From IMG/VR virus record IMGVR_UViG_2663762839_000016, positions 1 through 13,591 of that record: a stretch of 13,591 bases of DNA. One strand, written 5' to 3'. The position numbers and the translations under genes are program-made. The notes below the pieces were generated by a model. The model ran no database searches and was not told the DNA's origin. It saw nothing but the letters and a program-made list of their open reading frames with translations. Origin of the DNA: a virus. Its lineage: Duplodnaviria; Heunggongvirae; Uroviricota; Caudoviricetes. This document shows positions 1 through 13,591 of the stretch, piece after piece (positions within the stretch are counted from its first letter, which is position 1; each line of letters starts with the position of its first letter).

Positions 1-483
1 ATGACGAAGAAAAAAGCACATAAACCTGGTTCAGCGACCATCGCGCTTAACAAGCGCGCCCGTCACGAATACTTTATCGAAGAAGAGTTCGAAGCGGGAC
101 TTGCCCTGCAAGGCTGGGAAGTTAAATCCCTGCGCGCAGGAAAAGCCAATATCAGCGACAGCTACGTCCTTCTGCGTGACGGAGAGGCATTTCTGTTTGG
201 CGCTAACATCACGCCAATGGCCGTGGCCTCCACGCATGTGGTGTGCGATCCTACCCGTACCCGCAAGTTACTTCTCAACCAGCGCGAACTGGACTCATTG
301 TACGGTCGCGTCAATCGAGAAGGCTATACCGTAGTGGCGCTCTCCCTGTACTGGAAAAATGCCTGGTGCAAAGTGAAAATCGGCGTCGCCAAAGGTAAGA
401 AACAGCACGATAAACGTTCAGATATCAAAGAGCGCGAATGGCAGGTGGATAAAGCGCGTATCATGAAAAATGCCCACCGTTAA
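1..483 (+). CDS. smpB: SsrA-binding protein SmpB (trans-translation factor), complete 160 aa
   Basis: ORF 1..483 translates to [28 protein letters not shown]..., which I recognise as near-identical to enterobacterial SmpB; it lies directly upstream of tmRNA as in E. coli. Confidence 0.95.
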
Positions 484-653
484 ACCTGCACTCCAATTAT
501 TGACCAGTTCCTCACCGCGCCTCCCTCTCCGGCGGCGCGAATGAACATCTTATTGGTTATCACATCCGACACAAATGTTGCCATTCCATTGCTTAATCGA
601 ATAAAAATCAGGCTACATGGGTGCTAAATCTTTAACGATAACGCCATTGAGGC

Positions 654-683
654 TGGTCATGGCGCTCATAAATCTGGTATACT
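654..683 (+). promoter_or_regulatory. candidate sigma70 promoter for ssrA (-35-like TGGTCA, -10 TATACT at 678-683)
   Basis: TATACT hexamer ends about 14 nt before the mature tmRNA 5' end, consistent with a short pre-tmRNA leader; the -35 is weak. Sequence reading only. Confidence 0.35.
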
Positions 684-697
684 TACCTTTACACATT

Positions 698-1060
698 GGG
701 GCTGATTCTGGATTCGACGGGATTTGCGAAATCCAAGGTGCATGCCGAGGGGCGGTTGGCCTCGTAAAAAGCCGCAAAAAATAGTCGCAAACGACGAAAA
801 CTACGCTTTAGCAGCTTAATAACCTGCTTAGAGCCCTCTCTCCCTAGCCTCCGCTCTTAGGACGGGGATCAAGAGAGGTCAAACCCAAAAGAGATCGCGT
901 GGAAGCCCTGCCTGGGGTTGAAGCGTTAAAACTTAATCAGGCTAGTTTGTTAGTGGCGTGTCCGTCCGCAGCTGGCAAGCGAATGTAAAGACTGACTAAG
1001 CATGTAGTACCGAGGATGTAGGAATTTCGGACGCGGGTTCAACTCCCGCCAGCTCCACCA
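698..1060 (+). ncRNA. ssrA: tmRNA (SsrA, 10Sa RNA), 363 nt
   Basis: Starts GGGGCTGATTCTGGATTCGACGGG and ends GGGTTCAACTCCCGCCAGCTCCACCA; contains the tag reading frame and the tRNA-Ala-like acceptor/T-arm. Confidence 0.95.
787..819 (+). other. tmRNA tag-peptide reading frame (ANDENYALAA, stop TAA)
   Basis: GCA AAC GAC GAA AAC TAC GCT TTA GCA GCT TAA read directly; the E. coli-type tag (ENY) rather than the ETY I recall for Salmonella. Confidence 0.85.
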
Positions 1061-1070
1061 AATAAATCAA

Positions 1071-1103
1071 GGGGTTACGTGAAAGCGTAGCCCCTTTTTC
1101 TTT
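1071..1103 (+). terminator. rho-independent terminator immediately downstream of ssrA
   Basis: 9-bp stem GGGGTTACG / CGTAGCCCC (one G-U pair), 6-nt loop, followed by TTTTTCTTT. Confidence 0.7.
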
Positions 1104-1115
1104 AGTAGTGGCGGC

Positions 1116-1160
1116 AAAATGGCGACAGACTTTTGCGTCCATCTTGCCTGTCGCCATCTT
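1116..1160. repeat. 13-bp inverted repeat (AAAATGGCGACAG / CTGTCGCCATCTT, 12 of 13 complementary) with 19-bp spacer upstream of the cargo ORF; candidate operator
   Basis: Read directly; lies roughly 25-70 bp upstream of the ATG at 1184, which has an AGAGG Shine-Dalgarno 6 nt upstream. Confidence 0.3.
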
Positions 1161-1183
1161 GAAATCATGCAAAGAGGTTTCAC

Positions 1184-1666
1184 ATGGAAGAACTTCACTT
1201 TGTTTACATCAATGCAAATGGTCGTATCGGTGTTCACTCTATACAGAGCATCAGTTATAGCGAAAATCATATACAGGGCATTTGTAAGAACACCGATCGA
1301 ATAAAAACCTTCCGAAAAGACCGCATTCTTAAACAGTACGATTCACCAGAACAAGCCATTCAGGAGTGCGCGTCATTCCTCCCCGAAAACTACTCACATC
1401 TCACCAAGCAGTCTGGTCCGAAAAAAAATACATTCGATGTGTGTTTCACCGGATTTAAGAAAGCAGATAAAGAAAGATTGGTTGATAAGGCGAATGAACA
1501 AGGATTAACGGTAAGAACCTCTGTAACCCAAAGCCTTCAGATGCTCTGTTGCGGTTACAATGCAGGCCCATCAAAAGTATCGGCAGCCAGGATGAAAGGC
1601 ACAATCATCATAGATGAGCCTGGCTTTATACATTTTCTTGAAACGGGTGAGATCCCAGATGAATAA
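1184..1666 (+). CDS. hypothetical two-domain protein: N-terminal WYL-like domain plus C-terminal BRCT-like domain (160 aa); prophage cargo gene
   Basis: N-terminus HFVYINANGRIGVHSI...GICKNTDRIKTFRKDRI resembles the WYL domain signature (ends like R-x-F-R-L-D-R-I). C-terminus FDVCFTGF...GLTVRTSVTQSLQMLCCGYNAGPSKVSAARMKGTIIIDEPGFIHFLETGE matches the pattern of the NAD-ligase-type BRCT domain. Good SD, visibly AT-richer than the flanking tail genes, convergent with ogr. Confidence 0.6.
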   Translation: MEELHFVYINANGRIGVHSIQSISYSENHIQGICKNTDRIKTFRKDRILKQYDSPEQAIQECASFLPENYSHLTKQSGPKKNTFDVCFTGFKKADKERLVDKANEQGLTVRTSVTQSLQMLCCGYNAGPSKVSAARMKGTIIIDEPGFIHFLETGEIPDE

Positions 1667-1668
1667 AA

Positions 1669-1684
1669 ACCTGCCGTAGCAGGT
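1669..1684. terminator. candidate bidirectional terminator hairpin between the convergent cargo ORF and ogr
   Basis: ACCTGC-CGTA-GCAGGT hairpin flanked by AAAA on one side and TCTCTTTCTC on the other. Confidence 0.5.
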
Positions 1685-1692
1685 TCTCTTTC

Positions 1693-1911
1693 TCAAAAAT
1701 TCATATGCCCCTGACCACCTGGCAATGGATGTGGAGGAGCAGTAGCAATCAGTGCGGGTGTCACAATAAACCGGACCACTGTTTCATGGGTAACAAAAGT
1801 ACTCCCGCAGTTAATATTTTGGCACTGGCAGTAACGCTCTTTGGTGCTTTCAGTTACTTGAAAACTGCTCCTTGTGTGTGCCGCATGACCACACTTTGGA
1901 CAATTCATCAT
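1693..1911 (-). CDS. ogr: Ogr/Delta-family zinc-finger late-gene transcription activator (72 aa from MMNCPKCGH...)
   Basis: C-x2-C...C-x4-C pattern and ...TKERYCQCQNINCGSTF...PHPLP... resemble P2 Ogr as I recall it; it sits after gene D as in P2. The ORF-track start at 1956 is probably 15 codons too far upstream. Confidence 0.8.
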   Translation of the reverse strand: MMNCPKCGHAAHTRSSFQVTESTKERYCQCQNINCGSTFVTHETVVRFIVTPALIATAPPHPLPGGQGHMNF

Positions 1912-1979
1912 ATCCAGATCCCTACCTTTGCTATCAGAATCATTGTAATGATACACAAAATATCAATATTGAGAACACT

Positions 1980-3088
1980 TTATTCCATTTCAAGATCATC
2001 AATCTTCACTTCGAGTTCAATACTGGTTGTAAAACCGTTATCCGGGCTGACGGTATGTGTCAGAGTCGTAATGGTCCATTCCGCATCATCTATCGGCTGT
2101 TTAAAACCACTGACCTTCACAGGCATTTCCGTGTAGAGATCTGCCCGCCCTTCCGCCAGTTGTAGCGAGAATGACGCAACGCCACGTTGCAGGCGTTCCC
2201 ACTGCATTTTCGCTGCCCGTTCAGCGTTGCTCCGGTTGGCATAAGTGCGATTAAGTACCAGCACGTTTTCATCCGTCCCCACCAGGTAATCGCCCTGCTT
2301 CGCTTCCGGCTCTTTCTTCTGCTTCTTAGTCCTGCGCTTACGCTTCACCGTAGTGCTTTCTTTCTTCGCGGGTTCGCGGGTTCGCGGGTATGCAACCAGC
2401 TGGCAATTACCCCCGTGTAAGCTCCGCGATCTGCCAGGGTAAAGCGGTGACTGTCGCCGTCCTTACGTGCGATAGTAATCACCGGCAGTGGTTTACCGCT
2501 GGCGCTTTTGCCCTGTCCCTGCCGGATGAATAACAGATTGCCATTTTTCACCGATGCAATGGCACCGTACTGGCGCGCCAGCCGCATCAAAAAACTGCCG
2601 TCACTCTCATTAGTCTGGTCTATATGCTCCACGGGCTTATCCGACAGGTCTTTACCCAGTGCCATCTTCAGCTTGTGCCGCGCGGCTATTTCCTTCACCA
2701 CTTCCCCGATGGTGGTGTTATGCCACGATTTTTCACGGCGGGTATTCAGCGTTTCCCGAAAATCAGCACTTCGCGCCCGGATAGTCAGGCGGTCCGGTGC
2801 GCCAGTGTGTTCAATCTCGTCCACCGTGAATGCCCCTTTCGGGAAAAGCGGCTGCCCCTTCCAGCCCAGCGCCAGCGTAATGACCGCACCACGGCGCGGC
2901 AGCACGATTTTTCCGTCGGCGTCGTCCAGATCCAGATCAAGCTGGTCCGCTTCAAAGCCTCGGTTATCCGTCAGCGTAAGCCCCATCAGGCGTTTGTCCA
3001 GCACAGTGGTGATATCCTTCCCCTCAATACTGATGCTGAATGCGGGAGTTTTGTTGCCTTTGTTAAGCAGTTCAGAGCTGAAATTCAC
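1980..3088 (-). pseudogene. P2 gpD-like tail protein, split by a frameshift into 247-aa (2345..3088) and 122-aa (1980..2348) pieces
   Basis: Both pieces are continuous in homology to the gpD family. The first ends ...HTREPANPRRKKALR* and the second continues KRKRRTKKQKKEPEAKQGDYLVG in another frame, overlapping by 4 nt. Confidence 0.7.
2365..2388. repeat. three perfect tandem copies of the 8-bp unit TTCGCGGG inside gene D, just upstream of the frame break
   Basis: Read directly: ttcgcggg ttcgcggg ttcgcggg. Confidence 0.9.
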
Positions 3089-3570
3089 GACAGCAGCCCT
3101 CCCACCGTTTTACTGATATCGCTTAAGGCAGACGTTGCCGTATCCTGCAAATTATTCAGCTGCGCACTGAGATCACCGAACATATCGGACATGGATTCAT
3201 CCACCCGTTTGAGCGACAGGGTAAACTCAATCCGGCGCGGCATACCATCGCGGAAAAACTCCGTTTTAGTCTGATTCAGTCCCTCAATCACATACATGCC
3301 GTAAATCGTGCCGCTGCCTTCAATCAGGGGCCATGCTTTTCCCTGTTCTGCCATCTGCTCCAGAGCCAGCAACGACAGCCTGCCGCCCGTTATCTCCGGC
3401 ATAAGAACACCAGAAAGCGTCAGCATGTCGTTGTCCGGTCCCAGAAATTGCGTGGACGGACGACGGTTTACCCGGCTGTTTTCCGCATGTCGCCAGCTGC
3501 GTTGATACTGCAGTTCCTGATACGGAACGGTGCGCAGCATAAACACGTACAATCCCAGCACCATCATCAT
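3085..3570 (-). CDS. P2 gpU-like tail protein (161 aa)
   Basis: Position between T and D; size close to the ~159 aa I recall for P2 gpU; start overlaps the T stop. Confidence 0.8.
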   Translation of the reverse strand: MMMVLGLYVFMLRTVPYQELQYQRSWRHAENSRVNRRPSTQFLGPDNDMLTLSGVLMPEITGGRLSLLALEQMAEQGKAWPLIEGSGTIYGMYVIEGLNQTKTEFFRDGMPRRIEFTLSLKRVDESMSDMFGDLSAQLNNLQDTATSALSDISKTVGGLLS

Positions 3571-5429
3571 GCGTCGTATCCCCCCTGATCGCTGTAGTTA
3601 CTCCTGGCTTTTGCCTTCAGCCTGCGTTCACGTTCATCAAGCTGGCGTGCCACCTCCCGCGCAATATCCTGCGCACTTTGTCCTGGCTGCGTCTGAATGA
3701 TGATCTGCGTCGGTGCCTCAATCCGGTGAACGGGCGGTACAGTGGCTGCACGACTCACCATCGCTTCGCCGCCTTTCGCGGGAAGTGCCAAAGGATGCAA
3801 TGGTGGAAGCTCTGCAGGCGCGGCAGCAACGCCCATCATTCCGGCAACAACGGCAGCCAGTGCAGCTGTATTTCTCCGGCTGGTCACATTTGCCGGGCCG
3901 TTAACAATTTCCGGCCCGTTTTCACCGACGATGCCAAACTGCCCGCGCGGGATATAGCCGCCGCTGTCATACATCCCCGCAAAGCCATATCCCCATGACG
4001 GAAAACCACCCGGTGGCATCATCACTTTACCGTCTGCATTCACCGTCGCAGGTTGCTGACGCGTCACGCTTTCCGGCAGTTTCGCCTTTGCAGCCTCTTT
4101 ACTGACAATGCCGAGTTTCTCCAGCAACCAGGAAACGCCGGATTTCAGGGAGTCCAGCGGATGCATGACCATATTCAGCCCTTCCGCCAGTGCCTCCCCG
4201 AATCGTCGCCCCATTGCCGCTGCACTCTGCAGTTCGGCAGAGGTCGACTTAACGGGCGTCAGCAGATCAGTAAACCAGCCCCACAGCGCCTGTACTTTGT
4301 CGCCAATCCACTGGAACACGGGCTTAAGCGGTTCGAATGCTGCACTGACGGGACCTGCCGCCGCTTTGAATCCTTCCACTACGCCACCAAGAAATGCGGT
4401 GATGGGTTGCCAGTATTTCCAGACAACCAGCGCCACGCCCGCCAGTGCAGTAACCACAAGACCTATCGGACTGAGCAGAGCACCTAACAGACCAGATACG
4501 GCATACAGGGCAACGCGCAGCATCGCCAGTGGACCAGATGCCAGTACTCGCAGCACCGTGCCTGCGGAGGCCAGTCCACCGCGCAGTACCGCCAGAGGAT
4601 TCATAAACATCACAGCAACAGCACGTAAACCGGATAATCCAGACCGCAAAAGTGCAACCGGCGCACCTGCTACAGTTTTCAGGACATTTCCCGTCAGTGA
4701 TGCCGTGCGGCGCAAAGACGACAACGGCGCAGTAAGTAAACCTGCGGCGTTGCCCGATGAAGCAAGCCCGCGTCGCAGCAGTGCAAGTGGTGCGCCAGCC
4801 AACCAGGACAACGCGCTGCTGGTTCGCGTTACTGCTGCCGTAACGGAAGGTAACGTTTTGATACCCAGCACAGAGAATCCCAGACGGATGACTGCCAGCG
4901 GCCCCAGCACAGCAGCCAACACCACAGCCAGGGTGCCGAGGCCCACAGTAACAGCAGCCACAACCGCGGCTACTTTCATCAGTGTGCCCGTCAGTTCAGG
5001 GTTAGCTTCTACCCAGCGACGCAACGCCCCCGTGATGCTTTTCACCGTGTACAGAATATCCATCAGCGGCTGGCGCAGCGTTTCGCCCAGGCTGCTGAAG
5101 GTGTTCTGCGCTCCGGTTTTGACCAGCAACCACTGCGCAGAAAGTGAGTCCTTGTTAATGTCGGATTCTTTCTGCATCGAACCGAGCGCATCATTGCCCG
5201 CTGTCAGTTTTAGCTGGCGCTGCAGTTCCGGCAGGTTGTTTGCCAGTTTCGCCGCATCATCGCCAAACTCTTTACCAAACAACATGGTCATGGCAGACAG
5301 GCGCTTATCCTGCGGCAGTGCGTTCACCTTCTCCAGTACGCGCTGGATAGTTCCCATCGCATCCTTCGTCAGCGGCATAACGTCAGTAACGGATGGCGGC
5401 CAGTGAAAGATGGTGGCGATATCAGCCAC
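3567..5429 (-). CDS. tail tape measure protein (gpT-like); ORF-track start is a GTG and the frame is continuous with the E -1 frame
   Basis: Long Ala/Gly/Leu-rich ORF with a hydrophobic central region, located between E and U. 620 aa versus the ~815 aa I recall for P2 gpT. No obvious SD before the GTG at 5429. Confidence 0.8.
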   Translation of the reverse strand: MADIATIFHWPPSVTDVMPLTKDAMGTIQRVLEKVNALPQDKRLSAMTMLFGKEFGDDAAKLANNLPELQRQLKLTAGNDALGSMQKESDINKDSLSAQWLLVKTGAQNTFSSLGETLRQPLMDILYTVKSITGALRRWVEANPELTGTLMKVAAVVAAVTVGLGTLAVVLAAVLGPLAVIRLGFSVLGIKTLPSVTAAVTRTSSALSWLAGAPLALLRRGLASSGNAAGLLTAPLSSLRRTASLTGNVLKTVAGAPVALLRSGLSGLRAVAVMFMNPLAVLRGGLASAGTVLRVLASGPLAMLRVALYAVSGLLGALLSPIGLVVTALAGVALVVWKYWQPITAFLGGVVEGFKAAAGPVSAAFEPLKPVFQWIGDKVQALWGWFTDLLTPVKSTSAELQSAAAMGRRFGEALAEGLNMVMHPLDSLKSGVSWLLEKLGIVSKEAAKAKLPESVTRQQPATVNADGKVMMPPGGFPSWGYGFAGMYDSGGYIPRGQFGIVGENGPEIVNGPANVTSRRNTAALAAVVAGMMGVAAAPAELPPLHPLALPAKGGEAMVSRAATVPPVHRIEAPTQIIIQTQPGQSAQDIAREVARQLDERERRLKAKARSNYSDQGGYDA

Positions 5430-5443
5430 CAGATCGTCAACCG

Positions 5444-5746
5444 TCAGGCTGTCGGTAAACCGGCAAGCACCGACTTCTTCAACAAAAAAGTGACAACCTC
5501 AACCGACATGGCAGTGAGATCTGCCGGGTCCATCTCTACAATTTCCTGTGCAGTCAGTGCCGGACTGGAGATGCGGGGGATCACGGTCATCATCGCGTTC
5601 ACATCCATATCCATAATGGCCTGCAGGCGCGTACCGCGCAGCGCACCGGACTGCGGTTTACGCAGCACAATTTCGGTGATTTCTGTTTTACCGCGCTTGA
5701 TGGGGGTATCCAGTTGAATAGTCTTTTCAGTCTGCTTATCGCTCAT
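5444..5746 (-). CDS. tail assembly chaperone gpE-like (100 aa)
   Basis: Small ORF directly upstream of the tape measure, with a T-TTT-TTG heptamer 11 codons before its stop. Confidence 0.75.
   Translation of the reverse strand: MSDKQTEKTIQLDTPIKRGKTEITEIVLRKPQSGALRGTRLQAIMDMDVNAMMTVIPRISSPALTAQEIVEMDPADLTAMSVEVVTFLLKKSVLAGLPTA
5483..5489 (-). other. programmed -1 frameshift slippery heptamer T TTT TTG (E to E')
   Basis: Plus strand reads caaaaaa, i.e. TTTTTTG on the coding strand in the X XXY YYZ register of the E frame; the same motif is described for P2 E/E'. Confidence 0.55.
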
Positions 5747-5800
5747 TTTGCTGTCCTGTAAATTGGGTTCTGGCGCGGTATCCCGCGCCGTTCAGATACA

Positions 5801-6316
5801 TCAGAGGCCGAGGGCGTTGCGGTGCGCTTCCATCAGGTCCACACCGTCCACAATTTCCACCATGTTGATAAGGTCCACTTCATAGAGCACCTCACCATTT
5901 ATAGTCAGCTTCGCGTAGCTGTTGGTACTGGTCACTTTGGTGGTGTTGCTTTCACCCGTCTTCCACTCGCCGGAATCCACTTCTTTGTGACGTCCACGCA
6001 CCACAAGCTCCACGGCCTGCACTTCCCCGGTATCGTCACGCTGGATAGAGCCGGTAAAGCGCAACTGGATACCATCCACCGTGGCTTTGCCCATCTGCTT
6101 AAACAGCAGCAGTTCAGTACCACCAATGGAAAATTCCGTATCCAGTGCGCCGTCATCCAGCCCCAGATCCACATCCACTGCACCCGGCATTCCGCCGCCG
6201 CGATACTTCTCATATTTGCGGGTAAATTTCGGCAGCGTCAGCGACTCAACGATCCCCTGCCAGTTGTTCCCGTCATTAAACAGGTTCAGGTGTTTTAATT
6301 TGCGTGGTAAAGCCAT
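5801..6316 (-). CDS. contractile tail tube protein (gpFII-like, 171 aa)
   Basis: Size and position downstream of the sheath gene match P2 FII. Confidence 0.85.
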   Translation of the reverse strand: MALPRKLKHLNLFNDGNNWQGIVESLTLPKFTRKYEKYRGGGMPGAVDVDLGLDDGALDTEFSIGGTELLLFKQMGKATVDGIQLRFTGSIQRDDTGEVQAVELVVRGRHKEVDSGEWKTGESNTTKVTSTNSYAKLTINGEVLYEVDLINMVEIVDGVDLMEAHRNALGL

Positions 6317-6325
6317 GTTGTCCCC

Positions 6326-7498
6326 TTACGCGCTGACCTGGCTGGAGAAATTCACCAGGTACTGATCGGTGATGCGCTGACGCAGCATCAGGTTTTCAAG
6401 TGGCGGCACTGGCGTGTAGTCGTAGTCGATGGTGAGTTTTCCGGCTTTCAGCGTGTCTTTGTCGTTCACCGACTCATCCAGCCAGCAATCACCACCAATG
6501 AGATAGCCCTGACTGACCAGGCTGCGCATTTTGGCGCGGATACCCTCGATAATGTCGCGGGCCAGCGACGGATTCAGCGGTTTATCCACCGCCCACATGT
6601 GCGCTTCTGCCATCGTGTCCGTCAGCACCTGCGCCGTGCGGGTGTAGTTTTCGAAGGCAAAGAGCGGGTCATCACTCAGGCAGCGGGAACCCCAGAAGCG
6701 AAAACCGTCTTTGCGGATAAGGGTGGTGACGTCGTTCTGGTTCAGCAGTCCCGCATCGGTTGCCGGGTCCTGCAGATCCCAGAACACATCAGCAGAAATT
6801 CCGGTGACACCGTTAACGCCCACGTTGGACAGGCTTTTGTGCCATCCGGTCTGCTCGTCAATTTTGGCGCGCAGACCAAGCGCACGGGCGGTGGCATAAG
6901 CCGTTGCTTCGGCATTCAGCACCGTGTCCCAGCCAGTAAAGTCGGGCCAGATCAGCATTCCTTCACGCTGACTGAAGTTTTCACGGTAAGTGATTGCTTC
7001 CTGCACTGTCTTGCAACCATACGCTGACAGGTAAGCAAATCCACGCAGGCTTTGCGCCACGCTCAGCAACTCAGTAGCTACCGCCTTCGTGTCGTGACCT
7101 GGCACGCCGAGAATGCGCGGTTTAACGCCGAGCTGTGACTGGGCAGATAACAGGGCTTTCATGCCTGTTTTTTTACCTTCAGCGGTCACTGCTCCGATGA
7201 TATTGGTCGTGGTTTCTTCTTCCGTTTCACCCTGCGGCACACGCACAACAACGGTCACGGGTTTTGCCTGGTCAGCGATGGCATCCAGCGAACGAGCCAG
7301 CGTGCCTGACTCACCCGCTTTACCGCTGGCAGTCAGCACATCAGTGATCAGCACGGGTTTATTAAGAGGAAACATTTTTGCATCGGCATCATCGCCCGTG
7401 CAGACCATACCCACGATGGCGGTGCTCACCGTGGTAATGGATCGGGTGCCTTCGTTGACTTCAACAACGCGCACCCCGTGGTGGTAATCCTGAGCCAT
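6326..7498 (-). CDS. contractile tail sheath protein (gpFI-like, 390 aa)
   Basis: Size and position match P2 FI; strong AGGAGG SD 9 nt upstream of the ATG. Confidence 0.9.
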
Positions 7499-7574
7499 AG
7501 TGGCGAACCTCCTGATTGGATTAGGCTTCGCCCTATGTTGAAGTGATTGTGCCTGACAAACAGCTAAGCGCAGT

Positions 7575-7592
7575 TGTACCGTTATTCACACA
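7575..7592 (-). promoter_or_regulatory. candidate Ogr-dependent late promoter element (TGT-N12-ACA dyad) upstream of FI
   Basis: TGTACCGTTATTCACACA, centred ~85 bp upstream of the FI start codon; P2 late promoters carry TGT-N12-ACA centred near -55. Confidence 0.4.
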
Positions 7593-7640
7593 AAATGACG
7601 GTATTTGTCTGCTTTCAGGGATAATCAAAATAAAGCTGAT

Positions 7641-8213
7641 TCAGGGAGATTTATTGTTCTTATTTGCCGGAAATTTTCGATAAATGGTAGAAACGCCTAC
7701 ATCAAAAATCAGTGCAATACGCTGTCTTGATTCTCCGGCCTCGAGTAAACGCCCAATCTGTGCCCACTGTTCGCTGGTCAACTTAGGACGGCGTCCACCT
7801 ACTCTGCCTTTAGCACGAGCTGCAGCCAGCCCCGCCCTGGTACGTTCAACTATCAGTTCGCGTTCCATTTCAGCCAGGGCACCCATGACATGAAAAAAGA
7901 AACGGCCCATTGGGGTGCTGGTATCAATACTGTCAGTCAGGCTTCGGAAATTCACGCCACGCTGGCGCAGCTCTTCTATCAGCGTAACAAGATGCCGCAT
8001 ACTGCGCCCCAGTCTGTCCAGCTTCCAGACAACCAGCGTGTCTCCTGCCGATAGTGTCCTGAGCAGCTTTTTCAGCCCCGGTCTGTCGGACTTGGTGCCA
8101 CTGATTTTATCCTCAAAAATCCGCTCACATCCCGCACAGTTCAGTGCATTGCGTTGCAAATCGGTGTTCTGGTCATTTGTTGACACGCGTACATAACCAA
8201 TAAGCATGATCAT
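7641..8213 (-). CDS. serine DNA invertase of the Hin/Gin/Pin/Cin family
   Basis: MLIGYVRVSTNDQNTDLQRNAL...GDTLVVWKLDRLGRSMRHL...MGRFFFHVMGALAEMERELI... recognised as near-identical in pattern to Gin/Pin, with a C-terminal HTH. Confidence 0.9.
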   Translation of the reverse strand: MIMLIGYVRVSTNDQNTDLQRNALNCAGCERIFEDKISGTKSDRPGLKKLLRTLSAGDTLVVWKLDRLGRSMRHLVTLIEELRQRGVNFRSLTDSIDTSTPMGRFFFHVMGALAEMERELIVERTRAGLAAARAKGRVGGRRPKLTSEQWAQIGRLLEAGESRQRIALIFDVGVSTIYRKFPANKNNKSP

Positions 8214-8262
8214 CCCCCTGAATAAAAACCGGAGATGATGCCAGTTAGCCGTTATCTCTGCA

Positions 8263-8288
8263 TTTTCATAAACGTTGGTTTGGGAGAA
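8263..8288. other. invertase crossover site (hix/gix-like), pin-proximal
   Basis: TTTTCATAAACG-TT-GGTTTGGGAGAA; the right half-site and central TT are identical to the reverse complement of the site at 9873-9898. Confidence 0.7.
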
Positions 8289-8729
8289 GGCTCTGCATTA
8301 CCTGTTGGTGTGCCTGTTCCATGGCCTTCAGCCACACCGCCAACAGGCTGGCTGAAATGCAATGGTGCGCCTTTTTCTGCAGAAGAATACCCGGAACTGG
8401 CCAAGGCTTATCCGACAAATAAATTGCCTGATTTACGTGGTGAGTTTATTCGTGGATGGGATGATGGGCGCGGGGTTGATAATGGAAGAAGTATCCTGTC
8501 CTCTCAGAGTGACACATTACAAGACCACGGCCATAAGTCGATAAGGTTGCGATCTGTTGGCGCAAACGGGGGAAATATTCCAGTTCCCGATGGCGGCGCT
8601 GATTTCACTGGAGATGCTGACTTAATCAATGCGATTTCAGTCCATGCATTTAACGGTGGGGTTCCAAGAGTATCGGGAGAAACACGCCCCCGCAACATTG
8701 CATTTAACTACATCGTGAGGGCTGCATAA
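8277..8729 (+). CDS. alternative (currently unexpressed) tail-fibre C-terminal segment Hv'
   Basis: Begins at the G-L-G-E codons of the crossover site, in frame; ends ...NIAFNYIVRAA, matching the P2 H C-terminus as I recall it. The upstream ATG at 8235 lies outside the invertible segment and is probably not a real start. Confidence 0.7.
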   Translation, partial: GLGEGSALPVGVPVPWPSATPPTGWLKCNGAPFSAEEYPELAKAYPTNKLPDLRGEFIRGWDDGRGVDNGRSILSSQSDTLQDHGHKSIRLRSVGANGGNIPVPDGGADFTGDADLINAISVHAFNGGVPRVSGETRPRNIAFNYIVRAA

Positions 8730-9328
8730 TGACACAGGCAAAATTAAACAGTGAATTTATTGCCACAGTAGCGGGTGATATTACCGTCTATAACTATGAC
8801 AACACGACACGGGAATACATTTCATCATCAACAGAATATCTTGCCGTTGGCGTCGGTATCCCGGCATGTTCTTGTTTAGATGCACCAGTTACACATAAAG
8901 CTGGTTATGCAATCTGCCGTTCTGCAGATTTTAACTCATGGGAATATGTACCAGACCATCGCGGTGAAATCATCTATAGCACCGAAACAGGAGAATCGAA
9001 AGAAATCACAGCTCTGGGTGATTACCCTGAAAATACAACCACTATCGCCCCGTTAACGCCATATGATAAATGGGATGGTGAGAAATGGGTGACGGATACC
9101 GAGGCACAATATAGCGCCGCAGTGGACGCGGCAGAAATCCAACGCCAGTCACTGATTGATGCTGCAATGGCTTCCATTAGTCTGATTCAGCTGAAATTAC
9201 GGGCCGGACGGAATCTGACGCAGGCAGAAACCGCCCGACTTAACGCTGCGCTGGATTACATTGACGCGGTGACGGCAACTGATACCAGCACCGCGCCGGA
9301 TATCAATTGGCCTGAACTGTACGTCTAG
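8729..9328 (+). CDS. tail fibre assembly protein (Tfa/gpG-like, 199 aa), paired with Hv'
   Basis: ...WDGEKWVTDTEAQ...NAALDYIDAVTATDTSTAPDINWPE resembles lambda Tfa / P2 G-type chaperones; immediately downstream of Hv'. Confidence 0.75.
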   Translation: MTQAKLNSEFIATVAGDITVYNYDNTTREYISSSTEYLAVGVGIPACSCLDAPVTHKAGYAICRSADFNSWEYVPDHRGEIIYSTETGESKEITALGDYPENTTTIAPLTPYDKWDGEKWVTDTEAQYSAAVDAAEIQRQSLIDAAMASISLIQLKLRAGRNLTQAETARLNAALDYIDAVTATDTSTAPDINWPELYV

Positions 9329-9537
9329 CTTACCATTACCCACGTGGGTAGCCCATTGCTACCCGCCGCTCGTTTCATTCCCTCCGGAGGCGTCCCTAAA
9401 AACTTCAGAGCCATATCGTCATCGACGGGCTTAATATCATCAGGCAGAATGCCATTTGAACGGTATGCATTGAGTAATACTGCCGGATAAAATTGATTCG
9501 TTGTCGCGCTATAAAAGTAAATATTCATTATCACCAT
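9325..9537 (-). CDS. short tail-fibre-assembly-like ORF (70 aa) paired with the expressed fibre C-terminus; possibly truncated
   Basis: N-terminus MNIYFYSATTNQFYPAVLL... looks like a fibre-assembly chaperone N-terminus, but the ORF is about a third the length of its inverted partner. Confidence 0.45.
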   Translation of the reverse strand: MVIMNIYFYSATTNQFYPAVLLNAYRSNGILPDDIKPVDDDMALKFLGTPPEGMKRAAGSNGLPTWVMVS

Positions 9538-10670
9538 CCCTTCGCATACCAGTTACATGTCAAATTTGCCGGATTAACGTTATTACCCTCTGCCGTTGCG
9601 CAGCCAACCCTGAATTTTGAGTTGCTGACAGGGAATGCCTGTGAAATCTCGGCATATGACGTGTCATTCGGATCCGAGCTAATTAAAACGAACGCACAAC
9701 GGTTCGGGAATGGGATGACAAAATCTCCATCGCCGTTTCCATAATTACCGCGCCCCCATTGCTCAAGAAATCCATCTGGCGTCAACCGCCACCCGTAATC
9801 TGCTTTCAGCGATGTCCATTTGCTCATATCAGGGATCTGATTTGCCCCAATCCCAACATCCCTTTTTGCCGCTTCTCCCAAACCAAGGTATGTGAGAAGA
9901 CCAGCTACATCCTTTCCACTCAAATTAGTCAGCGTATTGTCCAGCGGTTGTTTACCTGCCAGCGCATTAAGCATTGTCGTGGCAAAGTTCGGGTCATTCC
10001 CCAGCGCTGCCGCCAGTTCGTTCAGTGTATCCAGTGCCGCAGGTGCAGAACCCACCATTGCCGCAATCGCCGATTTCACAAATGCCGTGGTGGCAATCTG
10101 TGTATTGTTGACCGACTGTGCCGCCGTGGGGGCTGTTGGCGTTCCGGTGAGTGCCGGACTCGACAACGGTGCTTTTAGTGCCAGCGCATTGTTAATGGTG
10201 GTACTGAAATTCGGATCATTGTTAATGGCTGCGGCTATTTCTTTCAGCGTGTCCAGCGTGGCTGGCGCACCATTAATAAGGGCCGTCAGTGCCGCCTGTA
10301 CAAACGCAGTGGTCGCAACCTGCGTGGTATTATTCCCCGCCGCTGGCGTTGGCGCTTTGGGGGTTCCGGTAAATGTCGGGCTGGCTTTTGGCGCGTACTG
10401 TGAATGCGGGTCCGGTGCGGCAAGATGTTTTGCCATCTGATCATCCGCGTACACCTTCAGCGCAACCTGCTTTAAACGCGGCTGCGTCACCGTGCCGTCA
10501 GTGCGCATCACGCTGCGAAACTCCGACAGGTCCACATCAGGCCAGAACGGCGTGTTTCTGATGATTTCCGCCTGTTCCGGTGCCTGTTCTGGCGCAACAA
10601 ACTTCATGCTGCTTTCTCCTGAAATAAAGGGCGGTGGACGGGGTTTTGATGTGGTAGAGCCTTTCGCCAC
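9531..10670 (-). CDS. tail fibre protein (gpH-like repeat region and variable C-terminus) with an N-terminal ~70 aa that looks gpL-like; probable L'::'H fusion
   Basis: Residues ~80-260 match the P2 H central repeats (PALTGTPTAPTA...NTQIATTAFV...ALDTLNELAAALGNDPNFATTMLNALAGKQP). The N-terminus FWPDVDLSEFRSVMRTDGTVTQPRLKQ does not resemble a fibre N-terminus and lies where gene L follows M in P2. Confidence 0.7.
   Translation of the reverse strand: MAKGSTTSKPRPPPFISGESSMKFVAPEQAPEQAEIIRNTPFWPDVDLSEFRSVMRTDGTVTQPRLKQVALKVYADDQMAKHLAAPDPHSQYAPKASPTFTGTPKAPTPAAGNNTTQVATTAFVQAALTALINGAPATLDTLKEIAAAINNDPNFSTTINNALALKAPLSSPALTGTPTAPTAAQSVNNTQIATTAFVKSAIAAMVGSAPAALDTLNELAAALGNDPNFATTMLNALAGKQPLDNTLTNLSGKDVAGLLTYLGLGEAAKRDVGIGANQIPDMSKWTSLKADYGWRLTPDGFLEQWGRGNYGNGDGDFVIPFPNRCAFVLISSDPNDTSYAEISQAFPVSNSKFRVGCATAEGNNVNPANLTCNWYAKGW
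9873..9898. other. invertase crossover site (hix/gix-like) inside the tail fibre gene
   Basis: TTCTCCCAAACC-AA-GGTATGTGAGAA; its reverse complement shares the 12-bp half-site GGTTTGGGAGAA and the central dinucleotide with the site at 8263-8288. Confidence 0.7.
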
Positions 10671-10702
10671 CCCGTGCCGCCCGTGCGCGGGGGCACGTTC
10701 TG

Positions 10703-11107
10703 TCAGCGGCTGTCATTGCGCAGTCTGCGCTCCAGCTGCTGTTTGTCTTTTTTCACGCCACAGCGGGGATCGAGCTGTAACGCATGGTTGAGATGGTTAA
10801 GGGCAGAAGCCGGATTGCTTTCACTCAGGACAGCGCCAATCGCTTTATGCAGACGCGCCCGTGACTGGTCCGGCATATCCAGACCGTCTGTCAGCTCCAG
10901 CGTCTGCAACAACAGATCGGCATCAAAGCCGGTGGCGGCAAGCATTGCGCTCTGCGCCGCGTCTGCCATTTCCTCTGCCAGCACGGTCTGCACATTGCGG
11001 TTACCCAGCGGCATCACCCAGCCATGACGCAGGGCATGACGCCCGATCTCCAGCGCCCCGGCATAATCTCCGGCATCAATGCGCCACAGCATCACGTACA
11101 TCAGCAC
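10703..11107 (-). pseudogene. C-terminal fragment of terminase small/endonuclease subunit (gpM-like)
   Basis: MYVMLWRIDAGDYAGALEIGRHALRHG...LELTDGLDMPDQSRARLHK...GVKKDKQQLERRL resembles the C-terminal half of P2 gpM as I recall it; the N-terminal half and all genes between A and M are missing. Confidence 0.55.
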
Positions 11108-12753
11108 GTCATGCCAAAGAAGCGGAATTGCTGAACACGATGCAGAGACGCCCAGGCATTAACGTATTCAGCGTTATCACGCAGGGATTTACCCGTTTCC
11201 TTGCTGATCTCGCCAGCCAGACCACGCCCGTCAATGTTCTTACTGATGTATTTCGCGATGTAGCTTGTTGGCGTACCTTTGCGCGGGTTTATCAGCTCAG
11301 ACTTAAAGCGTGGCCCCGTGTTATTGCCCAGCTCCTCGCGGTCTTCACGGATGGCAAACTTACGCAACAATGCAGTAATGGCGCGGCGGTCTTTTTTACG
11401 CATGAAACACAACAGGTGCCAGTGAACTGTGCCGTCATGATGCGGCTCAGCCACCCGCACGCCATACCAGCGCAACCCGGCTTTGTGCATAGCCTTACGA
11501 AATGCAGCAAACATGCCGACCAGATAATCGCTGCTTTGTCTTACTGTCGCGTTGGTCCAGGTCGGGTTTGGCCTGCCGTTATTTAGCGTGGAATGGAAAC
11601 GTGACGGACAGGTGATGGTGTAGAAAACGGCGCAGTCACCACGCATTTCCGCGATAAGCTCCAGGCCTTTAACACAGGCCATCATCTCATTGCGGCGATG
11701 CGCCGGGTTGCTGCTGCTGGCGTTTACCACATCCTCCATGTTCAGCGTGTCGCCGTCTTCGTTCACCAGTTCATGAGAACGGAAAAACTCCAGCGACTTA
11801 CGGCGCTGCTCACGTTTATGCATCACGGCTTCATAGCTGACATAGGGAGATGCTTTTTTGCTGACCAGGCAGACAGCACGCAACTGCTCTTCCCACCATT
11901 CGCAACGCATCTTCCATAATTTCCGATACCACCAGTCGGCGCACAGCATACGCGCCAGCGAACCCGGAATGAGTTCATAGGGCACAGGTTTGCGGCGGTT
12001 TCTTTTCCGGCGGAGTTGCTCAAACGCAGGCGGTATGACATCCAGTCGCAGGGTTTCTGCAGCCACCTTTTCCCATGTCTTGCGGATTTCTTCTGGCTTA
12101 ACATCATCGGAGGCGTACAAATCACCACAAGCGGCATCAAGACACATGCTCATATGCGCAGCGACAAGGGTAGACAGGCGTTTCACCTGATCCTGACTCA
12201 TTTCAGGCAGGATCAGCAGACCGTCCAGCCCTTCATGGCTTGCCATAAAACGAAAAGATGCAGATAGCTGGCTGTCGCGTACATGCTCCAGTCGTTCCAG
12301 ACATGGCTTAATCGTCTCACGCAAATAGCGGGAATAAGCCTTTGGCCTGCCCAGGCTGCTGAAATATTCAATACGTTGCATCAGCGGCTTGCTGATATGG
12401 GAAGGCTGGGCGTTGACGTCGGCCAGAATGACCATGTCCGGATTAAAACGCTGCTGCTCATGCGCCATCTTTGCCCGGCTAATGAGCTTATCCTGCTCCA
12501 TTTCGCGTTGGACAGGATCACGGGATTCATTAAAGAAATAACGCTCCCAGACCTGATCACTCAGTGCCTCGCGGCGCAGTTGTTCCTGCTCGTTATCAGT
12601 AGCGTACAGAGTGATCAGGTTTGAAAGCGCAGAAACCGGCGCAACTTCCGCCGGGTCCAGATAAGGGTTAATGGCCTTTTTCGGGCTGTTCCATGAGAAC
12701 GATGCGGCAGCTTCGTTAAAGCCGCAGCAGTTGTTCATATCGGCATGACTCAT
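11101..12753 (-). pseudogene. rolling-circle replication initiator (gpA-like), C-terminally truncated
   Basis: HUH motif ([15 protein letters not shown]) and paired catalytic tyrosines ([12 protein letters not shown]) are present. The ORF stops about 35 aa after the Y motif, whereas I recall P2 gpA as ~761 aa. Confidence 0.7.
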
Positions 12754-12994
12754 GCACGTACTCCGTACACGGCAGAACTATCCACGCCACGCGAATAATC
12801 AAATCCCACCCAGCAGCGCGGCCCGGAAACAGCAATGATTTCTGTTGCTGATTTACCCTCGCCAGCTGCCACACCGATGCTGCGTTTTGCCTTGATGTAG
12901 TGGTGAGTAAAATTGCGATACAGCGAACGGATCAGGGATGTGTCACTGTTAGAAACAATGACCGGATGTCCTTCTGATGACCGATGTTCAAGAA
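12750..12994 (-). pseudogene. 5'-truncated phage gene fragment immediately upstream of A (the position of gene B in P2)
   Basis: ORF overlaps the A start by 4 nt; its apparent start codons lie within fliR-derived sequence, so the native 5' end is missing. Identity not recognised. Confidence 0.3.
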
Positions 12995-13591
12995 ATTGCC
13001 CCATCATTACCTGCCAACGATGTTCCTGTTTTTTCGTTCTTTGCTCTGTGGCTGGCCGTACAGCAGATCCTGATCGGTATTGCGCTTGGTTTTACCATGC
13101 AATTTGCCTTTGCCGCTGTGCGAACCGCTGGCGAAATTATCGGTCTGCAAATGGGGCTGTCATTTGCGACATTTGTCGATCCGGCCAGCCATCTTAATAT
13201 GCCCGTTTTAGCGCGTATCATGGATATGCTGGCGTTACTGCTGTTCCTGACATTTAACGGTCATTTATGGTTGATTTCACTGCTAGTCGATACCTTTCAC
13301 ACCCTGCCGATTGGTGGCGAACCGTTGAACAGCAATGCGTTTCTGGCACTCACCAAAGCAGGGAGTTTGATTTTCCTTAACGTGCTGATGCTGGCATTAC
13401 CGCTCATTACTCTGCTGCTGACCCTGAATCTGGCATTAGGCTTACTTAATCGTATGGCCCCGCAATTATCCATTTTTGTTATTGGATTTCCATTAACTCT
13501 GACTGTCGGTATCTCTTTAATGGCGGCATTAATGCCGTTAATTGCGCCTTTTTGCGAACATTTATTCAGTGAAATTTTTAATTTGCTGGCT
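12995..13591 (+). CDS. fliR: flagellar export-gate protein FliR, 5'-truncated (the N-terminal ~third missing); continues past the window end
   Basis: In-frame translation [77 protein letters not shown]...[12 protein letters not shown] matches enterobacterial FliR from about its first third onward; no native start codon or upstream fli sequence is present. Confidence 0.8.

What the first reader, a model, noticed from the sequence alone, without database searches (positions are those of the whole stretch)
1061..12994. Selective decay of a P2-like prophage: tail sheath/tube/tape-measure and fibre switch kept, everything else lost
At least four internal breakpoints are inferred (near 12995, 11105, 10450 and possibly within E'/T), plus a frameshift in D. 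Capsid, portal, terminase large subunit, lysis, baseplate (V, W, J, I), integrase and repressor genes are gone. Without a baseplate this cannot be a functional tailocin. The intact FI, FII, E, U, ogr, invertase and cargo ORF may be mid-decay or individually retained.
Basis: inference. Interest (0 to 1): 0.45.

Follow-up and report, generated by a model that had tools for sequence, protein, structure and literature searches.

The report
Recently broken P2-like prophage at ssrA
This is an ordinary, recently disabled P2-family prophage next to the tmRNA gene of one E. coli isolate; nothing shows its surviving genes are kept by selection, and its apparent fusion to the flagellar gene fliR is probably an assembly artefact.

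Summary
The window is the last 13.6 kb of an E. coli draft contig (GCA_000946855.1). Positions 1061-12994 are a remnant of an Elveevirus-type (P2/186/Fels-2-like) prophage inserted at the 3' end of ssrA.

- a 1.3-kb E'/T deletion (5364-5371);
- a 6.0-kb H-to-L deletion (10458-10461);
- a 6.8-kb M-to-A deletion (11111-11112);
- a +8-bp repeat expansion that frameshifts D (2365-2388);
- a blunt dam'/fliR join (12994/12995).

The interpretation needs three corrections.
- The tape measure is not kept. It lacks residues 1-424 of 1025.
- An independent (Logan) assembly, ERR738831, is 100% identical on the prophage side of the join (window 9857-12994). From there it continues into intact dam, early genes, CI repressor and integrase. 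The fliR join also has a topology that no deletion or inversion can produce. The loss of integrase and repressor is therefore doubtful.
- Nothing supports selective retention. The remnant occurs in one isolate only. It is 99.3-100% identical to an intact prophage. Broken genes show no relaxed constraint (4 nonsynonymous : 14 synonymous, against 3:6 in intact genes).

Verdict: a recent, strain-private, ordinary prophage decay. Low interest.

The parts
1..483 (+). smpB (host flank)
   Evidence: Annotated as smpB in colinear E. coli genomes. PF01668 hit in the called genes.
698..1060 (+). ssrA (tmRNA). Its 3' 45 nt (1016-1060) are the prophage attachment core (attL).
   Evidence: ARAGORN. Rfam RF00023, 296 bits. 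Identity to phage Cartapus starts at 1016. The same 45-nt core is repeated at attR of an intact prophage.
1184..1666 (+). 160-aa cargo ORF, a stand-alone BRCT-like protein. It is a conserved accessory gene of this phage group, not specific to the remnant.
   Evidence: Full-length match to phrog_2561, E 2e-77, and a match to the C-terminal part (profile positions 533-651 of 656) of the NAD-dependent DNA ligase profile phrog_3869. No Pfam hit. The exact sequence occurs on at least 1000 contigs. It is present in the intact relatives.
1693..1911 (-). ogr (late-gene activator), intact
   Evidence: PF04606, E 9e-21. Same 219-nt length as in L001.
1980..3088 (-). gene D, split into two ORFs (2345-3088 and 1980-2348) by a +8-bp tandem-repeat expansion at 2365-2388
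   Evidence: PF05954 hits on both halves. TTCGCGGG x3 here against x2 in L001 and L002.
3085..3570 (-). gene U, intact
   Evidence: PF06995, E 7e-45, full profile.
3567..5429 (-). E'-T' fusion ORF: the first ~19 codons of E' joined in frame to tape-measure residues 425-1025. The deletion junction is at 5364-5371.
   Evidence: blastn map. Junction with imperfect 8-bp microhomology. PF06528 covers residues 1-21. 98% identity to residues 425-1025 of a 1025-aa tape measure.
5444..5746 (-). gene E (tail assembly chaperone), intact
   Evidence: PF10109. Same length as in L001.
5801..6316 (-). gene FII (tail tube), intact
   Evidence: PF04985, E 6e-60, full profile.
6326..7498 (-). gene FI (tail sheath), intact
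   Evidence: PF04984, PF17482 and PF22671. 99.7% identical to the intact prophage L014.
7575..7592 (.). TGT-N12-ACA dyad upstream of FI. This is a candidate Ogr-responsive P_F element and the evidence is weak.
   Evidence: Sequence. Three matches in the window against 3.7 expected by chance, so only the position is suggestive.
7641..8207 (-). serine DNA invertase (Gin/Cin/Pin family), intact
   Evidence: PF00239 and PF02796. Annotated as a Gin homologue in Cartapus.
8263..9898 (.). invertible fibre segment, bounded by 27-nt inverted crossover sites at 8263-8289 and 9872-9898
   Evidence: The arms are 85% complementary and 1582 nt apart. Logan contig L007 ends exactly at 8289.
8238..9328 (+). 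alternative fibre C-terminal cassette (163 aa, collar domain) and its 199-aa assembly chaperone, currently in the 'off' orientation
   Evidence: PF07484 and PF02413. phrog_523 and phrog_105.
9325..9528 (-). 67-aa fibre-assembly-like ORF. This is a normal short form, not a truncation made by this decay.
   Evidence: phrog_188 and phrog_19350. The same 66-67-aa protein occurs in many Escherichia and Citrobacter genomes.
9531..10607 (-). L'-H' fusion ORF: ~47 N-terminal codons of head-completion L joined in frame to fibre H residues ~157-467. The junction is at 10458-10461.
   Evidence: PF05926 and PF21882. 98% identical to residues 155-467 of a 467-aa fibre protein. 4-bp microhomology CAGC.
10703..11101 (-). 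C-terminal fragment of the small terminase subunit M
   Evidence: PF05944, profile positions 49-130 of 130. blastn map.
11101..12753 (-). truncated replication gene A: the N-terminal 547 codons plus 3 junction codons. The junction is at 11111-11112.
   Evidence: PF05840. The intact gene is 2415 nt. 2-bp microhomology.
12750..12994 (-). 3' end of the dam methylase gene. This is the last phage DNA in this contig.
   Evidence: PF02086, profile positions 213-253 of 253. blastn map.
12995..13591 (+). fliR nt 160-756, joined bluntly to dam'. It is the terminal 597 nt of the contig and the join is of doubtful authenticity.
   Evidence: 99.8% identical to E. coli fliR. No microhomology at the join. 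The window end is the contig end. An alternative path exists in L005.

Best explanation
An Elveevirus-type (P2/186/Fels-2-like, Peduoviridae) temperate phage integrated at the 3' end of ssrA in one E. coli lineage. It was then disabled, recently and without detectable selection, by ordinary mutational accidents.

Shown:
- Three illegitimate deletions with 2-8 bp of microhomology. One of 1.3 kb lies in E'/T, one of 6.0 kb runs from H to L, and one of 6.8 kb runs from M to A.
- One slipped-strand +8-bp repeat expansion in D.
- What is left is the DNA between those lesions: an intact ogr, U, E, FII, FI, invertase, fibre cassettes and BRCT-like cargo gene, and broken D, T, H, L, M and A.
- The element cannot package, build a baseplate or lyse. 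It lacks the last 257 codons of gene A.

Inferred:
- The deletion in A probably also removes ori, which would rule out replication.
- At most the element could express a sheath/tube operon from P_F when Ogr is made, invert its fibre segment, and serve as a recombination donor for incoming P2-like phages.
- The join of dam' to fliR at 12994/12995 is most likely a chimeric contig end or a minority variant.
- In the isolate the remnant most likely continues through dam, the early genes, CI and int to attR, giving about 17 kb in all.
For: Identity and gene order:
- The window is 96-97% identical and colinear with intact ssrA prophages and with phage Cartapus.
- The tail operon is 99.3-100% identical to the intact prophage of strain 2015C-3121.

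Lesions:
- Exact junctions and their microhomologies.
- The +8-bp repeat expansion in D.
- Truncated T and H.
- The internal junctions appear in two independent assemblies. Their microhomologies are too short for chimeras mediated by k-mers.

Recency and privacy:
- The truncated proteins gpA' and D' are encoded only in GCA_000946855.1 and Logan ERR738831; records gpA' and the E'-T' fusion in NCBI and Logan, each seen on one contig.
- No complete E. coli genome carries the three deletion junctions or the fliR join.
- Private substitutions are few and mostly synonymous in intact and broken genes alike: 3N:6S against 4N:14S, Fisher p = 0.65.

The fliR join:
- L005 is 100% identical to window 9857-12994. 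It then runs colinearly, at 92.5% identity to an intact prophage, through full-length dam, cII, cox-like gene, CI and int.
- The fliR piece is only the last 597 nt of the contig.
- fliR and smpB-ssrA lie on the same strand 732 kb apart, with fliR upstream. The observed join therefore cannot come from a deletion or an inversion.
- L007 stops at 1035, inside the att core. This is within about 4 nt of where a k = 31 graph would break if a second core copy (attR) exists.
Against: - I could not prove that ERR738831 is the read set of GCA_000946855.1. If it is a sister isolate, the fliR join could be a real later event.
- The join has no Ns and no shared k-mer, so at least some reads probably span it.
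- With a single carrier genome, selection on FI, FII or the invertase cannot be formally excluded. It is only unsupported.
- Expression from P_F and activity of the invertase are inferred, not shown.
Confidence: 0.85

Rival explanations
1. The sheath, tube, chaperone, U, ogr, invertase, fibre switch and cargo gene are individually retained (domesticated) because they benefit the host, while the rest was purged.
For: These ORFs are full length. A plausible P_F dyad and ogr survive. Domestication of defective-prophage genes is a recognised phenomenon; this rests on my knowledge of the published work of that title, which I saw only as a work cited by other papers and did not read.
Against: - The remnant is private to one isolate.
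- It is at most 0.7% diverged from an intact prophage.
- Constraint does not differ between intact and broken genes.
- T, D and H, which any sheath/tube-based device needs, are broken, and the baseplate is gone.
- An independently decayed prophage at the same site, in O157:H16 strain 98-3133, lost a different block.
Confidence: 0.05
2. The dam'|'fliR join is a real chromosomal rearrangement in this isolate or in a sister isolate. It could be the novel joint of a ~0.73-Mb tandem duplication from fliR to the ssrA prophage, or a translocation. If it replaced the original arrangement, it removed the prophage early and lysogeny region.
For: - The join is clean and contains no Ns.
- Blunt joins without homology are typical of illegitimate recombination.
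- The join creates an in-frame ATG six codons upstream of FliR codon 54 (read directly from the sequence).
Against: - An independent assembly runs straight through position 12994 into dam...int with no branch.
- Only 597 nt of fliR follow before the contig ends.
- The topology excludes a simple deletion or inversion.
- No other E. coli genome has the join, and it is absent from 185,579 species representatives.
Confidence: 0.25
3. The internal deletions are themselves assembly artefacts and the prophage is actually intact.
For: The source is a short-read draft assembly.
Against: - The NCBI contig and the Logan contigs agree base for base across the junctions they share. The E'/T junction and the D +8 bp lie within L007, and the H/L and M/A junctions lie within L005.
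- The junction microhomologies are 2-8 bp, far below any assembler k-mer.
- Each junction lies inside an unbranched contig.
Confidence: 0.02

Closest known systems
Escherichia phage Cartapus (Peduoviridae; Elveevirus) and intact ssrA-integrated prophages such as those of E. coli 2015C-3121 (NZ_CP027340.1) and EC23HZZ201 (NZ_CP168035.1)
   Same: 96-100% nucleotide identity. The gene order is identical: cargo-ogr-D-U-T-E'-E-FII-FI-invertase-fibre switch ... L-M ... A-dam. The ssrA att core is the same.
   Different: The window lacks 14.1 kb in three internal blocks and has a frameshifted D. In this contig it also lacks everything beyond the dam 3' end.
P2, 186 and Fels-2 (classical P2-family temperate phages; Fels-2 also uses ssrA). 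This comparison rests on my own knowledge of these phages.
   Same: The FI-FII-E-E'-T-U-D late operon, the Ogr activator, the A rolling-circle initiator, and the 186-like cII, fil, dinI and CI early region (annotations).
   Different: Similarity to them is distant at nucleotide level. The only Salmonella P2-like phage in the hit list, SEN8, is 81% identical over 63% of the window. I did not align directly against P2, 186 or Fels-2.
Other defective P2-like remnants, for example the independently decayed ssrA prophage of E. coli O157:H16 98-3133 and the K-12 cryptic P2 remnant ogrK/yegZ (from my own knowledge)
   Same: The same kind of object: a P2-family prophage reduced by internal deletions, with the tail end next to the att site surviving.
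   Different: The deletion endpoints differ. Strain 98-3133 lost H-to-Q but keeps intact T, D and A. The events are therefore independent and there is no shared retained core.
R-type tailocins (phage-tail-like bacteriocins derived from P2-like tails)
   Same: Homologous sheath, tube, chaperone and U genes, and an Ogr-type activator.
   Different: There is no baseplate (V, W, J, I) and no lysis cassette. The tape measure and fibre are truncated and D is frameshifted. It does not work like a tailocin.
Gin/Cin/Pin/Hin-type invertible tail-fibre switches
   Same: A serine invertase beside a 1.6-kb segment bounded by 27-nt inverted sites, with two opposed sets of fibre C-terminus plus chaperone.
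   Different: The constant N-terminal part of the fibre gene (residues 1-156) is deleted, so switching has no virion to act on.

Membership tests
P2-family (Peduoviridae, Elveevirus-like) prophage | Conserved late tail operon FI-FII-E/E'-T-U-D followed by ogr, in that order | tested here: met
   Pfam hits in order. Colinear blastn to intact prophages and to Cartapus. T and D are damaged.
P2-family (Peduoviridae, Elveevirus-like) prophage | Integration at a tRNA or tmRNA 3' end, with a duplicated att core at both ends | tested here: inconclusive
   The attL core at 1016-1060 is identical to the attR core of an intact prophage. attR is not in the window. Indirect support comes from the Logan contig break at 1035 and from int being present on L005.
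P2-family (Peduoviridae, Elveevirus-like) prophage | Complete head, packaging, baseplate, lysis and replication modules, meaning a functional prophage | tested here: not met
   14.1 kb carrying I, J, W, V, S, R, lysis, X, N, O, P, Q and parts of H, L, M, A, T and E' is missing.
R-type tailocin | Baseplate, full-length tape measure, receptor-binding fibre attached to the baseplate, and a dedicated lysis cassette | tested here: not met
   The baseplate and lysis genes are deleted. T lacks residues 1-424, H lacks residues 1-156 and D is frameshifted.
Gin/Cin/Pin-type invertible fibre switch | Serine invertase plus inverted crossover sites flanking alternative fibre C-termini | tested here: met
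   PF00239 and PF02796. Inverted repeat at 8263-8289 and 9872-9898. Opposed cassettes.
Gin/Cin/Pin-type invertible fibre switch | Actual inversion, with both orientations present in a population | not testable with these tools
   The only hint is that Logan contig L007 ends exactly at the inner edge of the left site, 8289. A second related fibre segment elsewhere in the genome would give the same break.
Domesticated (selectively retained) prophage genes | The same remnant conserved across divergent strains, with purifying selection acting after inactivation of the phage | tested here: not met
   The remnant is found in one isolate only. It is 99.3-100% identical to an intact prophage. Private substitutions are 3N:6S in intact genes and 4N:14S in broken genes, p = 0.65.

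The most novel reading that the evidence does not exclude
The blunt dam'|'fliR join is real. It would mark the novel joint of a ~0.73-Mb tandem duplication or translocation with one endpoint inside the defective prophage, and it would create an in-frame M-T-D-V-Q-E-FliR(54-261) ORF. Alternatively, the intact sheath/tube/invertase block is an early stage of domestication.
Probability: 0.15. Interest if true: 0.25.

Novelty: already known. Interest (0 to 1): 0.08.

Why it matters
It matters little biologically. Defective P2-family prophages are common: 1,288 of 5,426 complete E. coli genomes (24%) carry a related L-M segment. Decay by short-homology deletions is textbook behaviour.

The useful lesson is methodological.
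- T and H are truncated.
- The remnant is private to one isolate and nearly identical to an intact phage.
- The fliR junction, the key evidence for loss of the lysogeny module, sits in the last 597 nt of a draft contig and is contradicted by an independent assembly.

Tried and rejected
- Exact-pattern scans of the species-representative genome set for the dam'/fliR junction and the M'/A' junction found nothing.
- Literature searches for ERR738831 and GCA_000946855 found nothing. The link between the run and the assembly therefore stays inferential.
- A look-up of the 379-aa L'-H' ORF from its GTG start failed, because gene callers use the L start codon. The ORF as called (358 aa) is on record.
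- A tailocin reading was rejected because the baseplate, lysis genes and intact T, D and H are missing.
- A defence-hotspot reading of the cargo ORF was rejected. The described P2 hotspot lies between A and Q (PMC9122126). That interval is deleted here.
- The cargo gene has only weak PADLOC hits, no Pfam hit and only marginal PDB matches to RFC1 BRCT, E 0.07.
- The TGT-N12-ACA motif is not enriched: 3 found against 3.7 expected. It counts only as positional support for P_F.
- Rfam finds nothing but the tmRNA.

Full report
**Source and flanks.** The window is the last 13,591 nt of contig CDRI01000009.1 of the NCBI draft assembly GCA_000946855.1. Locus L004, fetched from that contig, is 100% identical to window 1101-13591, and the window end is the contig end. 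RefSeq names one of its proteins as Escherichia coli (WP_205248973.1). The left flank is smpB (1-483) and ssrA (tmRNA, 698-1060).

**What the region is.** From 1016 onward the DNA matches phage genomes, and from 1061 to 12994 it is phage-specific. Coverage and identity are 77% at 96.1% to Escherichia phage Cartapus (Peduoviridae; Elveevirus) and 84-90% at about 96% to intact prophages at ssrA in complete E. coli genomes. Pfam and PHROG scans give the expected P2-family genes in P2 order:
- a BRCT-like cargo ORF, then ogr, D, U, T, E and FII;
- FI, a serine invertase and the fibre cassettes;
- fragments of H, L and M, a truncated A, and the 3' end of dam.

**Checking the breakpoints.** blastn against an intact prophage (L001, NZ_CP168035.1, annotated) gives a clean piecewise colinear map.
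- Window 1-5371 = L001 3001-8363.
- Window 5364-8479 = L001 9682-12798.
- Window 9825-10461 = L001 14389-15025.
- Window 10458-11112 = L001 20991-21645.
- Window 11111-12994 = L001 28487-30370.

There are therefore three internal deletions.
- 1318 bp covering the tail of E' and the first 424 codons of T.
- 5965 bp covering H codons 1-156, I, J, W, V, S, R, the lysis genes, X and most of L.
- 6841 bp covering the 5' part of M, N, O, P, Q, the cos-proximal accessory genes and the last 257 codons of A.

The junctions carry an imperfect 8-bp, a 4-bp and a 2-bp microhomology. This is the signature of illegitimate recombination.

The D frameshift is a slipped-strand expansion. TTCGCGGG occurs three times at 2365-2388, against twice in L001 and L002.

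**What survives and what does not.** FI (390 aa), FII (171), E (100), U (161), ogr (72), the invertase (188) and the cargo ORF (160) have the same lengths as in intact relatives. Contrary to the title, the tape measure is not kept.
- The 620-aa ORF at 3567-5429 is the first ~19 codons of E' fused in frame to T residues 425-1025 of 1025.
- The fibre H keeps only residues ~157-467, fused in frame behind ~47 codons of L.
- A keeps 547 of 804 codons.

With D, T and H broken and the baseplate, head, packaging and lysis genes gone, the element cannot form a tail, a tailocin or a phage.

The fibre switch is structurally complete.
- The invertase is intact.
- There are 27-nt inverted sites at 8263-8289 and 9872-9898.
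- There are two opposed sets of fibre C-terminus plus chaperone.

The switch no longer has a functional fibre gene to act on. The 67-aa ORF at 9325-9528 is a normal short form found in many genomes, not a casualty of the decay.

**The fliR junction.** From 12995 the window is fliR nt 160-756 at 99.8% identity, on the + strand and reading towards rcsA. The join is blunt, with no shared bases. Three observations make it doubtful.

First, it is followed by only 597 nt before the contig ends.

Second, its topology is wrong for a deletion or an inversion. In MG1655, fliR (2.0229 Mb) and smpB-ssrA (2.7549 Mb) are on the same strand with fliR upstream. A join of 'ssrA -> prophage -> dam' to 'fliR nt 160 -> rcsA' can only be the novel joint of a ~0.73-Mb tandem duplication or a translocation.

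Third, an independent assembly disagrees.
- Logan contig ERR738831_230 (L005) is 100% identical to window 9857-12994 and includes both private deletion junctions.
- It then continues, unbranched and colinear at 92.5% with an intact prophage, through full-length dam (285 aa), three small early genes, DUF5347, cII (169 aa), a cox-like gene (80 aa), CI (210 aa) and integrase (338 aa).
- A second Logan contig (L007) is 100% identical to window 1035-8289.

The truncated proteins gpA' (550 aa) and D' (247 aa) are encoded nowhere in the 153-billion-gene index except in GCA_000946855.1 and ERR738831. The cluster look-up likewise records gpA' and the E'-T' fusion (596 aa) only in NCBI and Logan, each seen on one contig. 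The most economical reading is that ERR738831 is this isolate's read set. I could not confirm this.

L007 stops at 1035, inside the att core. This is within about 4 nt of where a k = 31 graph would break if a second core copy (attR) is present.

I therefore consider it likely, at about 65-70%, that the fliR join is a chimeric contig end or a minority variant. On that reading the remnant retains its whole lysogeny and early module. Even on the alternative reading (a sister isolate), the integrase and repressor were present after all three internal deletions had occurred.

**Is the decay 'selective'?** The evidence says no, or at least gives no support.
- The three deletion junctions and the fliR join are absent from all 5,426 complete E. 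coli genomes, and the fliR and M'/A' junctions are absent from the species-representative set.
- For the tail operon, the nearest intact prophage (strain 2015C-3121, L014) is 99.3-100% identical to the window, so very little time has passed.
- I counted substitutions private to the window against seven relatives. There are 3 nonsynonymous and 6 synonymous in 3,747 nt of intact genes, and 4 nonsynonymous and 14 synonymous in 5,502 nt of broken genes (Fisher p = 0.65). Broken genes show no relaxation, so these substitutions predate the inactivation.
- An independently decayed prophage at the same site, in O157:H16 strain 98-3133, lost a different block (H to Q) and kept T, D and A.

The surviving genes are best explained as the DNA lying between a few random, recent lesions.

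**Likely behaviour (inferred).**
- ogr and a TGT-N12-ACA dyad 85 nt upstream of the FI start codon survive. The motif alone is not statistically informative.
- The FI-FII-E-(E'T')-U-D' operon could therefore still be transcribed if Ogr is made.
- If the early region is present, CI would keep the element silent, and Int plus Cox could still excise it.
- Replication is excluded by the truncated A. By analogy with P2, this probably also removes the origin inside A; that is my own knowledge and was not tested.
- The realistic residual roles are as a recombination donor of tail and fibre modules for incoming P2-like phages, and as carrier of the conserved BRCT-like accessory gene.

**Comparison with known systems and verdict.** This is a member of a very well known class, a defective P2-family prophage at ssrA. 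It fails every defining test for a tailocin and the test for domestication. It passes the structural test for a Gin/Cin-type switch, though one stripped of its target. Nothing here would surprise a specialist. Novelty: already known. Interest: about 0.08.

Noticed in passing
window 3567-5429, 9531-10607 and 12977-13591: Two of the three internal deletions, and the fliR join, each leave an open in-frame fusion ORF: E'(1-19)-T(425-1025), L(1-~47)-H(157-467), and ATG-MTDVQE-FliR(54-...). This is probably coincidence, since each has a chance of 1 in 3. RefSeq names the L'-H' fusion 'head completion/stabilization protein'.
   Followed up: partly
window 8289 and 9857 (ends of Logan contigs L007 and L005): The Logan contigs of ERR738831 break at or near the two invertase crossover sites, although the arms share only 15 exact nt, which is less than k = 31. 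Either both orientations of the fibre segment are present in the sequenced culture (an active invertase), or a second related fibre segment exists elsewhere in the genome.
   Followed up: partly
window 1184-1666: The 160-aa ORF next to attL is a stand-alone BRCT-like protein. It matches phrog_2561 and the C-terminal part of the NAD-dependent DNA ligase profile phrog_3869, with a weak PADLOC PDC-S48 hit. It occurs on at least 1000 contigs. Its annotations disagree: 'hypothetical', 'BRCT domain-containing', 'NAD-dependent DNA ligase' and 'putative exonuclease'. Its function is unknown.
   Followed up: partly
L002 (NZ_CP051001.1, E. coli O157:H16 98-3133), locus 14125-18073: An independently decayed prophage at the same ssrA site. 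It is deleted from fibre H to portal Q but keeps the cos-proximal accessory block, which includes a TIR-domain protein.
   Followed up: no
L015 (NZ_CP025881.1, E. coli 503440), locus 1-8600: A partial A gene, dam, the early genes, CI and int are followed directly by a frameshifted cargo ORF, a frameshifted ogr and a full tail operon. This looks like tandem or rearranged P2-like prophages.
   Followed up: no
window 1705-2136 (+): A 143-aa ORF antisense to ogr and the D 3' end is called as a gene in both assemblies. It has no Pfam, PHROG or PADLOC match and is probably a spurious call.
   Followed up: partly
window 10458-11112: A related L-M segment occurs in 1,288 of 5,426 complete E. coli genomes (24%), which shows how common P2-family prophages are.
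   Followed up: no

What the first reader, a model, noticed from the sequence alone, without database searches (positions are those of the whole stretch)
5429..5500. The -1 frame after the E slippery heptamer runs straight into the tape-measure ORF
After a -1 slip at T TTT TTG the frame reads FFVEEVGACRFTDSLTVDDLVADIATIFHWPPS... and continues without a stop through the whole 620-codon tape-measure ORF, which only opens after a TGA at about 5501-5503. In P2 as described, E' is a short extension ending in its own frame, and T starts independently. Here T has only a GTG with no clear SD and is shorter than I recall for P2. This suggests an in-frame deletion fusing E' to T, or an unusual arrangement where tape measure is made only as a frameshift fusion.
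Basis: partly seen in the sequence, partly recalled or inferred. Interest (0 to 1): 0.55.

Follow-up and report, generated by a model that had tools for sequence, protein, structure and literature searches.

The report
Deletion scar in a dead prophage
The unbroken reading frame from the tail-chaperone frameshift site into the tape-measure gene is real, but a single 1,327-base deletion created it in a badly decayed P2-like prophage, so it is ordinary gene decay and not a new way of making a tape-measure protein.

Summary
On the minus strand, the -1 frame after the T TTT TTG heptamer (5489..5483) of gene E runs without a stop to 3567.

Intact relatives are Escherichia phage Cartapus, an intact ssrA prophage in E. 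coli EC23HZZ201, and P2 itself. In these, E' ends at its own stop, which overlaps the T start codon by 8 nt, and T lies in the +1 frame relative to E'.

The window lacks 1,327 nt (3n+1) between a TGAC microhomology in E' and codon 426 of a 1,025-codon T. The deletion removes the last 18 codons of E', its stop, the T start and T codons 1-426. It cuts both conserved domains: GpE keeps 21 of 37 profile positions, and TIGR01760 keeps positions 206-349 of 349.

The junction is absent from 5,426 complete E. coli genomes (1,008 carry this E gene), from all phage records, from IMG/VR and from GTDB representatives. It occurs only in the source assembly (GCA_000946855.1) and in one Logan assembly.

The same prophage carries an 8-nt frameshifting insertion in D and deletions of 5,969 and 6,843 nt that remove baseplate, lysis, head and packaging genes. 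Its right end is truncated and joined to fliR. This is a private decay lesion of low interest.

The parts
5444..5746 (-). Gene E, tail assembly chaperone (100 aa), intact
   Evidence: Pfam PF10109 Phage_TAC_7, E=4e-18, profile 1-78/79. It differs at one of 100 residues from Cartapus E (V70A).
5483..5489 (-). Slippery heptamer T TTT TTG for the -1 programmed frameshift (E to E+E')
   Evidence: Position. The sequence and position in E are identical to Cartapus. P2 has the same heptamer at 19678-19684, next to its annotated frameshift site at 19685.
5499..5501 (-). TGA that opens the -1 frame upstream of the heptamer
5367..5483 (-). E' remnant: the first 39 of 57 codons of the -1 extension (VEEVGACRF...HWPPSVTDVMPLT). 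Its last 18 codons and its stop are missing.
   Evidence: Pfam PF06528 Phage_P2_GpE matches profile positions 1-21 of 37 only, against 1-37/37 in Cartapus E'. Fusion residues 1-128 match Cartapus E+E' residues 1-128 of 145.
5368..5371 (.). Deletion junction. A 4-nt microhomology TGAC (minus strand; GTCA on plus) is shared by both parental sequences. 1,327 nt are missing relative to intact relatives.
   Evidence: blastn against Cartapus: the match runs to L001 4433 and resumes at 5757. The same breakpoint is found against the intact prophage L004. The parental sites are TGAC-C-GAAG in E' and TGAC-GAAG in T.
3567..5366 (-). T remnant: tape-measure codons 427-1025 plus stop. It has no start of its own and is now in frame with E'.
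   Evidence: Fusion residues 126-726 match Cartapus T 425-1025 at 98.3% identity with no gaps. NCBIfam TIGR01760 covers only profile 206-349 of 349, against 2-349 in intact T. Pfam PhageMin_Tail, present in intact T at residues 246-457, is no longer detected.
5427..5429 (-). GTG that the ORF finder takes as the 'T start'. It is really the Val codon of E' (…DDLVADIA…).
   Evidence: The same GTG is present inside the intact E' of Cartapus.
5355..5357 (-). Internal ATG (Met430 of intact T), preceded by GAAGGA 4 nt upstream. It is the start chosen by the public gene call (596 aa).
   Evidence: upstream 20 nt TGCCGCTGACGAAGGATGCG. The exact 596-aa product is on record for the source contig.
3085..3570 (-). 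Gene U (161 aa), intact, overlapping the T stop
   Evidence: Pfam PF06995 Phage_P2_GpU, E=7.5e-45.
1980..3088 (-). Gene D, split into 247-aa and 122-aa ORFs by an extra 8-nt repeat copy at 2371-2378
   Evidence: Pfam Phage_GPD hits both halves. There is an 8-nt gap against L004. The window has CCCGCGAA x3 against CCCGCGAA-CCTGCGAA in L004. Removing one copy restores a 366-aa D, the intact length.
5801..7498 (-). FII tube (5801-6316) and FI sheath (6326-7498) genes upstream in the same operon, intact
   Evidence: Pfam Phage_tube and Phage_sheath_1/1C.

Best explanation
The window is the remnant of a P2-like (Elveevirus-type, Peduoviridae) prophage integrated at ssrA.

In the functional ancestor the FI-FII-E-E'-T-U-D operon had the standard layout:
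- E carries a T TTT TTG -1 frameshift site.
- E' is a 57-codon extension that ends at its own stop, which overlaps the T start codon by 8 nt.
- T is a separately initiated 1,025-aa tape-measure protein in the +1 frame relative to E'.

A single illegitimate-recombination or replication-slippage event between two short similar sites removed 1,327 nt. The sites are TGACCGAAG in E' and TGACGAAG in T. Because 1,327 = 3n+1, the surviving 599 codons of T fell into the E' frame. This produced a stop-free -1 frame from the heptamer to the end of T.

If the operon is still transcribed, three products are possible:
- Ribosomes reading frame 0 make normal E.
- The minority that slip would make a 726-aa E-E'(1-39)-T(427-1025) chimera.
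- Some truncated T might start at the internal ATG at 5357.

None of these can serve tail assembly. The E' domain and the tape-measure core domain are both cut. The baseplate, head, packaging, lysis and integration genes are gone from the prophage.

Shown: the deletion, its endpoints, its frame arithmetic, its restriction to one source, and the other lesions. Inferred: the mechanism of deletion (from the microhomology) and the loss of function.
For: (1) Breakpoints. The window's minus strand matches Cartapus continuously up to L001 4433 and resumes at 5757, with a 4-nt overlap. Identity is 99% on the left and 95-96% on the right. The same result is obtained against an intact ssrA prophage.

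(2) Protein level. Fusion residues 1-128 match E+E' 1-128 of 145. Residues 126-726 match T 425-1025.

(3) Truncated domains. GpE covers 1-21 of 37 profile positions, against 1-37 in the intact protein. TIGR01760 covers 206-349 of 349, against 2-349.

(4) Normal layout elsewhere. In Cartapus, E' ends at 4491 and T starts at 4484. In P2, E' ends at 19857 and T starts at 19850. In both, the frames are E=2, E'=1, T=2. The E' frame has 54 stops across intact T.

(5) Restricted occurrence.
- 0 of 1,008 E. coli genomes carrying this E gene span the junction.
- 0 of 60 phage records span it.
- IMG/VR gave no hit.
- GTDB representatives gave only an unrelated chance 22-mer in Tahibacter.
- The 596-aa product is on record on two contigs only, the source contig and one Logan contig.

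(6) Other decay in the same element.
- An 8-nt insertion splits D.
- A 5,969-nt deletion runs from H to L.
- A 6,843-nt deletion runs from M to A.
- The right end is cut inside a methylase gene and joined to fliR.
Against: Expression and function were not measured, so the non-functional status is inferred from gene content and truncated domains.

The direction of change (deletion here, not insertion in the relatives) is inferred. The grounds are that both flanking genes are incomplete here and complete in all relatives.

The two assemblies that show the junction may derive from the same reads, so support for the junction is not fully independent.

Sheath, tube, E, U and ogr remain intact, so some residual expression or co-option cannot be formally excluded.
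Confidence: 0.93

Rival explanations
1. It is a functional, selected arrangement. In this lineage the tape-measure protein is made only as a frameshift fusion to its chaperone, so that the frameshift frequency sets tape-measure dosage.
For: The heptamer and the 112 nt downstream of it are identical to those of a functional phage. The -1 frame is open for 640 codons. Sheath, tube, E and U are intact.
Against: - The junction is found in no other genome or phage.
- It cuts two conserved domains mid-way.
- It removes 426 of 1,025 T residues.
- The element has lost its baseplate, head, terminase, portal and lysis genes, and D is frameshifted.
Confidence: 0.02
2. It is an assembly or sequencing artefact. 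The deletion is not present in the organism's DNA, and the contig was mis-joined.
For: The source is a short-read draft contig of 26 kb. The same contig ends in an unexpected prophage::fliR join 597 nt from its end. That join could be a chimeric assembly.
Against: The two deletion ends share only 4 nt exactly (8 of 9 with one indel). That is far below any assembler k-mer, so a repeat collapse cannot explain the junction. An independent assembler (Logan, run ERR738831) gives an identical 61-mer across the junction.
Confidence: 0.04
3. The T remnant is expressed independently as a 596-aa N-terminally truncated tape-measure protein from the internal ATG at 5357. In that case the frame continuity with E' is irrelevant to what is made.
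For: GAAGGA lies 4 nt upstream of the ATG at 5357. The public gene call chose this start.
Against: In the intact gene this ATG is the ordinary internal Met430 of T, and the SD-like run is ordinary coding sequence. A gene-caller's choice is not evidence of initiation. This reading is compatible with the deletion explanation and does not replace it.
Confidence: 0.15

Closest known systems
Phage P2 E / E+E' tail assembly chaperone with -1 programmed frameshift (Christie et al. 2002, cited in PMC5009743 as B141; RefSeq NC_001895 annotation)
   Same: - The gene order is the same: FI-FII-E-(E')-T-U-D.
- The heptamer T TTT TTG lies at the equivalent place near the 3' end of E.
- The E' motif DDL(V/M)AD(I/V)A(T/V)IFHWPPS is shared.

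   Different: In P2, E' is complete and stops at 19857, overlapping the T ATG at 19850. Here the last 18 codons of E', its stop and the T start are deleted, and the frame runs on into T codon 427.
Escherichia phage Cartapus (OV696611 / NC_070909, Elveevirus, Peduoviridae) and the intact ssrA prophage of E. coli EC23HZZ201 (NZ_CP168035)
   Same: DNA identity is 96-99% across the tail operon. The integration site next to smpB-ssrA is the same in the EC23HZZ201 prophage. E and the frameshift site are nearly identical or identical.
   Different: These relatives have a 145-aa E+E', a 1,025-aa T, a 366-aa D and the full set of baseplate, head, lysis and replication genes. The window lacks 1,327 + 5,969 + 6,843 nt, carries an 8-nt insertion and has lost its right arm.
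Lambda gpG / gpGT chaperones and gpH tape measure
   Same: The logic is the same. The chaperone gene sits just upstream of the tape-measure gene, and a low-frequency -1 frameshift extends the chaperone (PMC5009743).
   Different: In lambda, as in P2, the frameshift product is a separate protein from the tape measure. A covalent chaperone-tape-measure fusion is not part of the known system. Here it is a by-product of a deletion.
Cryptic or defective prophages of enterobacteria (general phenomenon of prophage decay by deletion and frameshift)
   Same: There are multiple independent inactivating lesions, essential modules are lost, and deletion junctions carry only short microhomology and no mobile element.
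   Different: Nothing material. This is a typical example.

Membership tests
P2-type E / E+E' frameshifted tail assembly chaperone | E ORF of the Phage_TAC_7 family located between the tube gene and the tape-measure gene | tested here: met
   PF10109, E=4e-18, profile 1-78/79. Gene order is FII-E-T.
P2-type E / E+E' frameshifted tail assembly chaperone | Slippery heptamer T TTT TTG near the 3' end of E, opening a -1 frame | tested here: met
   The heptamer is at 5489..5483. It is identical to Cartapus and P2.
P2-type E / E+E' frameshifted tail assembly chaperone | Complete GpE (PF06528) domain in the -1 extension, ending at its own stop that overlaps the T start | tested here: not met
   Only profile positions 1-21 of 37 are present. 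There is no stop before the end of T. Cartapus has 1-37/37 and a stop at 4489-4491.
P2-type E / E+E' frameshifted tail assembly chaperone | Frameshifting actually occurs (about 10% in P2) | not testable with these tools
   This needs a reporter assay or ribosome profiling. The sequence signal is unchanged for 112 nt downstream of the heptamer.
Phage tail tape measure protein (TIGR01760 / PF10145) | Complete tape-measure core domain | tested here: not met
   TIGR01760 covers profile 206-349 of 349 only. PF10145 is not detected. Intact T has TIGR01760 2-349 and PF10145 2-201/201.
Phage tail tape measure protein (TIGR01760 / PF10145) | Own initiation codon immediately after or overlapping the E' stop | tested here: not met
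   The T ATG (Cartapus L001 4484) lies inside the deleted 1,327 nt.
Phage tail tape measure protein (TIGR01760 / PF10145) | Collinear homology of the remaining part to T of close relatives | tested here: met
   601 aa at 98.3% identity to Cartapus T 425-1025, with no gaps.
Defective (cryptic) prophage | Loss of modules essential for virion production and excision | tested here: met
   By comparison with L004 the following are missing:
- part of H, and I, J, W, V, S and R
- the lysis genes and X
- most of L and part of M
- N, O, P and Q
- the C-terminal 256 aa of A
- everything beyond the methylase gene
Defective (cryptic) prophage | Several independent inactivating lesions | tested here: met
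   There are three deletions (1,327, 5,969 and 6,843 nt), one 8-nt frameshifting insertion and one truncating junction.
Defective (cryptic) prophage | The lesion is lineage-private, not typical of the phage group | tested here: met
   0 of 1,008 E. coli genomes and 0 of 60 phage records span the junction. The IMG/VR scan found no match, and the GTDB-representative scan found only one unrelated chance match (Tahibacter). Exactly two contigs on record encode the product.

The most novel reading that the evidence does not exclude
The residual operon (ogr, FI, FII, E, T remnant, U) is still expressed. The frameshift-dependent E-E'-T(427-1025) chimera, a chaperone covalently tethered to a membrane-active tape-measure C-terminal part, would then have acquired a host-beneficial or toxic role that keeps the open frame intact.
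Probability: 0.02. Interest if true: 0.4.

Novelty: already known. Interest (0 to 1): 0.08.

Why it matters
It matters little biologically. It is one more example of prophage decay, seen in one assembly and one matching Logan contig.

Its practical value is for annotation:
- An ORF finder reports a plausible-looking 620-aa 'tape measure' with a GTG start.
- A public gene call reports a 596-aa version.
- Both hide the fact that the gene is a 5'-truncated pseudogene fused to a truncated E'.

It also gives a clean natural example of how a 3n+1 deletion can place a downstream gene under the control of an upstream programmed frameshift signal. That could serve as a ready-made reporter for P2-type frameshifting if anyone wanted one.

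Tried and rejected
- Junction search in GTDB representatives. I searched the 22-mer GCCGCTGACGAAGGATGCGATG. The single hit, in Tahibacter harae, has completely unrelated flanks and is a chance match.
- Junction search in IMG/VR found nothing.
- Repeat collapse in assembly. I considered it and rejected it, because the parental sites share only 4 exact nt.
- A 1,326-nt in-frame deletion plus a separate 1-nt indel in E or E'. The first blastn table suggested this. The residue-level alignment shows the 'gap' is blastn extending across the junction. The event is a single 1,327-nt deletion.
- Natural chaperone-tape-measure fusions in the literature. Full-text searches turned up none.
- The original P2 frameshift paper (Christie et al. 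2002) is not held in the library. I used the RefSeq annotation of P2 and the Atkins et al. 2016 review instead.
- Exact look-ups of the 620-aa (GTG) and 603-aa (ATG 5378) versions of the ORF found nothing. Only the 596-aa version is on record.

Full report
**What is in the sequence**

All relevant genes are on the minus strand. The order is:
- sheath FI (7498..6326)
- tube FII (6316..5801)
- E (5746..5444, 100 aa, Pfam Phage_TAC_7)
- a long ORF (5429..3567, 620 aa from a GTG)
- U (3570..3085)
- D, split in two (3088..2345 and 2348..1980)

The heptamer T TTT TTG lies at 5489..5483. The -1 frame opens after a TGA at 5501..5499. It reads GCHFFVEEVGACRFTDSLTVDDLVADIATIFHWPPS..., and its only stop comes 640 codons after the heptamer, at the end of the long ORF. 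The other two frames stop within 14 and 2 codons.

**What the intact version looks like**

A blastn search of 5800..5000 against phage records gave 60 records. None covered more than 55% of the query. Every good hit stopped at query base 437 and had a second place further on.

The closest phage is Escherichia phage Cartapus (Elveevirus, Peduoviridae). Its annotation is:
- E at 4055-4357
- a GpE-family CDS (E') ending at 4491
- a 1,025-aa tape-measure gene T starting at 4484
- U at 7558

P2 itself has the same design:
- E at 19430-19705
- E+E' joined by a -1 shift and ending at 19857
- T starting at 19850

In both phages the E' stop overlaps the T ATG by 8 nt. T is in the E frame, which is +1 relative to E'. 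In Cartapus the E' frame has 54 stops across T. The Atkins et al. review confirms that the G/GT-type frameshift is conserved in long-tailed phages, and that its efficiency in P2-like phages is 2-3 times that of lambda (PMC5009743).

**The lesion**

The window's minus strand aligns to Cartapus continuously up to L001 4433 (99% identity) and resumes at L001 5757 (95-96%). The two alignments overlap by the four bases TGAC. The parental sites are GCCGCTGAC-C-GAAGTG in E' and CAGATGAC-GAAGGATG in T. The product is GCCGCTGACGAAGGATG.

The missing stretch is 1,327 nt, which is 3n+1. That is the length class needed to move T into the E' frame. The junction is at window 5371..5368, inside a Thr codon (ACG, 5369..5367) that both parents share.

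The conceptual frameshift product is 726 aa:
- residues 1-128 match Cartapus E+E' 1-128 of 145
- residues 126-726 match Cartapus T 425-1025 (98.3% identity, no gaps)

E' has therefore lost its last 18 residues and its stop. T has lost its start and residues 1-426.

Both conserved domains are cut:
- Pfam GpE matches profile positions 1-21 of 37 here, against 1-37 in Cartapus.
- NCBIfam TIGR01760 matches positions 206-349 of 349 here, against 2-349 in intact T.
- Pfam PhageMin_Tail, present in intact T, is no longer detected.

The GTG at 5429 is simply the Val codon of the E' motif DDLVADIA, and it is present in intact E' as well.

**Is it typical of any lineage?**

It is not.
- A 361-nt query spanning the junction matched 1,008 of 5,426 complete E. 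coli genomes. None covered more than 57% in one place, so all of them have the intact arrangement.
- A 22-mer across the junction is absent from IMG/VR.
- In one genome per GTDB species the 22-mer hit only an unrelated site in Tahibacter harae.
- An exact look-up of candidate products found only the 596-aa version, which starts at the ATG at 5357. It occurs on two contigs: NCBI GCA_000946855.1 contig CDRI01000009.1 (26,218 nt) and a Logan assembly of run ERR738831.

The window is the reverse complement of one end of the NCBI contig. Both contigs carry the identical 61-mer across the junction. Whether the two assemblies come from the same reads is unknown.

**Context: a decayed prophage**

I aligned the whole window to an intact prophage at the same chromosomal site (smpB-ssrA, E. 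coli EC23HZZ201, locus L004). The window's 13 kb corresponds to 27 kb there. Besides the E'/T deletion there are four other lesions.

(i) An extra 8-nt repeat copy sits in D at 2371-2378. The window has CCCGCGAA x3. Removing one copy restores the 366-aa D.

(ii) A 5,969-nt deletion at about 10458-10461 removes part of H, the baseplate genes, the tail-completion genes S and R, the lysis genes, X, and most of L. It leaves an in-frame L(1-50)::H(155-453) chimera.

(iii) A 6,843-nt deletion at 11111/11112 removes part of M, the capsid, scaffold, terminase and portal genes, and the C-terminal 256 residues of the replication protein A.

(iv) The right arm is truncated at 12994, inside a DNA adenine methylase gene. 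It is joined to codon ~54 of fliR, a gene that normally lies far from ssrA.

Such an element cannot make virions, tails or tailocins.

**Mechanism and consequences**

The best-supported account is a single spontaneous deletion between short similar sequences, by illegitimate recombination or replication slippage, in an already or subsequently decaying prophage. The frame continuity is a one-in-three accident of the deletion length.

If the late operon is still transcribed (ogr is present next to D):
- Ribosomes in frame 0 would make normal E.
- The slipping minority would make the E-E'-T chimera.
- The internal ATG at 5357, which has GAAGGA 4 nt upstream, might give some truncated T.

These products are inferred, not shown. 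None can be expected to work in tail assembly.

**Rivals**

- A selected 'tape measure only by frameshift' design is contradicted by the restricted occurrence of the junction, the cut domains and the missing modules.
- An assembly artefact is unlikely. Four bases of shared sequence cannot cause a collapse, and two assemblers agree. Only read mapping or PCR would close this.

**Novelty and score**

The E/E' frameshift, the tape-measure gene and prophage decay are all well known. The specific scar is confined to the source assembly and one matching Logan contig and has no evident function.

Interest is 0.08.

Noticed in passing
window 2355-2400 (minus strand), gene D: An 8-nt unit, CCCGCGAA, is present three times in tandem. 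The intact relative has CCCGCGAA-CCTGCGAA. The extra copy splits D into 247-aa and 122-aa ORFs, and removing it restores a 366-aa D. The exact 122-aa C-terminal ORF is on record on 33 contigs, including a 4.37-Mb genome. D may therefore be broken at or near this repeat recurrently in other strains.
   Followed up: partly
window 10458-10461; ORF 10670..9531 (-): A 5,969-nt deletion with a CAGC microhomology removes part of H, the baseplate genes, the tail-completion genes S and R, the lysis genes, X, and most of L. It creates an in-frame chimera of head-completion protein L (residues 1-50) and tail fibre H (residues 155-453). This is a second accidental gene fusion in the same element.
   Followed up: yes
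window 11111-11112; ORFs 12753..11101 and 11107..10703 (-): A 6,843-nt deletion joins replication endonuclease A (cut at residue 548 of 804) to the terminase small/endonuclease subunit M (residues 83-216 kept). It removes the capsid, scaffold, large terminase, portal and DinI-like genes.
   Followed up: yes
window 12994/12995 to 13591: The prophage ends abruptly inside a DNA adenine methylase gene and is joined to fliR from about codon 54. The contig ends 597 nt later, 30 nt before the fliR stop. smpB-ssrA and fliR are far apart in the E. coli genomes seen. This is either a large inversion or rearrangement with one end in the prophage, or a chimeric join in the draft assembly.
   Followed up: partly
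window 1-483 and 698-1060 (+): smpB and the ssrA tmRNA gene (tag ANDENYALAA) lie immediately next to the prophage remnant. This matches the attachment site of the intact relative in E. coli EC23HZZ201.
   Followed up: yes
window 7641-9540: There is a DNA invertase gene (8213..7641) next to oppositely oriented tail-fibre and tail-fibre-assembly ORFs. The stretch 8680-9319 is only 84% identical to the intact relative, with many small indels. This is the usual invertible host-range segment, and it carries a different allele here.
   Followed up: no
protein cluster of P0001: The same 90% protein cluster holds other N-terminally short tape-measure proteins. One is 855 aa, starts at residue 171 of the 1,025-aa form and comes from a complete K. 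pneumoniae genome. Another is 859 aa with a different first 159 residues. 5' damage or rearrangement of this T gene therefore seems common in prophages. The cluster also contains sheath proteins, apparently a clustering artefact.
   Followed up: partly

Follow-up and report, generated by a model that had tools for sequence, protein, structure and literature searches.

The 13,591-nucleotide stretch of phage DNA analysed here, referred to as the window, carries a site-specific inversion system of the Pin/Gin/Cin/Hin family that originates from a P2-like prophage integrated beside ssrA in Escherichia coli. The switch is of a known type, in which a Pin/Gin-type invertase flips a 1.6-kb segment and the tips of the tail fibre are swapped. 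We put the probability that the locus is a Pin-type inversion system orphaned by the decay of its prophage at about 85%.

In the proposed mechanism, the 188-aa serine invertase would pair two inverted 26-bp sites and cut their identical 2-bp cores, and the 1612-bp segment would then be inverted, so that the 3′ part of the fibre gene and the chaperone gene downstream of it are exchanged as a unit. The two alternative products would be a gp53-like tip paired with a 67-aa tail fibre assembly (Tfa) protein and a Collar-domain tip paired with one of 199 aa. In the window, the recombination machinery is intact and most probably still inverts the segment in a small fraction of the cells, but the output of the switch is dead. 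The positions of the features are collected in Table 1.

Table 1. Features of the inversion locus in the window
Feature	Positions	Strand	Detail	Basis
Serine DNA invertase, Pin/Gin type	7641-8207	-		Pfam domains, identity to PinE and Gin, structure match
Invertase-proximal (left) crossover site	8263-8288		26 bp; core TT at 8275-8276	26/26 identity to the e14 pinE-proximal site
Invertible segment	8275-9886		1612 bp core to core	Inverted repeat, in silico inversion, Logan contig L004 equal to 8260-9886
Silent fibre C-terminal cassette Hv'	8277-8729	+	Collar-domain tip	Pfam Collar, phrog_523
Tail fibre assembly protein	8729-9328	+	199 aa; cognate of Hv'	Pfam Caudo_TAP, 1.2e-30
Short tail fibre assembly protein	9325-9528	-	N-terminal domain only	Caudo_TAP, phrog_19350
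Fibre C-terminal cassette Hv	9531-9884	-	gp53-like tip; now joined to the constant part	Pfam Gp53-like_C
Distal crossover site	9873-9898		26 bp, within the fibre gene; core AA at 9885-9886	Half-site and comparison with e14
"Constant" part of the fibre ORF	9887-10607	-	gpL-gpH deletion fusion	blastp, Pfam, RefSeq

Crossover sites, invertase and exchanged cassettes

The left site reads TTTTCATAAACG TT GGTTTGGGAGAA and agreed at 22 of 26 positions with the reverse complement of the distal site, with 15 identical nucleotides that comprise the inner half-site, the 2-bp core and one further base. Both sites lie in the arms of the highest-ranking inverted repeat in this region (8263-8289 and 9872-9898; 27 nt, 85% complementary, 1582 nt between the arms). 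The 14-mer TTCTCCCAAACCAA was present in two copies in the window, located exactly at the two sites and in inverted orientation. Its chance expectation was 0.01 occurrences, and at least two copies were obtained in 0 of 200 shuffles.

Alignment with known sites of the Hin family showed that the left site is identical at all 26 positions to the pinE-proximal pix site of e14 in E. coli K-12. The inner half and core of the distal site are identical to those of the left site and of both e14 sites, and the sequence TTCTCCCAAACCAAGGT is common to the distal site and the other e14 site, which agree in three bases beyond the inner half and the core. With identical cores (TT/AA), the pair constitutes the two inverted 26-bp sites of the Hin/Gin/Cin/Pin systems. 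A multi-site, shufflon-like locus with more than two sites and more than two variants, of which the three-repeat fibre locus of the EPEC P2-like prophage is an example, was ruled out because only two sites were found with up to one mismatch in the 14-mer; the weaker 12-mer matches that are present are not full sites.

The invertase gene lies directly outside the segment, and the gap between the crossover site and the start codon is 55 nt, compared with 54 nt in e14. The protein has 188 aa from the gene-caller start, or 190 aa if translation begins at an in-frame upstream ATG at 8213. It contains the Pfam domains Resolvase (2.3e-53) and HTH_7 (5.8e-16) and retains Ser9 and the conserved MLIGYVRVS motif. 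It shares 85.3% of its residues with PinE of e14 and 73.4% with Gin of Mu, and two structures of Gin, 3UJ3 and 4M6F, were matched at E=1e-92. An identical protein was found in 4440 blocks of the sequence collection, and among the matches listed, 9 of the 10 places carrying it were apparently complete E. coli P2-like prophages. Neither the invertase nor the cassettes were assigned to an informative family by NCBIfam. Over its first 200 nt, the invertase gene aligned well with pinE and gin. The reaction presumably depends on Fis and an enhancer, which in this family of systems is a cis-acting, Fis-bound element within the 5′ part of the invertase gene, and a crude G-N13-C scan of the invertase gene for Fis sites gave candidates, none of which was securely assignable.

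The silent cassette Hv' contains a Collar domain (1.5e-15) and matched phrog_523, tail collar fiber protein, at 2e-67. The currently joined cassette Hv contains a Gp53-like_C domain (6.5e-10), and intact 467-aa fibres bearing a gp53-like tip of the Hv type exist in E. coli. Both crossover sites translate as G-L-G-E in the frame of the fibre cassettes. Inversion of 8275-9886 in silico converted the 358-aa ORF into a 391-aa ORF with the reading frame kept, and the new ORF ended in the Collar cassette (8277-8729), followed directly by the gene for the 199-aa Tfa protein. The preliminary description, made from the sequence alone, had proposed two inverted hix/gix-like sites sharing a half-site and a central TT, an intact invertase and an in-frame exchange of C-termini, and all three proposals agreed with these results.

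The same description had pointed to an asymmetry between the two chaperone genes, which is real: the products have 199 aa and 70 aa, the latter counted from the ATG at 9537 and shortened to 67 aa with the gene-caller start. The longer protein is named in RefSeq as a tail fiber assembly protein of E. coli (WP_045176059.1). According to North et al. (2019), as presented in PMC9608196, Tfa proteins combine a variable fibre-binding N-terminal domain with a conserved C-terminal helical trimerisation domain. When the 70-aa ORF was aligned with full-length Tfa proteins, it covered only residues 1-66 of proteins of 145-147 aa, and their conserved C-terminal ~75 aa were missing. It spans positions 2-55 of the 131 in the Caudo_TAP profile, and with the C-terminal domain absent it does not have the two-domain form of that family.

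The short protein also matched phrog_19350, which has a profile length of 70. Its 90%-identity cluster consists of 43 members of 58-70 aa, nearly all of them of 66-70 aa, and intact E. coli, Citrobacter and Shigella prophages carry members of this 66-70-aa family. The gene was always found downstream of a gp53-like tip. Local prophage decay was ruled out as the origin of the short form by the conservation of the family in intact prophages. Speculatively, the short protein may be a functional minimal chaperone or a tip accessory that does its work with the usual C-terminal trimerisation domain missing.

Orientation of the segment in relatives and in the strain

The same pair of cassettes was found in the flipped orientation, relative to the window, in two E. 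coli strains, MARGA_3 and 23CRST047, and in each it lies within an intact prophage; over window positions 9310-9875 the pair is 99.5% identical in MARGA_3 and 97.5% identical in 23CRST047. In 12 related loci with both sites, the left site is kept, the outer half-sites are fixed to the invertase flank and the Hc flank, and the flanks on the cassette side swap. The distal outer half GGTATGTGAGAA stays beside the constant part in these relatives, whichever way the segment is oriented. Both states therefore occur among natural relatives, and in intact ones the equivalent exchange is a host-range switch. The segments of e14 and of P2-like prophages flip continuously in E. coli cultures (PMC4272514).

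Within the strain, evidence for flipping came from the Logan contigs of run ERR738831, which are built from 31-mers seen at least twice (PMC12424806). Three contigs equal window positions 1035-8289, 8260-9886 and 9857-12994, with 100% identity and 30-nt overlaps, and thus break exactly at 8289, 8260, 9886 and 9857. The contig ends were simulated with a k=31 de Bruijn graph, and the simulated unitigs were equal to the Logan contigs only for the window plus the flipped left junction. Since the simulation requires the flipped left junction in the reads, the switch probably still flips. The flipped right junction, which would shift the breaks to 8275 and 9872, was absent from the Logan graph. Flipping in the strain is consequently inferred from one junction, read from the contig ends, and the missing right junction must be ascribed to low coverage or graph cleaning. 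The NCBI assembly contig is read straight through in a single orientation. The earlier suggestion that the switch is plausibly active is probably correct, in view of the flipped pair in intact relatives and the contig ends of ERR738831 that fit a flipped junction, and we consider it quite likely that the segment still flips in this strain.

The alternative to be weighed first is a frozen relic, in which flipping has ceased in this strain although neither the sites nor the invertase gene show any sequence damage; a lack of invertase expression could be one cause. The Logan breaks would then stem from a second related prophage, from chimeric library fragments or from contaminating DNA of a related strain. 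The presence in the graph of just one of the two expected flipped junctions and the uniform orientation of the NCBI contig would fit such a locus. Thousands of E. coli prophages share the invertase and the sites, which makes a second copy in the genome conceivable, and a crude sigma-70 scan of positions 7400-13000, uninformative for Ogr-dependent late promoters, found no promoter-like site for the invertase or for the gpL-gpH fusion described below. On the other side, homologous systems, that of the defective e14 included, flip constitutively in culture (PMC4272514). All four contig ends agree to the base with those predicted for a junction that joins the left flank of this very locus to its right cassette end. 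If a second prophage were present at full coverage, the right-hand junction would be expected in addition, as well as points of divergence inside the 7.3-kb and 1.6-kb contigs; no such extra breaks were seen, so a second copy is the less likely cause of the breaks. Loss of flipping is therefore regarded as unlikely, both as an inactive switch and with respect to these other origins of the breaks.

It is less likely still that the segment flips in trans, through another Hin-family invertase such as e14 Pin or that of another prophage, and not through the adjacent gene. Gin, Cin, Pin and Hin can replace one another, the left site is the same as the e14 site, and several such loci are often present in one E. 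coli genome, with a median of 2 and a maximum of 13 places matching the region. The adjacent gene, however, encodes a full-length invertase with the catalytic Ser9, the same protein as in intact prophages, and the part of the strain's genome that was covered gave no positive evidence for another invertase. We thus retain flipping by the adjacent Pin-type invertase as the preferred reading.

Decay of the prophage and the gpL-gpH fusion

That the prophage is defective, as the preliminary description had it, was borne out by deletions, gene fusions and the absence of capsid, lysis and baseplate genes, with about half of the prophage genome lost. The same description had spoken of a constant part of the fibre on which the C-termini would be swapped. 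This part is not a fibre N-terminus; it consists of gpL residues 1-50 (10458-10607) joined to gpH from about residue 155. In a blastp comparison with an intact relative (L011), the fusion aligned with L residues 1-50 at 100% identity and with H residues 155-473. Pfam detected Phage_GPL and Gp53-like_C in the fusion ORF, and the Phage_tail_fib N-terminal domain was not found. Approximately 5.97 kb is absent at the fusion when compared with L011 and L001. Exact-pattern scans of genome contigs gave no match for the L-H deletion junction or for the smpB-ssrA spacer; the assignment to E. coli comes from the RefSeq names of the encoded proteins and from matches to E. coli genomes. In RefSeq the fusion is named "head completion/stabilization protein" (WP_205248973.1), an annotation that really denotes an L-H deletion fusion carrying an invertible tip.

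By a second deletion, replication gene A was truncated and fused to a truncated terminase gene M, and the capsid and portal genes were lost. The tape-measure gene T has a 1.3-kb deletion, and D is split. The genes Q, P, O, N, X, holin, lysozyme, lysA/B/C, R, S, V, W, J and I are absent, and the full capsid, packaging, lysis, baseplate and tail set of a functional P2-like prophage is not present. No shared att repeat was found between the ssrA end and the int end of Logan contig L018. The lineage-specific deletion proteins were found only in GCA_000946855.1 and run ERR738831, and a literature search for the run and assembly accessions gave no match.

With the loss of the genes for capsid, lysis and baseplate, there is no virion on which flipping could act. 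The architecture of the in-frame exchange is preserved, and its recipient is a gpL(1-50)-gpH(155-) fusion that lacks the attachment domain. We take the late promoters PO and PV, from their places on the P2 gene map, to have been situated in the DNA lost from the fusion, which is thus presumably not expressed. With the baseplate-attachment domain and the late promoters missing, no phenotype would remain to be phase-varied.

A switch domesticated by the host is very improbable. The host would then retain the invertase, or the flipping L'-'H fusion and its chaperones, in a role that serves the host itself, such as controlling invertible loci elsewhere or producing a secreted or surface protein whose tip comes in two versions. 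In favour of this reading, no interruption affects the invertase, either cassette or either chaperone ORF, although four other prophage parts are deleted or frameshifted, and the genes for the tail sheath and tail tube, ogr, int and the repressor gene are likewise intact. Against it, the fusion and the other deletion products were found on just one NCBI contig and in a single sequencing run, so that the decay looks recent and not selectively maintained; the absence of V, W, J and I makes a tailocin impossible, and the fusion would be without PO and PV.

Relation to known inversion systems

The closest known system is the P segment/Pin of the cryptic prophage e14 of E. coli K-12 (stfP/tfaP, tfaE/stfE, pinE), which, like the window, has convergent pairs of a cassette and a Tfa gene. 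Both prophages are defective, and the e14 segment still flips (PMC4272514), as the segment in the window probably does. Whereas e14 is a lambdoid remnant at icd, the prophage in the window is a P2-like remnant at ssrA, and unlike e14 it combines gp53-like and Collar tips, the 67-aa short Tfa protein and a constant part made of the gpL-gpH fusion.

Among P2-like E. coli prophages, those of EPEC E2348/69 (Goldberg et al., 2014), UTAK-18, MARGA_3 and 23CRST047 agree with the window in the invertase, in the sites and in the order fibre, segment, invertase and sheath. The prophage of UTAK-18, an intact relative, also occupies the ssrA site. These relatives are complete and have fibres of 467-516 aa with a Phage_tail_fib N-terminal domain, whereas the window has no fibre N-terminus.

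The G segment/Gin of Mu and the C segment/Cin of P1 resemble the window in having a serine invertase just outside the segment and 26-bp inverted sites, and in swapping the fibre C-terminus together with Tfa (S/U versus S'/U'). The gix sites of Mu differ from those of the window in their sequence, TTATCCAAAACC TC GGTTTACAGGAA, with the core TC, and the G segment measures 3 kb in a different phage backbone, compared with 1612 bp in the window. Salmonella Hin/hix has the same invertase family and 26-bp site architecture; Hin, however, flips a promoter, whereas the switch in the window exchanges coding 3′ ends.

The locus represents a textbook host-range switch of the Pin/Gin type, with flipping of close relatives demonstrated experimentally in E. 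coli, and has little importance beyond annotation. Of modest use is the observation that the ends of Logan k-mer contigs can expose a minority flipped junction to the base, with no need for the reads. Separately from the possible role of the short Tfa protein, the invertase might conceivably be kept to drive other loci in trans, although we think this rather doubtful. The conserved, N-terminal-only short Tfa proteins that accompany gp53-like tips could interest engineers of fibre-chaperone pairs.

Sequence relationships of the inversion system

Judged by sequence, the locus belongs to the Pin/Gin/Cin/Hin family of inversion systems, and within it to those that exchange fibre C-termini, because of the identity of its invertase, the identity and architecture of its sites, and the spacing between site and start codon. 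The invertase, correctly described earlier as intact, is a 188-aa protein with Resolvase and HTH_7 domains and the catalytic serine. It shares 85% identity with PinE of the K-12 cryptic prophage e14 and 73% with Gin of phage Mu, and matches Gin crystal structures at E=1e-92. The sites were compared with pix and gix, as had been proposed, using e14 from K-12 and Mu from GenBank. The invertase-proximal (left) site is identical to the pinE-adjacent site at 26/26 positions, while the distal (right) site has TTCTCCCAAACCAAGGT in common with the other e14 site, and the invertase start codon lies 55 nt from its site, compared with 54 nt in e14. The gix sites of Mu share this architecture but not the sequence.

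The inverted-repeat arms (8263–8289 and 9872–9898) are each 27 nt long, with 85% complementarity. Read as 26-bp sites, they match at 22/26 positions, with the inner half-site, the 2-bp core, and one further base identical, in agreement with the preliminary description of two inverted sites sharing a half-site and core. The 14-mer TTCTCCCAAACCAA occurs at just these two positions of the window, in opposite orientations, with 0.01 occurrences predicted by shuffles. Both sites translate to ...GLGE in the frame of a fibre cassette. The proposed in-frame swap of C-termini at G-L-G-E was reproduced by inverting the segment in silico, which converted the 358-aa ORF with the gp53-like tip into a 391-aa ORF with the Collar-domain tip, directly followed by the gene of the 199-aa tail fibre assembly protein (Tfa).

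Features of the prophage locus in the order of the window
Feature	Position	Strand	Remarks
smpB	1–483		window start
tmRNA gene	698–1060
P2-like prophage	after tmRNA gene	minus
ogr	1708–1926	minus
D	1980–3088	minus	split into 247-aa and 122-aa ORFs
U	after D in prophage order	minus
Tape-measure gene		minus	1.3-kb internal deletion; 8-nt overlap at junction 5364–5371
Tail assembly gene (P2 E-type), then tube gene	between tape-measure and sheath genes	minus
Sheath gene	6326–7498	minus	followed in order by invertase, invertible segment, and fibre ORF
Invertase	7641–8207
Invertible segment	8275–9886		from the core of one site to that of the other
Fibre ORF	9531–10607	minus	gpL residues 1–50 fused to H from about residue 155
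M (terminase)	within 10703–12753	minus	last 134 codons, residues 83–216
A (replication)	within 10703–12753	minus	first ~550 codons; 550 aa ending ...FFGMTC

Related switches and the short putative chaperone

The identical invertase protein was found in 4,440 blocks of the contig collection. In 9/10 of the matches listed, an apparently complete P2-like prophage had it between its fibre/chaperone cassettes and its sheath gene; the remaining match, L007, was a prophage remnant without anything on the fibre side of the invertase. Both sites are present in 12 related loci, among which they were compared. The outer half-site CGTTTA(T/A)GAAAA was adjacent to the invertase and GGTATG(T/C)GAGAA adjoined the constant fibre part in 12/12, while the cassette-specific 12 nt internal to each site occurred on either side. 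The gp53-like/short-Tfa cassette of the window is rare and was found in only three complete E. coli genomes. In the E. coli genomes MARGA_3 and 23CRST047, the whole cassette pair is reversed relative to the window (99.5% and 97.5% identical over 9310–9875, respectively), and the Collar tip is carried on a full-length fibre of ~500 aa in an intact prophage. With the cassette pairs flipped and the outer half-sites fixed, the natural exchange point therefore lies exactly at these sites.

The same Collar cassette with the 199-aa Tfa, 99.8% identical in DNA, was also observed at 725–1965 of contig L003 (GCA_043303435.1, DAYQXB010000271.1), where the adjoining outer half-site is another one (CCTTTGAAATAT) and the invertase is a diverged protein of 182 aa. 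Thus, cassettes move between switches with different invertases.

The chaperone asymmetry of 70 versus 199 aa was also confirmed. The 70-aa ORF, 67 aa from the start used by gene callers, aligns only to the first ~66 residues of the 145–147-aa Tfa proteins of relatives and ends at the onset of the conserved C-terminal ~75 residues of the longer proteins. According to the account of North et al. (2019) in PMC9608196, a Tfa binds the fibre through its variable N-terminal domain and trimerises through its conserved C-terminal helices. In the intact MARGA_3 prophage, the short Tfa is an annotated gene, and 23CRST047 has an uninterrupted ORF for it. Its cluster at 90% identity comprises 43 distinct sequences of 58–70 aa, nearly all 66–70, from E. 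coli, Citrobacter, Shigella, and a phage MAG, and it matches a PHROG family of 70 positions. The intact MARGA_3 copy, the cluster, and the PHROG family rule out decay peculiar to the window prophage.

Probable flipping in the source strain

Two lineage-specific products, the tape measure truncated to 596 aa and, encoded beside the M remnant, the gpA truncated to 550 aa, were found only in GCA_000946855.1 and the Logan assembly of run ERR738831. Three contigs of the latter were 100% identical to the window (1035–8289, 8260–9886, and 9857–12994 and beyond), with overlaps of exactly 30 nt between neighbours. Logan assemblies are built from 31-mer graphs after once-seen k-mers are dropped, with subsequent Minia3 simplification (PMC12424806). 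We simulated k=31 graphs of the window alone and with the flipped left junction (in which the flank of the invertase runs into the right cassette end, reverse-complemented), the right junction, or both. The window alone produced one unitig, whereas the left junction produced unitig ends at exactly 8289, 8260, 9886, and 9857; the right junction only produced breaks at 8304/8275 and 9901/9872, and both produced five pieces. Therefore, the contig ends imply at least two reads with the flipped left junction, which supports the earlier view of a plausibly active switch. The flipped right junction was missing from the ERR738831 contigs, which is the main weakness of this argument and was put down to graph cleaning or to a minority subpopulation with low coverage. 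The repeat itself does not cause the breaks, since the perfect repeat is just 15 nt, and a second, fully covered prophage would introduce break points that were not seen in these contigs. Experiments have shown that the segments of e14 and of P2-like prophages flip when E. coli is grown in ordinary culture (PMC4272514).

Several short-read contigs with the short Tfa (cluster members P0002 and P0009) were only 1.7–1.9 kb long, approximately the size of the invertible segment. The assemblies of other strains may thus also be broken at the crossover sites, which is what flipping of the segments in culture would be expected to cause.

Prophage decay and the fused fibre

The window corresponds to the end of contig CDRI01000009.1 (its final 13,591 nt) in NCBI assembly GCA_000946855.1. 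Its proteins carry Escherichia coli names in RefSeq, and parts of it were matched in all 5,426 complete E. coli genomes. The prophage is defective, as previously stated, with L–H and A–M deletions, a split D, and a tape measure of 596–620 aa versus 1025 aa in relatives. The A remnant abuts the M remnant near 11101–11112; by the P2 gene map, the missing DNA presumably held cos, Q, P, O, and N (portal, terminase, scaffold, capsid). Beyond the window, int, a CI-type repressor, and early genes persist on L018, a Logan contig of the same lineage.

In the last ~600 nt of the window (12995–13591), an internal part of the flagellar gene FliR is abruptly joined to the 3′ remnant of a phage Dam-like methylase, while L018 runs on through the methylase and early genes to the repressor and int without this join. 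The NCBI contig end may be chimeric or a true rearrangement. Between ssrA and ogr, a 160-aa protein (1184–1666, plus strand) with a weak BRCT match and a strong match to phrog_2561 ("DNA ligase", 2e-77) also occurs in the intact relatives L009–L011 and looks like a prophage cargo gene. A 143-aa ORF without family (1705–2136, plus strand) overlaps ogr on the opposite strand.

According to the alignments, the "constant part" of the fibre is a deletion fusion. Its L part is 100% identical to the intact relative L011, and 10458–10607 is joined in frame to 9887–10461 with a 2–4 nt alignment overlap. Pfam detected Phage_GPL and Gp53-like_C, but not the N-terminal Phage_tail_fib domain present in the 467–516-aa fibres of relatives; the RefSeq name is "head completion/stabilization protein" (WP_205248973.1). 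The gap of ~5.97 kb versus intact relatives covers X, holin, lysozyme, lysA/B/C, R, S, V, W, J, I, and the 5′ end of H. By the P2 operon map, the fusion would lack both of the late promoters from which it could have been transcribed. Virion or tailocin production is impossible. With this output lost, inversion therefore alters the DNA without a known phenotype.

In the spacer between invertase and site, an ATG at 8235 is in frame with the silent Collar cassette (8235–8729, plus strand), which gives rise to free-standing 163–182-aa "phage tail protein" calls here and in many other genomes. Such calls are probably artefacts that the silent cassette causes in annotation.

The coordinates, description, and interpretation given previously were accurate; the fusion nature of the constant part was missed. 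A functional fibre as the output of the switch was lacking at this locus. The other features of the family examined here were present, except that no secure position was found for the Fis enhancer, and in its working the locus resembles the P segment of e14 with Pin. Elements of this kind are very common, annotated, and experimentally studied, and the present one is a decayed copy.

Follow-up and report, generated by a model that had tools for sequence, protein, structure and literature searches.

An open reading frame that begins as a head gene and continues as a tail fibre gene can be taken as a new fusion protein or as the scar left by a deletion. We asked which of these applies to a frame of this kind in a 13,591-nt stretch of DNA (the window), which is identical to the reverse of the last 13.6 kb of contig CDRI01000009.1 in the Escherichia coli draft assembly GCA_000946855.1. 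The window opens with smpB and the tmRNA gene ssrA and then enters the tail end of a P2-like prophage, whose genes ogr, D, U, T, E, FII and FI follow ssrA on the minus strand. After FI come a serine invertase, an invertible fibre segment, the chimeric frame, a fragment of M ('M), a truncated A (A'), a fragment of dam (dam') and fliR. The element is integrated directly after smpB-ssrA, at the same place as the intact prophage of NZ_CP168035.1, and intact prophages of this P2-like family occupy this site in several E. coli genomes. The prophage of NZ_CP168035.1 (L002), about 97% identical, served as the main intact reference, and four contigs with a parent-type fibre (L006-L009) served as additional references. 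The attR of L002 carries a duplicate of the 46-bp 3' end of ssrA; within the window, none of int, C, cox and attR was found. Between ssrA and ogr lies a 160-aa open reading frame (1184-1666) that is kept in the intact relatives and has no Pfam hit; a single annotation in those relatives calls it 'BRCT domain-containing protein', and the others call it hypothetical. It is probably prophage cargo adjoining attL.

The features of the chimera and its immediate surroundings are as follows.

9531 to 10607, minus strand: the chimera L'(1-50)::'H(160-467), 358 aa from the native gpL ATG, RefSeq WP_205248973.1.
10608 to 10670, minus strand: the 21-codon extension of the 379-aa frame, which is the M-L spacer with the L ribosome-binding site GGAGAAAG.
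10458 to 10607, minus strand: gpL (head completion protein) codons 1-50, covering PF05926 profile positions 1-36 of 139.
9531 to 10457, minus strand: gpH (tail fibre) codons 160-467, with two fibre repeats of ~75 aa, the crossover site and the PF21882 C-terminal domain.
10458 to 10461, unstranded: the L/H deletion junction, a 4-nt microhomology (GCTG on the minus strand, CAGC on the plus strand) common to L codons 49-50 and H codons 158-159.
10703 to 11101, minus strand: 'M, a 132-aa C-terminal piece of the small terminase subunit that immediately precedes the chimera.
11101 to 12753, minus strand: A', the replication endonuclease, of which a second deletion (6,843 bp) leaves about 547 codons.

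A preliminary description of this DNA, made without database searches, had proposed a 379-aa in-frame fusion whose first ~70 residues resemble gpL. The in-frame fusion was borne out, and its length was not. The frame found mechanically (9531-10670, minus strand) opens with GTG, whereas the native L start is the ATG at 10607, on which the gene caller of the public record and the annotation of the intact relative agree, and which gives 358 aa. The 21 codons in front of it are most likely not translated. In the 379-aa numbering, residues 22-71 are those of gpL, identical at 50 of 50 positions to residues 1-50 of the intact head completion protein of L002 (gene at L002 23676-24140), while the first 21 residues of the proposed gpL-like part are spacer. 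A profile search, which had been suggested as a check, recovered Pfam PF05926 (Phage_GPL) at residues 37-72 with 35.3 bits (E 1.3e-8), above the gathering cut-off of 27 bits. The gpL part also aligned with residues 30-62 of gpL of phage P2 itself (42% identity over 33 aa, E 9e-7). Intact gpL proteins are 154-169 aa long and cover all PF05926 positions 1-139.

The other half was likewise assigned to the fibre. From KVYADDQMAKH onward the frame was 98% identical (308/313) to residues 155-467 of P0003, an intact 467-aa E. coli fibre annotated 'phage tail protein', and the gpH part was 45% identical to residues 147-366 of P2 gpH (E 3e-39). The expectation that the sequence from YADDQMAKH corresponds to the central part of H was thus correct, and the C-terminal part belongs to H as well: PF21882 (Gp53-like_C) was found at residues 296-379 of the 379-aa numbering. 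PF12571, which spans residues 1-150 of the intact fibre P0003, had no match in the chimera in the Pfam search. Since the DNA on either side of the junction is 96-100% identical to the L or H genes found in hundreds of E. coli prophages, the similarity of both halves lies far beyond chance. A sequence search of the PDB returned matches to the fibre repeats only (9d93, 9cuy, 9k09), and the 50-residue gpL part matched nothing there. The chimera is a member of neither the gpL nor the gpH family, with PF05926 incomplete and PF12571 missing.

We mapped the junction by megablast with a 261-nt probe that spans it. The hits fell into two sets, one of H type reaching up to 10461 and one of L type starting from 10458, each up to 100% identical. 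In a three-way alignment of the coding strands, L reads ...AAGCAGGTTGCGCTG/TCGGCA, H reads ...GCACTGGAGCTG/AAGGTGTAC and the window reads ...AAGCAGGTTGCGCTGAAGGTGTAC. This alignment shows a clean switch at the shared GCTG, which places the cross-over within it. The breakpoint had been predicted near 10448-10456, and the megablast sets and the alignment moved it by 2-10 nt to 10458-10461. The end-points in L and H share a codon phase, and the fused frame is open.

Compared with L002, 5,969 bp of DNA are missing at this point. The deletion takes two thirds of L at its 3' end, H up to codon 159 and twelve whole genes between them (X, holin, lysozyme, LysA, LysB, LysC, R, S, V, W, J and I), all of which sit between L and H in intact L002. 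The loss of every gene between L and H had been proposed from the window and is confirmed by this comparison. The baseplate genes V, W, J and I lie between L and H in both L002 and L006; they are absent from the window, so that the element has no baseplate genes. In E. coli P2-like prophages the two stretches that flank the junction are separated by about 6 kb and have the order and orientation seen here. In the fibre of P2, the N-terminal part is the anchor to the baseplate. The predicted deletion of this baseplate-binding region of H was also found, since the PF12571 domain (residues 1-150) lies entirely within the lost residues 1-159.

The 3' end of the chimeric frame belongs to an invertible segment with the following parts.

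9873 to 9898, unstranded: the crossover site in H, TTCTCCCAAACC AA GGTATGTGAGAA, at the boundary of the constant and variable fibre parts.
8263 to 8288, unstranded: the second crossover site, inverted, TTTTCATAAACG TT GGTTTGGGAGAA, at the start of the silent alternative C-terminus.
7641 to 8207, minus strand: a serine DNA invertase of 188 aa, apparently intact, with a Resolvase N-terminal domain and HTH_7.
8238 to 8729, plus strand: a silent, promoterless alternative fibre C-terminus with the tail-collar domain PF07484.
8729 to 9328, plus strand: the tail-fibre assembly protein (Caudo_TAP) of the alternative C-terminus.
9325 to 9528, minus strand: a 67-aa Caudo_TAP-like open reading frame downstream of the chimera, native to this segment type and also found after intact H in L007.

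The invertase matched PF00239 with 180.6 bits and PF02796 with 58.8 bits, and has a serine at position 9 in MLIGYVRVS. The best inverted repeat of the region pairs 8263-8289 with 9872-9898, with site arms that are 85% complementary, and in the chimera the crossover site falls at ...LLTYLGLGE.... Inversion of 8275-9886 in silico gave an in-frame chimera of 391 aa that shares its first 245 residues with the present form and ends in the tail-collar domain. The two inverted 26-bp sites, the invertase and this in-frame alternative agree with the preliminary description, which had the chimera still carrying the invertible C-terminus. Judged by its sequence, the switch is complete: its invertase, its two crossover sites, its two alternative C-termini and their assembly genes are all intact. 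Inversion of the 1.6-kb segment by the invertase may still be possible and would change the C-terminus of the frame, though without consequence.

Against the intact relatives we counted five lesions: a duplication in D, the E'/T deletion, the L/H deletion, the M/A deletion and the dam'/fliR join. In D, an 8-bp tandem duplication of GGTTCGCG near 2360-2397, present in three copies against two in the relatives, causes a frameshift that splits the gene into two open reading frames (1980-2348 and 2345-3088). At E'/T about 1.33 kb are deleted, with the junction at 5364-5371 (within the frame 3567-5429) and short imperfect homology; this takes away the 3' portion of the E' frameshift extension and shortens the tape-measure gene T by about 430 N-terminal codons, so that 596-620 of the original 1,025 aa remain. 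The M/A deletion of 6,843 bp has its junction at 11111-11113 and loses 5' M, N, O, P, Q, the cargo genes and the 3' third of A, and A' stops three codons past the junction (…FFGMTC*). In this region (11095-11115) the TGA of A' overlaps the ATG of the 132-aa 'M as TGATG, directly upstream of the chimera. This stop-start overlap is accidental.

The fifth lesion, at 12994/12995, links the final 81 codons of dam to fliR, which begins there at its nucleotide 160, with neither microhomology nor an IS element at the joint, and the contig ends 597 bp later. In K-12, fliR (2.023 Mb) and smpB (2.755 Mb) are both on the plus strand, as they are in the window, and fliR and ssrA are about 730 kb apart. An order of ssrA, prophage and 'fliR with both on the plus strand cannot have come from one deletion or one inversion; it points to a duplication joint, a translocation or a chimera.

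Taken over the whole element, the essential genes Q, P, O, N, X, the lysis genes, R, S, V, W, J and I are missing, and M, L, H, A, T, E' and D are broken. The element is a defective (cryptic) P2-like prophage and is dead. We also considered whether it could be a tailocin, because sheath, tube and fibre are kept, and rejected this reading: it has no baseplate, R, S or X, its T is without ~430 N-terminal codons and its D is frameshifted. Three of the lesions are deletion junctions between genes on the same strand. At L/H the frame is continuous, at M/A it runs into a stop, and at E'/T the gene caller starts T' downstream of the junction. One in-frame junction out of three is the chance expectation. 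Other members of the family at ssrA carry lesions of their own. In L003 (14125-15637) a truncated H is joined to a partial portal gene by an independent deletion, and in L009 (12482-14140) an IS-type transposase stands in place of the region from the invertase to T.

We next considered whether the chimeric frame could be expressed. Its favourable features are a long uninterrupted frame, a good native ribosome-binding site and a start codon. In phage P2, P_O lies upstream of O and drives the O operon, which includes L, and P_V lies upstream of V and drives the V operon, which includes H. The regions of both promoters, together with the early region, are deleted or absent from the window. A scan for TGT-N12-ACA elements returned 3 against 3.7 expected, which is the chance level, and only the element at 7575-7592 is in promoter position. 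The centre of this element is about 85 nt from the FI start on the upstream side, against 83 nt for the P_F site of P2; by this match in position, only the FI operon keeps a late promoter. With ogr intact (1693-1911), the FI-FII-E operon may still be inducible, though unable to build a tail.

On the strand of the chimera, the sequence upstream consists of 'M, A' and dam', followed by antisense fliR. Scans of 9400-13591 for sigma-70 promoters and terminators gave counts no higher than in shuffled sequence, and the consensus scan found no sigma-70-like site on the minus strand between the chimera and 13136. The nearest minus-strand match (10/12, 13163-13136) is inside fliR and is a conceivable source of fortuitous read-through. 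Because the late promoters and the early region are lost and no minus-strand site is nearby, expression of the chimera would need fortuitous transcription. We infer from the sequence that the frame would be silent or at most weakly transcribed. Even if the product were made, it could not assemble, since it is without the baseplate-proximal domain and the element encodes no baseplate.

The junction was also rare. The exact 358-aa protein was found on one contig only, and the other members of its 90% cluster are all intact or partial fibres. No site in the 5,426 complete genomes of E. coli covered the junction probe, exact-pattern searches of GTDB species representatives and of metagenome contigs were likewise negative, and a literature search returned nothing specific to this locus. 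The broken fliR and a junction missing from the complete E. coli genomes had raised the thought of a Shigella origin, which was dropped because the matching contig belongs to an E. coli draft assembly. As each half has kept 96-100% identity to working genes, the deletion appears to be recent and confined to one isolate. In RefSeq the protein (WP_205248973.1) is named 'head completion/stabilization protein', whereas tail fibre makes up 86% of its length. NCBIfam gave no match for the chimera, the intact fibre or intact gpL, so the name is not explained by NCBIfam. It is a misleading name, set by the first 50 residues.

Comparison with known systems placed each part of the locus. Like gpL of P2 and the homologue in E. 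coli prophages, the chimera is positioned directly downstream of M and uses the same start codon and ribosome-binding site. Unlike them, it keeps only 36 of the 139 profile positions, and with the remaining two thirds of gpL deleted it cannot be a head completion protein. With gpH-type fibres of P2 it shares the central repeats, the gp53-like C-terminal domain and the downstream assembly frames; it differs in being without the whole N-terminal domain, in an element without V, W, J and I. The attached switch resembles segments of the Din family (Mu Gin/G, P1 Cin/C and e14 Pin/P) in its serine invertase, its two inverted 26-bp sites with an AA/TT core, the position of the crossover at the boundary of constant and variable parts, and its two C-termini, each with an assembly gene and both in frame. 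At the level of these features it is a predicted fibre cassette of the Din type (Gin/Cin/Pin). In contrast to those segments, the constant part here is fused to a fragment of a head gene, where they have a fibre gene that is whole or only truncated.

The defective prophage e14 of E. coli K-12 carries pin and its invertible segment beside a 5'-truncated fibre gene, and is the nearest analogue of the chimera with its switch. Cryptic P2-like remnants have long been known, among them the ogr-D' remnant in derivatives of K-12 and, in E. coli B, a defective prophage related to P2. The present element is like them in its tRNA-like attachment site, its successive deletions and the retention of tail-end genes and ogr. 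It is unlike them in that its set of deletions is specific to the strain, the sheath, tube and invertase genes are kept, and one junction is in frame. The decay of prophages by deletion in general is the subject of a review (PMC6379469).

We conclude that the chimera is very probably a chance in-frame deletion scar of a decaying P2-like prophage, an ordinary pseudogene remnant without function. In this reading, a P2-like prophage of a single E. coli isolate, situated at the ssrA 3' end, lost about 5.97 kb through an illegitimate, microhomology-mediated deletion with end-points in L codon 50 and H codon 159/160. The end-points fell into the same codon phase by chance. Due to this shared phase, the native L start and ribosome-binding site now open the 358-aa frame, which runs from L into the repeats of the fibre shaft, the invertase crossover site and the receptor-binding C-terminus. 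The product, if made, would not be mountable on a tail and would have no function. That the pseudogene has no stop codons yet would be explained by the recent date of the deletion.

Two other accounts concern how the junction arose. One is that it is an assembly or library chimera in GCA_000946855.1. This is a short-read draft contig, the junction is in one record only, and the contig ends 597 bp past a dam'/fliR join whose topology is hard to explain. Assemblers, however, join at repeats of at least k-mer length and not at a 4-nt microhomology. The three separate internal deletions preserve the gene order and strand of the prophage, as real deletions do, and other strains have different deletions in the same family (the H/partial portal join of L003 and the IS-associated loss in L009). 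We regard an artefact as highly improbable. The other account is illegitimate recombination between two P2-like prophages in one cell, which would give the same product with the same consequences. Several P2-like prophages per E. coli genome are common (genomes with a match had a median of 2 matching places and a maximum of 10), and the two sides of the junction differ in identity, with 96.4% against 97.6% to L002 and 98.6% against 99.2% to L001. These differences are nevertheless within the normal mosaic variation of the family, the order and orientation are exactly those of a single prophage (FI-invertase-H, then L-M, then A-dam), and a single deletion is more parsimonious. An origin from two prophages is in our view extremely unlikely.

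The remaining account accepts the deletion and gives its product a use. The chimera would be expressed as a free, baseplate-less, phase-variable fibre fragment that occupies or masks a receptor (superinfection exclusion) or acts as an adhesin, for example, with the gpL residues serving as a start codon and leader. An open 358-aa frame with native ribosome-binding site and ATG would permit this, as would a complete invertase switch whose alternative 391-aa form is in frame, and the repeats and C-terminal domain are 98% identical to those of a working fibre. Against this, the DNA that bears P_O and P_V in P2 is deleted along with the early region, and the junction is found in a single isolate. 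The four further inactivating lesions in the element mean that there is no sign of maintenance. The fragment would also have no path to the cell surface, because it lacks a signal peptide and a route of secretion, and the element has lost its lysis genes. We consider a useful fragment very unlikely. In its specific form, read-through transcription and translation from the gpL start would yield a trimeric fibre fragment free of any baseplate, with a receptor-binding end switched by the invertase; the chances of this are slim indeed. If it were true, the fragment could interfere with the adsorption of related phages, and the locus could also donate two host-range modules to incoming P2-like phages by recombination.

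Read as a deletion scar, the chimera is biologically minor and is a textbook case of prophage decay through short-homology deletions. It carries a caution for annotation, as surveys and automated pipelines could count WP_205248973.1 as a novel GPL-fibre domain architecture, and one deletion junction in three will mimic a 'new' fusion gene by chance. The locus also shows that an invertible host-range cassette can outlive the other virion genes, and from such a remnant the cassette could be recovered by recombination with an infecting phage.
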